Assembly (NCBI GenBank): GCA_046290465.1
Contig: JBKAGP010000001.1
Coordinates: 5,280,001 to 5,344,000, forward strand
Direction of reading: 5' to 3'
Origin: Planctomycetota bacterium
Lineage (GTDB): Bacteria; Planctomycetota; UBA1135; UBA2386
DNA: 64,000 bases
Positions 1 to 64,000 of the stretch are shown here, piece after piece. The notes below the pieces were generated by a model. That model worked only from the letters and a program-made list of their open reading frames with translations. It ran no database searches and had not been told where the DNA came from. Position 1 is the first letter of the stretch. Each line of letters opens with the position of its first letter. The translations under genes and the position numbers were made by a program.

Positions 1-905
1 ATCGTGCCGAGCCCGCGGAAGCCGCTGTGCGTCAGCAGCATCGCGAATGCCAGCAGCGCAGCGGACGGGTTGCAGACGCCCTTGCCGGCGATGTCGGGCG
101 CGGTGCCGCCGGCCGGGTCGAACATCGCCAGCGAGACCTCGCCGGCGTCGTCGAACGCGTAGTTGGCGCTGGCGCCGAGGCCGATGCTGCCGACCATGCC
201 GCACGCCATGTCCGAGAGGAAGTCGCCGTATTCGTTGGGCGTGACCACGACGCGGTAGCCCTCGGGGTTCTTCAGCAGCTTGTAGAGCAGCGCGTCGAAC
301 AGCTCGCTCTGGTGGCCGACGCCTTCGAAGTCGGTGGCGACCCCGCGCACGATCTCCTCGAAGAAGCCGTCGGTGGCGCGCTGGATCGTGTACTTGCTCG
401 AGCTGACCAGGTCGCAGCCGAGCCGCTGCGCCAGACGGAACGCGTAGCGCGCCGCCTCGCGGGCCGGCCGGCGTTCGATCACGCGGATCGAAACCGCCAC
501 CTCGTCGCCGATGCGACGGCCGGCGTCCTCGTAGGTGCCGCCGACCGCGATGCGGATGATGTGCAGGTCGACCTTGCCGTCGTGCCGCGTCTCGACGCCG
601 GGCAGGCTCGCGACGGGGCGATGGATCACCGAGAAGTTGCAGCGCTCGCGCAGCACCTTGTTGGGGCTCTCGGTCTCGGTGACGGTCGGATACTTGATCG
701 ACACCCCGTGCCGCTTCATCGCGGCCAACGCCTGGTCGTAGCACGCGTCGGCGTCCTTGCGGCGCGACGCGAGCGTCAGGTCGGCCGGGTGGAAGTGCAC
801 GTTGAGGGGCAGGGTCTCGGCGACCTGGTGCACGCTCTGCGACAGTTCGGCGGAGATGCCGTCGCCGAGCAGTTCGGCGACGTGGAGGGATTCGCGGTCG
901 GGCAT
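1..905 (-). CDS. Isocitrate/isopropylmalate (beta-decarboxylating) dehydrogenase family protein; 3' end runs off the window
   Basis: Manual translation from ATG 905: MPDRESLHVAELLGDGISAEL...PNEYGDFLSD...GSIGLGASAN...FDPAGGTAPDIAGKGVCNP. Missing from the ORF track because there is no stop codon in the window. Confidence 0.85.
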   Translation of the reverse strand, partial: MPDRESLHVAELLGDGISAELSQSVHQVAETLPLNVHFHPADLTLASRRKDADACYDQALAAMKRHGVSIKYPTVTETESPNKVLRERCNFSVIHRPVASLPGVETRHDGKVDLHIIRIAVGGTYEDAGRRIGDEVAVSIRVIERRPAREAARYAFRLAQRLGCDLVSSSKYTIQRATDGFFEEIVRGVATDFEGVGHQSELFDALLYKLLKNPEGYRVVVTPNEYGDFLSDMACGMVGSIGLGASANYAFDDAGEVSLAMFDPAGGTAPDIAGKGVCNPSAALLAFAMLLTHSGFRGLGT

Positions 906-973
906 GTGGTTCGGAAGTGCGGTGCCCGGATGCTATGCGTTCGGCACGGGTGATTCCCGTGCCGGTTGCGGCG

Positions 974-2374
974 TCACCCGTCGGCGTCGCCTGCCTTGCG
1001 GGGAAGCACGACGACGAACCGGGCGCCGCCCTGCGGCGAGTCGAGCACCTGGATGCTGCCCCCGTGGTCGTCGACGGCCATACGGGTGATGGCGAGCCCG
1101 AGCCCGAAGCCGAAGCCGGCGCGGCTGCCGATGGGCGACGTGCTGGTTTCGAACGGTACGAAGATTCGTTCGCGTTCAGCTACTGGCACACCCGGCCCTT
1201 CGTCGTGCACCTCGATACGCAGGTCTCGTTCGTCGCCGGCCAGCACCACGCGCACCAGGCCACCGTCGGGCGACCACCGGATCGCGTTGTTGACCAGGTT
1301 GCGGATCACGCGGGCCAGGGCCTCCCGGTCGCCGATCATGTCGGTCGAGCCGTCGGTCTCGAACTGCAGCCGCACGCCTCGCGTTGACGCCAGCTGGCGC
1401 TCGGCCTGCAGCCGCAGCTGGCACTCCTCGGTCATCGAGAAGCGTTCGCGGTGGGAGCGGCGCTCGGGCTCGTGGGCCGCGCAGACGTGCAGCAGGTTGT
1501 CGACGGCCCGCGCGAACTCGTGGTGTTCCTGCAGCTGGCGTTCGAGCAGCGCGCGGTAGGTGTCGCGGTCGCGCTCGCGTAGCAGCGCCACTTCGGCCTC
1601 GCCGATCAGGTTCTGCAGCGGCGATCGCAGCTCGTGGGCCAGGCCCGCGGTGAACACCTTGGTCTGGTCGGCTCGTCGCCGCACGTCCTCGAGCATGTTC
1701 CACAGGCGTTCGCGCATCGGCACCAGCTCGTCGGGTAGCCGCGCCGGTCCGGGGGCCTCGCCGCCGGCGCCGAGGTCCTGGGTGACGTGTGCCAACATGG
1801 TGCGCAACCGGCGCGAGAGCACGTTCGCCGCGACCACGCCGAGCAGCAGGGCGAGTGCGCTGGTCGCGAGTCCGATGGTCCAGTAGCGGTCGATCCGGAG
1901 GCGCCGTTCGGCGCCGTCGAGCAGCAGCGTCAGGCCGAGGTCGTCGCGCAGCCGCAGGTCGGCGACGAACAGGCCGTCCTCGGGGCGGCGCACGGCCGGG
2001 TCCTCGACGAATTGCGCCGTCGGGGTGGTCGACGCGGTCGGCAGTCGCGCGACCAGGTCGCGGTCGCCGTGTTCGGCGATCGCGTTGCCGTCGACGAGGT
2101 CGACGAGGCGGAACGCCATCCGGACCTGTGGGTGAGAACGGGACAGGTGCGGCGCGACCACCGCGAGGTCCCGTGCCGGCACCTCGCTGCTCGCGAGCGA
2201 GACGTGCGCCTCCTCGAGTTCCTCACGCACCAGCGTGGCCAGCTCTGCGTCGACGGACTGGCTGAGCCAGGTGACCCCGACGATGGTGGCGACGGCGGCC
2301 GGCAGGGTCGACAGGCAGGCCGACACCAGCGCGACCCGGCGGCGTAGCGACCAGGAGCGGTGCGGCGCGTTCAC
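974..2374 (-). CDS. Membrane sensor histidine kinase, CusS/CzcS-like
   Basis: Two TM segments; H-box LAHELRSPLQNLIGEAEVAL; N-box NLVNNAIRWS; G1 DEGPGV; G2 GLGLAI. Confidence 0.9.
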   Translation of the reverse strand: MNAPHRSWSLRRRVALVSACLSTLPAAVATIVGVTWLSQSVDAELATLVREELEEAHVSLASSEVPARDLAVVAPHLSRSHPQVRMAFRLVDLVDGNAIAEHGDRDLVARLPTASTTPTAQFVEDPAVRRPEDGLFVADLRLRDDLGLTLLLDGAERRLRIDRYWTIGLATSALALLLGVVAANVLSRRLRTMLAHVTQDLGAGGEAPGPARLPDELVPMRERLWNMLEDVRRRADQTKVFTAGLAHELRSPLQNLIGEAEVALLRERDRDTYRALLERQLQEHHEFARAVDNLLHVCAAHEPERRSHRERFSMTEECQLRLQAERQLASTRGVRLQFETDGSTDMIGDREALARVIRNLVNNAIRWSPDGGLVRVVLAGDERDLRIEVHDEGPGVPVAERERIFVPFETSTSPIGSRAGFGFGLGLAITRMAVDDHGGSIQVLDSPQGGARFVVVLPRKAGDADG

Positions 2375-3054
2375 CTCGGTTCCTCGAGTCGGTAGCCCTC
2401 ACCGCGCACGGTGACCAGCTCCGGCCCTCCGGCCGCCTTCAGCTTGCGGCGCACGCGGCCGACGATCACGTCGACGACATTGGTGCCTGGGTCGTGCTGC
2501 ATGTCCCAGACGTCGGCGAGCAGTTCGGTGCGGCTGAGCACTCGGCCGCGGGCGCGGACGAACGTCGACAGAAGGTCGAACTCGCGCGGACTGAGTTCCA
2601 GCTCGCGGCCACAGCACATGGCCCGGCGCCGTGCCGGCTCGATCGACAGTTCGCCGTAGCCGAACGCGATCCGGCCGTGGCGCCGACGCAGCACCGCCTG
2701 GATGCGCGCCAACAGTTCGGCGAACGCGAACGGCTTCACGACGTAGTCGTCGGCGCCGAGTCGCAGGCCTTCGATGCGGTCGTCGGTCGCGTCGCGGGCG
2801 GTGACCAGGATGACCGCGACGTCGTCGCCGGCTGCGCGCATCTCGGTCAGCAGGTTGCGTCCGTCGGTCGTGCCGAGCATGACGTCGAGCAGCACGATGT
2901 CGAAGCGCTGGTCGCGCAGCAGCGCACGGGCCGCGTCGGTGTCACGGGCGCCTTCGGCGACGAGGTCGGATTCGACCAGCCCCTGCACGACCAATGCGAC
3001 GAGCTTCGGATCGTCGTCGACGACCAGAACACGCGCTCCCTGGGCCAACGGCAT
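2371..3054 (-). CDS. OmpR-family response regulator (CusR/CopR-like)
   Basis: REC domain (VLVVDDD, LLDVML, GADDYVVKPF) plus winged helix (TNVVDV..RRKL, TVRGEGY); 4-bp overlap with the kinase; start 3054 or 3066. Confidence 0.9.
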   Translation of the reverse strand: MPLAQGARVLVVDDDPKLVALVVQGLVESDLVAEGARDTDAARALLRDQRFDIVLLDVMLGTTDGRNLLTEMRAAGDDVAVILVTARDATDDRIEGLRLGADDYVVKPFAFAELLARIQAVLRRRHGRIAFGYGELSIEPARRRAMCCGRELELSPREFDLLSTFVRARGRVLSRTELLADVWDMQHDPGTNVVDVIVGRVRRKLKAAGGPELVTVRGEGYRLEEPR

Positions 3055-3106
3055 GGCGGCGATCATGGGAGCGGCGCGCCGCCTTTGGAAGGCGATCCGA
3101 GCCAAC

Positions 3107-3122
3107 ATGAACGGACTGTCAC
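3107..3122. promoter_or_regulatory. Possible CusR/CopR-box-like site between the divergent regulator and the DUF4266 operon
   Basis: ATGAAC-GGAC-TGTCAC resembles the ATGACA-N4-TGTCAT core in spacing. Confidence 0.35.
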
Positions 3123-3156
3123 GTTGCCGTCGGTCGAGGCCGACGATAGTTGGGGC

Positions 3157-3393
3157 ATGGATCAACCCCGGTATCGACGGGCGGCCAGCTTCGTGCTCGG
3201 CACGCTCGTGCTCGGCCTGGCCTCGTGCCAGAAGGTCGAGTTCTACCAGAAGCGCCACCTGTCGAGTGCGTTGATGCAGTTCGACGAGGACCCGACGCTG
3301 GCCAACTTCCAGCAGAAGGTGCTCTACTCGCGCGAGGCGACGACCGGCGGCATCGGCGCCAAGGCCGGCGGAGGCTGCGGATGCACCAACTGA
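3157..3393 (+). CDS. DUF4266-family small lipoprotein
   Basis: Lipobox LASC; C-terminal YSREATTGG..GGGCGCTN typical of DUF4266. Confidence 0.85.
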   Translation: MDQPRYRRAASFVLGTLVLGLASCQKVEFYQKRHLSSALMQFDEDPTLANFQQKVLYSREATTGGIGAKAGGGCGCTN

Positions 3394-4652
3394 GCTGGCG
3401 CTCCGCGCTCGCCGTGTCCCTCGCGTTTGTGGCGCTGGCCGCGACGCTGCCCGCGCAGTCGAGTGGCCGCAACGTCGCGGGCCAGACCACGCGCGGCCAG
3501 CAGCCGGTCCCGGGGGCCGATCAGAGCGCGCCCGGCAGCAGCAACGCGCCGGTCGAGAGCTTCGGTGAGGTCGGCGCGGGCCACCTCGGCTTCCGGCTCG
3601 GCTATTACGACAACTCGGACAGCGGCGACGGCAACCCGTTCCTCGACGAGTCGTTGACGGTGATCGAGCCGGTGCTGTTCTTCGACTACAACGTGTCCCG
3701 CAAGACCAACGTCTGGGGCAAGTTCAGCTACGACAACGTGTCGAGCGCGTCGATCGACCGGCTCAGCAACTTCCCCGATCAGAGCGGGGCGTCGGGCGAC
3801 TACTACTTCGGCCTCGAAGGCGGCGCGACGTGGGCGCTCGATGCCGACACGCGCGTCGGGGCGTTCCTGCACGGCAGCGTCGAGTACGACTACCGTTCGT
3901 TCGGGGTCGGCGGCAGCTACGCCCGCGACTACGACGACGACAGCACGACCATCAAGTGGACCGGCAGCCTGTTCCTGGACAGTCTCGATCTGATCCGGTT
4001 CAACGGCATGGAGACCGGTAGCGACAACCGCACGTCGCTGAACCTCGGCGGCAGCTGGTACCAGGTGATCGATCCGCGCATGCACGCGGAGACCGGCTTC
4101 AACCTGACCTACCAGAACGGCTTCCTCGGCACGCCGTACAACGCGGTGGTCGCCGAGGACCCGTCGCTGGCGCCCAACCCCAACCTCGTCGGCAGCGCGC
4201 GCGGCCTCGAGTTCGCCGAGGACCTGCCCGACAGCCGCGTGCGCGTCACCGTGCACGGCCGCGTTCGACGGCTGGTCAGCGACAATGTCGCACTCGAACT
4301 CGGCGGTCGTCTCTACGGCGACGACTGGGGGGTGACCAGCGTGACCCTGGAGCCCGCGGCGTACTTCTGGCTGGTGCCCGAGGTCCTGCGCACGCGCGTC
4401 GGCTACCGCTACTACATGCAAACCGCCGCGGACGACTACCGCGAGCGTTTTGCGGGCACGATGGAGTCCGACCTGCCGCGCTTCCGGACCCAGGACGCCG
4501 ACCTCGGCGAGTTCACGTCGCACGGCTTGGGCCTTCGTTTCGACTGGTTCACCTCGTCCTCGACGCGTTGGGACCTGACCTTCGACTACCAGTCCCGCGA
4601 CGACGGGCTGGACTACCTGTACGGGAGCATCGGATGGACCACCACCTTCTGA
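3381..4652 (+). CDS. DUF3570-family outer-membrane beta-barrel protein, candidate flavinylation substrate
   Basis: Signal peptide; DNVSSAS and DQSGAS motifs; E(Y)DYxS, LxTPY and DDWGV motifs; terminal Phe; sits between DUF4266 and TlpA/ApbE. Confidence 0.8.
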   Translation: MHQLSWRSALAVSLAFVALAATLPAQSSGRNVAGQTTRGQQPVPGADQSAPGSSNAPVESFGEVGAGHLGFRLGYYDNSDSGDGNPFLDESLTVIEPVLFFDYNVSRKTNVWGKFSYDNVSSASIDRLSNFPDQSGASGDYYFGLEGGATWALDADTRVGAFLHGSVEYDYRSFGVGGSYARDYDDDSTTIKWTGSLFLDSLDLIRFNGMETGSDNRTSLNLGGSWYQVIDPRMHAETGFNLTYQNGFLGTPYNAVVAEDPSLAPNPNLVGSARGLEFAEDLPDSRVRVTVHGRVRRLVSDNVALELGGRLYGDDWGVTSVTLEPAAYFWLVPEVLRTRVGYRYYMQTAADDYRERFAGTMESDLPRFRTQDADLGEFTSHGLGLRFDWFTSSSTRWDLTFDYQSRDDGLDYLYGSIGWTTTF

Positions 4653-5119
4653 ACGGTCGGCGTTGGCTGCTGGCGATGGCGCTGACGAGCCTGATCGCGG
4701 CCTGCGCCGGGCCCGGCTCGGCGACCGCGCCGGACGTCGACCACCGCGGCGCCACGTTCGTCGACGTCGATGGGGTCACGCACCGGCTCGAGCAGCCGAC
4801 CGTGTTCGTGTTCTGGCAGCCGTGGTGCAAGGCCTGCCGCGAGGAGGCGCCCGAAGCGGTTGCTGCGTCGGTGGAGCTCGGTGGCGAGATGGCGTTCGTC
4901 GGGGTCGTCTCGGGACCCGACGAGGCGGTCGACGGCGCGCTGTTCGACCAGAGCGTCGACGAACTCGGTCTGACCTACCCGCAGGTCCGCGATCGCGACC
5001 TGGCATTGACGCGTCGCTTCGATGTGCGTTCGACGCCGATGGTCGTGATGGTCGGGGGCGACGGGCGGGTGCGCTACCGCGGCAGCAACCTGCCGCGCGA
5101 CTGGTCGCAGCTGCGGTGA
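4634..5119 (+). CDS. TlpA-family thioredoxin-like lipoprotein
   Basis: Lipobox IAAC; FWQPWCKACREE active site; cis-Pro loop STP. Confidence 0.85.
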   Translation: MDHHLLNGRRWLLAMALTSLIAACAGPGSATAPDVDHRGATFVDVDGVTHRLEQPTVFVFWQPWCKACREEAPEAVAASVELGGEMAFVGVVSGPDEAVDGALFDQSVDELGLTYPQVRDRDLALTRRFDVRSTPMVVMVGGDGRVRYRGSNLPRDWSQLR

Positions 5120-5178
5120 GGCCCGATGGTTCGGCGCGCTGGCGCGAGCGTCGAGCGACGCTCGGCGTGTCCAGTCCG

Positions 5179-6198
5179 ATGCGCACGGCTAGCATGATCG
5201 ACATGCGAACCGTGCTCGTCGCGTTGTCGGCCGCCATGATCGGCCTCGGGGCCGCTGCTCAGGAGCCCGTCGAGCGCGTCCGTACGGGCGGCGTCATGGG
5301 CACCGACTTCCGGCTGACGGCGATCGGCAACGACGCCCCGCGGTTGGACGCGGCGCTCGAAGCCGCGATCGTCGAACTGCGGCGAGTCGAAGACCTGATG
5401 ACCGACTGGCGCCCGTCCCCGCTGACCACGCTCAACCTTGCCGCCGGCAAGGAGCCGGTGAAGCTGCCGGTCGAGCTCGCTGCGATCATCGGCCGCGGCA
5501 AGGCGCTCGGTGGGCTGACCGGCGGGGCGTTCGACATCACGTTCGCCGGCGTCGGCAAGCTGTGGGACTTCAAACGACAGCCGCCGATCGTGCCGACCGG
5601 GGCCGAGGTCGAACAGGCGCTGCAGCGGGTCGACTACCGCCGCATCCGGATCGACGAGCACCAGTCGACGGTGGCGATCCCACGCGGTTTTCGCATCGGC
5701 CTCGGCGGCATCGCCAAGGGCTACGGCATCGACCGGGCCATGGCCGTGCTGCGCAAGCACGGTGTCGCCAGCGGCGTCGTCAGCGTCGGAGGGGACATGA
5801 AGGTGCTCGGGCGTAAGCACGGCAAGGCCTGGGAAGTTGGCATCGCCCACCCGCGGGACAAGGAACGGGCGCTCGCCGCGCTGAAGGTCAGCAACACGTG
5901 CGTGGTGACGTCGGGCGACTACGAGCGGTTCTTCGAGGTCGACGGCAAGCGCTACCACCACATCCTCGACCCGCGCACCGGCTATCCGAGCACCGGCTGC
6001 ATCACGGCGACGGTGGTCGCCGTCAACGCCGAGTATGCGGATGCGCTGGCGACCGCCCTTTGCGTGCTCGGGCCCGAGCGCGGCCTCGCGCTGGTCGAGA
6101 AGCTGCCGCGCGTCGAGGCGATCGTCGTCGGGCTCGACGGCGAGGTGGCGGCGTCGACCGGCCTGCGCTCGTCGCTGCTGCCGAAGTCGAAGCGCTGA
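5179..6198 (+). CDS. apbE: FAD:protein FMN transferase ApbE
   Basis: MGT, GAFDIT, GGIAKGY, GGD, TSGDYERFF, RYHHILDPRTG, ADALAT motifs; start uncertain (5179/5194/5203). Confidence 0.95.
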   Translation: MRTASMIDMRTVLVALSAAMIGLGAAAQEPVERVRTGGVMGTDFRLTAIGNDAPRLDAALEAAIVELRRVEDLMTDWRPSPLTTLNLAAGKEPVKLPVELAAIIGRGKALGGLTGGAFDITFAGVGKLWDFKRQPPIVPTGAEVEQALQRVDYRRIRIDEHQSTVAIPRGFRIGLGGIAKGYGIDRAMAVLRKHGVASGVVSVGGDMKVLGRKHGKAWEVGIAHPRDKERALAALKVSNTCVVTSGDYERFFEVDGKRYHHILDPRTGYPSTGCITATVVAVNAEYADALATALCVLGPERGLALVEKLPRVEAIVVGLDGEVAASTGLRSSLLPKSKR

Positions 6199-6204
6199 AC
6201 GGCG

Positions 6205-7437
6205 TCAGCGCTGCTTCGACGCGTTGTCGATGTCGTCGGCGGTGCCGGGCTTGCCGTCAGGGCCGTTGCTTCGCACCCGGAACGCCCGCGGCGTGTCGCC
6301 CTCGACCAGCACGTAGTGGTTGCCCCAAGGATCGGTGGGCAGTTCTTCGAGTTCGCTGCGGCCCTTCTCGTCCCTGGTGGCCAGGTCCTCGAGCTTGTCG
6401 GGCAGGCGACCGTTCTTGGCGTAGAACGTGCGGACGGCGCCGGCGATCACGCGCACTTCGCTCCCGGCCTTGGCGATGCGCGCCTCCTCGACCGCCTGCA
6501 GCACCCCGCCGCCGCGCAGCCGGGCGAGCTCGCGGATGTCGGCCGGGGTGGCGCGACGCAGCGTGCTCGAGACCCGCATGCTGGCCTTGGTTCCCGGCGA
6601 GCCGGGCACGGTCAGGTCCGCGGCGGCGCTGGTCTTCGCCGAGACCACGACGCAGCTGCGGCGGTCGAGCGTCTGCTCGCCGCGGATGGTGCCGTCGACG
6701 ACCGCGGAAGTGGCCGGGTCGAACGAACCGCGGTCGTTCTTCTTCAGCGTGCCGCTCCAGACCAGTCGGTAGGCGTCGTCGTCGACCGCGGCCAGCCGGA
6801 CCTCGCTCTCGCGCAGCGTCGGCATCGCCGGGTCGTCGGTGCGGATGACGTGTGGCCAGGTGGCGCCGACGGCGACCTGCTTGCCGGGCAGCCGACCGAA
6901 CGCCGCCTCGACCAGGGCCTCCAGCTTCTCGACGTCGCGCGCGGTTTCGGGGTCGTCGGGCTTCGGCGCGCCCGGGCCGGCCACGAACGCACCCTTCGCC
7001 CGCCCACTGCGGTCGACGGTCGCGCGCAGTTCGAGCCCGGCCGTCTCGAGCATGCGCACGACGCTGGTGCTGATGCCGGCCATCTGGCGGTTGTCGTTCT
7101 TGAGCTTCTCGTCGGCCGAGTCGAAGCGCTTCTCGCGGCCCATCGGCATCGTGACGGACCCGTGCACGCGCAGCACCGCCAGTCGCACCACCAGGCCGCC
7201 GTCGTCGGTCTGGTCCTCGACGCGGATGCCGAACAGCCGTTGGTAGCGGAGGCGGTTGTCGATGGTGGCGTCCTGGTCCTTCAGCCGGACCCGGAGCAGC
7301 TGCTCGGTCGCCTCGACCAGCACGATCCGCTCGCCGGTGCGGGCCTGCACCGACAGGTCGAACGTCTCGGCGTCCTGTTGCGCCGCGAGCGACGCGCAGG
7401 GTGCGATGGCCAGCAGCCAGCGTGGGAGGTTCTGCAT
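6205..7437 (-). CDS. Secreted protein with a C-terminal type II secretion GspG (T2SSG) pseudopilin-like domain
   Basis: Sec-type signal peptide; C-terminal FYAKNGRLP..LPTDPWGNHY..SNGPDGKPGTADDI; no prepilin GFTLIE motif. Confidence 0.7.
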   Translation of the reverse strand: MQNLPRWLLAIAPCASLAAQQDAETFDLSVQARTGERIVLVEATEQLLRVRLKDQDATIDNRLRYQRLFGIRVEDQTDDGGLVVRLAVLRVHGSVTMPMGREKRFDSADEKLKNDNRQMAGISTSVVRMLETAGLELRATVDRSGRAKGAFVAGPGAPKPDDPETARDVEKLEALVEAAFGRLPGKQVAVGATWPHVIRTDDPAMPTLRESEVRLAAVDDDAYRLVWSGTLKKNDRGSFDPATSAVVDGTIRGEQTLDRRSCVVVSAKTSAAADLTVPGSPGTKASMRVSSTLRRATPADIRELARLRGGGVLQAVEEARIAKAGSEVRVIAGAVRTFYAKNGRLPDKLEDLATRDEKGRSELEELPTDPWGNHYVLVEGDTPRAFRVRSNGPDGKPGTADDIDNASKQR

Positions 7438-7479
7438 ACGCGGATTGTCGCGCAGGAGCCGGCCGAATGGGCGGCCCGA

Positions 7480-8505
7480 TCAGAACATCATCATTTCGCC
7501 GGCGTCGAGTTCGCGTTCGTCCTCGCCGCCCATCTTCTCGGACAGGTAGACGTCCGGCTTCGCCTCGTCCTGGGACGGGCCCATCGGCGGGGCGGGCACG
7601 TCGTCGACCGACGGCGTCTGCGGCGCCTCCTCCAGGTGCACGCCCGAGCGGTCGAGCAGCTGCAGCACGCGGCGCAGCCGCTGCGACACGAGGTCCTGCG
7701 TCTGCAGGTTCTCGATCGCCCGGCGCGAATTGCCGAGGATCGTGTCGAGCTTGTCGTCGCCGCCGTCGAGCGCCGCGTGCGCGGTCTCGCGCAGGCGCTC
7801 GGCGATGTCGCCGACCTCGGCCGCCTGCACCTCGAACTCCCCGGAGAACGACGCGGCGCGTTCGTCGACCCTCGTGCTGCTGGCGCCGACTTCCTCGAGG
7901 GTCGGCAGCAGCGCGTTGATCGACGACGAGATCTCCTCGTTGGACTTGCCGATCTGTTCGCTGAGCGTGCGCATCTGGTCGGCGATCACGATCATCGGTT
8001 GGCCCGCGTCGCCGAGGCGGCCGGCCTCGATCATCGTGTTGAGGCACAGCACGCGCGACGCGGTCGAGATCTTCGAGACCGAGTCGGCCGCTGCGGCGAC
8101 CTTGTGCGAGGTCGCCAGCATGCGTTCGGCGGCACAGCGCTGCACGTGCACGCACTCGCGCAGCTCGGCCAGGAAGTCGGTGACCAGCGTGCACTGGCGT
8201 TCGAGCTTGGCGCTGACGCCGTCCTCGCCGCCGGCCTCGAGGTCGCCGAGGCGGCCCTTGATGTCGCCGATGAACGCCTGGGCCGCGTGGACCACCTGGT
8301 CGAGGCTGCTGCTGACCGACAGCGTCGCCTGCTCGGTCTCGCCGAGCACGGCGCCGACCTCGCGATGGGCCTCGGTGCGGGTGCGTTCGTGCTCGGCGCG
8401 CAGCGCCTCCAACAGCGCGGCCTCGGACGGTCGATCGTCCGCAGGCGCGTTGTTGCTCGTCCACGGCCACAGGCCGCGGACCCTCTGGAGCCATCGCTTC
8501 AGCAC
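7480..8505 (-). CDS. Soluble, divergent methyl-accepting chemotaxis-like protein
   Basis: Tip-like LCLNTMIEAGRLGDAGQPMIVIADQMRTLS; coiled coils; LQTQDLVSQRL; no TM helix. Confidence 0.7.
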   Translation of the reverse strand: MLKRWLQRVRGLWPWTSNNAPADDRPSEAALLEALRAEHERTRTEAHREVGAVLGETEQATLSVSSSLDQVVHAAQAFIGDIKGRLGDLEAGGEDGVSAKLERQCTLVTDFLAELRECVHVQRCAAERMLATSHKVAAAADSVSKISTASRVLCLNTMIEAGRLGDAGQPMIVIADQMRTLSEQIGKSNEEISSSINALLPTLEEVGASSTRVDERAASFSGEFEVQAAEVGDIAERLRETAHAALDGGDDKLDTILGNSRRAIENLQTQDLVSQRLRRVLQLLDRSGVHLEEAPQTPSVDDVPAPPMGPSQDEAKPDVYLSEKMGGEDERELDAGEMMMF

Positions 8506-8511
8506 GTAGAC

Positions 8512-8880
8512 CTACTTGGCCATCTTCTGGACCGCGGCGAGCAGCATCTCCGGCTTGAACGGCTTGACGATCCAGCCCTTCGCACCGGCGGCCTTCGCGC
8601 GCTTGATCAGGTCGGCGTGGCCTTCCGTCGTCAGCATCACGATGCTGAGGCCCTGCTGCACGCGGCCCTCCTTGCTCAGCGCCTCGGCGAGCTCGATGCC
8701 GTTCATGCGCGGCATGTTGACGTCGAGGATCATGATGTCGATGGCGGCGTCGGCCTGGACCTTGTTGAGGCCGTCCTGACCGTCGACGGCTTCGACGATG
8801 TCGATGCCGGCGGGCGAGAGCGCCTGCTTGACCTGCTGGCGCATGGTGGCGGAGTCGTCGACGACGATGATCTTGCTCAT
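8512..8880 (-). CDS. cheY: Single-domain CheY-like response regulator
   Basis: IIVVDDS, ILDVNMP, MLTTE, GWIVKPF; 122 aa. Confidence 0.85.
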   Translation of the reverse strand: MSKIIVVDDSATMRQQVKQALSPAGIDIVEAVDGQDGLNKVQADAAIDIMILDVNMPRMNGIELAEALSKEGRVQQGLSIVMLTTEGHADLIKRAKAAGAKGWIVKPFKPEMLLAAVQKMAK

Positions 8881-8915
8881 AGCTGTGGTTCCTGGGTGTC
8901 GGGTGATCGGTCGGT

Positions 8916-10943
8916 TCAGGCGGTCGTCAGCGCGTCGTCGTTCTTGGCGACGGCGCTCGGGAAGCGGAACTGGAAGGTCGTGCCGCTACCCGGCTGGCTG
9001 ATGGTCTCGATGCGGCCGCCGAGCGCGTCGCAGGCCTCGCGCACGGCGGCGAGGCCGACGCCGCGGCCGGACGTGTCGGAGACGTCGTCGCGGGTCGACA
9101 GGCCGGCCGCGAACAGCGCCTGCACGAGGTCCTGGTCGGTCTCGCACGGCAGGCCGCGCTCCTGTGCGCGGTTGCGCACGCCGTCCCAGTCGATGCCGCG
9201 ACCGTCGTCCTTGACCTCGACGACGACCTCGTCGTTCTCCTCGAACGTGCGCAGGTCCAGGTGCGCGACGTCGGGCTTGCCGACCTCGCTGCGCTGGTCG
9301 GGCGACTCGATGCCGTGGTCGATGGCGTTGCGCAGCACGTGCGTGAACGCGCTCCAGAACTGCTGGAAGCGGGCCCGCTCGATGCGCACGTCGTTGGCGT
9401 CGATCTCGACCTCGATGCTGCCCTTCTCGAGGCGGTCGGCCAGCGCCCGCGCCTGTTCGGCGAAGCGGCTGAGGCGGACCTCGGTCGGCTCCAGCGCCAG
9501 GTCGACCAGCAAGCGCGCGATCTCCGGGTGGTCGGTGCCGTCGACGACCTTGCCCAGCAGCGCCCGGTAGTCGTCGCCGGTGATGGTGACGTCGTCCTGC
9601 TCGCGGTGGCCGAGCATGCGGTCGACGGTCGACGTCAGCGAAACCCAACGATCCTTGAGCGTCTCGTAGGTGCTGTTGACGGCGACGTCGTCGCCCTCGG
9701 CCATGCGCTCCTCGAGCTCGTGGCACAGCTTGGCGACCGAGTCGACGCCGAACAGCGAGGTGTTGCCCTTGAGGGTGTGCACGCTGCGCTTCCGCGCGGC
9801 GACGTCGTCGCCGGCGGTCGGGCTCGACGCCTCGACCAGGCGCGAGGCCTCCTCGTAGAAGTCGACGAAGCCGTTGCGGTCGGCCAGGATCCGTTCAAAC
9901 AGCACCAGGATCTCACGCTGGCGCGACTCGGCCTCCTGCTGCGCGACGTCGGCGGTGACGTCAGTGACGACGATCATCATCTTCTCGATCTCGCCGGCGT
10001 CGTCGTGGATCGGCTGGTAGTCGAAGGTCACGTGGCGCTCGCCGAACTTCGCGGTCTTCGGCAGCTGGTCCAGCGCCAGCTCGGCCGGCAGGAAGCCGTC
10101 GACGACGCCCTCCCAGCAGATCGCCCACCAGTCGCCGAACTCCTGGTTGCCGCGGGCCATGTAGCCCGAGAACGCCTCGCCGGCCTCGTAGTCGCCGAAC
10201 CACTCGGCCAGCGCCTTGGAGTGCTCGGCGCACAGGCTGCCGTCGCGGTTGATCGTGACCAGGCCCTGGCGCACGTTGTCGAGCACCAGGCGCATGTCCT
10301 CGTTGCGCTTGCGGATCTCGGCGGTGCGCGCCTCGACCTTCTTCTCGAGGCCGATGACGTTGTCGAAGAAGTTGCGGGCGATGAAGCACGCCGCGAACGT
10401 TTCGAGCACCACGAAGCCGGCGTGCACCAGCACGACCCAGATCGGCGCGTCGTAGTTGAACACGCTCTGCGGCACCAGGTACCACAGCACCAGGTGGTGC
10501 AGCGCGACGGTCACCGCCGCCACGATGATCACCATCGGGTTGGCGAACAGCGCGAGCATCGCCAACACGCTGAAGAAGTAGAAGTGCATCTCGATCTGCA
10601 CCGGGCCCTGCCCGATGTGAACGAGGATTCCGCCCATGCACATCGACGTGAAGCCGAACACCAGCGACTTCGAGCGCTGCGACGTGAACGCGCGGCAGCC
10701 GAAGAACGGCACCATCAGCACCGAGGCGGTCAGCAGCAGCGTGAACAGCGGGTCGGTGTCGTTGACCCAGCTGATCAGCAGGAAGATCGGCAGGTGCGCG
10801 TAGAAGAAGCCCAGCGCGACCTTGTTCATCCGTTCGAGGTAGCTCTTCTCGAACGCGCTGATGGTCTTGGGCAGCACGCAGGCCTGCAGGAGGCGCCGGA
10901 ACAGGCCCGGGCGCTCGATCGTGGCGTCGGTGTCTTCGCTCAT
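8916..10943 (-). CDS. Membrane-bound CheA-like kinase (multi-TM sensor, PAS, Hpt, CheA-type HATPase; no CheW domain)
   Basis: About 6 TM helices with EMHFYFF/ALHHL; PAS-like LDNVRQGLVTINRDG; Hpt VHTLKG; HVLRNAIDHGIE; DDGRGID; SGRGVGL; ends right after the HATPase. Confidence 0.85.
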   Translation of the reverse strand: MSEDTDATIERPGLFRRLLQACVLPKTISAFEKSYLERMNKVALGFFYAHLPIFLLISWVNDTDPLFTLLLTASVLMVPFFGCRAFTSQRSKSLVFGFTSMCMGGILVHIGQGPVQIEMHFYFFSVLAMLALFANPMVIIVAAVTVALHHLVLWYLVPQSVFNYDAPIWVVLVHAGFVVLETFAACFIARNFFDNVIGLEKKVEARTAEIRKRNEDMRLVLDNVRQGLVTINRDGSLCAEHSKALAEWFGDYEAGEAFSGYMARGNQEFGDWWAICWEGVVDGFLPAELALDQLPKTAKFGERHVTFDYQPIHDDAGEIEKMMIVVTDVTADVAQQEAESRQREILVLFERILADRNGFVDFYEEASRLVEASSPTAGDDVAARKRSVHTLKGNTSLFGVDSVAKLCHELEERMAEGDDVAVNSTYETLKDRWVSLTSTVDRMLGHREQDDVTITGDDYRALLGKVVDGTDHPEIARLLVDLALEPTEVRLSRFAEQARALADRLEKGSIEVEIDANDVRIERARFQQFWSAFTHVLRNAIDHGIESPDQRSEVGKPDVAHLDLRTFEENDEVVVEVKDDGRGIDWDGVRNRAQERGLPCETDQDLVQALFAAGLSTRDDVSDTSGRGVGLAAVREACDALGGRIETISQPGSGTTFQFRFPSAVAKNDDALTTA

Positions 10944-10980
10944 GGTGATGGTCTGGTTGGCGATGGCGAGTGGCGGTGGA

Positions 10981-11619
10981 TCAGTACTTGATGCCGAACG
11001 GGTCGAGCGCGTCCTGCAGCGACGAGGACACGCCGCAGCCGAACACCGGCATCGGGTCGACCTGCTCGCCGGCGCGCAGACGCTCGACGATCTCCAGGTC
11101 GCGGTAGTCGATGGCCTGCTTGCGGTCGGTGTAGCCGCCGAGGTAGGCCACCTCGTGGCCGGGTGCGGTGACCAGCAACAGCGGCGCGGCCTCGATGCCG
11201 AAGCGCTGCTCGAGCTGCTCCTGGCTCAACACGATGCACGGCATGTCGCGCTCGCGGCAGGCGGCGGCGAACTCCTCGTCGGGCGCGCCGACCAGCAGCA
11301 CGACCTCGCGCAGGCCGGTCGGGGTCGGCCGTTCTGCGACGTAGTCGAACACGAACCGCGAGCAGCGGCAGCCCGAGTAGAGCACGTGGTAGGCCGTCCA
11401 ATCGTCGAAGCGCGCGCGCGCCGGCAGTTCGGCGAGGCCGCGACGCAGGGTCGCGTCGTGCGCCTGCGGCGTCGGTAGCGGCGCCCAGTGGCCGGTCATC
11501 AGCGACGACAGCACCAACAGCACCATCGGCGCCCAGACGAACAGCAGCACCCGCGCCGTGATGGTGCGGAAGCGGCTGCCGTCGGTCGGCGCGTCGGTCG
11601 TGCTCGATGGGATCGTCAC
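10981..11619 (-). CDS. Membrane-anchored thioredoxin-fold-like protein with CxC and C-terminal PVFGC motifs
   Basis: N-terminal TM; HVLYSGCRCS; FGIEAAPLL; PMPVFGCG. Confidence 0.6.
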   Translation of the reverse strand: MTIPSSTTDAPTDGSRFRTITARVLLFVWAPMVLLVLSSLMTGHWAPLPTPQAHDATLRRGLAELPARARFDDWTAYHVLYSGCRCSRFVFDYVAERPTPTGLREVVLLVGAPDEEFAAACRERDMPCIVLSQEQLEQRFGIEAAPLLLVTAPGHEVAYLGGYTDRKQAIDYRDLEIVERLRAGEQVDPMPVFGCGVSSSLQDALDPFGIKY

Positions 11620-11653
11620 CTGCGTTGGCTCCGGGGCTGTGAGGTCGTGCGCC

Positions 11654-12148
11654 TCAGAAGAACAGCGTCTCGCCCTCGGCGACGGTCTCGTCGTCGGGGA
11701 CCTCGACCAGTTCGATGTCCTTGGCGCTCTCGTAGTCGAGCCAGGCGACGATGTTCTGGTCGTCGGTCTTCGACTGGTGCTCGGCGCGGCACGACTCGCC
11801 GGTGTTGCAAACCTCGATGGTGACGCCGCGCACCACGATCGGCGGCGTGATCGTGATCACCTGGCCGTAGCGAGCGAGGCCGCGCTTGAGGTGGCCCGCG
11901 ATCAGGTTGGCGGTCTCGCCGAGCGAGTCCTCGGCCTGCGCTTCGCCGGCGCCGAGGTGCTCGCGCACCGTGACCAGCGCATTGGTGCCGACGGCGACCG
12001 CGATGGTGCCGCGCAGCTGGTCGCCGGTGAATCCGATGATCGCCGCGGTGCGGAGCGGCTCCGTGTCGGCGTTGCCCTGCTCGAGCGCGGGCAGGTTCGA
12101 TTGGCACGCCTCTTCGAGCGCGCGTTCGGCAAGTTCCCTGATCTGCAT
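11654..12148 (-). CDS. cheX: CheX-family phosphatase
   Basis: AIIGFTGDQLRGTI; catalytic ExxN motif in GETANLIAG; ITPPIVVRG. Confidence 0.8.
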   Translation of the reverse strand: MQIRELAERALEEACQSNLPALEQGNADTEPLRTAAIIGFTGDQLRGTIAVAVGTNALVTVREHLGAGEAQAEDSLGETANLIAGHLKRGLARYGQVITITPPIVVRGVTIEVCNTGESCRAEHQSKTDDQNIVAWLDYESAKDIELVEVPDDETVAEGETLFF

Positions 12149-12383
12149 CGTTTCTCCTGGGGCTGGGTCCCCGCGCGCCTATCGCGACGCAGCTGGCGCC
12201 GGCTTGACGGTCGCTGCTGCCTGGCGTGCACGGCCCGCCGGCATGGCCGGGTCGCGCCGCGGATTTCATGGGCCCGTGCATGCTGCAGATGCGGGCATGC
12301 ACGCGCCTGCCGCTGTTGGCAGCGGCAGTAGGGGAACGATCCTCAGGTGTCGCCCGTGGGCCCTTGGGCGCAGGGCGGCCGGG

Positions 12384-13070
12384 CTACGGTTCGAAGCGGA
12401 AGCCGACGCCGCGCACGGTGTGCAGGTGGCGCGGATCGCCGGGGTCCAGCTCGAACATCTTGCGCAGGTGCAGCACGACGTTGTCGAGCGTGCGCACGGT
12501 GCGCGGCGCAGATGCTCCGAACAGCGTCTCGACCACGGTCCGACGCGAGACCACGGTCGACGCGTGGCCGGCGAGCAGCTTGAGCAGGCGCGTCTCGGTC
12601 GCGGTCAGCTTGGCGGTCTGGCCGTCGTGGCAAAGGGCCGTCATCGCGCGGAAGTCGATGCGGTTGCCGCCGAACTCGAGGGTGTCGTCGCCGGCCGCGG
12701 GTGCTGGCTGACGACGCAGCAACGCGTCGACGCGCAGCAACAGCTCGCGCAGGTTGAACGGCTTGGTCAGGTAGTCGTCGGCCTGCAGCTCGAGGCCGCG
12801 GATCCGGTCCTGGTCGTCGGCGCGCGCGCTGAGGATCAGCACCGGGGTATCGTCGCCGCGGCCGCGCAGCTCCTCGAGCACCTCGAAGCCGTCCTTGCCG
12901 GGCAGCATCACGTCGAGGATCAGCAGGTCGATGCCGCCCTTCGCCATGCGCTCGAGGGCGCGCGGGCCGGTCAACACGTGCTCGGCGTGGTAGGACTCGT
13001 GCGAGAGGTTGTCGCACAGCATCTCGCCGAGCTGACGTTCGTCCTCGGCGACCAGGATCCAGCGGCTCAT
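12384..13070 (-). CDS. OmpR-family response regulator
   Basis: MSRWILVAEDE, ILDVMLP, ADDYLTKPF, HTVRGVGFRF; ATGA overlap with the kinase. Confidence 0.9.
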   Translation of the reverse strand: MSRWILVAEDERQLGEMLCDNLSHESYHAEHVLTGPRALERMAKGGIDLLILDVMLPGKDGFEVLEELRGRGDDTPVLILSARADDQDRIRGLELQADDYLTKPFNLRELLLRVDALLRRQPAPAAGDDTLEFGGNRIDFRAMTALCHDGQTAKLTATETRLLKLLAGHASTVVSRRTVVETLFGASAPRTVRTLDNVVLHLRKMFELDPGDPRHLHTVRGVGFRFEP

Positions 13071-14050
13071 GAACGTTCCTCCAGGGGGATGCGGACGACG
13101 AAGGTGCTGCCCTGGTCGCGGCCGGGGCTGGCGGCCTGCACGGTGCCGTCGTGCGCGGTGACCATCTCGTGCACCAGGTGCAGGCCGAGGCCGGTGCCGC
13201 CGCTGGCGCGGTCGTCGCCGCGCCAGAACGGCTGGAAGGCGTGGCGGCGCTCGTCGTCGTCGAGGCCGCGGCCGGCGTCCCGCACGGTCAGTTGCGCGTG
13301 GCCGGCGTCGCGCTGCAACGCCACCGAGACGGTCGATGCGGCCGGCGAGAACTTGATCGCGTTGTCGAGCAGGTTGCGCAGCACCAGCTGGATCGCCGCG
13401 GCGTCGCGCAGCGCCGGCAGTTGCTCGGGCGCGTCGACCGCGATCTCGATGTCGGCGGCGAGCGCGCGCGCGTGCATCGCCTCGGTGGCCTGGCGCACGT
13501 CGGCGGCGAGGTCGCCCCGGGTCTTGACCATCGACGAACCGGCGCTGCGCAGGCCGGCTGCCTTCAGCACGTTGTGCAGGCCGCGTTCGAGCCGCTCGGC
13601 CTCGAGCAGTCCGTTGGTCAGGTAGCGCTGACGCTTCTCGTCGGGCACGCGGCCATCGCGCAGCGATTCGAGCAGCAGCGAGATCGTTGCCAGCGGGGTC
13701 TTCAGCTCGTGGGTCGCCGCCGCCAGGAAGCGATCCTGGTTGGCGCGCAGGGCCGCCTCGCGGCGCACCGAGGCCAGGAACAGCATGCCGCAGACCGCGA
13801 GCACGATCGCGAAGAACACCGCCTCGCTGGCGAACATCCACTGGCGTCGCACGCCGACCGTGGCCAGCGCCTCGGCGTCGGGGGCGCCGAGCGCGCGCGC
13901 CGCGCCGTCGGCATCGGCGGCGACCAGTCGGTCGCTCGCCGCGGCCAGGTCCGCGCTGGCCAACAGCAGGAACGTCGCCCACCACGCCAGCAGGGCGAAG
14001 GACAGGCAGAGCACGAACGCGAACAGCAGGCTGCTGGAGGAGCGGATCAC
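13067..14050 (-). CDS. Membrane sensor histidine kinase
   Basis: Two TM segments; ATHELKTPL; NLLDNAIKFS; DAGRG; GTGLGL. Confidence 0.9.
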   Translation of the reverse strand: MIRSSSSLLFAFVLCLSFALLAWWATFLLLASADLAAASDRLVAADADGAARALGAPDAEALATVGVRRQWMFASEAVFFAIVLAVCGMLFLASVRREAALRANQDRFLAAATHELKTPLATISLLLESLRDGRVPDEKRQRYLTNGLLEAERLERGLHNVLKAAGLRSAGSSMVKTRGDLAADVRQATEAMHARALAADIEIAVDAPEQLPALRDAAAIQLVLRNLLDNAIKFSPAASTVSVALQRDAGHAQLTVRDAGRGLDDDERRHAFQPFWRGDDRASGGTGLGLHLVHEMVTAHDGTVQAASPGRDQGSTFVVRIPLEERS

Positions 14051-14164
14051 GAATACGGCAGACTAACGCGGCGCCGTTCGAGATCTGGGACCGATCGGGT
14101 GCAGAGATCGTTCGGCATCAGGGGCGCCAACGGGGAGCACCATACGGCGCCAGCACGGCAGCGT

Positions 14165-14193
14165 GTCACGAGCGGGTCATTCGACGCTACGAT
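14165..14193 (+). promoter_or_regulatory. Putative OmpR/PhoB-type direct repeat plus -10 element upstream of the DUF1592 gene
   Basis: GTCAC (14165) and GTCAT (14176) with an 11-bp period, then TACGAT (14188-14193), 8 nt before ATG 14202. Confidence 0.4.
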
Positions 14194-14201
14194 GCGCGAC
14201 C

Positions 14202-16481
14202 ATGCGCCCGGTCTGCCTGTTGCCATTGCTGTTCGCGCTCGGCCTGCCCGCCCAGCAGGATCCGTTCGTCACGGGGTTCGTCGAGGAGCACTGCCATTCG
14301 TGCCACGGTGAGGACAAGGTGTCCGGCGACCTCGACCTGACCCGGCCGCCGGAGGGACGGATCGAGACGCTGTGGCGCTGGAGCCGCGTGCGCGAGCGCA
14401 TTCGGTCGTTCGAGATGCCGCCGGTGCACGTCAGCGAGGTGACCCTCGAGGAGCGCCAGAAGGTGGTCGCGTTCGTCGACCAACTGCTCGAGCGCGAGGT
14501 GCCGAAGCTGCCGGCCGACGCCGGCCGGGTCACGGTGCGGCGGCTCAGCCGCAGCCAGTGGCGCAACACCGTGCGGGACCTGCTCGGGGTCGACGTCGAC
14601 GTGCGCAGCTTTCCGGCGGACGACCTCGGCTACGGCTTCGACACGATCGGGGACGCGCTGACGTTCTCGACGCTGCACCTCGAGAAGTACCTGGCCGCGG
14701 CGACCGAGGTGGCGGCGGAGGTGTTCCACGGCGAGGATCCGGAGCATCCCGCGCAGCGTGTGTTCGCAGGCGGCACGATGCACCTGGTCGACGGCCGCGG
14801 CGCGACCATGCGCAGCCGCGCGCACATGTACACCAACGCGACGGTCGAGCAGGCGGTCGACCTGCCGCGCGACGGGGTCTACCGGCTGCGGATCGCGGCG
14901 GCCGGGCGACAGGCCGGCGACGAGCCGGCGCGGATGCGGCCGGCGATCGACGGCCGACCGCTCGACGTGATCGACGTCGCCAACACGAGCGTGCGCGACT
15001 TCGTGGTCGAGACCAGGATGACGCGCGGCCAGCACAAGATCGCGGTGTCGTTCATCAACGACTTCTACGATCCGAAGAACCGGGACAAGAGCCGTCGCGA
15101 TCGCAACCTCGACGTCGAGTCGGTCACGATCGAGGGGCCGATCGACGCGCGGATCGTGCCGGACGAGGTGCGCTGGCTCGAGGCGTCGGCGACCGGCCGC
15201 TCCGACGCGGTCCGGCTGCGCAGCCAGATCGACGCGCTGCTGCCGCAGCTGTGGCGGCGGCCGGTCACCCCGGCGGAGCGTCAGCGGCTGCAGCGGGCCG
15301 GCGAGCAGCGCCTGCGCCAGGGAGCGACATTGCTCGATGCGCAGCGGTTCGTGCTGGCTGCGGCGCTGACGTCGCCGAACTTCCTGTTTCGGGTCGAGCG
15401 CGGCGCTTCCGACGCGCCGCTCGAAGGTGCGGCGCTGGCGTCGCGGTTGTCGTACTTCCTGTGGGCGAGCGCGCCGGACGGGCGGCTGCGCGCGCTGGCG
15501 CAGCAGGGGCGGTTGCACGAGCCGGACGTGCTGGTCGCCGAGGTCGACCGGATGCTGCGCGATCGGCGCGGCGAGAGCCTGGCCCGGGAGTTCGCCGGGC
15601 AGTGGCTCGAACTGCGCTCGCTGGCGACGGTGCGGCCGGACCCGGACCGCTATCCGTTCGACGACGCCTTGCGGGCCTCGCTCGCGCGCGAGACCGAACT
15701 GCTGTTCCTGGCGGTGCTGCGCGAGGGGCGTGACGTGCGCGAACTGCTCGACGCCGACTTCACCCACGTGGACGCGCGGCTGGCGACGTTCTACGGCCTG
15801 CCACACGAGGGCGCGTCCGACGCGTTCGTGCGGGTCGCGCTCGAGGGCGACGCGCGGCGCCGGGGTGGTCTGCTCGGCCACGGCAGCGTGCTGGCGGTCA
15901 CGTCGAGCCCGACGCGCACGTCGCCGGTGCTGCGCGGCAAGTGGATCCTCGACAACCTGCTCGGCCAGGCGCCGCCGCCGCCGCCGCCCGGCAACGACTC
16001 GTTCGAGGACGAGGCCGCGATCGACGGTTCGGCGACGCTGCGCGAACGCATGGCCCAGCACCGGGAACGTTCGAAGTGCGCGGTCTGCCACGTGCGCATG
16101 GACACGTTGGGCCTGGCGCTCGAGCGCTTCGACGCGATCGGCCGCTACCGCGAACGCGACGCCGCCGGCGTCATCGACGCCAGCGGCGACCTGCCCGACG
16201 GCCGCCGCCTCGACGGCCTGGTCGACCTCAAGCGCGCGCTGGCTGCGGACCCGACGTTCGTGCGCACGGTGGCCCACAAGCTGTTCGTCTACGCGGTCGG
16301 CCGCGACCTGCGCCCGGTCGACCGCCTGCGCATCGACCACGCGGTCCACCAGCTGCAGCAGCGCGACACCGTGACCCTGCGCGACCTGATCCTGCTGGTC
16401 GCCACCGACCCCGCCTTCCTCACCCGCACCCGACACCGCACCGACCCGGTCGCGCAAGGCGCGACAAGTGGCGCAGGATGA
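14202..16481 (+). CDS. Planctomycete cytochrome c / PSD protein (DUF1587-DUF1595-DUF1592-DUF1588-DUF1585) with an internal CBM-like insert
   Basis: Signal peptide; CHSCH; VRRLSR..NTVRDL; LTSPNFLFR; LASRLSYFLW; RTSPVLRGKWIL; CAVCH; insert with FINDFY..DRNL. Confidence 0.9.
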   Translation: MRPVCLLPLLFALGLPAQQDPFVTGFVEEHCHSCHGEDKVSGDLDLTRPPEGRIETLWRWSRVRERIRSFEMPPVHVSEVTLEERQKVVAFVDQLLEREVPKLPADAGRVTVRRLSRSQWRNTVRDLLGVDVDVRSFPADDLGYGFDTIGDALTFSTLHLEKYLAAATEVAAEVFHGEDPEHPAQRVFAGGTMHLVDGRGATMRSRAHMYTNATVEQAVDLPRDGVYRLRIAAAGRQAGDEPARMRPAIDGRPLDVIDVANTSVRDFVVETRMTRGQHKIAVSFINDFYDPKNRDKSRRDRNLDVESVTIEGPIDARIVPDEVRWLEASATGRSDAVRLRSQIDALLPQLWRRPVTPAERQRLQRAGEQRLRQGATLLDAQRFVLAAALTSPNFLFRVERGASDAPLEGAALASRLSYFLWASAPDGRLRALAQQGRLHEPDVLVAEVDRMLRDRRGESLAREFAGQWLELRSLATVRPDPDRYPFDDALRASLARETELLFLAVLREGRDVRELLDADFTHVDARLATFYGLPHEGASDAFVRVALEGDARRRGGLLGHGSVLAVTSSPTRTSPVLRGKWILDNLLGQAPPPPPPGNDSFEDEAAIDGSATLRERMAQHRERSKCAVCHVRMDTLGLALERFDAIGRYRERDAAGVIDASGDLPDGRRLDGLVDLKRALAADPTFVRTVAHKLFVYAVGRDLRPVDRLRIDHAVHQLQQRDTVTLRDLILLVATDPAFLTRTRHRTDPVAQGATSGAG

Positions 16482-16502
16482 ACCGGGTTCGGTATGCGGT
16501 GT
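16433..16502. repeat. Degenerate copy of the REP-like palindromic element found at 29505-29591
   Basis: 16470-16502 ggcgcaggatgaaccgggttcggtatgcggtgt matches the 29.5 kb arm at 29/33 positions; eroded complementary arm at about 16433-16450. Confidence 0.7.
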
Positions 16503-16512
16503 CAGGCTGGGA

Positions 16513-18027
16513 TCACGGCAGGCTGAAGATGCCGCGGATCTCGCGCAGCTGGTCGTCGTCGAGCACGCGGGGGACCTTGTGCTGGCCGCCGACCTTGCCG
16601 CGCTTCTTCATGAAGTCGAGGAACGTGCCGATCGGCAGGCTGTCGACGGCGGGCGGCAGCAGGCCGTAGGTGCGATGGGTCGCGTAGTCCTCGTTGCCCG
16701 CCTGCAGCGTCTCGTCGAGCACGCGGCCGAACGTCTCGGCGTCGTCGGGCTGGCGGTGGAACTCGACCAGGTAGCTGTGGCCGCCCATCGGCTCGCCGTG
16801 CTCCGGGTAGCGCACCCCGACCGCGAACTCGCTGACGACCGCGGCGGTGGCCTCGGCGGCGCGGGCGATTGCGCGTTCGAGCTCGCCGCCGCTGACGTGC
16901 TCGCCGAACGCGTTGAGCGTGTGGGCGATGCGTCCGGCGAACACCATGCGCAGTGGTTCGATCGACGGGAAGCGCACCAGGTCGCCGACCAGGTACGAGA
17001 CGATGCCGGAGTCGGTCGTCAGCGCGACCGCGTAGTCGACGTCAGGCTCGACCTCGTGCGCGGCCAGCCGGCGCGCGTCCGGCTTGCCGAGCTCGTCGGC
17101 CGGCACGAACTCGAAGAAGGTGCTGCGGTCGAGCAGCGGCAGCATGCCGGGGTCGTCGATGCGGTCCTGCACGGCGAGCATGCCGCCTTCGGACGCCGAG
17201 TAGGTGTCCGTGTAGCGGATGTCCTCGCCGACCAGCACGCGGCAGCGGTCGGCATAGGGGGCGAACGTCACCCCGCCGTGCACGAACAGCTGCAGGTTGG
17301 GCCAGACCTCGCGCAGCGTCGTGGCCGCGCGGCCCTGTCGCCGGCAGTGTTCCAGCACCTTCTCGCCGAACAGCACGATCCACGACGGCACGCCGGCGAG
17401 CATGCGCAGGTCGACGTCGGCGGTCTGCGCCGCGGCCTGCTCGACCTTCTGCTCCCACGACGGCATCGCACGCACCTTGGCGTCCGGCGCGTGCATGCCG
17501 CGCAGGCAGCGCGGCACGTGCAGCGCCATGATGCCGGTGTTGTCGCCGATGTAGACGTCGCCGTGTTCGCGCAGCGCGGTCGAGCCGCCGAGGAACAGCA
17601 GCTTGCCGCCGAACAGGTCGCCGCGGCCGTCGGCGAGGTGGGGGACCAGCGAGTCGAAGCCGCCGCGCTTGTTGTTGGCGATCGTCGCCGCGCTGACCGG
17701 CAGGAACTTCTCGCCGCTGGTCGTGCCCGACGAGATCGCCCAGAACTTGGTCAGCCCGGGCCAGACGACGTCCCGTTCGCCGGCCCGCGCGCGTTCCCAC
17801 CACGGCGCCATGCTGTGGTAGTCGTGCAGCGGCACCGCGCGACGCAGGTCGTCGTGGCTGCGCACCTGGTCGAAGCCGTGTTCGCGACCGAACGCCGTCT
17901 TGCGCATGCGCGCGAGCAGCTGGTCGAACACCCGCTGCTGCGGCGCGCGCGGCGCAGCAGCGTGCTGCAGCATGGTCTTGAGTCGCCGCTTCGCGATGCG
18001 CGCGGCGACCGAGCCGATCAGGCTCAT
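16513..18027 (-). CDS. GH3-family acyl-adenylate/amido synthetase
   Basis: SSGTTSGEKFLPVS; LFVHGGV; YSASEG; FFEFVP; YLVGDLV; GGQHKVPR. Confidence 0.9.
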   Translation of the reverse strand: MSLIGSVAARIAKRRLKTMLQHAAAPRAPQQRVFDQLLARMRKTAFGREHGFDQVRSHDDLRRAVPLHDYHSMAPWWERARAGERDVVWPGLTKFWAISSGTTSGEKFLPVSAATIANNKRGGFDSLVPHLADGRGDLFGGKLLFLGGSTALREHGDVYIGDNTGIMALHVPRCLRGMHAPDAKVRAMPSWEQKVEQAAAQTADVDLRMLAGVPSWIVLFGEKVLEHCRRQGRAATTLREVWPNLQLFVHGGVTFAPYADRCRVLVGEDIRYTDTYSASEGGMLAVQDRIDDPGMLPLLDRSTFFEFVPADELGKPDARRLAAHEVEPDVDYAVALTTDSGIVSYLVGDLVRFPSIEPLRMVFAGRIAHTLNAFGEHVSGGELERAIARAAEATAAVVSEFAVGVRYPEHGEPMGGHSYLVEFHRQPDDAETFGRVLDETLQAGNEDYATHRTYGLLPPAVDSLPIGTFLDFMKKRGKVGGQHKVPRVLDDDQLREIRGIFSLP

Positions 18028-19562
18028 GCCTCGGCTCCCTTCTCCTGGATCGTCTTCTGACGCAGCGCGTGCGCCGGTCCCTCGTCGATCGTCGCCGCTG
18101 GCGTGACGCCGCCGATCGACCGCACGGCGCAGTCGGCGGTGGCCATGATCGACAGCATCGGGTTCACGCGCACACTGTGCGGGAACAGGCTGCCGTCCGC
18201 CACGAACAGGTTGTCGAGCCCGCGCACGCGGAACTGTTCGTCGACCACGTCGCGGTCCGGGTCCGAGCCCATGCAGGCGCCGCCCTGCGGGTGCGAACTG
18301 CCGAAGCCGATCAGGTCGCGCTGGCTCCGCATGCCGTCATCGATGCGATCGAGGTGCGCCTGCTCGGTGATCTCGACCGGCGTCGCGCACGGCACGAACA
18401 CCTGCCGGGCGCCGGCCGCCAGCATCGCGCGCGCCGCCGTCTTGCAGCCGTCGCGGAATGCCGTCAGTTCGTCCTCCGACATCCGGTAGCGCAGGTCGGC
18501 GTGGTCGAAGAAGCGACGGAACAGCTTGTGGCCGAGGCCGAGGAACACCTCGCCGCTCGGCCGCGTCGGCACCAGCACACCCAGCGCGGTCAGGTTGCGG
18601 TAGCGCTGCATGCGTTCGGCGTGGTCGCCGTAGAAGCCCGGCAGCGTCAGCGCCAGCGACACCGGCGGGTTCTGGCACTGCTCGATGACGAAGCGTTCGT
18701 TGATGTGGTGCACGCACATCTGGTCGCCGTCGAAGCCGTCGAGCTGGTCCGGGAAATCGCCGAACACGATGCCGCCGGCGTTGAACGACGTGCGCTTGCC
18801 GGCGCGGCCGCGGTGCAGGCCCGAACGCAGCAGCAGTTCGGGGGTGTTGATGGCGCCGCCGGCCAGTACGTAGCGGTCGGCGACGACGCGCACCGGTTCG
18901 CCCGTCTGCTTGTCCTTGGCGACCAGGCCGCGGACCGTGCCGCGGGCGTGGTCGATGCGGACGACGTCGAGGTTCGGCACCACCTCGGCGCCGTGCTCGA
19001 CCGCCATCGGCACCCAGGTCTGCGAGGCGTCGAGCTTGCGGCCGTAGCGGCAGCCGACGTTGCAGTAGCCGCAGCCGATGCACTGCTGCATCGCCTTGTC
19101 GAACTCGCCGTGTTCGGCGCCGATGCGCTCGAAGCCCTGGGCCAGCACCGCGGTCGCCGGGTTGTGCACCTCGCGCGGCAGCGGCCCGACGCCGAGCACC
19201 GACTCGACGCGCGCGTGCGCCTGCTGCAGCTGGTCTCTGTAGAGCGGCATGCCGTGGCGTGCGAAGCTCTGGCGCACGTCCTCGGGCATGCGGAAGCAGA
19301 CCGCGTTGGTCAGCACCGTCGAGCCGCCGACGCACGAGCCCTGCAGCACGAACATGTCGGCGTCGTTGTTGGTCTGCGCGCCGCCGTCCTTGTAGAGCCG
19401 CGCGATCATCTGCGGTTCGTCGTGGGACAGGTCCTTGGGGTGCAGCCACGGCCCGCGCTCGAGCATCGCGACGCGCGCGCCCGAAGCGGCCAGGTGGTAG
19501 GCCACGACGCTGCCGCCAGCGCCCGAGCCGACCACCGCGAAGTCGGTCGTGAGGTTCCTCAT
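18024..19562 (-). CDS. GMC-family FAD oxidoreductase
   Basis: VVGSGAGG; VGGSTVLTNA; CIGCGYCNVGC; GGAINTPELLLRSG; SSHPQGG; ADGSLFP..VNP. Confidence 0.9.
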   Translation of the reverse strand: MRNLTTDFAVVGSGAGGSVVAYHLAASGARVAMLERGPWLHPKDLSHDEPQMIARLYKDGGAQTNNDADMFVLQGSCVGGSTVLTNAVCFRMPEDVRQSFARHGMPLYRDQLQQAHARVESVLGVGPLPREVHNPATAVLAQGFERIGAEHGEFDKAMQQCIGCGYCNVGCRYGRKLDASQTWVPMAVEHGAEVVPNLDVVRIDHARGTVRGLVAKDKQTGEPVRVVADRYVLAGGAINTPELLLRSGLHRGRAGKRTSFNAGGIVFGDFPDQLDGFDGDQMCVHHINERFVIEQCQNPPVSLALTLPGFYGDHAERMQRYRNLTALGVLVPTRPSGEVFLGLGHKLFRRFFDHADLRYRMSEDELTAFRDGCKTAARAMLAAGARQVFVPCATPVEITEQAHLDRIDDGMRSQRDLIGFGSSHPQGGACMGSDPDRDVVDEQFRVRGLDNLFVADGSLFPHSVRVNPMLSIMATADCAVRSIGGVTPAATIDEGPAHALRQKTIQEKGAEA

Positions 19563-20152
19563 CCGGCCGCCTTGCCGGCGGGGTCGCTGCCGGGCTTGCG
19601 GGTGACGGCCGCTGCGTGCACCGACGCGACCGGCGCGGTGCGGCGCTCGCGCATGGTGCGGAAGCCGAGGCGTTCGGCGACGCCCGGGTCGGTGTAGTAG
19701 CCCATGCGGATCAGCTGCCGCGACAGGGCCGGGATCGCCAGCAGCCCCTTGGTCGTGCTCAGGTGCTTCTCGAGGAACGCGCGGCGTCGCGCGAGCGGCA
19801 GCTTCGAGAGCGGCGCCTTGCCGCGCAGCAGCGGACAGAACTCGAGCGCGACCAGCACCGCGTGGCTGCGCCAGTGGCGCGGCGAGTCGACCGACGCGAA
19901 GTAGCGGTCGACGTTGCGGGCGACGGCGAACCAGCCGTCCTGCGGCGGCGTCGGCAGCGTCGCTTCGGCGTGTGCGACGATCGCCCGCGCCTGCAGCGCG
20001 TTCAGCTGCTGCAGGCCCTGCGCGCGTGCCTGCATGCGCAGGCGACGCCACCACAGGATCCCTGCCGGCAGCAGCGGCAGCCACAGCGGCGAGACCAGCA
20101 GCGCTGCGACGGCGACCAGTGCGATGCGTCCGTTGAGGGACATGGATTGCAT
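19559..20152 (-). CDS. Membrane-anchored partner of the GMC oxidoreductase (gluconate 2-dehydrogenase subunit 3-like)
   Basis: N-terminal TM; LSKLPLARRRAFL and RQLIRMGYY motifs; ATGA-coupled to the GMC gene. Confidence 0.6.
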   Translation of the reverse strand: MQSMSLNGRIALVAVAALLVSPLWLPLLPAGILWWRRLRMQARAQGLQQLNALQARAIVAHAEATLPTPPQDGWFAVARNVDRYFASVDSPRHWRSHAVLVALEFCPLLRGKAPLSKLPLARRRAFLEKHLSTTKGLLAIPALSRQLIRMGYYTDPGVAERLGFRTMRERRTAPVASVHAAAVTRKPGSDPAGKAAG

Positions 20153-20373
20153 TTCAGAGCCCGCCGCGAGGATACGGAAAAGCCGTCTTGAAGATCGGGT
20201 GCATAACGACGCGCGGGTCGTTGGGAGTCGACCGCACGCAGGGGGTTGGATGCGCTCGTTCTACGGCGTGTCGCGTGCGTTGTATCGAAAAAGTATCGCT
20301 GATAAGGGTTCGGCGGTCGCGGGGGTTTCTACGTGTGCAGCCAAGACGCCTTCCTTTCGCCCCCGACCTCGCC

Positions 20374-20595
20374 TTGAGCCAGACTTCCTTCCAGCGACGT
20401 GCCTGGAGCGTCGCCGAGAACGCGCGCTCGTCCTCGGACCGCGCCGACGCCCGCATCCTGATGCGCATGATCGAGCTCGTCGACTGCGGCGACTACGACG
20501 CGCTCGAGCCTCTGGCCAAGGCCCTGCAGGCCGAGTATCGGGCCCTGCTCGGGATCGTTCCTCGGGCCCTCGAGGACGACCACGAAGCCGGCTGA
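20374..20595 (+). CDS. Small hypothetical protein
   Basis: High-GC3 coding-like frame SQTSFQRRAW...DDHEAG; start uncertain (TTG 20374 or GTG 20335). Confidence 0.4.
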   Translation: MSQTSFQRRAWSVAENARSSSDRADARILMRMIELVDCGDYDALEPLAKALQAEYRALLGIVPRALEDDHEAG

Positions 20596-20625
20596 TCGCG
20601 TCGGTCCGCCGGCTAGACTGCCGTC

Positions 20626-22551
20626 GTGGTCCTGATCGCGGTGATCCTCGGAGGCGTGTTCGCGCTGCTGCCGCTGCTCCGGCTGTGGTCGCAGGGACGG
20701 TCGGCGCAGGCGGCGGGGGGCCTGTGCGTGGCGGTCGCGGTGGCGAGCGTCGTGCTGGCGACGCGGTGGGCGCCGGCACCCGAACGGCCGCGCCAGGACC
20801 GCCCGATCGAGGTGCTCGCGCAGGGCCACGTCGGTTCGGCGACGTGCCGTTCGTGCCACCCGGGTGAGCACGCGTCGTGGTACGGGTCGTTCCACCGCAC
20901 GATGACGCAGCAGGCGTCGCGGGTCACGGTGCTGCCGCAGTTCGAACGGCTGGAGCTCGACTGGTTCGGCCAGCCGGTCATGCTCGAGTGGCGCGGCGAG
21001 CAGCTGTGGACCCGGTTCGTGCGCGGCGGCGGGCGGCCGGGGCCGGTCGAGCGGCCGATCGAGCAGCTGACCGGATCGCACCACATGCAGGTGTTCTGGT
21101 ACTCGACCGGCGTCGACCGCGAACTGGCGCCGGTGCCGGTCTGCTACAAGATCGAGGAGGGCCTGTGGATCCCGCTGACGTCGGTGTTCGTGGTGCCGCC
21201 GGAGCTGCGTGATCCACCGGACCCCGGCAAGTGGAACCAGAGCTGCGCGATGTGCCACACGACCGATCCGCGGCCGCGCATGGACATCGGTCGCACCGAC
21301 ACGCACGTCGGCGAGTTCGGCATCAGCTGCGAAGCCTGCCACGGACCCGGCGAGGCGCACGTCGCCGCCAACCGCAGCCCGGTCCGCCGCCTGCTGCAGC
21401 GCGGCGAGGGCAGCGACGACACCATCGTCAACCCGGCCACGCTGCGGCCGGCGCGATCGGCCGAGGTCTGCGGCCACTGCCACTCGGTGCGCATCCTCAA
21501 GCAGCGGCACTTCGACGCCTGGCGTGAGCACGGCTCGCCGTTCGTGCCGGGCAACGACCTGCAGAGCTCGCACCTGGTGATCGACGTCGACGACGGGGAC
21601 GCACCCGAACTGCGCCAGCAGCTCCGCCAGAACCCGGACTTCTTCGCGAGTTCGTTCTGGCCCGACGGCCAGGTGCGGCTGTCGGGGCGCGAGTTCAGCG
21701 GGCTGCGCGACTCGCCGTGCTACCAGCACGGCGACGCGTCCCGGCAGATCGACTGCACGTCGTGCCACGTGATGCACCACGCCGACGGCAGCGCCGACGA
21801 TGCCTGGCGCGACGACCAGCTCGGCCTCGGCATGCGCGGCAACCGCGCGTGCACGCAGTGCCACCAGCAGCTGGCCGACGAGCAGCAGCTGCAGCAGCAC
21901 ACGCGGCACGCGCCGGGGTCGTCCGGCAGCAACTGCTACGACTGCCACATGACGTTCACGTCGATCGGGCTGATGAAGGCGTCACGCAGCCACGCCATCA
22001 CCGTGCCGAGCGTGCAGAGCGAACTGGCGACCGGTCGACCCAACGCGTGCAACCAGTGCCACCTCGACCGTTCGCTCGGCTGGACCGCCGACCAGCTGGC
22101 CGACGGCTGGGGGATCGCCGCGCCGCAGCTCGACGCCGAACAGCGCGAGGTCGCCGCATCGGTGCGCTGGCTACTGACCGGCGACGCCGGCCTGCGCATG
22201 CTGGCCGCGTGGAGCTACGGCTGGTCCGACGCGCAGCAGGCGTCCGGCACCGACTGGATGGCGCCCTACCTGTCGCGGCTGCTCGACGATCCCTACTACG
22301 TCGTGCGCTTCAACGCGGCGCGCTCGCTGCGCTCGATCGGCGGCTACGGCGGCGTGCTGAAGGGCTACGACTACGTCGCCGGCGATGCGGCGGTGAAGCC
22401 GTTCGTCGACAGCGTGCGCTCGGTCTGGCAAGCTCGCTACACCGGCGGCGCGCGCGCGAACGTGCTGATGGGGCCGCGCGGCCTCGACGTCGACCGCTTC
22501 CGGCGCCTCTACGCGCGCCGTGACGACCGGATGGTCTTCATCCACGAATGA
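20626..22551 (+). CDS. Membrane-anchored multiheme cytochrome c (8 CxxCH) with C-terminal HEAT-like region
   Basis: CRSCH, CAMCH, CEACH, CGHCH, CTSCH, CTQCH, CYDCH, CNQCH; LLDDPYYVVRFNAARSL. Confidence 0.9.
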   Translation: MVLIAVILGGVFALLPLLRLWSQGRSAQAAGGLCVAVAVASVVLATRWAPAPERPRQDRPIEVLAQGHVGSATCRSCHPGEHASWYGSFHRTMTQQASRVTVLPQFERLELDWFGQPVMLEWRGEQLWTRFVRGGGRPGPVERPIEQLTGSHHMQVFWYSTGVDRELAPVPVCYKIEEGLWIPLTSVFVVPPELRDPPDPGKWNQSCAMCHTTDPRPRMDIGRTDTHVGEFGISCEACHGPGEAHVAANRSPVRRLLQRGEGSDDTIVNPATLRPARSAEVCGHCHSVRILKQRHFDAWREHGSPFVPGNDLQSSHLVIDVDDGDAPELRQQLRQNPDFFASSFWPDGQVRLSGREFSGLRDSPCYQHGDASRQIDCTSCHVMHHADGSADDAWRDDQLGLGMRGNRACTQCHQQLADEQQLQQHTRHAPGSSGSNCYDCHMTFTSIGLMKASRSHAITVPSVQSELATGRPNACNQCHLDRSLGWTADQLADGWGIAAPQLDAEQREVAASVRWLLTGDAGLRMLAAWSYGWSDAQQASGTDWMAPYLSRLLDDPYYVVRFNAARSLRSIGGYGGVLKGYDYVAGDAAVKPFVDSVRSVWQARYTGGARANVLMGPRGLDVDRFRRLYARRDDRMVFIHE

Positions 22552-22970
22552 CGAACGACACCGACAACGCGCCGCTGACGGCCCGCCACCTGCGCTTCGG
22601 CTGGAGCAGCCTGCTGGTGTTCGTGCTGCTCGGCGGGGTGCTCGAGGGCATGCACGGCTTCAAGGTCGACTGGTACCTCGCCGTCGGCAACGAGACCCAG
22701 CGGCTGTTGTGGCGGCTGGCGCACGCGCACGGCACGTTCTTGTCGCTGGTGCACGTCGCGTTCGCCGTGACCGTCGCGCGCGCGTCGACGCGGCCGAGGA
22801 TCGCGTCGGCGTGCCTGGTCGGCGCGAGCATCGCGCTGCCGGGCGGATTCCTGCTCGGCGCGTTCGGCAGCCACGGGGGTGATCCGGGCGTCGGCATCGC
22901 GCTGGTGCCGCTGGGCCTCGTGCTGTTGCTCGTCGCGATCGGCGGCTGCTTGCGCGCGCTACGGTCCTGA
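22548..22970 (+). CDS. Small 4-TM membrane protein with His-rich motif
   Basis: LEGMHG and WRLAHAHG; ATGA overlap with the cytochrome gene. Confidence 0.7.
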   Translation: MTNDTDNAPLTARHLRFGWSSLLVFVLLGGVLEGMHGFKVDWYLAVGNETQRLLWRLAHAHGTFLSLVHVAFAVTVARASTRPRIASACLVGASIALPGGFLLGAFGSHGGDPGVGIALVPLGLVLLLVAIGGCLRALRS

Positions 22971-22985
22971 CGGCAACATGCGGGC

Positions 22986-23360
22986 ATGGACCACGTCCCG
23001 ACGCCCGACGAGATGCACGAGCTGGTGCGACCGATGAACGACCTCGACCGCAAGGTCCTGGGTGGCCTGGTGGCGCTGTGGATGGCCGAGCCGGGGCGGG
23101 TGCGCGATCGCGAGTGGACCTCGCAGCAGTTCGTGCACGTGGCCACGGTCGCCCACGGTTTCGACGGCGAGCAGGGGCCGGCTTCGACCGAGGACGTCGA
23201 GGTCATCCGCAGCTACGCGCAGACGAACATGGACCAGGTGTTGCGCGTCGGCCTGTCGCTGTTCGTGCGGGTCGCGCACGACATGCAGGAGCGCGAGGGC
23301 GGCTTCAGCTACGAGAACGCGCAGGAGTGCGTACGAGGTTACCTGGAGGTGCCTTCGTAG
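22986..23360 (+). CDS. Hypothetical protein
   Basis: 124-aa ORF with typical codon usage filling the gap between co-oriented genes. Confidence 0.6.
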   Translation: MDHVPTPDEMHELVRPMNDLDRKVLGGLVALWMAEPGRVRDREWTSQQFVHVATVAHGFDGEQGPASTEDVEVIRSYAQTNMDQVLRVGLSLFVRVAHDMQEREGGFSYENAQECVRGYLEVPS

Positions 23361-23426
23361 CGCCGCTGCCATCGGGGGGTTGGGGCGCCCTGGCGCCGAC
23401 GGTGCCCGCAGTCCGAAGAAGCCCCC

Positions 23427-25667
23427 ATGTCCGCCACCGACGCCCCCTCGCAGAACCTCGTCTCGTCTCCGGTCACCGCGCGCGATCCCCGCGTTGCGGC
23501 GGCGGTCCGGGCGGCCTCGACCACCGCCTTCCAGCCGCTTGGCGCTGGCCTGCGCGAGCTGCCCGTCGAGGCCGTGGTGCGCATCCTCGAGGACCTGCAG
23601 GTGACCGAGACCGCGCGGTCGCTGGTGGTCGAACCGGTCAGCGGCTACCTGCCACACCTGCTCGCCAAGCTGGCGTTCGACGTCGACGTCGTCGTCAGCG
23701 ACACCGGGCGCGCCGAGACGTTGCGGCGGGAACTGGTCGACGCGGCCGCCACCAACGTGCGCGTGCAGACGTTCTTGCAGGACCGCGAGGACGGCGGCCA
23801 CAGCTATGACCGCATGGTCGTGGTGCAGCCGGCCAACGAAGACCTCGGGCCGGTGCTGCTCGGCCACCTGGCGCCGCACGGTCGCGCGGTCTGGTCGGTC
23901 GATCGTTCGATGCCGTCGCGCCGGGTACGCCGGCTGCTGCGCGTCGCCGACGGGCTGACGCTCGAGGAGGACCTCGACCTCGTGCACTACATGCCGCTGC
24001 TCGGCGACATGCTGGTCGATGCCGGCGTCGCGTTGCGGCAGGAGGTCGCCGAGGCCGTCAAGGCTGCCCGCCAGAGCGGTCGCCTGCTCGGTGAGCAACT
24101 GCTCGCGCGCGGCTCGGTGCGCGAACCGGACCTCTACCGGGCGCTGGCCGAACAGCAGCAGCTGCCGTTCGCGAGCGCGCGCGAGGTGCTGGCACGCGTC
24201 GACGCCCAGCTGGTGCAGCAGCTGCCGCGCACGTTCCTCGAGCACTATCGCTTCGTGCCGGTGTGCGCGACCGACGGCCGCGTCTGGATCGCGTCACCGG
24301 ACACGTCGCTGCCGCTCGGCGAATTGCGCTCGGTGTTCGAAGGTGCCGAGATCGTGCGCGAGCTGATCTGCCCGAGCGACCTCGAGCGGATCTGGTCGTT
24401 CCTCGACCACCAACGGCTCACCTCGGGCATCGGCGCCGCGGCCGTCGCCGCCGACCGCGAAGGTCCGCGCACGCCGCTGCCGACGTCGACCGTCGAGGCG
24501 ACCGCCGCCGGCGACGTCGTCGGCGAACTGCTGTCGCGCGCGCTCGCCCGCAGCGCGACCGCCGTGCACCTCGAGGTCCGTCGCGACGAGGTGACGGCGC
24601 GCGCGCGCGTCGCCGGCGCGTTGATGCCGTTCGAGGCCGAGCTTTCGCTGGCGGCGGTGACGGAGCTGGTTGCGATGCTCGCAGGCCGCGCCGGTCGGGC
24701 CTGGGAGGTCGACGGCCGGCTGGTCGACGTCTCCTGCTCGGACGAGGGGACCGTGGCCGGACGTTCGGTGACGGTGCAGCTCGACGAGGCCAGCGACGGA
24801 GTCGTCCACCTCGAGGACCTCGGCCTGCACGAGCACGTGCTGGCCGGGCTGCGCGCCGCGCTGCACGAGCCGCGCGGCGTCGTGCTCGTCGCGGGGCCGG
24901 CGCGCGCCGGGCGATCGACGACGATGCAGGCGGCTCTCGATGCGCTCGCCAACGGCTACAACAAGGTCGTCGCGTGCGGCGAACGGCCGGTGTCGGTCGG
25001 CGGCGAGGTCTCGTTCGCGCGGGTCGTCGGCGACGACGGCGAGACCGCGGCGCGGGTCCGTTCGCTGGCGGCGCAGGACGTCGACGTGCTCGGCGTCGAC
25101 TGCGACGGCGAAGGCGCCACGCTGGCCGCTGCGGTGCGGGCTGCGCACCGCGGCAAGCTCGTGGTCATGACTGGCGCCGGCAACGACGCGGCCGACGCGT
25201 TGCAGCAGCTGATCGAGGGCGGCCTCGACGGCAACGCGATCGCGACCAACGTCAACGCCGTCGTCGTGCAGCATCTTGCGCAGCGGCTGTGCGAAGGTTG
25301 CCGGCGCGAGGTCGAGCCCGATGCGTCGCTGGTCGGAGAGCTGTTCGTGCAGGGAGTGCCCGACGGCTTCGTCGCCTACGAGGCCAACGGCTGCGACGAC
25401 TGCTGCGACACCGGCGTGATGGGCCAGGTGCCGGTCGTCGAGTTCCTGCCCAACGGCCCGGCGCTGCGGCGCGCGCTGCGACGCGGCGTCGCGCCGCACG
25501 ACCTCGGCCCGATCGCTCGTCAGAACGGCCTGCGCTCGCTGATCGCCAGCGCCATCGACCTGGTGCAGCGCGGCGAGGTCTCGCTGTCCGAGATGATGCG
25601 CGTGGTCAGCGCCGAGCAGCGGGAAGGGGCGGAGGAGCTCTGCGGTCGCGGGGGCAGCTGCTCGTAG
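23427..25667 (+). CDS. Degenerate GspE/PilB-family ATPase with MshEN-like repeats and N-terminal PCMT-like domain
   Basis: PCMT-like SGYLPHLLAKL, SYDRMVV, EEDLDLVHYMPLLG; LLGDMLVDAG/RLLGEQLLARG; Walker A GPARAGRSTT; Zn motif CEGC..CDDC. Confidence 0.75.
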   Translation: MSATDAPSQNLVSSPVTARDPRVAAAVRAASTTAFQPLGAGLRELPVEAVVRILEDLQVTETARSLVVEPVSGYLPHLLAKLAFDVDVVVSDTGRAETLRRELVDAAATNVRVQTFLQDREDGGHSYDRMVVVQPANEDLGPVLLGHLAPHGRAVWSVDRSMPSRRVRRLLRVADGLTLEEDLDLVHYMPLLGDMLVDAGVALRQEVAEAVKAARQSGRLLGEQLLARGSVREPDLYRALAEQQQLPFASAREVLARVDAQLVQQLPRTFLEHYRFVPVCATDGRVWIASPDTSLPLGELRSVFEGAEIVRELICPSDLERIWSFLDHQRLTSGIGAAAVAADREGPRTPLPTSTVEATAAGDVVGELLSRALARSATAVHLEVRRDEVTARARVAGALMPFEAELSLAAVTELVAMLAGRAGRAWEVDGRLVDVSCSDEGTVAGRSVTVQLDEASDGVVHLEDLGLHEHVLAGLRAALHEPRGVVLVAGPARAGRSTTMQAALDALANGYNKVVACGERPVSVGGEVSFARVVGDDGETAARVRSLAAQDVDVLGVDCDGEGATLAAAVRAAHRGKLVVMTGAGNDAADALQQLIEGGLDGNAIATNVNAVVVQHLAQRLCEGCRREVEPDASLVGELFVQGVPDGFVAYEANGCDDCCDTGVMGQVPVVEFLPNGPALRRALRRGVAPHDLGPIARQNGLRSLIASAIDLVQRGEVSLSEMMRVVSAEQREGAEELCGRGGSCS

Positions 25668-25706
25668 CGGCGGCGCGCCCGCGCCCTCGAGCACGTCGCG
25701 GCCGAC

Positions 25707-27116
25707 CTACTTCTTGGTCGGCTTCTGGAAGATGTGCACCGCCATGCTGTGCACCGCCTCGGCGGCTTCCATGACCGCCTCCGGCAGCGTCGGGTGCGCG
25801 TGGATGGTCGCGGCCATGTCGCCGACCGTCGCGCCCATCTCGATCGCCAGCGCCGCCTCGGCGACCAGTTCGGTGACCTCCGGGCCGATCATGTGCACGC
25901 CGAGCACCTTGTCGGTCTCCTTGTCGGCGACGACCTTGACCCAGCCTTCGGTCTCGTTGAGCGACATCGCGCGGCCCGAGGCGCCGAACGGGAACTTGCC
26001 CTCGACCGGCTCGAAGCCCGCCTCCTTGGCTTCGTCGACCGACAGGCCGACCGAAGCGATCTCCGGGTCGGTGAAGATCACCGCCGGGATGCAGGCCGGG
26101 TCGTAGGCGGCGCCCTTGTCGCCGGCGATCGCCGACGCGGCGATCAGGCCTTCGTGCGAGCCCTTGTGGGCGAGCATCGGCTGGCCGGCGACGTCGCCGA
26201 TCGCGTAGATGCCGGGCACGTTGGTCTGGCGGGTGTGGTCGACCTCGACGAAGCCGCGGTCGGTGACCTCGACGCCGACCTCCTCGAGTCCGAGTCCCTT
26301 GCCGTTGGGGAAGCGGCCGACGCACGACAGCACGACGTCGCATTCGAACGTCTCGGTCTTGCCGTCGACCTCGGCGGTGACCTCGAGGCCGCCCTTCACC
26401 TTCTTGTAGCCGACTGCCTTGGTCTTGAGGTGGACCGGCATCTTCTTCTTCTTGAGCGAGCGACCCATCTCCTTGGACAGGTCGGCTTCCATGCCGGGCA
26501 GCACCCGATCCATGAACTCGAGCACACGCACCTCGGTGCCGAGCTTGTGGTAGACCAGGCCGAGCTCGAGACCGATGTAGCCGCCGCCGATGACGATCAT
26601 GCGCTTGGGCAGCTTCTGCGGCGCCAGCGCGTCGGTCGACGACCAGACGTTCTTGCCGTCGAAGTCGAAGCCGGGCACCGCGATCGGCGTGCTGCCGGAC
26701 GCGACCACGATGTTGTTGGTCTCGAGCGTCTGCTTGCCGTCCTTGCCGGTGACCTCGACCTTGCCCTTCGCGACGACCTTGGCGTCACCCATGAACGTGT
26801 CGATCTTGTGGTTCTTCAGCAGGCCGCCGACGCCCGAGGTCAGCTTGTTGACGATGCCGGCCTTCCACGACACCAGCGCGTCGACGTCGAGGCCTTCGTA
26901 CTTGGCCTTGATGCCCATCACGTCGGCGGTCTGGATCTTGTGCACCAGCTTGCTGGCGGCGATCAGGGCCTTGCTGGGGATGCAGCCGACGTTGAGGCAG
27001 ACACCGCCGAGGTTCTCCTTCTCGACGACGGCGGTCTTCAGTCCGAGCTGGGCGCAGCGGATGGCGCAGACGTAGCCGGCAGGGCCGGCTCCGATCACGA
27101 TGGCGTCGTAGGTCAT
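25707..27116 (-). CDS. lpdA: Dihydrolipoyl dehydrogenase (E3)
   Basis: GAGPAGY; GGVCLNVGCIPSK; GGGYIGLE; PMLAHK; HAHPTLPE. Confidence 0.97.
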   Translation of the reverse strand: MTYDAIVIGAGPAGYVCAIRCAQLGLKTAVVEKENLGGVCLNVGCIPSKALIAASKLVHKIQTADVMGIKAKYEGLDVDALVSWKAGIVNKLTSGVGGLLKNHKIDTFMGDAKVVAKGKVEVTGKDGKQTLETNNIVVASGSTPIAVPGFDFDGKNVWSSTDALAPQKLPKRMIVIGGGYIGLELGLVYHKLGTEVRVLEFMDRVLPGMEADLSKEMGRSLKKKKMPVHLKTKAVGYKKVKGGLEVTAEVDGKTETFECDVVLSCVGRFPNGKGLGLEEVGVEVTDRGFVEVDHTRQTNVPGIYAIGDVAGQPMLAHKGSHEGLIAASAIAGDKGAAYDPACIPAVIFTDPEIASVGLSVDEAKEAGFEPVEGKFPFGASGRAMSLNETEGWVKVVADKETDKVLGVHMIGPEVTELVAEAALAIEMGATVGDMAATIHAHPTLPEAVMEAAEAVHSMAVHIFQKPTKK

Positions 27117-27213
27117 AGTTTGGGGCGAGCAGGATAGGGGGCGGTCCGCCGCATTCCAATTGCCGACCCGTCAGTGGCCGATCCTGCGTATGGTCGTTGC
27201 CCCGCTTCTCGTC

Positions 27214-29691
27214 ATGCGCGCTCCCGTTCCGTCGTCTCGCCTGCCGATCCTGTTGTCCGTCCTGCTGGCTACCGGATGCGGCGGTGGCGGCGGAGGTTCC
27301 GCGCCGCCGCCGGTCGATCCCGGGCCGCAGCCGAAGCCGACGATCGAGCCGCAGCAGTGGGGACCGCTGCCGCCAGGGCCGCGCGGACCCGGCGAGATCG
27401 TCGGCGGAGCGACGATGCCGGCCATCGAAGTCGCGAATTCCGGTGTGGAAAGAACGGGCACCTGGCGCGCTTCGGTGCCGTTCGCGTGGGGGCAGGTCAG
27501 CACGCTCGACGGTCTCGGCGTTACGGGGCAGCAGACGGCCTGGCACGTGCTGCAGCGGTGGCCGGACCAGTCGATCCGGGTCGCACAGGCGCAGTGGACG
27601 CAGACGTTGCCGGCATCGAGCGTGGCCACGGTGACGATCGACCACGCGACCACGATGGTTGGGCCGTTCGTGCCGCACCCGGTGTTCGCTGGTGGGTTGC
27701 CGGAGTTGGGCAGCCGGGTCGTCGACCGCTTCGGGATCGCCTACCACGCCGAGATCGCCGGTGCTGGCGAGGTGTTGCAGCAGAGTCCGCTGGTGCGCGT
27801 GCGTCGCTGGCGCACGCACCATCGCACCGCGCCGGCCGTCGGCATCGATCGCGACTTCCTGTCGTCGACGTTCTACGTCACCGAACTGCATGACGAGCCG
27901 GTGGTGCTGGTCGACTGGCTGCTCGGCAACGACTACCTCGGCGAGGACCAGCCGAACGGCAGCTCCGATCCCGATCTCTATCCGCTCGGCGACGTCGACG
28001 TCGAGGCGGCCTCGTTCCGCTTCCGTGGCGCCGACCTCGGGCTCGCGTATCGCGGCGCCGAGCACGGCGTCGGCCCGGCGAGCAGCGACCCCGACGGCTT
28101 CGTCTCGCGCCGAGTCATGAGCGCGACCTGGCTGGCCGACGGGCAGACGCGGCGCTACCGCTTCCTGCTCTATCGCGACGATCCTGCGGCGACGACGCCG
28201 CAGCTGCAGCAGGCGCGCGCGGCCGCCGAGGCGCGGGTGGCGACGCCGGTGCGCACGCTCGCGACGCACCAGAGCTGGCGCGACACGCATGCGCTCGGGT
28301 TGCTCGGAGGGCCGGGACAACCGCCGAGCGACGCCGCGCAGCGTGCGGCCGTGGCCTGGAGCGACTGGTCGTCGGCGGCGCACTTCGGCACCTGGGGTTC
28401 GCGCGGCGATCCGCTGGTCACCGGGCAGACCGGTACGCCGCGCAACCACCCGCTGTCGCCGGAGCTGGCGCACGCGGTGCAGTCGCGCGACCTGCGTATG
28501 CTGACGGTGCTCGAGCAGAAGGCGTGGATCCAGGCGGCGCGGCCGTACCACCTGTTCGGCCTGAGCGTGCACCAGCTCGGCGGCGTGCTGCTGTGGAGCG
28601 GGGTGCCGGGCCCGCAGGACCTGTCGCCCGAGTCGTTCGGTCGGCGGCGGTTGCGCGAGCAGGGGCTCTACGACGACTACCGGCAACACGCCAACGGCGC
28701 CGACCGGGCGCACGGGTTCGAGCCGTTCGACGTCGAGCACTGGTCGACGGACCTGTTGTTCGACTACTGGACCGTCAGCGGCGACGAATGGGCGCGCGAG
28801 GAGCTCCGGCAGCTCGGCGAGAGCCTGCGCGGCGTGCTGCGGCTCAACGGCTTCTACACCAGCGATGCGTTGGCGGCGCGCGCCGAGGGCTGGTGCATGC
28901 AGTCGTTCGTGCACGCGTTCCTCGCGACCGGCGACCTGCGCTTTCGCGACGCTGCGCTCGACCGCGCGCACGGGGTCGTCGATCGCGACCGCGTCGCCGA
29001 CGGCGCCTACCGGGCCCTGTTCGTCAGCGGCACCGATCCGCGCACCAACTGGCCGGGCCCGCACCGCTTCTACATGCCGTGGCAGCACGGCGCGGTGCTG
29101 TTCGGCTACCTCGCCGCATGGAAGTTCTTCGGTGATCCGCTGCTGCTGACGATCTGCGACGACGTCACCTACGGGGTCGCGCACGGCTGGGTGCAGAACG
29201 TCGGTCACCCGCAGTTCGGCTTCGTCGTCGACGGGCTGCGCTACTACGTGCCGGTCGGCTACCAGGGCCAGGCCGTCGCGCCCTCGGTGTTCGACGCCAG
29301 CCACGAGATCTCGTTCGGCGACGACCCGCTCGGCGGCGCCCACTCGCTGCTCGCCACCGGCCTGCTGATGCTGTCGCAGACCTCCGCCGACCCGCAGCGC
29401 CGCCTCGTCGCGCAACAGTACGGCCAGCTGCTGCTCCCGACCCTCGACGACGACGCGCGCTGGAACAAGTGGTTCTACTGCACACCCCCACCCTGGAACC
29501 CCTTGCCCCAAGAGGCGCAACATGAACCCGGTTCCGTATGCGGCCCAAACACCGCATACGGAACCGGGTTCATGTTGCGCCTTCTTGGGGCTAGATGGTG
29601 TTCTCGACGGGGGTGGGGGAACGGCGCGGCAGCGGCAGGAGCATTGGCACGCGGCGTTGGTAGGAGGCGTAGTCGGGGCCGTGTGCGCTGA
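27214..29691 (+). CDS. Large lipoprotein, possibly PcRGLX/YetA-like (RIFT barrel plus alpha/alpha toroid); C-terminus reads through a palindromic element
   Basis: Lipobox LATGC plus poly-Gly; ASVPFAWG..LQRWPDQSIR; DYWTVSGD, FLATGD, MPWQHG. Confidence 0.6.
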   Translation: MRAPVPSSRLPILLSVLLATGCGGGGGGSAPPPVDPGPQPKPTIEPQQWGPLPPGPRGPGEIVGGATMPAIEVANSGVERTGTWRASVPFAWGQVSTLDGLGVTGQQTAWHVLQRWPDQSIRVAQAQWTQTLPASSVATVTIDHATTMVGPFVPHPVFAGGLPELGSRVVDRFGIAYHAEIAGAGEVLQQSPLVRVRRWRTHHRTAPAVGIDRDFLSSTFYVTELHDEPVVLVDWLLGNDYLGEDQPNGSSDPDLYPLGDVDVEAASFRFRGADLGLAYRGAEHGVGPASSDPDGFVSRRVMSATWLADGQTRRYRFLLYRDDPAATTPQLQQARAAAEARVATPVRTLATHQSWRDTHALGLLGGPGQPPSDAAQRAAVAWSDWSSAAHFGTWGSRGDPLVTGQTGTPRNHPLSPELAHAVQSRDLRMLTVLEQKAWIQAARPYHLFGLSVHQLGGVLLWSGVPGPQDLSPESFGRRRLREQGLYDDYRQHANGADRAHGFEPFDVEHWSTDLLFDYWTVSGDEWAREELRQLGESLRGVLRLNGFYTSDALAARAEGWCMQSFVHAFLATGDLRFRDAALDRAHGVVDRDRVADGAYRALFVSGTDPRTNWPGPHRFYMPWQHGAVLFGYLAAWKFFGDPLLLTICDDVTYGVAHGWVQNVGHPQFGFVVDGLRYYVPVGYQGQAVAPSVFDASHEISFGDDPLGGAHSLLATGLLMLSQTSADPQRRLVAQQYGQLLLPTLDDDARWNKWFYCTPPPWNPLPQEAQHEPGSVCGPNTAYGTGFMLRLLGARWCSRRGWGNGAAAAGALARGVGRRRSRGRVR
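29505..29591. repeat. REP-like long inverted repeat (31-bp perfect stem, 8-nt loop, plus 8-bp outer extension)
   Basis: 29513-29543 aggcgcaacatgaacccggttccgtatgcgg is the exact reverse complement of 29552-29582. Confidence 0.9.
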
Positions 29692-30343
29692 GCAGGTCGC
29701 GCTCCTCGATCTGCAGGGCGATCAGGATGTAGACGGTGTAGGTGGCGGCGAACACCAGGCCGCCGACGGTCATCGTCGGCACCGACCAGAACGACAGTAG
29801 CATGCCGAACATCAGCGGGTGGCGCATGTAGCGGTAGAAGCCCTTCTCGGCGAAGCGCGGCGGCTCGAACGCGCGGCCGCGGAAGGCGGCGATGGTCTGC
29901 TTGACCCCGAACAGTTCGAAGTGGTCGATCAGGAACGTCGACAGCACGGCGATCAGCCAGCCGAGCCCGAACACCGACCACGCGACGGTCGCGAGCACGC
30001 CGTCGAGCTGCCAGACGACGTCCGGCAGCGGCCGCCATTGCCAGTAGAGCAAGGCCAGCACGGCGACGGTCGCCAGCACGAACGTGCTGCGCTCGATCGC
30101 CGGCGGCACCAGCGTGCGCAGCCACCGCTTGAACGGCTGGCGGGCCATGACGCCGTGCTGCACGCCGAACAGCGTGATCAGCCCGACGTTGATCAGCACG
30201 CTGGTCGCGAGCCCGCTCTGCGGACCGCCCGCGGCGACCGTGGTCGGGACCAACAGGTTCGCGAGGAACGCGATCAGGTAGACGAACGAGGCGTGGAAGC
30301 CGAGGTAGGCGAACAGGCCGTAGCCGAGGATGAAGAAGCGCAT
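29591..30343 (-). CDS. mddA: Methanethiol S-methyltransferase MddA (ICMT/PEMT family)
   Basis: QHGVMARQPFKRW; IERSTFVL; YWQWRPL; STFLIDHFELFG; YRYMRHPLM; PTMT; EERDL. Confidence 0.85.
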   Translation of the reverse strand: MRFFILGYGLFAYLGFHASFVYLIAFLANLLVPTTVAAGGPQSGLATSVLINVGLITLFGVQHGVMARQPFKRWLRTLVPPAIERSTFVLATVAVLALLYWQWRPLPDVVWQLDGVLATVAWSVFGLGWLIAVLSTFLIDHFELFGVKQTIAAFRGRAFEPPRFAEKGFYRYMRHPLMFGMLLSFWSVPTMTVGGLVFAATYTVYILIALQIEERDLLSAHGPDYASYQRRVPMLLPLPRRSPTPVENTI

Positions 30344-30375
30344 TGGAGTCCTGGAAGGAAAGGTGTTTCCTCCCA

Positions 30376-30404
30376 AGGCGCAGGACCGGCCCGGCGCCGG
30401 CCAG
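30376..30404 (-). promoter_or_regulatory. Putative ECF promoter CTGGCCGG-N14-TGCGCCT upstream of mddA
   Basis: Identical bipartite motif and spacing at 34018-34046 and 36469-36497. Confidence 0.7.
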
Positions 30405-30410
30405 ACTTCG

Positions 30411-30929
30411 TCAGTCGCCGGCCAGACGGCGGTAGAGCCACGCCCGCGCGAACGCCCACTCGCGGCGAACGGTGCGCTCGGACAACGTCATCGCGTCGGC
30501 GACCGCGGCCTCGTCGAGGCCGGCGAAGAACCGCAGCCGCACCACTTCGGCGGCGCGCTGGTTGATGTTCTGCAGCTCGGCGATCGCCTCGTCGATCGCC
30601 ATCACCTCGGTGACGTCCGCGGTCTGCGCGACCTCGGCGAGGTCGAGCGACAGCTTCTTCAGGTCGGGGCCGCCGCGCTTCTTGGCGCCGCGGCGCCGCG
30701 CGTGGTCGATCAGGATGCGCCGCATCGACTCGGCGGCCATCGAGTAGAACCGTGCCGGGTCGCCGCGCACGCCCTCGAGGCGGTCGCGCATCGACAGCCA
30801 CGCCTCGTTGACCAGCGCGGTCGCCTGCAGCGTGTGCCCGTCGCGTTCGCCGGCCATCTGCTTGCGCGCCAGCGCGCGCAGCTTGTCGTGGATGGCCGTC
30901 AGCTGGATGTCGTCGGTCGGTTCGGTCAC
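30411..30929 (-). CDS. ECF sigma factor, TIGR02999 (Planctomycete/kinase-associated) type
   Basis: GHTLQATALVNEAWL; MRRILIDHARRR; AEVVRLRFFAGL; SERTVRREWAFARAWL; GTGA overlap with the kinase. Confidence 0.92.
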   Translation of the reverse strand: MTEPTDDIQLTAIHDKLRALARKQMAGERDGHTLQATALVNEAWLSMRDRLEGVRGDPARFYSMAAESMRRILIDHARRRGAKKRGGPDLKKLSLDLAEVAQTADVTEVMAIDEAIAELQNINQRAAEVVRLRFFAGLDEAAVADAMTLSERTVRREWAFARAWLYRRLAGD

Positions 30930-33900
30930 CGTTGCATCGCCTGCAGTTCGTGCTGCCATCGTCGTGCCTCGTCGTCGAGTTGCAGTCGTCGCGCCATGTC
31001 GCGCGCGGCCTCGACCAGCCCGCGCCGATACGCGGCGCTGTACGGGCGCCGCGACGCGAAGTCCCGTGCGGCATCGGCGAGCCGGTCGTAGTGTTCGCGG
31101 CGGGGTTCGTCGCCCGCCGCACAGCGCGCGGCGATGGCCTGCGCCATGCAGCCGATCCACGAGCCCCGGTGCGCTTCGGGCAGCCGCGCGAAGCCCTCGT
31201 CGGCGCAGCGCGCGGCGCCCTCGAGGTCGCCCTGGTCGAACTGCAGCATCGCCTGCGTGACGCGCGTCTCGCACCAGCCGATGGTCCGGTCCTGCACCTT
31301 CGAGAACACCGACAGCGCCTCGTCGAGCAGCTTCGCGGCCTCGTCGTCGCGGCCGAGCATGCGCAGCACGACGGCGCGGTCCTTGAGCGTCACGCCGAGG
31401 TAGGGGTGCGGTTCGGAGTAGGCGCGACGCAGCAGTCGTTCGGACCAGGCCAGCATCTCGTCGGCGGTCTCGGCGTCGCCGCGCGCGGCGACGATCATCG
31501 CCAGGATCGACGTGCCGACCCCGAGCTGCGGATGGCCCTTGGGCAAGGTTCGCTGGCGCATCGCCATCACCCGGCGCATGGTCGCGTCCGCCTGCGGCAG
31601 GCGACCGGTCAGCTCGAACAGGCGGGCCTGGTTCTGCAGGATCATCGCCGTCGTCGGGTGGTCGCTCGGCAGCAGCTGCTGCAGCTTCTCGATCGCCGCG
31701 GCGTAGCCGGCCTCGGCCTCCTCGTAGCGCTTCAGCCGCATCAGGGCCAACGCATGGTTGGCGCGCGTGATCGCCGGGTTGACGCCGACGCGCTGGTCCG
31801 CCTCGATCGCGCGGCGGTAGAGCTTCTCCGCGGTTTCGAAGTCGCCGCGCGCCTCGCTGATGCCGGCGAGGTTGTTGATGCTGCTGATGGTGCGCTGGTC
31901 GCGTTCGCCGACGAACTCGCGCCGCTGCTCGAGCGCCTCGCGGTGGGCCGCCTCGGCATCGTCGTTGCGCCCGCGCCGCCAGTGGATGTCGCCGAGCCGC
32001 GCCAGCGCGTTGGCGACCCGCAGGTGGCGCGCGCCGTACTTGAGGCGCAGGCCCTCGATCAGTTCGCGCTGCAGCCGCTCGGCCTCGTCGAGCTGGCTGC
32101 GTTCGATCTGGATCAGGACCCTGGTCTCGAGCGCCGAGAGCAGCGCGTCCTCGGTCTTCTGGTCGCCCTGCAGCAGCGCCGTCGCCCGTTCGACGTGCTC
32201 CAGCGCCTCGTCGTAGCGACCCAGGTGGCGCGCGCAGTCGGCGAGCAACGCGTGGTCGCCGCCGCAGGTTGCGGCATCCGCACCGAGCGCGTCGCCGTGG
32301 ATCTGCAGCGCCCGCAGGGCGGTCTTGCGCGCACCTTCGTGGTCGCCGCGATCGTGCTGCAGCCACGCCCATGCGCGCAGGCTGTCGGCGACCAGGCTGT
32401 GCTGCCCGCCGAGTTCCTGTTCGCGCAGCTCGAGGGCGCGCTGCAGGTGCACCTCGGCCTTGTCCAGCAAACCGAGGTTGCGATACGCGGTGCCCACCGT
32501 CGTGCGGATCGCCGCGGCGACGGTCGCATCGGTGTCGAGGGCCGGCGCGTCGCGGTCGAACTCGTCGAGCAGCTGCCGAACGGTCATGTCCGGCCGGCGC
32601 GGCGCGTGCGGATCGGACGCGACCAGCATGCTCTGCATCAGGCCGGCGATCACGCCGGCACGTTCGGCCTGCAGCGCGACCTCGGTCTTCTCGGCGCGGA
32701 CCTGGTCGAGCGCCGCCGCCGTGTCCCGCTCGGACGCGACCGCGCGGTCGAGCGCCAGCGACGTGGTCACGACGCCGGCGAGCAGCGCCACGAACACGAC
32801 GGCGACCGCCGAGGCGAGGCCCCGGTGGCGGCGCAGGAACTTCCAGGCGCGATAGCCGGCGGTCGGCGGCCCGGCGTCGACCGGCTCGTCGTCGAGGTAG
32901 CGGCGCACGTCCTCGGCGAGCGCCCGCGCCGTCGGATAGCGCCGCACGCGCTGCTTGTCGAGCGCGCGCATCGCGATCCAGTCGAGCTCGCCGCGGATCA
33001 CCCGGCCGAGGCGGGCCGGATCGGTGCGCCGGCTCTGCGCGACGACGCCGAGCCGTTCGCCGAGCGAACTGACCCGCGTGCTCGGCTTGGGCGGGTCGAC
33101 CTCGCGCACGTGGCGCAACATCTCGTCGTAGCCGTGCTGCAGCAGTTCTTGCGCGTCGAACGGCTTGGTGCCGGTCAGCAGCTCGTAGAGCACCACGCCG
33201 AGGCTGTAGACGTCGGCCCGCGTGTCGACGTCGAGGCCGCTCATCTCGGCCTGCTCGGGCGCCATGTATTCGGGCGTGCCGATCATCTGCCGGAACTGCG
33301 TGAACAGCGTGCGCTGGGTCAGCTCCTGCGTGGTCGCCTTGGCGACGCCGAAGTCGATCACCTTCGGAACCGGCACCCCGTCGTGCATCGTCACCAGGAT
33401 GTTCGACGGCTTCAGGTCCCGGTGGATGATGCCCTTCTGGTGGGCGTGCTGCACGGCGAGGCAGATCGACTGGAACAGCTCCAGTCGCGACGGCGTGTCG
33501 AGGTTGGCCTTGTCGCAGTACTCGGTGACCGGCATGCCGCGCACCAGCTCCATGACGAAGTAGGGCCGGCCCGAGCCGGTCGCGCCGCCGTCGAGCACCT
33601 TGGCGATGTTCGGGTGGTCCATCAGCGCCAGCGCCTGCCGCTCCGCCTCGAAGCGCGCGACGACCTGGCGGGTGTCCATGCCGAGCTTGATGATCTTCAC
33701 CGCGACGCGGCGACGGATCGGCTCCTGTTGCTCGGCCATCCAGACGACGCCGAAGCCGCCTTCGCCGATGCGTTCGAGCAGTCGGTAGCGATCGATCTGG
33801 TCGCCCTCCTGCTCGCCCGGCAGCTGCGGTGGCTCGGCCAGGAACTCGTCGGCTTCGTCGAACGCCGCGAGCAGCGAGCGCACCTCGTCGCGCACCGCGT

Positions 33901-34006
33901 GGTCGTCGCAGGCCTCCTCGAGGAAGCCCGTGCGTTCGTCGCGGTCGAGATCGAGGGCGCGCTGGAACAGGTCCTGCACCGTGTCGTTGCGGTCGGGGGA
34001 GACCAT
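30926..34006 (-). CDS. Membrane Ser/Thr protein kinase with extracytoplasmic TPR repeats
   Basis: GEGGFG; VAVK; HRDLKPSN; DFG; GTPEYMAPE; TM helix; TPR array. Confidence 0.95.
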   Translation of the reverse strand: MVSPDRNDTVQDLFQRALDLDRDERTGFLEEACDDHAVRDEVRSLLAAFDEADEFLAEPPQLPGEQEGDQIDRYRLLERIGEGGFGVVWMAEQQEPIRRRVAVKIIKLGMDTRQVVARFEAERQALALMDHPNIAKVLDGGATGSGRPYFVMELVRGMPVTEYCDKANLDTPSRLELFQSICLAVQHAHQKGIIHRDLKPSNILVTMHDGVPVPKVIDFGVAKATTQELTQRTLFTQFRQMIGTPEYMAPEQAEMSGLDVDTRADVYSLGVVLYELLTGTKPFDAQELLQHGYDEMLRHVREVDPPKPSTRVSSLGERLGVVAQSRRTDPARLGRVIRGELDWIAMRALDKQRVRRYPTARALAEDVRRYLDDEPVDAGPPTAGYRAWKFLRRHRGLASAVAVVFVALLAGVVTTSLALDRAVASERDTAAALDQVRAEKTEVALQAERAGVIAGLMQSMLVASDPHAPRRPDMTVRQLLDEFDRDAPALDTDATVAAAIRTTVGTAYRNLGLLDKAEVHLQRALELREQELGGQHSLVADSLRAWAWLQHDRGDHEGARKTALRALQIHGDALGADAATCGGDHALLADCARHLGRYDEALEHVERATALLQGDQKTEDALLSALETRVLIQIERSQLDEAERLQRELIEGLRLKYGARHLRVANALARLGDIHWRRGRNDDAEAAHREALEQRREFVGERDQRTISSINNLAGISEARGDFETAEKLYRRAIEADQRVGVNPAITRANHALALMRLKRYEEAEAGYAAAIEKLQQLLPSDHPTTAMILQNQARLFELTGRLPQADATMRRVMAMRQRTLPKGHPQLGVGTSILAMIVAARGDAETADEMLAWSERLLRRAYSEPHPYLGVTLKDRAVVLRMLGRDDEAAKLLDEALSVFSKVQDRTIGWCETRVTQAMLQFDQGDLEGAARCADEGFARLPEAHRGSWIGCMAQAIAARCAAGDEPRREHYDRLADAARDFASRRPYSAAYRRGLVEAARDMARRLQLDDEARRWQHELQAMQR

Positions 34007-34017
34007 GGCAGCACGAT

Positions 34018-34046
34018 AGGCGCAGGAACGCGCCGGCGCCGGCCAG
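34018..34046 (-). promoter_or_regulatory. Putative ECF promoter CTGGCCGG-N14-TGCGCCT upstream of the kinase-ECF operon
   Basis: Same motif as at 30376 and 36469; 11 nt before ATG 34006. Confidence 0.7.
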
Positions 34047-34086
34047 GCTTTCGCCCGGCCAGCGAGATTGCCGCAAGTGGTTGCGG

Positions 34087-36405
34087 CTACTTGCCGAACG
34101 GCGTGCGCAGGCCGTGCGTGGCGAGAATTCCGGCGGGGTTGGCGCCGGTTTCGAGCACGAACCACTGCGTGAACAGCTCGAACGGGCCCATCGCGCTCGG
34201 GATCGCCAGCGTGATCTCGGCGTCGCCGACGTTGTCGGCATACATCAGCACGGTGCCGAGCAGGTTCGGCGCCGTCGGGTCGACCGACAGCACGCAGCCG
34301 GTCATGCCGAGGGAGTCGAGCGGCGCGTTCGCCGGCGCCAGCGACGCGCCGAAGATCACGAAGCGACCCGGCAGGGCGGTGTCGACGCGGAACGTCTCCC
34401 ACTCGCTGCCGATGTGCTGCGTGCCCTGGTGGCTGACGTTCGCGTTGGCGCAGTTGCTGCCGAGCAGCGTCGGCGGCGTCAGCGCGACGTAGTTCTGCCA
34501 CGTGGCCCAGATCGGCTGGGTCGCGCTGCCGTTGTCGACGCCGAAGGCCAGCGCGAAGCGGTTGCTGACCGGGTCGTAGCAGATGCCGCCGTCCTCGGGC
34601 GTGGAGCCGGCGACCGCCCACGCGGTGTTCTGCTCCGAGACCATGCCGTCGTAGCCGAGCTTGCTCGCCTGGACGGTGCCGGCGCCGTAGTCGCTCGTCA
34701 GCACGCTCCAGTGCGAACCCGAGTCGAGGTCGAACGCGCAGTCGGCGACCTGCATCGTGAACAGCGGCGTGGTGGCGAGCACCTGCGCCGGGTGCGGCAG
34801 GGTGCCGTTCTGGGCGCTGTGCTCCCAGTCGAGGCGGCGCGCGACGACCTCGTCACCCTGGATGTTCAGCGGCTTGTTCGCGGTGTTGTCGCGGCGGGCG
34901 TAGCTGACCAGGTAGCGGCCGTCGGCGCCGGCGACCTTCGGGCTGAGCTCGTGCTCGCTGCCGGTCGCGATGCTGCGCACGTTGCCGAGGTTGCCGAACG
35001 TCGCCTGGACCCGCTGGGCCAGCACGTTCCAGGTGCTCGACGAGGCGTTGCCGTGCAGCTGCCAGGCGACGACCCACGAGTATTCGATGCCGCCCTCGGC
35101 GGCCTGGTTGACCGACGGGTGCTCCTTGTCGGTGACGACGCTGCTGTTGCCGATGACGAACGTGCTGCCGTCGACCGCGCCGTTGAGGCCGCTCGAGACG
35201 TCGACGCGGAAGCCGACGATCTCGCTGTCCGCGACGTTGGCGAAGAACGGGTTCGACTCACGCTGGTAGACGATCAGCACGTGGTTGCCGATCGACATCG
35301 CGCGGCTGCCGCCGACGTCCGGCCGCCACTGGTGCGTCGCCGACGCGTACGGTGCCGAGCCGTAGTTGGTGTTGAACGACGCGCTGCTCTTGGCGTGCGT
35401 GTGCCAGCGCACGCGGCGCGTGTTGCTGACCGGGAACTCGCGGGTGAACGCGGCCACGACCTTGCCGGCGCCGCTGCCGCCGGTGCCGGCGAGCTGGCCC
35501 TCGGTCGCGCTCCAGGTGCTCTGCAGGTCGCTGAACACGACCGCGTTGGGGCCGGACAGGCTGGCCTGGTTGCGGGTAACGATCAGGTCGCGGTCGGTCG
35601 CCGACGAAGCGCGGGAGAACACCAGCCAGACGTTGCTGCTGCTCTGCTCGGCATCGACGAACAGGTCGACGTGCTCGACCTCGTTGCCGGTGTCGAGCAG
35701 CGAGTTGCCGAGCAGCGGGTCGACGACCAGCGGGAAGGCGGCGCGGTCGACGTCGGCGGCGCCGAGGCGCAGGCGCACGGTGCCGTCGCGCAGCGAGGTC
35801 GTCATCGGGAAGCGGCGGCCGTAGGCATCGATTGCGATCGCGACGCCGTAGCGCACGACCTCGCGGCCGTTGGCGTCGACGAAGGCGAGCGGGGCGTGCG
35901 CGGCGCCGCGGCGTGCCGAGGTGGTGGTGCCGGTGACGGCCCCGTCGATGACGAGGTCCCCGGACGCGTTCGGCCGCTGCGAGAACACGAACGTCTGCTC
36001 GAGGCCGTCGGTGCGCACGTCGTAGGCCTCGACGACGGTGCCGAAGTGGTACTCGTAGCGGAAGTCGCCGACCTGGTGCGGCTCGGGCAGCTGCTGCACG
36101 AGCTCCCGTTCGCCGACGCGCACGGAGGTCGTGCGCCAGTGCAGCGTCTCGTTGTGCGGGGCGGACGCGCCGAGCACCGGCACGAACGTCATGCCGTCGT
36201 GGAACGACACCTTGTAGTCGGGGCCCGCGGCCCAGATGCCGTAGTCGCCGCCGACGGGGTCGGGGTCGGCGCCGTGGATCGGGACCCGCAGGTCGGTGGC
36301 GACCGCCTGCGCGTTCGTGGTGGCGTCGCCGTTGGTCGGCGACTGCGCCGCCAGCGTGGCGGCTGCAGCGAGGATCGAGAAGAACGGAATCGAGCGGATG
36401 TTCAT
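34087..36405 (-). CDS. Large secreted protein with N-terminal (Y/F)PLVVDP-type domain and lineage-typical C-terminal domain
   Basis: Signal peptide ending AAQ; DGLEQTFVF; FPLVVDPLL; C-terminal LGMTGCVLSVDP..QWFVL..NPAGILATHG. Confidence 0.75.
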   Translation of the reverse strand: MNIRSIPFFSILAAAATLAAQSPTNGDATTNAQAVATDLRVPIHGADPDPVGGDYGIWAAGPDYKVSFHDGMTFVPVLGASAPHNETLHWRTTSVRVGERELVQQLPEPHQVGDFRYEYHFGTVVEAYDVRTDGLEQTFVFSQRPNASGDLVIDGAVTGTTTSARRGAAHAPLAFVDANGREVVRYGVAIAIDAYGRRFPMTTSLRDGTVRLRLGAADVDRAAFPLVVDPLLGNSLLDTGNEVEHVDLFVDAEQSSSNVWLVFSRASSATDRDLIVTRNQASLSGPNAVVFSDLQSTWSATEGQLAGTGGSGAGKVVAAFTREFPVSNTRRVRWHTHAKSSASFNTNYGSAPYASATHQWRPDVGGSRAMSIGNHVLIVYQRESNPFFANVADSEIVGFRVDVSSGLNGAVDGSTFVIGNSSVVTDKEHPSVNQAAEGGIEYSWVVAWQLHGNASSSTWNVLAQRVQATFGNLGNVRSIATGSEHELSPKVAGADGRYLVSYARRDNTANKPLNIQGDEVVARRLDWEHSAQNGTLPHPAQVLATTPLFTMQVADCAFDLDSGSHWSVLTSDYGAGTVQASKLGYDGMVSEQNTAWAVAGSTPEDGGICYDPVSNRFALAFGVDNGSATQPIWATWQNYVALTPPTLLGSNCANANVSHQGTQHIGSEWETFRVDTALPGRFVIFGASLAPANAPLDSLGMTGCVLSVDPTAPNLLGTVLMYADNVGDAEITLAIPSAMGPFELFTQWFVLETGANPAGILATHGLRTPFGK

Positions 36406-37250
36406 CGGACTGGCTCCTGAGTCGGTGGTGAGCGCGACGACGTCGACGTGACTTCGCCGCGCCGGCACAGGCGCACGGTTGGCCGACGACCGGCCAGGAG
36501 TTTTCGCGGCCAGGGCGATGCAGACGGGGTTGGCGGGCCTCGTCGCCGCCTTGCGCCAAGGGCCCCGATTCCGATTCCGTCCGTCCCGTTTCGTTGGCGT
36601 CCTGCGCCGGCAAGCAGCCAGCGGCTCGATCGCCGCGAGCAACGCGGCGGCTCGCAGGTAGCTTCGCTAGGAGCGCGTCCATGTAGTGGACGCGCTGCCA
36701 ACCGTGATCGCGGAAGCGGCGTGTACGCGTGCGGACGGGGCTTTGCCCTCTGGCAGCGTCCGGTCGGGTCCGGCTGCCACTCCGGCGGCTCGGTGCCCTC
36801 GAGGTGCGCGCGCATGCAGCCGTCGTAGAGGAACCGCCAACCGTGGTCCTTGCTGGCGAGTTCGTCCTCGGTGACGCGGCCGAACATGCGCTCGGTGAAG
36901 CGCAGCGTGGTGCCGGTCTCGGTCGCCTCGAGCTCGTACTTGCCGACCCACGTCAGCGGGCTGCCGTACGAGCCGGTCAACTCGATCAGCTTGTCCTTCT
37001 GCACGTGGATGACCGTGCCCCAGATCATGCCGTTGCCGCCGCCCGCGTCTTCGAACATCTGGCCGCCAGGGCGGGCGTCGAGCGTGATCTTCTGCGGGCC
37101 GGGGCCGGAGCACATGTAGAACATGCCGGGCCACCAGCGTGCGAGGTCGTCGGTCAGCGCCTGCCAGACCTGCTGCGGCGTGGCCTTCAGTTCGATCTCG
37201 AGCACGTAGTCGGCGACGGTGGCCGGAGAGAGCGGGTGGGTCTCGGTCAT
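36402..37250 (-). CDS. SRPBCC (AHSA1-like) domain protein with a suspicious low-complexity C-terminal read-through
   Basis: ATPQQVWQALT..WW; LDARPGG; GTTLRFTE; HGWRFL; domain ends near 36760 but the frame stays open to 36402. Confidence 0.75.
   Translation of the reverse strand: MTETHPLSPATVADYVLEIELKATPQQVWQALTDDLARWWPGMFYMCSGPGPQKITLDARPGGQMFEDAGGGNGMIWGTVIHVQKDKLIELTGSYGSPLTWVGKYELEATETGTTLRFTERMFGRVTEDELASKDHGWRFLYDGCMRAHLEGTEPPEWQPDPTGRCQRAKPRPHAYTPLPRSRLAARPLHGRAPSEATCEPPRCSRRSSRWLLAGAGRQRNGTDGIGIGALGARRRRGPPTPSASPWPRKLLAGRRPTVRLCRRGEVTSTSSRSPPTQEPVR
36469..36497 (-). promoter_or_regulatory. Putative ECF promoter CTGGCCGG-N14-TGCGCCT upstream of the secreted-protein gene
   Basis: Same motif as at 30376 and 34018; 63 nt before ATG 36405. 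Confidence 0.7.
36672..36696. terminator. Hairpin (10-bp stem, 5-nt loop), possible terminator after the SRPBCC gene
   Basis: agcgcgtcca-tgtag-tggacgcgct; no clear U-tract. Confidence 0.3.
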
Positions 37251-37258
37251 GGTGGTTC

Positions 37259-37606
37259 TCAGGCGCGGTTGCGCGAACGGGTCTGCTTGCGTGGGGATTC
37301 GAGCTGCTGCTTCAGGTCGAGCATGCGGTCGGCGGCGGGCGCGTCGAAGCGGCGCAGCCAGCGGCGCTGGATCTTGCGCAGCGGCACGGGGTTGAGGTGG
37401 TTCATGCGTTCGCGGCCGCGGCGTTCGGCGACCACCAGCCCGGCGTCGACGAGCACCTTCAGGTGCTTCATCACCGAAAAGCGGGTGGTGTCGAAGTGCT
37501 CGCACAGTTCGCCCGTGGTGTGCGGGCGCTTGCGCAGCAGGTCGAGCACCGCCCTGCGGGTGGCGTCGGCCAGGGCCTTGAACACGAGATCGTCGTCGTC
37601 CGACAT
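37259..37606 (-). CDS. ArsR/SmtB-family transcriptional regulator
   Basis: VFKALADATRRAVLDLL; MKHLKVLVDAGLV; GRERMNHLNPVP. Confidence 0.92.
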   Translation of the reverse strand: MSDDDDLVFKALADATRRAVLDLLRKRPHTTGELCEHFDTTRFSVMKHLKVLVDAGLVVAERRGRERMNHLNPVPLRKIQRRWLRRFDAPAADRMLDLKQQLESPRKQTRSRNRA

Positions 37607-37624
37607 GTGACCACATGGTCACAT
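37605..37624. promoter_or_regulatory. 9-2-9 inverted repeat, likely ArsR operator overlapping its own start codon
   Basis: ATGTGACCA-CA-TGGTCACAT. Confidence 0.75.
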
Positions 37625-37658
37625 ATGGAGCCAGCCCAGTCAAGTGGTCGGGAGGGAG

Positions 37659-38270
37659 TCAGCGCAGCGCGGCGCGCACGCGCCGTCGCACCAGCGGCAG
37701 CACCTGTTGCTCGAACCAGCCGTTCTTGCGCAGCCAGATGTTGTTGCGCGGGCTCGGGTGGGGCAGCGGGGTGATGCGGTGCTTCGCGAACGCGCGGTGC
37801 GCGCGCACGGTTGCGGTCACGTCCGGCTTGCCGAGGTCGAGCCCGTCCACCCGCAGCGGCAGCCGGGACAGGTGCCACGCCATCGCGTAGCTGCCGATCA
37901 CGAACGTGCACGAAAGCTCGGGCAGGCGGTCGAGCAGCGGCTGGCGCCACGCCGGCGCGCACTCCGATCGCGGCGGCAGGTCGCCGCTGCGGCCGGTGCC
38001 GGGAAAGCAGAACCCCATCGGCAGGATGGCGATCCTCTCCGGATCGTAGAACGTGTCGCGGTCGACGCCGAGCCAGGCGCGCAGCCGCTCGCCGCTGGCG
38101 TCGTCGAACGGCACGCCCGACTCGTGCACCTTGCGGCCGGGAGCCTGGCCGGCGATCAGGATGCGGGCCTTGGGATCGAACTGCAGCACCGGGCGCACGC
38201 CGTGCTCGAGGTGTGCCGCGCACAGGTTGCACGCGCGCACGTCGCGCAGGAGCCTTTGGGTTGAGGTCAT
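37659..38270 (-). CDS. Uracil-DNA glycosylase family protein
   Basis: CNLC; GQAPG..VH; PFDDASG.RLR.W; MGFCFPG; PLPHPSPRN. Confidence 0.9.
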   Translation of the reverse strand: MTSTQRLLRDVRACNLCAAHLEHGVRPVLQFDPKARILIAGQAPGRKVHESGVPFDDASGERLRAWLGVDRDTFYDPERIAILPMGFCFPGTGRSGDLPPRSECAPAWRQPLLDRLPELSCTFVIGSYAMAWHLSRLPLRVDGLDLGKPDVTATVRAHRAFAKHRITPLPHPSPRNNIWLRKNGWFEQQVLPLVRRRVRAALR

Positions 38271-40957
38271 CGTGTCGTCGGTGCGTCGGGGGCCGGACTG
38301 TCGGGGGCCGGTGCGTCGGCAGCCCTCGGGTCGGCAACCGGGGCCTCGGCAACCAGCGTCTCGGCAACCGGGGCGTTGGCCACCCGGGCGATGGCCTCGC
38401 GGATCGCCGGCACCGATCCGCCCTGCCGGAGCCAGCGGAACAGCAGCAGGTGGCGCGCGGCCATCGTCGCGCGTTCGGCGACCTCGGGCAGCCTCCGCGT
38501 GCTGCGCCCCAAGCCGAGCACGGCTTGCATGCTGGTCGCGAGGTCGTCGACGAACGCCTCGTCGACGTTGCCGACGAGTTGGTCCAGGTTGCCGGCGTCG
38601 AGTCCGAACATGCTCTCGAACGGGGGCGCGACCAGCCGGCCGTGGTCGGCGTGCAGCAGCAGCTGCTCGCGTGCCGCGCCGACGTCGCTGAGCACCATCG
38701 GCAGCCCGGCGCGCATGGCTTCGAAGACCGCGAGGCTGCAGCCCTCCCAGTACGACGGCAGGAAGAACGCATCGGCCATCTCGTAGCAGGCTTCCACATC
38801 GTCGCGGTGGCCGGCGAGCACGACCGCTTGCTCGAGTCCGAGTTTGCGGATGTCGGAGCGCACGGCCGCCGCGTGCATCGGGTTCATCTCGCTGCCGAGG
38901 CAGACGAGCCGGATGCCGGGTCGCTGCTCGCGGAGCTTCGCCAGCGCGCGCATGCCGGCGCGGTGCGCCTTGGCCGGCTGCAGCGACGCGACCTGCACGA
39001 ACACGAAGTCGTCGTCCGCGAAGCCGAACTCGTTGCGCAGGCGGGCGCGCGTGTCGGTCGGCAGGTCCGCGCGCGGCGCGATGCCGTTCTCGATGACGAG
39101 CATCTTCTGCACGTCGAGCTGCAGCCGCAGGTCCGCGTAGCCGAGCGCCTGCGCCGAGACGCACGCGTAGGCCGCGGTGTGGGGGTCGGCTTTGCGGTAG
39201 GCCTCGACCTGCTCCGGTTCGAACCAGACGTAGCTGTTGTGCACGACCTGCACGAACGGCACCCCGGCCGCGGCGGCCGCCGACGCGCCGAACGTGCTCG
39301 CGTGCGCGCTGACGACGTGCCAGCCGCCGTCGGCGAGCATGCGCGCGTACGAGGCGTCGTCCCGCGACGGCAGCGCGACGCGCTGCACGCCGGCAGGGAG
39401 ATGTCCGGTCGATCCGTCGAGGGCGAGCAGGCCGACGTCGCAGCCCTGCTCGAGCCAGCACGCCGCGAGATCCTCCGCGACCCGTTCGAGCCCGCCCTTG
39501 CCGAACGTGTCGAGCTGCAGCAACACGCGCAGCCGCTCCTCGCCCGGCATCGGCAGCGGCGTCGGCACCGCCCGCCGGAGCTGCTGCGGGTCCCGGGTCC
39601 TGCCGAAAAACGAGCGGTTCGAAGCGAATCGCCGTGCCAGCTGCAACGACCCTTCGTCACGTTCGCCGATGCACGCCGTGCGGGTGTGGACCGAAAGCCG
39701 GGCGGCGGTGTCGGCGTCGGCGGCGAACGCGAGCAGCGGCAGGTTTCGCAGCGCGAGGTGGGCGTCGTGGGCCTGGGTCGGCGTCTCGAACCAGCTGACG
39801 ACGGGCACGGGGCTGGGCTTCCCGGGCGCGGCGAGGCGCTCGGGCGGCGCGACGAGCATCGCCTTGCCGTCGACGGCGTCGGCGTCGTCCCCGAGCACGG
39901 CATCCTCGGGGCACTGCTGCTTGCACCACGCTGCCAGTTCGCCGTGCGCCAGCACCACGAACGCATCGGCAAACCACGCAGCGCGTTCGCGCTCGTACGC
40001 CATCAACACCTTCGCCCGCTCGGCGATCTTCAGCTCGCGCGCCCTGGCGCTCAGCGTGTTGTCGTGCACGCGGTACTGGTAGAGCACCTCGTCGGTGCCG
40101 AGGTGTTCGATGCGGAACAGCCGGTTGATCCGCATCCAGTAGTCGTAGTCCTCGAGGCCGAGCTCCGGGTTGTAGTCGCCGAGCAGCCGGCCGACCTGGC
40201 CGCGGTAGAGGAAGCACGCGCCGATGAAGTTGTCCTCGTAGCGGTTGAGGTCGTGCGTGCTGCGGTTGACGCGGACCACGGACAGGTTGCCCTTGTCGGT
40301 GCGGTCCATGACGCGGAACTCGCCGCCCTCGAGCAGCTGGCCCTGCTCGTCGATCAGCTCGTAGTCGGCGTAGACCATCGCGACCTCGGGCCGGTTCTGC
40401 AAGAACGTCACCAGCCGCGCGAGCTGGTCCCGGTGCATGCGGTTGTCGGCCGACGTCCACGTGAAGTACTCGCCGGTTGCGAACTCGAAGCCGGTGCTGA
40501 GCGCCTTCGGCAGGCCCTGGTTGGGCTGCGCCACGACGCGCACGCGCGGATCTTGCAGATAGGGGCGCACCGCCTCGTGCAGCCCGTCGCTGCTGCCGTC
40601 GTCGACGACGATCAGCTCGAACGACCCGTAGCTCTGTGCCAGCACGCTGTCGATCGCCTGGGCGACCATGTCGGCCTGCTGGTAGACCGGCAGCACCACG
40701 CTGACGTGTCCCGGTCGTTCGACGCCGGCGGCAGCGCCGACGTGCCGCACGTCGTCGCGCCGGAAGAACTCGTCCTTGCCGGTCCAGCGCAGCACGCGCT
40801 GCTGCCAGCGGTTGGGCAGCAGCTGGTAGATGCCCTTCTTGACGGCGCGCAGCCACGGCCCCGGGCCCTCGCGCATCTTGCGGATCGTGACCATCGCGAT
40901 CCACACGAACCGATCCCGGCGGCTGCCGAACGGAACGAGCTTGCGATAGAGACCCAT
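38267..40957 (-). CDS. Bifunctional glycosyltransferase (GT2 plus GT4)
   Basis: VSVVLPVY..DDGS..GLPKAL..EDYDYW; GGLER..NGI..LPSYWEG..EAMRAG..SDVG. Confidence 0.9.
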   Translation of the reverse strand: MGLYRKLVPFGSRRDRFVWIAMVTIRKMREGPGPWLRAVKKGIYQLLPNRWQQRVLRWTGKDEFFRRDDVRHVGAAAGVERPGHVSVVLPVYQQADMVAQAIDSVLAQSYGSFELIVVDDGSSDGLHEAVRPYLQDPRVRVVAQPNQGLPKALSTGFEFATGEYFTWTSADNRMHRDQLARLVTFLQNRPEVAMVYADYELIDEQGQLLEGGEFRVMDRTDKGNLSVVRVNRSTHDLNRYEDNFIGACFLYRGQVGRLLGDYNPELGLEDYDYWMRINRLFRIEHLGTDEVLYQYRVHDNTLSARARELKIAERAKVLMAYERERAAWFADAFVVLAHGELAAWCKQQCPEDAVLGDDADAVDGKAMLVAPPERLAAPGKPSPVPVVSWFETPTQAHDAHLALRNLPLLAFAADADTAARLSVHTRTACIGERDEGSLQLARRFASNRSFFGRTRDPQQLRRAVPTPLPMPGEERLRVLLQLDTFGKGGLERVAEDLAACWLEQGCDVGLLALDGSTGHLPAGVQRVALPSRDDASYARMLADGGWHVVSAHASTFGASAAAAAGVPFVQVVHNSYVWFEPEQVEAYRKADPHTAAYACVSAQALGYADLRLQLDVQKMLVIENGIAPRADLPTDTRARLRNEFGFADDDFVFVQVASLQPAKAHRAGMRALAKLREQRPGIRLVCLGSEMNPMHAAAVRSDIRKLGLEQAVVLAGHRDDVEACYEMADAFFLPSYWEGCSLAVFEAMRAGLPMVLSDVGAAREQLLLHADHGRLVAPPFESMFGLDAGNLDQLVGNVDEAFVDDLATSMQAVLGLGRSTRRLPEVAERATMAARHLLLFRWLRQGGSVPAIREAIARVANAPVAETLVAEAPVADPRAADAPAPDSPAPDAPTTR
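38286..38390. repeat. Imperfect 15-bp tandem repeat (about 7 units) encoding the Pro/Ala-rich glycosyltransferase C-terminus
   Basis: Units such as tcggcaaccggggcc, tcggcaaccagcgtc and tcgggggccggtgcg at 15-bp spacing. Confidence 0.7.
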
Positions 40958-40983
40958 GCGCGCTGCACGATGGCGGCTCCGGG

Positions 40984-42393
40984 CTAGCCGCGCAACGCCG
41001 GGGCGTCTGCTTCGCGCAGGCGCTCGATCCACGCCGCGGACAGCAGCCATGCCGGCCCGACCCAGTGCAGCAGCAGGCGCGGCAGGCTCGAGCGCAGATG
41101 GTGCTGCAGGTCGTCCTCGGGCGACAGCACGAACGGCAGCGGCGTAGTGGCGATGCCCAGCAGCACGAAGGCCGCGAGCGGCGCGTCGTCGAGCGGCTTC
41201 TGGCGCAGGCGCGCGACCAGCCATGCGACCGGCGGCACCACCAGGGCCATGCCCAGACGCAGGCGGCCGACGCCGTGGTCGACGAGCGCGCCCAGATACG
41301 CGGGCAGGTTGGCGAGGCCGGACCAGACGTTCGAGGCCTGCCGCAGGTAGACGCCGAGCGCACTGTCGGCCGCGACCAGGTCGGCGAGCAGCGGCAGCGC
41401 GAGCAGTGCGAGCATCGGTACCACGAGGCCGATCGTCCATCGGGTCCGCACGGGGCGGGCCAGGCCATCGGTCCAGCGCAGCGCCAGCTGCGCGGCTGCG
41501 GCGAACGCGGCGAGCACGCCGAGCGGCAGCCAGTCGAGGTCTCGGTGCAGCAGCTCGGCGCGCACCGGCAGCCAGGTGATCGCGGCGAGCGCGAACGCGA
41601 CCCACGCGCTGCGCAGCAGGGCGCGATCGCCGTTGGCGAACGCGACGATCGCGGCACCGAGTCCGTAGAACAGGCCCTCCGGTTTGGTGACGACGGCGAG
41701 CCCGATCCCGAGACCGAACCACAGCGCGCTGCGCTGCAGCAGGCCGGCCGCGATGGTCGTGGTGGCGAGCAGCAGCGGCAGTTCGGCGTATCCGGAGTCG
41801 ACGGCGCCGCCCCCCGAGGTCAACAGCGCCGGCGTCAGCGCGACGGCGGCAGTGGCGCCGAGCCGCAGCAGCGGGTGCACGCCGCGGCGGTGCAGCGCGG
41901 CGGCGACCAGTGCGCACAGCACCAGGTACAGCAGCGGCAGCATCCCGCGCCCGAATCCCGGCGCCAGCCGGTCGGCCATCGCCACCAGCAGGGCCGGCAG
42001 CAGCGGGTAGTCGGGGCTGTGGTGGAACACGCCCTCAGCCGCGAAGAACGGCTGCTGCAGCGTCGCTTCCTCGGTCAGCCAGAACACCTTCGCGTCGAAC
42101 GACGCCGCGCCGTCCCAGTGCCGCGAAGGGGTCGCGAGCGCGCCGTAGGCGACGGCGGCGAACGCGATGGCGACCAGCGCGAGCAGCGACCAGCGCGCCC
42201 ACGGCGGCGCCGGCGTGCGTGCATGGGCGGGCCATGCCCGGTCTGGCAACGCTTGGGCCCCGCCGAGGCCGGCGCCGAGCGCGACCGGCAGCCACCAGTC
42301 CGGCACGCCGTCGCCGCGCAGCCAGAAGCTCGCACCGACCCAGAAGGTCGCGAGCCCCAGCAGCGTGCCGGCGACGAGGCGTTCGAGGTTCAT
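40984..42393 (-). CDS. Multi-TM protein, GT-C (ArnT/PMT-like) glycosyltransferase candidate
   Basis: WDG..F.AK; DYPLL; SGYAELP; TKPEG; more than 10 TM helices. Confidence 0.7.
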   Translation of the reverse strand: MNLERLVAGTLLGLATFWVGASFWLRGDGVPDWWLPVALGAGLGGAQALPDRAWPAHARTPAPPWARWSLLALVAIAFAAVAYGALATPSRHWDGAASFDAKVFWLTEEATLQQPFFAAEGVFHHSPDYPLLPALLVAMADRLAPGFGRGMLPLLYLVLCALVAAALHRRGVHPLLRLGATAAVALTPALLTSGGGAVDSGYAELPLLLATTTIAAGLLQRSALWFGLGIGLAVVTKPEGLFYGLGAAIVAFANGDRALLRSAWVAFALAAITWLPVRAELLHRDLDWLPLGVLAAFAAAAQLALRWTDGLARPVRTRWTIGLVVPMLALLALPLLADLVAADSALGVYLRQASNVWSGLANLPAYLGALVDHGVGRLRLGMALVVPPVAWLVARLRQKPLDDAPLAAFVLLGIATTPLPFVLSPEDDLQHHLRSSLPRLLLHWVGPAWLLSAAWIERLREADAPALRG

Positions 42394-42794
42394 CGGCCTT
42401 GCAGGATCAGTCCGTGGTCCTCGGTGCCCTGCGCGACGATGCGGCCGTGTGCGCCGGTCGCGATCGGCAACCCGGCGAATGTGCTCGCGTCGGCCGGCAC
42501 CAGCCGTTCGTCGACCAGCAGCCGCGGTGCGATCAGCGGCGCGACGAACTCGAGCGCGCCCTTCGCCGGCCAACGCCACAGCACGACGCAGCGTTCGGGC
42601 AGGTGGTCGCACAGCCACGCGATCTCGTCGGCGCCGCCGAGCCGGGCGCTGCCGAGCAGGAAGTGCGGCGCGCCCTGGTCGCGATAGGCCTCGACCTCTT
42701 CTACGCGGCGCAGCCAGACCTTGCCGGGCAGCCGGACGACGCCGAGCGCGAGGTGGGCGAGCAGCAGGCCCGTCAGGATCGCGCTGGCCTTCAC
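42390..42794 (-). CDS. Hypothetical protein with N-terminal TM/signal
   Basis: 4-bp overlaps with both neighbours. Confidence 0.6.
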   Translation of the reverse strand: MKASAILTGLLLAHLALGVVRLPGKVWLRRVEEVEAYRDQGAPHFLLGSARLGGADEIAWLCDHLPERCVVLWRWPAKGALEFVAPLIAPRLLVDERLVPADASTFAGLPIATGAHGRIVAQGTEDHGLILQGR

Positions 42795-43888
42795 GCCGCA
42801 CCCTCGGCCAGAAGATCGTCGAGCCACTTCTCGATGCGGCCGTCGCTGCCGCGCACCGCGGCGGTCGCTGCGTCCCTGGCCAGCAGTTCGAGCACGCGCT
42901 GCTGCACGACCGGCGCGGTCGGCTCGACGAGGTGCAGACCCGGCGTGCCGCGGTACGGTGCGTAGGCCGGCAGATCGCTGGTGACGACCGGCAGGCCGCA
43001 GGCGAGCGCCTCCTGGATCACGACCGGAAAGCCCTCGTTGTGCGACGGCAGCGCAAACACGTCGGCCGCATGGTAGAGCGTCAGGATCTGCTCGCGCGGG
43101 CGCGGTTCGAGGCAGACCGCGCCGCGTTCGCGGATGCGTTGCCGGACCGCGTCCTCACCCGGCCCGCAGAACACCAGTTCGAACGACGGCTGCTGCGCGT
43201 CGAGCAGCACGTCGATGCCCTTGTGTGGCAGCAGGCGGCCGACGCTCAGCACGCGCGGCCGGTCGTCCCAGCCGAGCTCGGCGCGGGCCGCGCGCCGCTG
43301 CTCCGGCGTCGGTGGCTGGAACATCGCGACGTCGACCGGATTGGGCAGGAACCGCACCTTCGCGGGGTTCCCGCTCAGGCGCACCAGCAGGTCCTCGGCG
43401 TCGCGGTTGAGCGCGATCAGCTTGCGCGCGCAGCGGGTCGTGAAGCGGCCGACGGTTTCGACCAGCAGCCGCAGCGACCAGGTCGCGAGCCGCGACGGGT
43501 AGCGCAGCAGGCCGCTGTGCTCGGTCAGCAGGCAGCGTCGGCCGCGCATGCGCGCGAATAGCGCGGCGAACGGGGAGCCGACGAACACCATGCCGTGCAG
43601 GTGCACGAGGTCGGCGCGGCCGATCTCGCGCCACAGGTGCCAGAGGATCGACGGCGCGTAGAACGGGTAGCAGATGCCGAACCAGCGCTCGAGCAGGTGC
43701 AGCGACGGCACGCGCACGATGCGCAGCCGTTCGCCCTCGGTCGGCGCTCTGCCGTCGCCGGTGCCGTCGCTGGTGATCCAGACGACGTCGTGGCCCGCGT
43801 CCCGGAACGCCTCGGCCTCGAGCGCCACGACGTTCTCGACGCCGCCAATGTGCGGCGGGGCGACGTGGCTGAGCAGGAGGACGCGCAT
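42791..43888 (-). CDS. GT4-family glycosyltransferase
   Basis: PPHIGGVE; PNPVD; VGRL..HKG; LPSHNEGFPVVIQEALACG. Confidence 0.92.
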   Translation of the reverse strand: MRVLLLSHVAPPHIGGVENVVALEAEAFRDAGHDVVWITSDGTGDGRAPTEGERLRIVRVPSLHLLERWFGICYPFYAPSILWHLWREIGRADLVHLHGMVFVGSPFAALFARMRGRRCLLTEHSGLLRYPSRLATWSLRLLVETVGRFTTRCARKLIALNRDAEDLLVRLSGNPAKVRFLPNPVDVAMFQPPTPEQRRAARAELGWDDRPRVLSVGRLLPHKGIDVLLDAQQPSFELVFCGPGEDAVRQRIRERGAVCLEPRPREQILTLYHAADVFALPSHNEGFPVVIQEALACGLPVVTSDLPAYAPYRGTPGLHLVEPTAPVVQQRVLELLARDAATAAVRGSDGRIEKWLDDLLAEGAA

Positions 43889-43929
43889 CTGGCCACGATT
43901 CTGGCGGTGGCTTCGGCGAGCGCAACGGT

Positions 43930-46185
43930 ATGGTCGCCGGCGTGAACGAGATGGTGCTGGAGCGGGCGTCGTGGCGCGGGCACGCGCTGGGGGCCGCGGT
44001 CCTGGTGCTGCCGATGTGGCTGTGGGCCTGGTGGCAACTGGTGTTCCTGCCCGAGGACGTGCTGGTCACCAACGTGCTGGTCGACGACGCGCTCTACTTC
44101 GCGCTGCCGGCGCGCCACTGGTGGGAGGGGCACGGCTTCTCGTTCGACGGCGTCGAGCTGACCAACGGCGTGCAGACGCTGTGGGCGCTGGTGTGCATTG
44201 CGCTTGCCGGCGTGTTCTCGGAGCCGCTGTCGATGCTGCGCGCGATGGTCGGCCTGTCGGCGCTGTGCTGGCTGTTGGCTGGCGGCGGCCTGTTCGTGCT
44301 GCTGCGCCGGCGCTCGCTGCTGGCCGGCATGCTGGCCGCCGTCGGCTTCGCCTGGGCGGGCGTGCACGACCGCGTCGCGTTCCAGGGCATGGAGAACGGG
44401 CTGCACGCGCTGGTCGGTGTGCTGGTGCTGTTGGCCGGTGCGCGCGCGATCGGCCGCGCCTGGTCGCGGGGCGCGACCCTGCAGCTCGGCGTCGCGCTGG
44501 CGTTGTTCGGCCTGAGTCGGACCGAGGGCGTGCTGCTCGGTCCGATCGTGGCGGCGCCGATGGTGTTCGGCTGGCTCGGCGCGCCCGGCGGGCCGGGCCG
44601 GCGGCTCGGCACGGCGCTGTGGATGGCGCTGCCCGGCGTGGTCCTGGTCGGTGGTGCCTGCGCGCTGAGCCGGCTGTGGTTCGACAGCTTCCTGCCGATC
44701 AGCGGCAGCGTGAAGCAGTTCTACGAGGCTTCGTGGGGTGCCTACGACGATCCGGGCCACCACGCCGCCGGCCGCGGCGGGCCGTGGCGCATGGCCGCCT
44801 GGCACCTGCAGTTCGCGACCCGGCTGTCGATCGCGCCGCTGCGCGAGCACGTGCCGGCGCTGCTCGCGGACGTGACCCCGCTCGGCCATCGCCCGTTCCG
44901 CAACGCGATCTGGGTGCTGCTCGCAGTGGGCCTGGTGGCTGCCGTGGTGCGCATCGCGCGCGGCGCGCGACGTCGTGAGCCGGGCGAACGCGCGGTGCCG
45001 CCGCTGGCCGTGGTCTGGTGCTTCGTGGCCTACGCGGTCGTGCACGTCGTGCTGGTCGGGCTCACGCTGTCGCACTTCACCAGCTACGCGAAGTGGTACT
45101 TCGCCAGCGAGACGACGGCCGTCTGGCTGGTGCTGGCGCTGCTGGTGCCCGCCTCGTCGCGATGGGGATGGCGTGCCTGCATCGTCGCGGCCGGGTTGCT
45201 GTCGCTGGCCGGTGCGCTCGACGGCGGCAACGTCACGCACGACGTGCGCACCAATCAGTTCAAGCGGGCCGGGCAGTGGCTACAGGAGCACACGCCGCCC
45301 GGCACCGTCGTCGGCGCGCTCAGCTCCGGCCTCGTCGGCTGGTATGCGAGCGACCAGCACGTCGTCAACCTCGACGGCTTGATCAACAACCGTCGCTACC
45401 TCGACGACTTCTTGAAGCGGGACCGGTTCGGCGACTACTTCGCCGATCGCGGCATCACCTGGTTCGCCGACTACCAGCCGATCGCCGGCTGGCAGCACGG
45501 CATCTCGTGGCGCGGCAACGTGCCGGCCGCGCGGCTGGTGCCGCGGCGCTACTGGCGGATGCCGGACGAGCACGCCTACGTGATCTGGCAGATCCTGCCC
45601 GAGGGGTCGACGTTCGCGCTGCTCGGTGACGAAGGACCCGAGGTCCGCGACCGCTACGCCGAACTCGCGGTCGCGGCCGACGTGCACGGCCGCTTTCCGG
45701 TCGTGGCCGACGCCGATCTCGCCGCGGCGCTGGCCGAGCAGCCGCCTCGCTACGTGGCGCGATCGCTGGGCGACGGCGGCGGCAACCGCTGGCACGTGCT
45801 CGCGACCGCGGCCCAGCTCGACCGGATCGCGCTGCGTGCCGACCGCGTGCAGCCCGAACGTGGCGAACGGGTCCCCGCTGCGGCCGGGGTCGACGCGCTC
45901 GGCTACGACCTGCGCGACTTCCGTCGCAAAGAGCAGCGCTACCTGACGGTGACCGTGTTCTGGCTGCGAACCGACGGGGCGCTGGCGGACGCGCCGGAGC
46001 TGCGCGTCGCGGTCGGAGGCGAGTCGAAGGCGGTGGCGCTCGGCAGCACGCTCGGCGCGCGGCCGCTGGATCGCTGCGCCGTCGGCACCGTGGTGCCGGA
46101 GACGTTCGTGCTGGCGTTCGAGGGCGACGAGCCGCCGCGGGTCGGCGTCGGCCGACCCGACGACGTGCGCTGGTTCACGCGTTGA
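43930..46185 (+). CDS. Multi-TM GT-C-like glycosyltransferase with C-terminal soluble domain
   Basis: DDALYF; SFDG..TNG; GMENGL; RTEG; VVNLDGLIN. Confidence 0.7.
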   Translation: MVAGVNEMVLERASWRGHALGAAVLVLPMWLWAWWQLVFLPEDVLVTNVLVDDALYFALPARHWWEGHGFSFDGVELTNGVQTLWALVCIALAGVFSEPLSMLRAMVGLSALCWLLAGGGLFVLLRRRSLLAGMLAAVGFAWAGVHDRVAFQGMENGLHALVGVLVLLAGARAIGRAWSRGATLQLGVALALFGLSRTEGVLLGPIVAAPMVFGWLGAPGGPGRRLGTALWMALPGVVLVGGACALSRLWFDSFLPISGSVKQFYEASWGAYDDPGHHAAGRGGPWRMAAWHLQFATRLSIAPLREHVPALLADVTPLGHRPFRNAIWVLLAVGLVAAVVRIARGARRREPGERAVPPLAVVWCFVAYAVVHVVLVGLTLSHFTSYAKWYFASETTAVWLVLALLVPASSRWGWRACIVAAGLLSLAGALDGGNVTHDVRTNQFKRAGQWLQEHTPPGTVVGALSSGLVGWYASDQHVVNLDGLINNRRYLDDFLKRDRFGDYFADRGITWFADYQPIAGWQHGISWRGNVPAARLVPRRYWRMPDEHAYVIWQILPEGSTFALLGDEGPEVRDRYAELAVAADVHGRFPVVADADLAAALAEQPPRYVARSLGDGGGNRWHVLATAAQLDRIALRADRVQPERGERVPAAAGVDALGYDLRDFRRKEQRYLTVTVFWLRTDGALADAPELRVAVGGESKAVALGSTLGARPLDRCAVGTVVPETFVLAFEGDEPPRVGVGRPDDVRWFTR

Positions 46186-47278
46186 CGAACGCGCCGCAGA
46201 GCTCGGCGATCTTGTGCGCGGCGCGGCCGTCGCCGTACGGGTTCTCGACCTTGGCCATCGCCTGGTAGGCGTCGTCGTCGTCGAGCAGCTGGTTGGCCGC
46301 TGCCACGATCGCATCGCGGTCGGTGCCGACCAGCTTCGCCGCGCCGGCGGTGACGCCTTCGGGCCGTTCGGTGGTCGTGCGCAGCACCAGCACCGGCTTG
46401 CCGAGCGACGGCGCCTCCTCCTGCACGCCGCCCGAATCGGTCAGGATCAGGTCGCAGGCGCGCATCGCCGCGACCATGCGCGGGTAGTCGAGCGGCTCGA
46501 CCAGGTCGATCGCGGCGTGGTCGCCGAGCACGCGGTGGGCGGTGTCGCGCACGTTGGGGTTGGGGTGCACCGGGTAGAGCAGCTGCACGTCGCCGCGGTC
46601 GGCGACCGCGCGCAGCGCCTGGCAGACCGACTCGAACGGCGCGCCGAAGTTCTCGCGGCGGTGCGCGGTGACCAGCACCAGCTTCTTGCCCGCAGGCGGC
46701 GCGAACGGCGCCGCATCGACCCGTTCGGCGGCCCACAGCAGTGCGTCGATCACCGTGTTGCCGGTGACGTGCACGTCGTCGGTCAGGCCTTCCTTCGCGA
46801 GGTTGTCGGCCGAACCCTGGGTCGGCGCGAAGTGCAGCGCAGCCATCCGACCGACCAGCACCCGGTTCATCTCCTCGGGGAACGGGTTGTGCACGTTGCC
46901 CGTGCGCAGGCCGGCCTCGACGTGCCCGAACGGGACCTTGCGGTAGAAGCTCGCCAGCGCGGTGACCATCACCGTGGTCGTGTCGCCCTGCGCCAGCACC
47001 AGGTCCGGCGCCTCGTCGGCGAGCACCGGGTCCATCGCCGCGACCATGCGCGCGGTCAGGTCGGCGAGCGTCTGGTTCTGCCGCATCAGGTCGAGGTCGC
47101 GGTCGGGCTCGATGCCGAAGAACGCGTGGATCTGGTCGAGCATCTGGCGGTGCTGCGCGGTCGCGAGCACGCGCACGTCGGCCCACGGCTGGTCCTTCAG
47201 CGCGTGCACGACCGGGGCCATCTTGACCGCCTCCGGGCGGGTGCCGACGGCGACGAGGATGCGTTTCTGCTGCGTCAT
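46175..47278 (-). CDS. wecB: UDP-N-acetylglucosamine 2-epimerase (non-hydrolysing)
   Basis: GTRPEAVKMAP; QGDTTT; HVEAGLRT; PFPEEMNR; TAHRREN; TDSGGVQEEAPSLG. Confidence 0.96.
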   Translation of the reverse strand: MTQQKRILVAVGTRPEAVKMAPVVHALKDQPWADVRVLATAQHRQMLDQIHAFFGIEPDRDLDLMRQNQTLADLTARMVAAMDPVLADEAPDLVLAQGDTTTVMVTALASFYRKVPFGHVEAGLRTGNVHNPFPEEMNRVLVGRMAALHFAPTQGSADNLAKEGLTDDVHVTGNTVIDALLWAAERVDAAPFAPPAGKKLVLVTAHRRENFGAPFESVCQALRAVADRGDVQLLYPVHPNPNVRDTAHRVLGDHAAIDLVEPLDYPRMVAAMRACDLILTDSGGVQEEAPSLGKPVLVLRTTTERPEGVTAGAAKLVGTDRDAIVAAANQLLDDDDAYQAMAKVENPYGDGRAAHKIAELCGAFVNA

Positions 47279-47324
47279 TCGGCGCGCCACGATGGGGGCA
47301 ACGTGCGGCCGAGGCAAGATCGGG

Positions 47325-49760
47325 TCAGTGCCGGAGCGAGATCTCGCGGATCGCCACCGTGCCGGCGCGACACGTCGCCGACAGGATCGCCTGGCGGGCC
47401 CGCCGCGGCGCGACGACCTCGACGGTGACGCGCCCGGTGCGCTGCCGCAGCGGCGTCACCAGCTGGTGCACGAAGCGGCCGCGGCGGTCGGCCCAGACCA
47501 GCATCAGCTGGCCTTCGCCGTCGGTCGTCGCCGCGTCGACGTCGACCGACAGCAGGTGTTCGCGTTCTGGCGTGATCTCGACCGTCTGGTTGCAGATCGC
47601 GCCTTCGGCGAGCGTCGCGAGGCCCTCGCCGAAGGTGACGTCGGCCGGGGCGTACCAGCGGGTCGGTTGGTCGAACCGCGGGGCCGCGAGCAGCTCTGTC
47701 GGTGCCCGGTGGCGCGGCAGCAGTTCGCGCACGTCGAGGTGCTCGATCCGCCGGACGCTGCGGGTCGCGCCGCGCAGAAGGCTCCGGCGGGCTTCGTCCT
47801 GCCAGGTGTCGGCGAGCACGACGTAGCGCACGTGCCGCGCGCCGAGCAGCGCACCGAACGCGTCGGCGTCCGCGGCGGCCGCGACGGCCGCATCGAAGCG
47901 GTGGTTGTACCAGTTGGGGAACAGCCCCTCCGCGTGCAGGCCGGCGACCATTGGCGCGGCGAAGAACGCGACGTCGTTGCCCTCGGGGTTGATGCCGTTG
48001 AGGGTCTGCACCACGTGGCGCATCGGCAGGTGGTGCGTCACGAACGCGTGGCGCTCGGCCTCGTCGGCAAGCACACGCCACTCGAGCTGGCCGTGGAAGG
48101 TGGCCGACGCGTAGAACGTCAGGTTGAGTCCGACGGCAGCCAGCGCCCCGATCCAGCCGACCGCGCTCGGCAGTCCCGTCGGGCGGGCGGCCAGCGCGCC
48201 GACCGCGGCCGCCGCCATCGCGAAGCTCGGCAGCACGTAGCGCAGGTAGGCGGTCTGGCGGAAGGTCAGGAACGCGATCGCGCCGCACAGCACCAGCAGC
48301 GTCACGCCCCGCCAGTGTCGCGTCAGCGCGAACACCAGCAGGGCCGGTGCGACCGCGAGCAGCCACTGGAAGCCGCCGGCGCCCGGCATGCCTTCGAGGA
48401 AGCGCGACGCGTCGAACGTGATCCGGTAGAGCACGTCCCAGGTCATACCCTTGTCGAACACGACCGGCGCCTCGAAGTTCTCGTGTGGGTAGTGCTCGGA
48501 GCGGAAGATGCCGTTGAAGAACGGGAACACCGGGTTGCCGGTGTAGAGCCACGCGCGCAGGTACGGCAGGCAGCCGATGCCGGCGAACAGCGCCCCACCC
48601 GTCAGCAGGCCGCCGATCGCGTCGGCGCGCAGCCAGCGACGGAACGCGGCGACGAACACCAGCGCCAGCACGGGCAGCGCCATGAACGTCACCGCCTTGG
48701 CGGCCATCGCGCCGCCGAGCAGGGCGCCGGCCAGCAGCAGGTTCTTGTTGGGTGAGCCTTCGGCCGTGGCGAGGCGCAGCGCGGCGAGCGTGCCGCCGAG
48801 CAGCAGCGACGACCAGATCGAGTCGACGAACAGGCTGCTGATCTCGCACATCGTCAGCGGCGTCGAGACCAGCACCAGCACCGCCAGCAGGGCGCTGCGC
48901 GGGCCGGCGCCGGCCCAGCGCGAAAGGGCGTGCACGGTGCGCGCCAGCAGCAGCAGCGCGGCGAAGTTGCACAGCCGGGCTGCGACCTCGCCGTCGAGCA
49001 GCACCGCGAGCGTGTAGAGCCAGTCGCCGAGCATCGGCATCACCGCCCACACGTAGTGCTCGACGTCAAACGGCCAGTGCTGGTGCCAGCGCACGTACTC
49101 GGGCACCAGCAGGTGCATCGCGAGCGCGTCGTGGCCGCGTTCGGGCATCATCGCCACGGCGAACAGCAGCAGCGCGACCGCGCCGATGGCGGCATGCAGC
49201 AGCGCGGTCGCGACCGGCGCTCGCTGCCGTTCGCCGGCCCAGGCCCAGGCCGCCTGCACGGTGCGGCCGGCGTGTCGCCAGCCGAGCAGCAGCGGCAGCA
49301 GCAACAGGCCGGTGGCGGTGCCGCGGTAGTGGATCGGCAGGTGCGCGGTCGCGCCGACGATCGTGCCGAAGACGGCGAGCCCGAGCAGCAGGCTCTCGAA
49401 CCCGTCGGCCTCGAGGCGGCGCGGCAGCAGCAGGCGGCCGGCGCAGCACGCCGACAGGAACAGCGCGACCACGGTGGCGAACGCCGCGAGCTGCCCGCAG
49501 GCCGCGGCCAGCAGCAGCATCGCGCCGGCGGTGGCGGGCAGCACGCCGAGGCGCATGCCACGTCCGGCCCGCAGCACGATCGGCAGCAGCGCGATCAGCA
49601 GCAGCGCGCCGAACAGGATCCCGAGCAGCGGCAGGTGGTCGCCGATCGGCGATGCGCCCGCCGGGATCGCCTGCACGCCGCGCACCGTCAACCAGCCGCC
49701 GCCCGCGACCGCGAGGGCCGCGGCGGTCGCGGCGAGCAGGTTGCTGCGGCGTGCCTCCAT
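47325..49760 (-). CDS. Large multi-TM GT-C-like glycosyltransferase
   Basis: HDALAMHL; TGNPVFPFF; RYVLP; many TM helices; C-terminal periplasmic domain. Confidence 0.7.
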   Translation of the reverse strand: MEARRSNLLAATAAALAVAGGGWLTVRGVQAIPAGASPIGDHLPLLGILFGALLLIALLPIVLRAGRGMRLGVLPATAGAMLLLAAACGQLAAFATVVALFLSACCAGRLLLPRRLEADGFESLLLGLAVFGTIVGATAHLPIHYRGTATGLLLLPLLLGWRHAGRTVQAAWAWAGERQRAPVATALLHAAIGAVALLLFAVAMMPERGHDALAMHLLVPEYVRWHQHWPFDVEHYVWAVMPMLGDWLYTLAVLLDGEVAARLCNFAALLLLARTVHALSRWAGAGPRSALLAVLVLVSTPLTMCEISSLFVDSIWSSLLLGGTLAALRLATAEGSPNKNLLLAGALLGGAMAAKAVTFMALPVLALVFVAAFRRWLRADAIGGLLTGGALFAGIGCLPYLRAWLYTGNPVFPFFNGIFRSEHYPHENFEAPVVFDKGMTWDVLYRITFDASRFLEGMPGAGGFQWLLAVAPALLVFALTRHWRGVTLLVLCGAIAFLTFRQTAYLRYVLPSFAMAAAAVGALAARPTGLPSAVGWIGALAAVGLNLTFYASATFHGQLEWRVLADEAERHAFVTHHLPMRHVVQTLNGINPEGNDVAFFAAPMVAGLHAEGLFPNWYNHRFDAAVAAAADADAFGALLGARHVRYVVLADTWQDEARRSLLRGATRSVRRIEHLDVRELLPRHRAPTELLAAPRFDQPTRWYAPADVTFGEGLATLAEGAICNQTVEITPEREHLLSVDVDAATTDGEGQLMLVWADRRGRFVHQLVTPLRQRTGRVTVEVVAPRRARQAILSATCRAGTVAIREISLRH

Positions 49761-50558
49761 CTACTTGCGCTTCTTCAGCACGACGTAGTGGTGCAGCGCG
49801 GTCCAGCGACCGATCGGCGCCAGCAGCCATTCGATCGCCTTCCAGATCGGGATCGTGAACGACGGCATCAATTGGCGGAAGTTCAGGCCGCCCGACAGCA
49901 GGTAGCGCGGGTAGTTGCGGATCCAGCGCTCCTCGACGATCTCGAGGTCGGGATGGCTGCGCAGGAACCGTTCGCGGTCGCGTCGGAACACGATCCACGA
50001 CAGCGCCTGGTTGGCGTTGTCCATCACGCTCGAATCCGACTCCCACTCGCGCTGGGTCCGGTCGAACGTCTCGCTGTCGAAGATGTCGCGGAAGAACCGC
50101 GCCGCCACCGGGCCGTGGTAGGGCTCGATCAGCACGCAGCCGCCGCCGGGCACCAGCACGCGTTCGAGTTCGCGGAAGAAGCGGTCGGGGTCGTGGAAGT
50201 GGTGGAAGCAGTGGATCCCGAAGATGGCGCGCACGGACGCGTCGGGCAGGTCCATGTCGTGCGCGTCGAGCACCATGTCGAGGTGCTCGGCCGGCATCAC
50301 GTCGGTCGTGACCAGCTCCGGATACAGGTCCTTGAAGCCGCTGACGCCGGCGCCGATCTCGACCTTGCTGCCCTCGCCCTCGAAGTGGCGGGCGTCCAGT
50401 TGCATCAGCTTGTGGTAGGTCTCGTCGAAGACCCCCTTGAGCATCGGCTTGCTTCTGAGGATGCGGCGGTGGGCGGGGATGCGGTCCTCCCCGTCGACGT
50501 CGACGCCCTGCAGCATCGGCTCCTGCAGCCAGTTCCGCGTTGCCTGGAAGAGTCCCAT
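49761..50558 (-). CDS. Class I SAM-dependent methyltransferase
   Basis: VEIGAGVSG; FHHF; RVLVPGG..LIEP; NANQAL; LSGG. Confidence 0.85.
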   Translation of the reverse strand: MGLFQATRNWLQEPMLQGVDVDGEDRIPAHRRILRSKPMLKGVFDETYHKLMQLDARHFEGEGSKVEIGAGVSGFKDLYPELVTTDVMPAEHLDMVLDAHDMDLPDASVRAIFGIHCFHHFHDPDRFFRELERVLVPGGGCVLIEPYHGPVAARFFRDIFDSETFDRTQREWESDSSVMDNANQALSWIVFRRDRERFLRSHPDLEIVEERWIRNYPRYLLSGGLNFRQLMPSFTIPIWKAIEWLLAPIGRWTALHHYVVLKKRK

Positions 50559-50563
50559 TCGAG

Positions 50564-51433
50564 CTATTCGTGTGCCGGTACCAGCGCCCGCTGCACGACC
50601 TCGTCGAGCGTGCGTTCGGGCCGTGTGAACGCCGGATAATCGCTGACGTGCTGGTCTTCGGTGTTGGTCCGGTAGGCCTTCAGGCTCTCCGGGCTCACGC
50701 CGAATCGCAAGCCGAATAGGGCGAGCACGCGCACCGGCGGCAGCAGCACGGAGATCGGAATCGTCAGCATCGCCCGGCGCCTGCCGAGCCCGCGGGCGAT
50801 CGCCTGCAGCAGCGCGCGCAGCGACGGCCGTTCGGCGTAGCAGAGGTTGACCGCGGCGGGGGCGCGGTCCGTCGATGCGATCTCGAGCAGGCTCGCCGCG
50901 AGGTCGTCGCAGTCGATCAGCGGCACCGGCCGGTGGCCGCCGCCGGGCAGCGGCACGACCGGCAGGCGCCGGACCGAGGCGACCATGTCGGCGAACAGGC
51001 CGCCGCGGCCGGTGACCAGTCCCGGGCGCACGATCGTCAGGCCGTCGCCGACGAAGTCCTGCTCCAGCGTGAACTTCATCCGGCCGTAGGCGCTGGCGGC
51101 GTTGGGCACCGCCGAGAACGAGGACAGGAACAGCTGCCGCGGCACGCCCGCGGCCCGCGCCGCGAACAGGGCGGTGCGGGTGCCGGCCACGTTGTCCTGC
51201 TCGGCGTCGCGCGCGGCGCTGTAGGCGGCGTGCACGGCAAGGTCACAGCCGCGCAGGGCGTCCGCCGGCAACGGCCGATCGAGGCTCCACTCGATCGGTT
51301 GCACGCCGTCGAGCGCGGCCGGCAGGCGGTCCGCCGAACGGACCGTGCCGCGCACTTCGTGACCGGCGGCGAGCAGGGTGCGCACCAGCCGCGCGGCGAC
51401 GAAGCCGTTGACCCCGGTGACGAAGACCCTCAT
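50564..51433 (-). CDS. NAD-dependent epimerase/dehydratase (extended SDR)
   Basis: VFVTGVNGFVA; HAA; SS; YGRMK; RPGLV. Confidence 0.85.
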   Translation of the reverse strand: MRVFVTGVNGFVAARLVRTLLAAGHEVRGTVRSADRLPAALDGVQPIEWSLDRPLPADALRGCDLAVHAAYSAARDAEQDNVAGTRTALFAARAAGVPRQLFLSSFSAVPNAASAYGRMKFTLEQDFVGDGLTIVRPGLVTGRGGLFADMVASVRRLPVVPLPGGGHRPVPLIDCDDLAASLLEIASTDRAPAAVNLCYAERPSLRALLQAIARGLGRRRAMLTIPISVLLPPVRVLALFGLRFGVSPESLKAYRTNTEDQHVSDYPAFTRPERTLDEVVQRALVPAHE

Positions 51434-53010
51434 TCGACCAGCCCGTCGCGCACCCGGGCGCCGATGCGACGCGCGTTGGCCATGATGGTCAGCGTCAGGT
51501 TCTTGGAGGGCAGGCTCGGAAACGTCGCCGCGTCGGCGACGAACACCGGACCTTCGCCGCCGAGGCGGCCGTCGGCGTCGGTCTCGAACGGGCCCGGCGA
51601 GCTGCCGCGCATCGGCAGGCAGCCGGCGTAGTGGAAGCTGTTGCCAGCATCCGGGTACTTGCACAGCGACGGCCAGCCGAAGAAGCCGGCGCGCCGGAAC
51701 GCGCGGATCATCCGGCGCTCGAGGCGACCGAGCTGGCGGCCGCGGTAGACCAGACGGGTGCGGCCGTCGTCGAGCAGGCGCACGTGGTTCTCCGGACGCG
51801 CGTGGTCGGGGTAGAACAGCTGCACGACGCTCATCGCCGGCAGCAGATGCTTGAGCATCCGGATGTTGTCGCGCGCCGACAGCGGCAGGTCGAACAGCAG
51901 GTCGTTCCACAGCGTGGCGCTGACGCCGTAGAACGACGCGAAGATCGGCACCGGCTCCAGTTCGTCGCGGCAGACCACGGTCAGCTGCAGCGGCAGCGAC
52001 TCGCGCTCGAGGCCTCTGCCGATCAGGCGCAGGGTGACGAACGGAACGTACGAGATCGGGTTGTCGAGCAGCGGCAGGCGGGTCTCGCCGTCGCCGCGTG
52101 AACGCAGCACGATGCGCGCGGTGTTGAGCGCGCCGGCGGCCAGCACCAGGCGGCGGGCCCGCACGATCTGCACTTCGCCGGTCGCGACGTCGCGCGCGAA
52201 CACGCGCACGCCGTGCTCGTCGGTCTCGAAGCGCTCGACCAGCCGCCCGGTGCGGTGCTCGACGCGACCTTCGCGGACCAGTTCGGCGAGCGTGAACGCG
52301 GGGTTGTAGATCGACGGGATGTGCCCCTGGAAGAACTCGAGTCCCTGGTAGTCGTACGCCGGCCGGCCGCGATGGGCGCAGCTCAGCACCGCCATGCGCG
52401 GCGCGCCGATGTGGATGCCGTGGCGGTGGAAGTGCGCGCGGTGCCGGTCGTAGCGCCGGGCCAGCAGCTGGCCGAGTCGGTTCATCCGGTGCACCGGCTG
52501 GCAGTCGCGGGAGCTGCCGACGAACGGCGCCAGGTCGTCGTCGGTGCCGGTGATGCCGATGTGGCTGGTCAACGCGTCGTAGTGCACGGCGAGGTCGCCG
52601 GCGTCGATCGGGAAGTCGCGCAGCTCGTCGTCGGTGAAGCGATACGCGCCCGCCCCCCAGGCGTTGGCCAGGCCGCCGGTCGCGAAGCTCATCATCGGAT
52701 CGAAGCCGTCGACGTCGACGTTGCCGAGTTCGCGCCAGCGCTCGGTGACGTAGCGCATGCGCGGCCCCTTGAGCTTGGGGCTCAGGTAGTTGCGGTGCAC
52801 GTTGTGCAGGCTCTCGAAGCGTTCGCCGATCAGCGGTGCGAACAGGTCCTCGCCCGACTGCTTGAGGTCGTACTGGTTGCGCTGCAGTTCGCCGCCCTTC
52901 TGTGGTGGCGGCGTGCCGACGTCGAGCACGCAGACGCGCGCCCCGGCGAGCGACTCCGCCGCGAACACGCCGGCCGGGCCGGCGCCGACGACCACCGCGT
53001 CAAACGACAT
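51430..53010 (-). CDS. GMC-family FAD oxidoreductase
   Basis: VVGAGPAG; GGLANAWGA; LAAGALNT; SFHYAG; ADAATFP.LP..NLTLTIMANA. Confidence 0.85.
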   Translation of the reverse strand: MSFDAVVVGAGPAGVFAAESLAGARVCVLDVGTPPPQKGGELQRNQYDLKQSGEDLFAPLIGERFESLHNVHRNYLSPKLKGPRMRYVTERWRELGNVDVDGFDPMMSFATGGLANAWGAGAYRFTDDELRDFPIDAGDLAVHYDALTSHIGITGTDDDLAPFVGSSRDCQPVHRMNRLGQLLARRYDRHRAHFHRHGIHIGAPRMAVLSCAHRGRPAYDYQGLEFFQGHIPSIYNPAFTLAELVREGRVEHRTGRLVERFETDEHGVRVFARDVATGEVQIVRARRLVLAAGALNTARIVLRSRGDGETRLPLLDNPISYVPFVTLRLIGRGLERESLPLQLTVVCRDELEPVPIFASFYGVSATLWNDLLFDLPLSARDNIRMLKHLLPAMSVVQLFYPDHARPENHVRLLDDGRTRLVYRGRQLGRLERRMIRAFRRAGFFGWPSLCKYPDAGNSFHYAGCLPMRGSSPGPFETDADGRLGGEGPVFVADAATFPSLPSKNLTLTIMANARRIGARVRDGLVE

Positions 53011-53425
53011 GGTGCCGGCGGGCCTGGAAGCGACCCTTGAGGAGCTTGAACGCCGATCGGAACGGGGACCAGACCAGCACCGGCAGGCTGCTCCAGAACG
53101 AGCCTTCGTGGCGCACGAAGTGGCGGTAGTAGCGAGCCTCGATCTCGGCCAGGTAGAGCAGCGTGCGCAGCTTCTGCGTCAGTGGATTGGCGGGGTTCCG
53201 TCGACGCGCGTAGAACTCGATGGCTTCGGCGTCGAGCCGTCGCGCGACGATCCGTTCGACGTCGACGCCGCTGCGCAGTTCGAGGTGTTGGTGCGCCGCG
53301 ACGTAGCGGTCGGCGAGACGCTGCTCGATCGGCCCGCCGAACAGGTTGACGTGCAGCCAGTCCGCCTCGGCACGGAGGGATTCGGCGTCCGTGGGGTCAG
53401 CTGCAGCGCGTGGCGAATCGTTCAT
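53000..53425 (-). CDS. Hypothetical protein, first gene of the GMC/SDR/methyltransferase operon
   Basis: 141-aa ORF overlapping the GMC start. Confidence 0.6.
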   Translation of the reverse strand: MNDSPRAAADPTDAESLRAEADWLHVNLFGGPIEQRLADRYVAAHQHLELRSGVDVERIVARRLDAEAIEFYARRRNPANPLTQKLRTLLYLAEIEARYYRHFVRHEGSFWSSLPVLVWSPFRSAFKLLKGRFQARRHHVV

Positions 53426-53507
53426 CCGTAACCGCCCGCATGCTCCAGCATCGTGCGGCGGGAATCACGTTTCTTCCGTTCGGGGGCTCTGCTACCGTGC
53501 CGAACGC

Positions 53508-54599
53508 ATGCAGGACGGACCGGCCAGTGTGACGCAGGATGCCGGCGAAGCGACGGTCGCGCACATCGCGGTGGTCATTCCGATGTATCGCGCCGAGGCG
53601 CACATCGCCGACGTGATCCGCACGATCCCGACGTGGGTGCGCACGATCGTCGTCGTCGACGACTGCAGCCCCGACGACAGCTCGCGCGTCGTCGAAGAGC
53701 TCGCCGACCCGCGCGTCGCGCTGCTGCGGCACGAGCACAACCAGGGGGTCGGCGGCGCGACCCTGACGGGCTACCGCGAGGCCGCGCGACGGGGCGCCAC
53801 CGTGCTGGTCAAGATGGACGCCGACGGCCAGATGGATCCGGCCGGGCTGCCGGCGCTGACCGCGCCGATCCTGCGCGGCGTCGCGGACTACACCAAGGGC
53901 AACCGGTTCCTGCACGTTCGCGAGCTGCGCAGCATGCCGCTGCTGCGCCGCGTCGGGAACCTGGGGCTGTCGTTCATGACCAAGCTCGCGTCGGGCTACT
54001 GGCGCTGCTTCGACCCGACCAACGGCTACACCGCGATCCACGCCCGGGTCGTGTCGCTGCTCGACGAACGGCGGCTCGGCCGCCGCTACTTCTTCGAGAC
54101 CAGCATGCTGTTCGAGCTGGGCCTGCAGCGCGCGGTGGTCCGCGACGTGTTCCTGCCGGCACGCTACGGCGACGAGACCAGCAATCTGTCGGAGTGGAAG
54201 TCGCTGCTCGCGTTCCCGCCGCGACAGCTGCGCGGCTTCGTGCGACGGATCTGGACGCAGTACTTCATGCGCGACTTCGGCCTGATGCCGGTGTTCCTGG
54301 TCAGCGGGGTGCTGGCGACGTTGTTCGGGGTCGTGTTCGGCGCGTGGAACTGGTGGATCAGCTACACGACGGGAGAGCTCGCGACGACCGGCACGGTGAT
54401 GCTGTCGCTGCTGCCGATCATCGTCGGCGTGCAGCTGCTGCTGCAGGCGATCCTGCTCGACGTGCAGAGCGAGCCGCAGGCGCCCCTGCACGTCGACATG
54501 CAGGAGGACTCGCGCGCGTTCGCCAACTTCCTCGCCGACGTCGAGGACGCCCCGGTCCTCGACAAGCACAAGCCAGGCTCCCAGACCCAAGCCGGCTGA
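53508..54599 (+). CDS. GT2 polyprenol-phosphate glycosyltransferase (DPM1/ArnC-like) with C-terminal TM pair
   Basis: VVIPMY; DDCSPD; NQGVGGA; KMDADGQ; KGNRF; DPTNGY; RYGDE.S. Confidence 0.9.
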   Translation: MQDGPASVTQDAGEATVAHIAVVIPMYRAEAHIADVIRTIPTWVRTIVVVDDCSPDDSSRVVEELADPRVALLRHEHNQGVGGATLTGYREAARRGATVLVKMDADGQMDPAGLPALTAPILRGVADYTKGNRFLHVRELRSMPLLRRVGNLGLSFMTKLASGYWRCFDPTNGYTAIHARVVSLLDERRLGRRYFFETSMLFELGLQRAVVRDVFLPARYGDETSNLSEWKSLLAFPPRQLRGFVRRIWTQYFMRDFGLMPVFLVSGVLATLFGVVFGAWNWWISYTTGELATTGTVMLSLLPIIVGVQLLLQAILLDVQSEPQAPLHVDMQEDSRAFANFLADVEDAPVLDKHKPGSQTQAG

Positions 54600-54617
54600 G
54601 TAGCGGTACCGCTACTC
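54598..54617. terminator. Perfect 20-bp palindrome between convergent stop codons, possible bidirectional terminator
   Basis: GAGTAGCGGT/ACCGCTACTC. Confidence 0.45.
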
Positions 54618-55976
54618 TCGCACGAACGTGTGGGGGCCGGTCTGGCGCAGCGTCAGCGCGGCGCTGGCGCCGTCCTGCTGGTCCTGGCCGAAGCCGGCGA
54701 ACGTCACGCTCACGCCCGGATGGCAGACCGGCACCTGCGCCCCCTTGCCGGTAGCCCACCAGGTGGCCTCGGTCGCATCGAGCACGAGCACGTGTCGGGC
54801 CCGATCGCTGGCCAACCCTTCGGCGAGCGCCTGGCCGAACGCGGCGCTGATGCGCGCGGAGCGCAGCGAGGGGGTGTCGGCGTCGGCCACGTCGGCGGTG
54901 CGCGCCAGCAGCGCGTGCAGCGCATGGGCGGCGACCAGCAGCGCGACGCACCGGTCGGTCCAGGCGCTGCGCCAGCGCCGCTGCACGGCGGCGACCAGGC
55001 TCGCGGCGAGCAGCGCGAGGCCCAGCACGGAGAAGTGCGCGTAGTAATCCTCGAGGAACGCCGGCCGCCTGGTGAACGCGAACAGGGCCGCCGCGGCGAT
55101 CCACAGCAGCATCGCGAAGCTGACCGCACGCAGCGCCGGGCGGCCGCCGAGCCACAGCGTGCCGGCCGCGAGCACGGGCGGCCCAAGCACCCACAGGTTG
55201 GAGATCGCATCGCCGTGGTCGATCGTCGGGTGCACGACCAGCACACTGTGCCGCAGCACCAGGCCCATGCGCAGCGGGTCCAGACCGAGCGTGGCGCCCG
55301 TCTCGCTGCCCTGCACGGTCGCGAGCCAGTAGACGGCATGCACGGTCCCGGTGGCGGCGAACGCCAGCAGGCGCCGCCGGTCCGCGCGTTCGATGGCATC
55401 GCCGGCGACGCGCTGCACGAGCAGCGTGCCGACGAACGCGGCTGCGAACACCACCGCGTGCTCCTTGCATAGCAGCGCGAAGCCGAAGCCGACCACCAGT
55501 GGCCAGATCCGTTCGCGGCGATCGGCGAGCGCGACCATCACGGCGCCGGTGCCGAGCGCGCACAGCGGATCGCCGACGCCGGCGATCCAGCCGAGCGGCA
55601 CCAGGTGCACCTCGCAGAGCCCGTAGACGGCGACGCCGAGGCTCGCTCCGAGCAGCGATCGGGTCCATCGGCAGAGCGCGACGAACCAGGTCGCGGTCGC
55701 CGCCGCGTGCAGCACCAGCATCGACAGGTGATGGCCGCGCGCGTCGAGGCCGAACAGCTGCACGTTCGTCCACGGAAACCACCAGGTCGGCAGCGGCCGC
55801 ACGTAGTCGGGCAACGAGCCGGCGAACATCGCGCGGTTCGGGAGCGGCTGCTCCAGCGCCTGCAGCAGCCAGAAGTCGTCCTGCGTGAACGCCGCGTCGC
55901 AGGTGCCGGAGAACGCGAGCGCCGCGACCGCGCCCCACAGGAGCGCGCCGATCCAGACGCTACGGCTGGCTGCCAT
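54612..55976 (-). CDS. Multi-TM GT-C-like protein
   Basis: QDDFW; YVRPL; LFGL; ALLCKE; many TM helices. Confidence 0.7.
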   Translation of the reverse strand: MAASRSVWIGALLWGAVAALAFSGTCDAAFTQDDFWLLQALEQPLPNRAMFAGSLPDYVRPLPTWWFPWTNVQLFGLDARGHHLSMLVLHAAATATWFVALCRWTRSLLGASLGVAVYGLCEVHLVPLGWIAGVGDPLCALGTGAVMVALADRRERIWPLVVGFGFALLCKEHAVVFAAAFVGTLLVQRVAGDAIERADRRRLLAFAATGTVHAVYWLATVQGSETGATLGLDPLRMGLVLRHSVLVVHPTIDHGDAISNLWVLGPPVLAAGTLWLGGRPALRAVSFAMLLWIAAAALFAFTRRPAFLEDYYAHFSVLGLALLAASLVAAVQRRWRSAWTDRCVALLVAAHALHALLARTADVADADTPSLRSARISAAFGQALAEGLASDRARHVLVLDATEATWWATGKGAQVPVCHPGVSVTFAGFGQDQQDGASAALTLRQTGPHTFVRE

Positions 55977-57249
55977 CGGCCTGCCGCGCGACCGGCTCGA
56001 CCTCGATCTCGACCGGCAGGCCGAGCAGGCCGAAGACCTGGCGGTGCGACGACGCGTTGAACGTCAACGTGTTCTGCAGCAGGTGCAGCAACCGCGTCTC
56101 GCCGAACGGGTCGAGCGTGACCGCCGTGATCGTGATCGCGTAGCTGCCGGGGACCAGCAGCGGCATCGCGAACCGGTAGCGGATGTCGACCGCCTCGCCC
56201 TTCGCCGGCAGCGGGATCTGCACGTCGTCCGGCAGGTTGTTGGCGCCGGTGATCGCGATGCCGTGCACGTCGTCGAAGTGGAAGCCGACGATGATGCGGT
56301 CGGCGTCCTCCGCAAGCGTGTTGTTCTGCAGGCGCAGGTCGATCGTGCAGACGTCGCCGCCGGTGACGTGGTCGGTCGGGTCGCCGTCGGCGTCGAGCAG
56401 GCGGCAGCGCACGATCGTCGCCGCGCGCGAGCCCTGGTCGTCATCGGCCGCGATCGGCGCTTCCGAAGCAGCGGCCGTCGCCTTCGGCGTGACGTCGTAG
56501 AACAGGTGGTTGAGGTAGGCGTCCACGACCGGGCTCGGCTCGCCGACCTGCTCCAGCTTGCCGTCGTGGATCCACGCGACGCGGTTGCACAGGTGCTTGA
56601 GCGACATCGCATCGTGCGACACGTACAGCACCGCCACGCCCTGCTCCTGCATCTGGTGGAACCGATACATGCACTTGTGCCGGAACCGCGCGTCGCCGAC
56701 CGCGAGCGCCTCGTCGACGATGAACACCTCGGGGTCGAGGTTGGCGTAGACCGAAAACGACAGCCGCGCGAACATGCCCTGGCTGTAGGTCTTGACCGGG
56801 CGATCGATGAAGTCCCCGATGTCGGCGAACGACTCGATGCGCTCCATGCGCTCCTCCATCTGCTCGCGCGCGAGGCCGAGCATGGCGCCCGCGACGAAGA
56901 TGTTCTCGCGGCCGGTGAAGTCCATGTGGAAGCCGCTGCCGAGTTCGAGCAGCGCCGTGATCCGGCCGCGGCGCACGATCTCGCCGCGCGTCGGCTTGAG
57001 CGTGCCGGCGATCAGCTGCAGCAGGGTCGACTTGCCGGCGCCGTTGCGCCCGATGATGCCGAGGGTCTCGCCGCGTCGCACCTGCAGGTCGAGGTCCTGC
57101 AGCGCCCAGAACTCCGTGTAGTAGCGCTTGTCGCCGCGCGCGAAGAACTGACGCAGGCGGTCGATCGGCTTGCCGAACACCTGGTAGCACTTGCTCAGGC
57201 CCCGGGCCTCGAGCACGTAGTCCGATTCGCTCGCTGGTTCAGAGGACAT
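55960..57249 (-). CDS. wzt: Polysaccharide ABC exporter ATP-binding subunit Wzt with C-terminal domain
   Basis: GRNGAGKST; LELGSGF; YSQGM; DEALAVGD; C-terminal Wzt_C-like region. Confidence 0.92.
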   Translation of the reverse strand: MSSEPASESDYVLEARGLSKCYQVFGKPIDRLRQFFARGDKRYYTEFWALQDLDLQVRRGETLGIIGRNGAGKSTLLQLIAGTLKPTRGEIVRRGRITALLELGSGFHMDFTGRENIFVAGAMLGLAREQMEERMERIESFADIGDFIDRPVKTYSQGMFARLSFSVYANLDPEVFIVDEALAVGDARFRHKCMYRFHQMQEQGVAVLYVSHDAMSLKHLCNRVAWIHDGKLEQVGEPSPVVDAYLNHLFYDVTPKATAAASEAPIAADDDQGSRAATIVRCRLLDADGDPTDHVTGGDVCTIDLRLQNNTLAEDADRIIVGFHFDDVHGIAITGANNLPDDVQIPLPAKGEAVDIRYRFAMPLLVPGSYAITITAVTLDPFGETRLLHLLQNTLTFNASSHRQVFGLLGLPVEIEVEPVARQADGSQP

Positions 57250-58051
57250 CGGCGAAGCCGTCCTCCACGCGGCGGAAGAACGCGTGCCCGAGCGACGTCG
57301 CGAGCACGGTCAGCACGACCAGCCCGCCGACCCAGATCGCGCCCGGCCCGGCACTGCCAGCGATCAGCGCGCGGCTGCTTTCCATGGCGACCGCCAGTGG
57401 GTTCAGCAGCACGAGCGTGCGCATCGACTCGTTCTGGATCTTGTCGACGCTCCAGACGATCGGGCTGAGGAAGAACATCAGCTGCAGCACGACGCGCGTC
57501 ACGTCCTGCACGTCGCGCACGTAGACGGCCAGCGACGCCAGCACCCAGCTGACGCCGAGACCGAGCAGCAGCACCGGCAGCAGCGCGACCGGAACCAGCA
57601 CGACGGTCCAGGCCGGCACGCCGACGAACAGCAGGTGCAGCAGCGCCAGCAGTGCGGTCGAGATCGCTGCGTTCAGTGCGGTCTGCAGCATCACCGGCCA
57701 CGGCAGCAGGTGCAGCGGGAACGCGACCTTGGTGACGTAGTTGGGTCGCGCGAGCACCAGCTGGGAGGCGCGGCCGACCGAGTCGGCGAACGCCTGGTAG
57801 ACGATCATCCCCGTGAACAGCTGGCTGACGAACGCCATGTCGGCGGTGCCGCCGGCGATGTTCAGGATGCCGCCGAACACGGCCGCGTAGACGGCGAGGC
57901 TCAGCAGCGGCTGCAGCACCAGCCACGCGACGCCGAGCATCGAGCCGTTGAACGCGGTGTGGATCTCTCGGCGCGACAGCTCTCGCAGCAGCTGGCGATG
58001 CCGCCAGGCGGAGGTGTAGGGGCGGAGGAAGAAGGACCGGATTGCGCGCAC
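57239..58051 (-). CDS. wzm: Polysaccharide ABC exporter permease Wzm
   Basis: GSMLGVAWLVLQP; NYVTKVAFP; VRDV; FFLSPIVW; NPL; FADVL; start GTG 58051 (or 58075). Confidence 0.92.
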   Translation of the reverse strand: MRAIRSFFLRPYTSAWRHRQLLRELSRREIHTAFNGSMLGVAWLVLQPLLSLAVYAAVFGGILNIAGGTADMAFVSQLFTGMIVYQAFADSVGRASQLVLARPNYVTKVAFPLHLLPWPVMLQTALNAAISTALLALLHLLFVGVPAWTVVLVPVALLPVLLLGLGVSWVLASLAVYVRDVQDVTRVVLQLMFFLSPIVWSVDKIQNESMRTLVLLNPLAVAMESSRALIAGSAGPGAIWVGGLVVLTVLATSLGHAFFRRVEDGFADVL

Positions 58052-58109
58052 GCCGCCGCGAATCCTAGCCCGCATCCCGCCGCAGCACCACGCTGCGAAC
58101 GACCACCGC

Positions 58110-61100
58110 TCAGCCCGAGTTGCGCGAGCGGTACTCGTGCCGCTGCCACGGGCCCCACTTGGACTCGTAGTAGGCCTTGTTGCGCTCGAACAGGCGCCGG
58201 CGGGCCTCCTGGTCGATCTTGTCGAACGACGCCGACAGCTCGTGGTGGATGAACACGTCCTCGGCGCAGACGATCCGGCGGCCGATGCCGCGGACGCGCT
58301 GGCAGTAGTCGTCGTCCTCGAAGAAGCCCTGGCCGAAGTTCTCGTCGAGGCCGCCGACCTGGCGATAGACGTCGAACGGCATCGCTACGCAGAAGAAGGC
58401 CAGCACCGGGATGTCGAAGGTCTGGCCCGCGACCCTGCCGGTCAGCGCCCGCTGCTCGCCGAGCATCTCGTCGACCGACGTGTAGCTGGTCGCGATCTTG
58501 GCCTCGTTGCCGATGTTGTTGGTCACCGGGCCGATCAGGCCGACGTCGGGGTGGTCCTGCAGGTGGTGGTGCAGCGTCCAGGCCCAACCGGGCGTGACCA
58601 CCAGGTCGTTGTTGAGGATCACCAGCAGGTCGGGATCGTGGGTCGCGCCGGCCTCGAGGCCCTGGTTGCAGGCCGCGGCGAAGCCGAGGTTGTCGTCGTT
58701 GCGGATCACGCGCACCCGTGGGTGCTGCTCGATCTCGTCGAGCCAGGCGGGGGTGTCGTCCTGCGAGTCGTTGTCGACGACCACGACGTCGAGTTCGCAC
58801 GCCATCGGGTCGTCGAGCACCGAATGCACGCAGCGTCGCGTCAGCTCCAGACCGTTCCACGACACGACCACGACGCAGACCTTCGGGCGCGGGGCGGCCG
58901 CCACCGCCTCGAGCAGCGCCTCGGCGCGGTGCGCCCAGGTCTGGCGGCGCGCGAACGCCACGCGCTGGGCCATGGCGTCCGGATCGTGGGCGTCCGCCAG
59001 CGCGGCGCGCAGCGCCGTGGCGATGCCCTCGGCGTCTTCGCCGATGCGCACGAACGGCCGCACGTCGGTCTCGATCAGCTCCGGCATCGGCGTCGCCACC
59101 ACCGGCTTGCCGGCGGCGAGCGCCTCGTAGGCCTTGACCGGGTTGGTCGCCAGCGTCAGCTGGTTGATCACGAACGGGATCAGCAGCACGTCCATCAGCC
59201 GCAGGTGCTCGGGCAGCAGCGCGTAGGCCACCTCGCCGGTGAAGCGCACGTTGCGCACGTGCTGCAGGCGCTTCTGCACGCCGGCGGTGTCGTCGCCGAC
59301 CAGCAGGAAGTCGACCTCGGGCAGCGCCCTGGCGACGGCCTCGACCAGGTCGACGTCGAACCACGCCGCGATCGCGCCGAAGTAGCCGACGACCGGTCGC
59401 CGGCCGTCGGGCGGCGCCGCCGTCGCGGCCGCGAAGTCGTCCGGCGCGCAGGCGTTGCGCACCATGTGCACCGAGTCGTGCTGCGGCGCGATGTCGCGTT
59501 CGATGTGGTTGCTGGTGACGATCACCGCGTCGCTCTTGTGCAGCAGCCGCTGCTCGGCGCGCGGCAGGCCGGCTCCGGAGTCCTCGAAGCCGTGATGGTT
59601 GTCCATGCAGTCGTAGATGCGCAGGCACCGCGGCACCTGCTCGACCAGGTCGATCCAGCACGGGTGGTCGACCAGCGCGATGCAGGTCGAAAGCGACACG
59701 TCGCCGAGCAGCTTGCGCAGGCCGCCGATCAAGAACGCGCTGACGACCGGCGGCGGCACGTCCTCGTAGATCGAGGTCGGCCGGTTGGTGTGCAGGCGCA
59801 CCTGGTGGATGCGCGGCCGTTCGTGCACGACGTCGAGCTGGTAGCCGGGCTGGGTCGACGACTGGAAGGCCGGCGACAGGTAGAGCACGCGGTGGCCGCG
59901 CCGCGCCAGTTCGACGGCCAGGTGCTGCGGCCGCTGCGTGCGCAGGTGCCAGTCGATCACGCCGAACACGATCACGTCCGGCAGCGTCGCGTGCGGCGGC
60001 TCGACGTCGGCGACGTGCGGCGGCGCCGGGCGGTTGCGCCAGCGCTTCGCGGCGAGAAAGTCGGCGTATTCGCGCGAGTCCTTCAGGAGCGGCCGGAACA
60101 CCGCGAAGAACGCGACCTTCAGCGGCCAGCGCCAGCGGTCGGCGAGCTTGCTGCGCGCGCCGCGGTTGGCCAGCGCGATCAGCCCCTTGCGGACCACGCG
60201 GGCCGATGCGCCGGGCAGCCGCAGCGCCAGCCGCAGCGGGCCGGTCACGCGCCACGACAGGCTGTTCTGCATCGCCTCGAGGTCGTCGACGGCCTGCGAC
60301 GGTGCGGCGCGCAGCTGCGCGAGTTCGGCGTTGGCCTCGTCGAGCGCCGTGCGCGCCTCGTCGATCTCTTCGCGCCAGCAGGCGACCTGTTCGTTGGCCT
60401 GGTCGAGGCGTCGGCGCAACAGCGTCAACTGCTCGAGGGTGCCATCGCGCTGCGCGACCAGCTGGTCGGCGTAGCTCGACAGGCGCGCATCGGCCCAGGT
60501 CCGGAAGCGGTGCCAGGCCTCGCGCGCAGCCTCGCGCGTCGCGCGGTCGTCGGGGGCGTGCGGCGGCGCCGTCGGCGCATCGCGGCCCGCGATCACGACC
60601 TGGCGGTAGGTCGGCTCCAGGTGGTCGAAGCGCAGCAGCTGCTCGGCGAACCGGTCGCCCATCTCGCGCAGCAGCGGCGTGTGCTCGGCGCGGTCGAGCA
60701 GCACCACGTGCAGCGACAGCAGGTCCTGCAGCCACGGCGTGTGGCCGTTGCCGAAGCGCGCCACCTGCAGGCCGTCGCCGCGCAGCTGCTGCTCGACGTC
60801 ACCCAGCCGCGGCAGGCCGTAGAGTTCGTGTTCGTGCAGCCAGTCGTAGTCGCGGCCGTGCTTGGCGTGGTAGGCGAGGTGCACGATGTCGTCGGTGCGG
60901 CGGGCCTCGCCGACGTCGGCGAACGGCGCGGCGATGACGACGCCGAGCCGGCTCGCCCGGACCATCTGGGCGACGAACCGCTGGCGCGCCTCGGCCGGCA
61001 CGTGCTCGAGCACGTCGACGCAGACCACCACGTCGTAGCTGTCGTCGGGCACCGACGCGGCGTCGAGCGGCTTGCCGACGATGGTGCCGTTGCCGGTGTG

Positions 61101-61313
61101 CTCGCCGTCGCGCGCCTGCAGCAGCGGGTCGAGGTAGGACAGTTCGTGCTCGGGCAGGAACGAGCCCAGCAGCATCGACTCGCCGCAGCCGACGTCGAGC
61201 ACCGTGCCGCCGGCCGGCGCGAGCGCGCGTACGCCCTCGGCGGCTGCGGCATACCGGCTCCACTGGTCGAACAGGAAGCCTTGGGGAGGTGTGGGGCCGG
61301 GCTGGTCGGGCAT
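58110..61313 (-). CDS. Multidomain protein: methyltransferase, coiled coil, GT4-like and GT2 domains
   Basis: VLDVGCG..DVLEH; coiled coil ending SLSWRVTGPLR; QRPQHLA..YDCMD..NPVKAYE; VDNDS..LGFAAACN..LNND..GFFEDDD. Confidence 0.9.
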   Translation of the reverse strand: MPDQPGPTPPQGFLFDQWSRYAAAAEGVRALAPAGGTVLDVGCGESMLLGSFLPEHELSYLDPLLQARDGEHTGNGTIVGKPLDAASVPDDSYDVVVCVDVLEHVPAEARQRFVAQMVRASRLGVVIAAPFADVGEARRTDDIVHLAYHAKHGRDYDWLHEHELYGLPRLGDVEQQLRGDGLQVARFGNGHTPWLQDLLSLHVVLLDRAEHTPLLREMGDRFAEQLLRFDHLEPTYRQVVIAGRDAPTAPPHAPDDRATREAAREAWHRFRTWADARLSSYADQLVAQRDGTLEQLTLLRRRLDQANEQVACWREEIDEARTALDEANAELAQLRAAPSQAVDDLEAMQNSLSWRVTGPLRLALRLPGASARVVRKGLIALANRGARSKLADRWRWPLKVAFFAVFRPLLKDSREYADFLAAKRWRNRPAPPHVADVEPPHATLPDVIVFGVIDWHLRTQRPQHLAVELARRGHRVLYLSPAFQSSTQPGYQLDVVHERPRIHQVRLHTNRPTSIYEDVPPPVVSAFLIGGLRKLLGDVSLSTCIALVDHPCWIDLVEQVPRCLRIYDCMDNHHGFEDSGAGLPRAEQRLLHKSDAVIVTSNHIERDIAPQHDSVHMVRNACAPDDFAAATAAPPDGRRPVVGYFGAIAAWFDVDLVEAVARALPEVDFLLVGDDTAGVQKRLQHVRNVRFTGEVAYALLPEHLRLMDVLLIPFVINQLTLATNPVKAYEALAAGKPVVATPMPELIETDVRPFVRIGEDAEGIATALRAALADAHDPDAMAQRVAFARRQTWAHRAEALLEAVAAAPRPKVCVVVVSWNGLELTRRCVHSVLDDPMACELDVVVVDNDSQDDTPAWLDEIEQHPRVRVIRNDDNLGFAAACNQGLEAGATHDPDLLVILNNDLVVTPGWAWTLHHHLQDHPDVGLIGPVTNNIGNEAKIATSYTSVDEMLGEQRALTGRVAGQTFDIPVLAFFCVAMPFDVYRQVGGLDENFGQGFFEDDDYCQRVRGIGRRIVCAEDVFIHHELSASFDKIDQEARRRLFERNKAYYESKWGPWQRHEYRSRNSG

Positions 61314-61355
61314 CGGTGCGAGGGCGGCCCGGCGCAGCGCCGGGTGCCGCCTAGC

Positions 61356-62645
61356 CTACAGCGGGAACGCGCCGGTGTTGACGCCGCGCCCTTCGAGAGC
61401 CAGCACTTCCGCCAGCTGCTCCTTCTGCTGCTCGGTGACGCGGGCGTAGACGTCGGTGACCAGCGTCTCGTCCGCCGGCGGCCCTTCCTTCTCGGCGGCC
61501 GCGATCGCGTCGTTGACGCGCTGCGCGATGTCGTCCTTGAAGGCAGCCTCCTTGCCGTCGTCCCACAGCCCCTTCTTCTGCAGGTAGGTGCGGAAGCGGT
61601 CGACCGGGTCGCGCTGCTCCCACAGCTTGACCTCGGCCTCGTCGCGATACCGCGTCGGATCGTCGGACGAGCTGTGGCCGAGGCGGCGGTAGGTGACCGC
61701 CTCGATGAAGGTCGGCCCGTCGCCCTTGCGGGCGCGCGCGGCGGCCTCCCGGGTGACCGAATAGACCGCCAGCACGTCGTTGCCGTCGACGCGCACGTAG
61801 GGCATGCCGTAGGCCTTGCCCTTCTGCGCCAGCGTCTCCGACGCGCTCTGCTTGCTCAGTGGCACCGAGATCGCCCACTGGTTGTTCTGGCAGAACATGA
61901 TGCACGGGCTCTTGTAGACCGCCGCGAAGTTCATGCCGCAGTGGAAGTCGTTGGCGCTGGTGGCGCCGTCGCCCATGTAGCCGAGCACGACGATGTCGTC
62001 GCCCCGGATCTTCGCCGCCATCGCCGCGCCGGTGGCGTGGCTGATCTGCGTGCCGATCACCGACGACATGCCGTAGTAGTTGCCTTCCTTGACCGTGTAG
62101 TGGCACGGCATCTGGCGGCCCTTGCAGCGATCGGCGCCGTTGCCGATCAGCTGGTTGATCGCCTCGGTCAGCGACAGGCCGCGCATCATCGCGGCGGCCC
62201 CTTCGCGCAGCGCCGGAAAGATCCAGTCCCGCTGCTCGAGCGCGGCGACCGATCCGACGGTCGCAGCCTCCTGGCCGAGGATCGGGCCGTAGAAGCCGAT
62301 CCGGCCCTGGCGCTGCAGCATCAGCATGCGGCGGTCGAACTCACGGACCTGCACCATCTGCTCGTACAGGTAGAGCAGCGTCTCGTCGGCGAGGTTCGGG
62401 TCCTTGCCGGCGGCGACGCTGCCGTCGTCCTCGAGCACGCGCACCAGGCCCTGCGGCTTGGCGGGCCCGGCGGCGGGCGCTGCCTGCTTGCTGCCAGCAG
62501 GCCTTCCGGCTGCGGACCTTCCGGCTGCGGACCTTCCGGCTGTTGGCTTCGCGGCCGCAGGCTTCCGGGCCGCCGGTCGGGCGGCCGGGGCCTTGCGCGA
62601 CGTCGCCTTGCGCGTCGCCTTCTTGGCGGTCTTCTTCGCGGCCAT
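61356..62645 (-). CDS. 2-oxoacid (pyruvate or branched-chain) dehydrogenase E1 alpha subunit with Lys/Ala-rich N-terminal extension
   Basis: QRQGRIGFY; KGRQMPCHY; GDGATS..N TPP motif; YRRLGHSSSDDP; 1-bp overlap with the E2 stop. Confidence 0.93.
   Translation of the reverse strand: MAAKKTAKKATRKATSRKAPAARPAARKPAAAKPTAGRSAAGRSAAGRPAGSKQAAPAAGPAKPQGLVRVLEDDGSVAAGKDPNLADETLLYLYEQMVQVREFDRRMLMLQRQGRIGFYGPILGQEAATVGSVAALEQRDWIFPALREGAAAMMRGLSLTEAINQLIGNGADRCKGRQMPCHYTVKEGNYYGMSSVIGTQISHATGAAMAAKIRGDDIVVLGYMGDGATSANDFHCGMNFAAVYKSPCIMFCQNNQWAISVPLSKQSASETLAQKGKAYGMPYVRVDGNDVLAVYSVTREAAARARKGDGPTFIEAVTYRRLGHSSSDDPTRYRDEAEVKLWEQRDPVDRFRTYLQKKGLWDDGKEAAFKDDIAQRVNDAIAAAEKEGPPADETLVTDVYARVTEQQKEQLAEVLALEGRGVNTGAFPL
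62502..62542. repeat. 15-bp tandem repeat (about 2.7 copies) in the E1-alpha N-terminal extension
   Basis: ccttccggctgcgga x2 plus ccttccggctg, encoding AGRSA repeats. Confidence 0.75.
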
Positions 62646-63934
62646 CAGCCCAGCAGCATCCGGTACGGCTGCTCGAGGTGGTCCTTGACGACGTTCATCC
62701 AGTGCGCGCCGGTGGCGCCGTCGACCAGGCGGTGGTCGATCGACACCGACAGGTACATCTTCTTGCCGGGCACGCAGGCGCCGTCGCGGATCACCGGGGT
62801 GTCCTTGATGGCGTGCACGCCGCAGATCGCGACCTCGGGGAAGTTGATGACCGGCGTCGCGAACAGGCCGCCGATGTTGCCGGCGTTGGTGATCGTGAAG
62901 GTGCCGCCGGTCAGGTCGTCGACGGTGACCTTGCCTTCGCGCGTGCGCTTGGCGAGGTCCTGCAGCTCGGCGGCGAGCTCGCCGATCGACTTGCGGTCGA
63001 CGTCCTTGATGACCGGGACGATCAGGCCGCTGTCGGTGTCGGTCGCGATGCCGAAGTTGTAGTACTCCTTCACGACGAACTCGTTGGTGACCTCGTCGAG
63101 CGACGCGTTCATCGTCGGGTGCGCCTTCATCGCCGACACGATCGCCTTCATGATGAACGGCAGGTACGTGACGTTGACGCCCTTGTCCGCGTAGGCGGCC
63201 TTGGCCTCCTTGCGGATCTTGACGAGTTCGGTGACGTCGATGTCGTCGACGTAGGTGAAGTGCGTCGCGGTGTACTTCGACCGCGTCATCGCCTCGGCGA
63301 TCTTGCGGCGCAGGCCGCGGAACGGCGTGCGGGTCTCGGTGCGGCCTTCCGGGGCCGGCGGGATCGCGATCGGCTGGAACGCGTGGCCGCCGACCGAGGC
63401 GCCGCCGGCGGCAGCCGGGGTCGCGGTGCTCAGATCGTCGTTGGTGATCCGGCCGCGCGGGCCGGTCGGCGCAATCGTCGACAGGTCGATGCCCATCTCC
63501 CGTGCGCGGCGGCGGGTCGCCGGCGCGGCGAGCACCTTGCCCGGGCTCGACTGCACGAACGACGCCGGGGCTTGCGCGGCGGGGGCCGGCGCGGCGGCGG
63601 CGGCGGGCTTGGCCTCTTCCTTCGCGGGGGCCGGCGCGGCCTCCTCCTTGGCAGGCTTCGCCTCCTCCTTGGCCGGAGCGGCGGCACCGGCAGCGCCGGC
63701 GTCGATCACGGCGATCACCGAGCCGACCGGGACGACGTCGCCCTCGGCACACTTCAGCTCGGCGATCGAGCCGGTGAACGGCACCGTGATCGTCACGGTC
63801 GCCTTGTCCGTCATCACCTCGACGAACTCGTCCTCTTCCTTCACCGCCTGGCCGGCCGAGACCTTCCAGCTGACGATTTCGCCTTCCGCGATGCCCTCAC
63901 CGATGTCGGGCAGTTTGAATTCCTTGAGTGCCAT
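62645..63934 (-). CDS. Dihydrolipoamide acyltransferase (E2)
   Basis: Lipoyl domain EVMTDKATV; E3-binding PATRRRARE; catalytic DHRLVDG. Confidence 0.95.
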   Translation of the reverse strand: MALKEFKLPDIGEGIAEGEIVSWKVSAGQAVKEEDEFVEVMTDKATVTITVPFTGSIAELKCAEGDVVPVGSVIAVIDAGAAGAAAPAKEEAKPAKEEAAPAPAKEEAKPAAAAAPAPAAQAPASFVQSSPGKVLAAPATRRRAREMGIDLSTIAPTGPRGRITNDDLSTATPAAAGGASVGGHAFQPIAIPPAPEGRTETRTPFRGLRRKIAEAMTRSKYTATHFTYVDDIDVTELVKIRKEAKAAYADKGVNVTYLPFIMKAIVSAMKAHPTMNASLDEVTNEFVVKEYYNFGIATDTDSGLIVPVIKDVDRKSIGELAAELQDLAKRTREGKVTVDDLTGGTFTITNAGNIGGLFATPVINFPEVAICGVHAIKDTPVIRDGACVPGKKMYLSVSIDHRLVDGATGAHWMNVVKDHLEQPYRMLLG

Positions 63935-63973
63935 GATTGGGAGATTGGGTGGTGCTGTGCAGTGAGGGGTGGG

Positions 63974-64000
63974 TTACCAGACGAACGTCTTCTCGATGCC
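63974..64000 (-). CDS. 3' end of an upstream gene (GIEKTFVW*), possibly E1 beta
   Basis: Only 9 codons visible; identity inferred from context. Confidence 0.35.
   Translation of the reverse strand, partial: GIEKTFVW

Follow-up and report, generated by a model that had tools for sequence, protein, structure and literature searches.

The closest described relatives of the system analyzed here are the ECF43 sigma factors. In the available text of their definition (Casas-Pastor et al. 2021, PMC7826278) these are Sigma70_ECF proteins in which Ser or Thr replaces the DAED motif, paired with a kinase that has one membrane helix and outer TPRs; the group comprises Proteobacteria only, the kinase gene lies at position +1, and the predicted promoter reads GTC (-35) and CAG (-10). 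As far as the accessible parts of the sources go, EcfK/PknS of Xanthomonas citri has demonstrated phosphorylation and targets type VI secretion genes used against amoebae (PMC13147305), and EcfP/PknT of Vibrio parahaemolyticus, a proteobacterial pair, governs a polymyxin-resistance regulon (PMC8999054). Genes of the mdd family are induced by H2S, MeSH or H2O2, and the accessible portions of the reports name no regulator or promoter for them (PMC11445057, PMC12904073).

The window, a stretch of 64,000 nucleotides from a planctomycete genome of 6.59 Mb, contains a gene of this enzyme family, for which a stress or detoxification role would fit, next to a kinase-sigma operon (Table 1).

Table 1. 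Positions of the features in the window, with the basis of each assignment
Feature	Position	Strand	Basis
mddA, predicted membrane methanethiol/H2S S-methyltransferase, 250 aa	29591..30343	-	NF045656 match, hydrophobic segments
Box 1, TGGCCG-N17-CGC, predicted ECF promoter of mddA	30378..30403	-	matrix score 22.6, second in genome
ECF43-like sigma factor, 172 aa, GTG start	30411..30929	-	TIGR02999/PF07638
Hanks-type Ser/Thr kinase, 1026 aa	30926..34006	-	Pkinase domain, membrane segment, C-terminal TPRs
TATCGT, probable -10 element for leaderless housekeeping transcription	34013..34018	-	6 nt before kinase ATG
Box 2, predicted promoter for autoregulation of the kinase-sigma operon	34020..34045	-	matrix score 26.3, top in genome
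Protein of 772 aa, predicted to be exported, from a Planctomycetota family	34087..36405	-	signal peptide judged by eye
Box 3, predicted ECF promoter for the gene of the exported protein	36471..36496	-	matrix score 22.0, third in genome

The sigma gene, whose GTG start overlaps the kinase stop codon, had been called an ECF factor in the sequence-only reading of this DNA, and the profile searches agreed: TIGR02999 scored 167.5 bits (cut-off 126.15) and PF07638, Sigma70_ECF, 139.9 (cut-off 21.1). As to the planctomycete kinase-linked groups ECF59/ECF217, the planctomycete model TIGR02984 scored 23 against a cut-off of 184. As in EcfK, the protein is a Sigma70_ECF-type factor whose gene adjoins that of a single-pass Hanks kinase carrying TPRs; as in EcfP (PMC8999054, available text), DAED is absent, a Thr stands in its place and no anti-sigma gene lies nearby. 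In sigma2.2 the DAED position is occupied by Q35-A-T37-A, a counterpart of the QTTA consensus of ECF43 that shares Q-A-T-x with the QATE of EcfK. T37 was invariant in all 49 relatives, the acidic core-binding motif being absent, and corresponds to T51 of EcfK by motif text, a match read without alignment to the EcfK sequence. We regard T37 as a candidate phosphorylation site chosen from sequence, whereas for EcfK/PknS the phosphorylation is experimental. Since EcfK T51A remains functional (PMC13147305, available text), the switch may not depend on T37 alone. The locus differs from the ECF43 definition in its phylum, in its upstream kinase and in its promoter, TGGC(C/A)G-N17-CGC. We use the name ECF43-like because the closest sigma relatives were found in records titled Planctomycetota, whereas ECF43 was described as proteobacterial only.

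The kinase was also correctly recognized beforehand: a Pkinase domain with intact GEGGFG, VAVK, HRDLKPSN, DFG and APE motifs is followed by a single hydrophobic segment (residues 401-419) and by TPRs, which from the domain order are predicted to face outward. The pair thus resembles ECF43 in its co-encoded kinase, one membrane helix and predicted extracytoplasmic TPRs. The genome encodes 13 TIGR02999 paralogues; the kinase gene is upstream of the sigma gene in this locus, and for the other 12 it is downstream in 10 and divergent in two.

MddA had likewise been assigned correctly, NF045656 giving 296.1 bits against an equivalog cut-off of 270. The gene occurs once in the genome and encodes an integral membrane protein with five hydrophobic segments; 44 of its residues, including R174-H175-P176 and E213-E214, are conserved in 90% or more of the 123 homologues aligned. 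By family membership, the enzyme is predicted to methylate MeSH or H2S, giving DMS. The exported protein had no Pfam or NCBIfam match. It has 11 matches in the genome, itself included. The clusters closest to it consist of hypothetical proteins from planctomycetes, with FG-GAP and DUF7948 clusters farther away.

The sequence-only reading had reported CTGGCCGG-N14-TGCGCCT three times on the minus strand. All three exact copies were found, at 30376-30404, 34018-34046 and 36469-36497, and recounting returned the claimed distances of 32, 11 and 63 nt to the start codons. With up to two mismatches allowed, the window contained six matches; the shuffle mean was 0.74 and none of 100 shuffles reached six. 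In the genome-wide scan that had been proposed, the three copies were the only exact ones at N14, with 0.29 expected from the element counts; the same elements occurred three times at spacer 11 and once at spacer 12. The bipartite form of the motif stood and its reported length did not: the core conserved across genomes is shorter, TGGC(C/A)G-N17-CGC, the bases beyond it being variable. The argument that the copies are not duplicates needed correction as well. Copies 1 and 2 alone could have arisen by duplication, because their spacers agree in 11 of 14 bases, so the case against duplication rests on the comparison between genomes, which upholds it.

A scoring matrix trained on 42 sites from other loci, window sites excluded, placed the three boxes at ranks 1 to 3 in the genome. 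They have the features of ECF promoters: two elements at fixed spacing, on the sense strand, upstream of start codons. A weaker fourth copy (34036-34061) overlaps box 2 and scores 12.3, against 22-26 for the others. The scan of this genome revealed no further convincing regulon member; the next-best intergenic scores, 18.6 and 16.5, belonged to TGGCGG sites adjoining other sigma paralogues. An excess of intergenic TGGCAG-N17-CGC sites, 116 in number, was rejected as promoters, most of them being a dispersed repeat. DNA contigs of four runs span the locus piecewise; position 30395, in the spacer of box 1, is the sole in-box difference among the 40 of their 112 differences that were listed.

Upstream of the kinase gene, the last T of box 2, in the extent first reported, is the first base of TATCGT. 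The pattern TANNNT exactly 6 nt before ATG was found for 106 of 2416 genes, the commonest spacing in the genome, and also follows the kinase copy of the box at loci L022, L025 and L026. A scan with the sigma-70 consensus found nothing. A housekeeping promoter probably serves the kinase-sigma operon as well, and autoregulation would therefore be a boost and not its only input. On the minus strand no terminator-like site was found, so mddA could also be fed by read-through transcription.

Analysis of orthologous upstream regions, another comparison that had been proposed, showed in dozens of genomes that the elements are conserved while the spacers diverge. Within 260 nt upstream of mddA, on the sense strand, the box occurred at 44 of the 65 loci examined in this Planctomycetota class and was missing from 21; the short pattern was composed after upstream sequences had been viewed, and other spacers (12-22) gave 0-7 matches, the antisense strand 5 and random windows 168 of 12079 (1.4%). 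Outside the class it preceded mddA at 4 of 30 loci of other Planctomycetota, at 2 of 80 loci from metagenomes and at none of 22 from acidobacteria. The sites at L168 and L199 may be due to chance, because their MddA groups with unboxed alleles. In the rearranged loci L022 and L026 the box stays before mddA, the kinase gene and the orthologue of the exported-protein gene; genes for Kelch proteins and AurF-like diiron proteins are among its other predicted targets, and sigma genes too are preceded by it. On these sequence comparisons mddA is the constant target of the box, and the exported-protein gene a variable member of the predicted regulon.

An ECF43-like gene was present in 25 of the 65 stretches, 23 of them with a box and 20 with a kinase too. 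Among 43 loci outside profile building, and with detection thresholds set by eye, 19 of 24 boxed loci, versus 4 of 19 unboxed ones, came from genomes in which a sigma factor of the two clades described below was detected; incomplete genomes and the thresholds apply to the five boxed loci for which it went undetected. A match to mddA was obtained in 73 of 301 sampled genomes of the class.

The sigma factors and their boxes vary together. Two clades, A and B, hold 22 of the 25 ECF43-like proteins (FastTree support 0.966 and 0.914; 0.947 and 0.938 in a second tree), the branching of A relative to B being settled by neither tree. TGGCCG precedes mddA in 8 of 9 clade A cases and TGGCAG in 12 of 13 clade B cases, with zero cross-over. 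Residue 155 is Arg in clade A (13 of 13 sequences) and Ala, Tyr, Met or Phe in clade B; among the paralogues of this genome Arg155 occurs only in the mddA-linked one. Base 5 was C in 18 of 20 intergenic sites near Arg155 sigma factors. The register of residue 155 to other ECF factors was taken from an alignment to SigL, which was reached by a profile search of solved structures (a single-sequence search gave chance matches only), and from PMC1540707. In the available text of that paper R171 of sigmaE, which aligns with residue 155, bonds the G opposite the -31 C, and the pairing of Arg155 with TGGCCG fits what the E. coli sigmaE structure would predict. Base 5 of the -35 box is thus the one that R155 is predicted to recognize. 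In this genome TGGCGG sites lie near two paralogues with Glu155, and TGGCAC sites near two with Leu155; Lys155 factors showed no consistent base at nearby sites. The exceptions are G158, in which a Thr155 factor accompanies TGGCGG, and G669, which has TGGCCG with a clade B sigma only. The match spans related genomes, two clades and four paralogues, which amounts to few independent contrasts.

Taken together, box placement through rearrangement, co-variation of sigma clade and residue 155 and near-absence in other lineages support the regulon proposed by the sequence-only reading. We put at about 0.8 the probability that TGGC(C/A)G-N17-CGC is the promoter of the ECF43-like, kinase-activated sigma factor and drives mddA, its own operon and the exported-protein gene. 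That the copies reflect local duplication or chance in 70% GC DNA is highly improbable: the likeness of spacers 1 and 2 and the 106 genomic occurrences of a looser TGGCCG-N15-TGCGC would favor it, but elements are kept as spacers diverge across dozens of genomes and through rearrangements, and the 44 of 65 conserved loci and matrix ranks 1-3 contradict it. Alternatively, the box could serve a different DNA-binding protein as operator or a different sigma factor as promoter, or it could be an RNA hairpin: TGGC and GCCA are able to pair as an inverted repeat of 4 bp (A is the last base in 25 of 43 sites), and the kinase copy overlaps the housekeeping -10 box in a way that would suit an activator site. 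The 44 sense versus 5 antisense occurrences, the single spacing and the dependence of base 5 on the sigma recognition helix make this quite unlikely. The hairpin was rejected on an empty consensus fold (mean z -0.16), and an Rfam RNA because no Rfam match fell at box sites.

A sigma factor that reads the box without the neighboring kinase, being constitutive or activated by another kinase of the genome, appears unlikely to us. Five of the 25 sigma-bearing loci have no kinase within the stretch, the box at L027 immediately precedes the sigma gene, no kinase intervening, and the genome has 80 kinase-like matches; against this, a kinase adjoins in 20 of 25, the genes overlap at stop and start in this locus, and T37 is invariant where the acidic motif is absent. 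Somewhat more plausible, though still doubtful, is that the box is the sigma promoter but this homologue of MddA uses a different thiol or some membrane component as substrate, in an envelope response unrelated to DMS. ECF regulons in general and the other targets (exported protein, Kelch, AurF-like diiron) point to the envelope, the MddA score lies just 26 bits above the cut-off, no solved structure is related to MddA by sequence search, and no methionine gamma-lyase scored above cut-off in the genome (best 434.6 versus 549.7). The equivalog cut-off is nevertheless passed and the invariant residues of the family are kept; MeSH can be external, and H2S is also an MddA substrate (PMC11445057, available text). 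A PF05694 search detected no methanethiol oxidase.

For the kinase-activated regulon, the two proteobacterial pairs suggest the following course. The leaderless housekeeping promoter would supply low basal amounts of kinase and inactive sigma factor; an outside ligand would activate the TPR membrane kinase, which would phosphorylate T37 and perhaps also S94 in the linker, the phosphate restoring the negative charge for binding of core RNA polymerase. The holoenzyme would start transcription about 9 nt past CGC, at mddA, the kinase-sigma operon and the exported-protein gene, and MddA, as its family membership suggests, would convert MeSH or H2S to DMS. The predicted regulon thus differs from the type VI secretion genes of EcfK/PknS and from the resistance regulon of EcfP/PknT, and a planctomycete is its host; the available text of PMC13147305 contains no EcfK promoter consensus for comparison. 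Envelope or thiol stress as the kinase signal is a guess.

The phospho-ECF switch is of a known kind, and mddA is a new target of it, well supported by sequence comparison. If this is true, mddA gains a dedicated outside-in signalling pathway, from membrane kinase to sigma factor to sulfur-gas gene, and has a candidate sensor, sigma factor and promoter where the available text of PMC11445057 and PMC12904073 names no regulator. For the large TIGR02999 family, the analysis offers a specific promoter, together with a prediction that ties specificity to one residue; residue 155 would, if the prediction is true, be a readable code pairing paralogous sigma factors with promoters. Unrelated sigma-kinase pairs lie divergent from mddA at the acidobacterial loci L372 and L381 and at L205 of another planctomycete. 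Counting these with clades A and B, we tentatively raise the possibility that ECF43-like switches captured mddA several times, and that a surface receptor kinase turns on DMS through a phosphorylated sigma factor upon an outside cue such as a neighbor, a grazer or envelope damage. These data do not bear on how large a DMS flux might be. If that picture of a receptor kinase and several captures is true, cell-surface signalling would regulate DMS as an output, and DMS would be more than a by-product of detoxification.

The motif ahead of mddA and its neighbours, here called the box (core TGGC(C/A)G-N17-CGC), is very probably a real promoter of the ECF43-like type, judging from sequence comparison. 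Three exact copies on the minus strand were confirmed where the sequence-only reading had placed them: 32 nt before mddA, 11 nt before the kinase gene and 63 nt before a gene for a predicted 772-aa exported protein. Scanning the 6,594,045 bases of the genome yielded these three exact copies only, at that spacing; judged by how often each of the two elements occurs, 0.29 would be expected. Because the motif had been picked after the fact, and because spacers 1 and 2 are identical at 11 of 14 bases, support was sought beyond this genome. A matrix built from 42 sites, all from loci other than that of the window, gave the window's three sites the top three ranks over both strands of the whole genome.

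The upstream regions of orthologous genes also carry the motif, though with a shorter core than originally noted. The MddA search matched 73 of 301 genomes of this Planctomycetota class (82 places); the best 66 places were studied, the 16 weakest being omitted, and exclusion of a truncated locus (L158) left 65. TGGC(A/C)G-N17-CGC, a short pattern written after the upstream sequences had been viewed, occurred on the sense strand within 260 nt upstream of mddA in 44 of the 65 loci. With other spacers among 12-22 it occurred in 0-7 loci, on the antisense strand in 5, and in random windows from the same loci in 168 of 12079. In the MddA tree, boxed alleles occupied several branches. At one locus (L022, genome G015) the exported gene is inverted and the box still precedes all three units; another (L026) carries the box four times, including once ahead of a divergently oriented Kelch-repeat gene. 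Downstream of 87 intergenic sites, a sample centred on mddA and sigma genes in which some loci were fetched twice, lay mddA (58), sigma (16), kinase (5), the exported family (4), Kelch proteins (2) and AurF-like proteins (2). The recurring core around mddA consists of mddA, sigma and kinase only.

Coordinates of the box copies and of other features
Feature	Location	Observation
Exact copy, mddA	window 30376-30404, minus	
Exact copy, kinase	window 34018-34046, minus	
Exact copy, 772-aa gene	window 36469-36497, minus	
TGGCGG- / TGGCAC-N17-CGC sites	G000 (window's genome):C1 1455080, 3153958, 302976, 1051132-1051287	adjoin four other ECF43-like paralogues
AurF-like diiron genes	L031:4804-5712; L254:2244-3212	directly behind box, one per variant
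Box and kinase-leader remnant	L027:7908-8001	directly before sigma gene, no kinase gene between; as if kinase gene deleted
Palindromic repeat, ~83 nt	window 36665-36748	dispersed, often tandem; on the order of 100 intergenic copies in genome
AHSA1-like ORF	window 37250 downward	no stop before the ~83-nt repeat; open through to 36402
Inverted repeat, 38-bp arms	window 29506-29589	immediately after mddA stop; second dispersed family (152 BLAST pieces)
Convergent ORF	window 27190-29691, plus	runs through the inverted repeat, overlapping end of mddA

The box was scarce outside the class: it preceded mddA in 4 of 30 loci of a phylum-wide sample (two of the 30 being same-order repeats, both negative), in 2 of 80 metagenomic loci and in none of 22 loci from the phylum to which an acidobacterial record belongs. 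Carrying the box is therefore not inherent to mddA. In two of these 22 (L372, L381) and in one other planctomycete (L205), mddA is divergent from other ECF43-like sigma-kinase pairs, which lack this box and fall outside the clades described below, a hint that mddA may have been recruited repeatedly to such switches. Reading the sites as an RNA element was rejected, since neither a consensus fold nor an Rfam match was obtained. Upstream of other mddA genes (L289, L294, L343, L345, L347) stands a short sequence resembling a palindrome, TTAGTC...GAC(T/C)AA, which looks by eye like a one-component repressor site.

The kinase copy of the box overlaps TATCGT, six bases ahead of the ATG, the commonest TANNNT-ATG spacing in the genome (106 of 2416 genes); the kinase-sigma operon thus likely has an additional housekeeping promoter. 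Leaderless-type TANNNT boxes 6-10 nt before the ATG are common across this genome and, by eye, also precede most of its ECF43-like operons.

Profile searches put MddA above the NF045656 equivalog cut-off and the sigma factor above those of TIGR02999 and PF07638. In the kinase, the Hanks domain is intact and is accompanied by TPR repeats and a single hydrophobic segment. The marks given for ECF43 in PMC7826278 (supplement) recur in this pair: a PF07638 domain, S/T instead of DAED, and a TPR kinase with one membrane pass. The sigma motif is Q35-A-T37-A, whereas EcfK has QATE and the consensus is QTTA (PMC13147305); T37 was invariant among 49 aligned relatives. Since the same supplement describes ECF43 as a proteobacterial group whose kinase lies at +1 and whose predicted promoter is GTC/CAG, this sigma factor is not a formal member and is called ECF43-like. 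The genome holds 13 sigma genes of this type, every one near a kinase.

An ECF43-like gene was present in 25 of the 65 stretches, with a kinase in 20 of these, and trees placed 22 of the 25 sigma factors in two clades. In clade A, which includes the window's sigma factor, TGGCCG precedes mddA at 8 of 9 loci; at the ninth (L172), mddA lies behind the exported gene, with TGGCCG sites upstream in the locus. In clade B, TGGCAG precedes mddA at 12 of 13. Every clade A sequence has Arg at position 155, which lies in the recognition helix; clade B sequences have A, Y, M or F there. According to PMC1540707, R171 of sigmaE bonds the G opposite the element's fifth base, a C at -31; position 155 was matched to R171 through a SigL alignment and the residue numbers given in that paper, sigmaE itself being outside the alignment. 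At loci with one sigma gene, where sites are not independent, the fifth base was C in 18 of 20 sites near Arg155 sigma factors, A in 10 of 13 near Ala155 and no clear base near Lys155. Genomes G158 and G669 are exceptions to this rule. Among the paralogues of the window's genome only the window's own has Arg155; two Glu155 paralogues have TGGCGG sites nearby and two Leu155 paralogues TGGCAC sites, which are candidate promoters of these four.

Co-occurrence was followed at 43 loci, none used in the profiles, with thresholds set by eye at E-value gaps. Of 20 TGGCAG loci, 16 came from genomes that encode a clade A or B sigma factor (clade B in 15); so did 3 of the 4 TGGCCG loci (all 3 with clade A) and 4 of the 19 boxless loci.

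The box, its placement, its conservation and its co-variation are the observed part of the model. By analogy with EcfK/PknS (PMC13147305) and EcfP/PknT (review PMC8999054), a ligand binding at the TPRs would activate the kinase, which would phosphorylate T37 and perhaps also a linker Ser; the phosphorylated sigma factor would then form holoenzyme and transcribe mddA, its own operon and the exported gene. MddA, to judge from its family, would form DMS. The genome had no methionine gamma-lyase over the cut-off and no match to methanethiol oxidase. The promoter itself may already be described; none of the papers that the literature searches listed joined mddA to an ECF or a kinase, and the accessible parts of PMC11445057, PMC12904073 and PMC5607357 name no mdd regulator. 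The switch is of a known kind, and mddA would be its new target.
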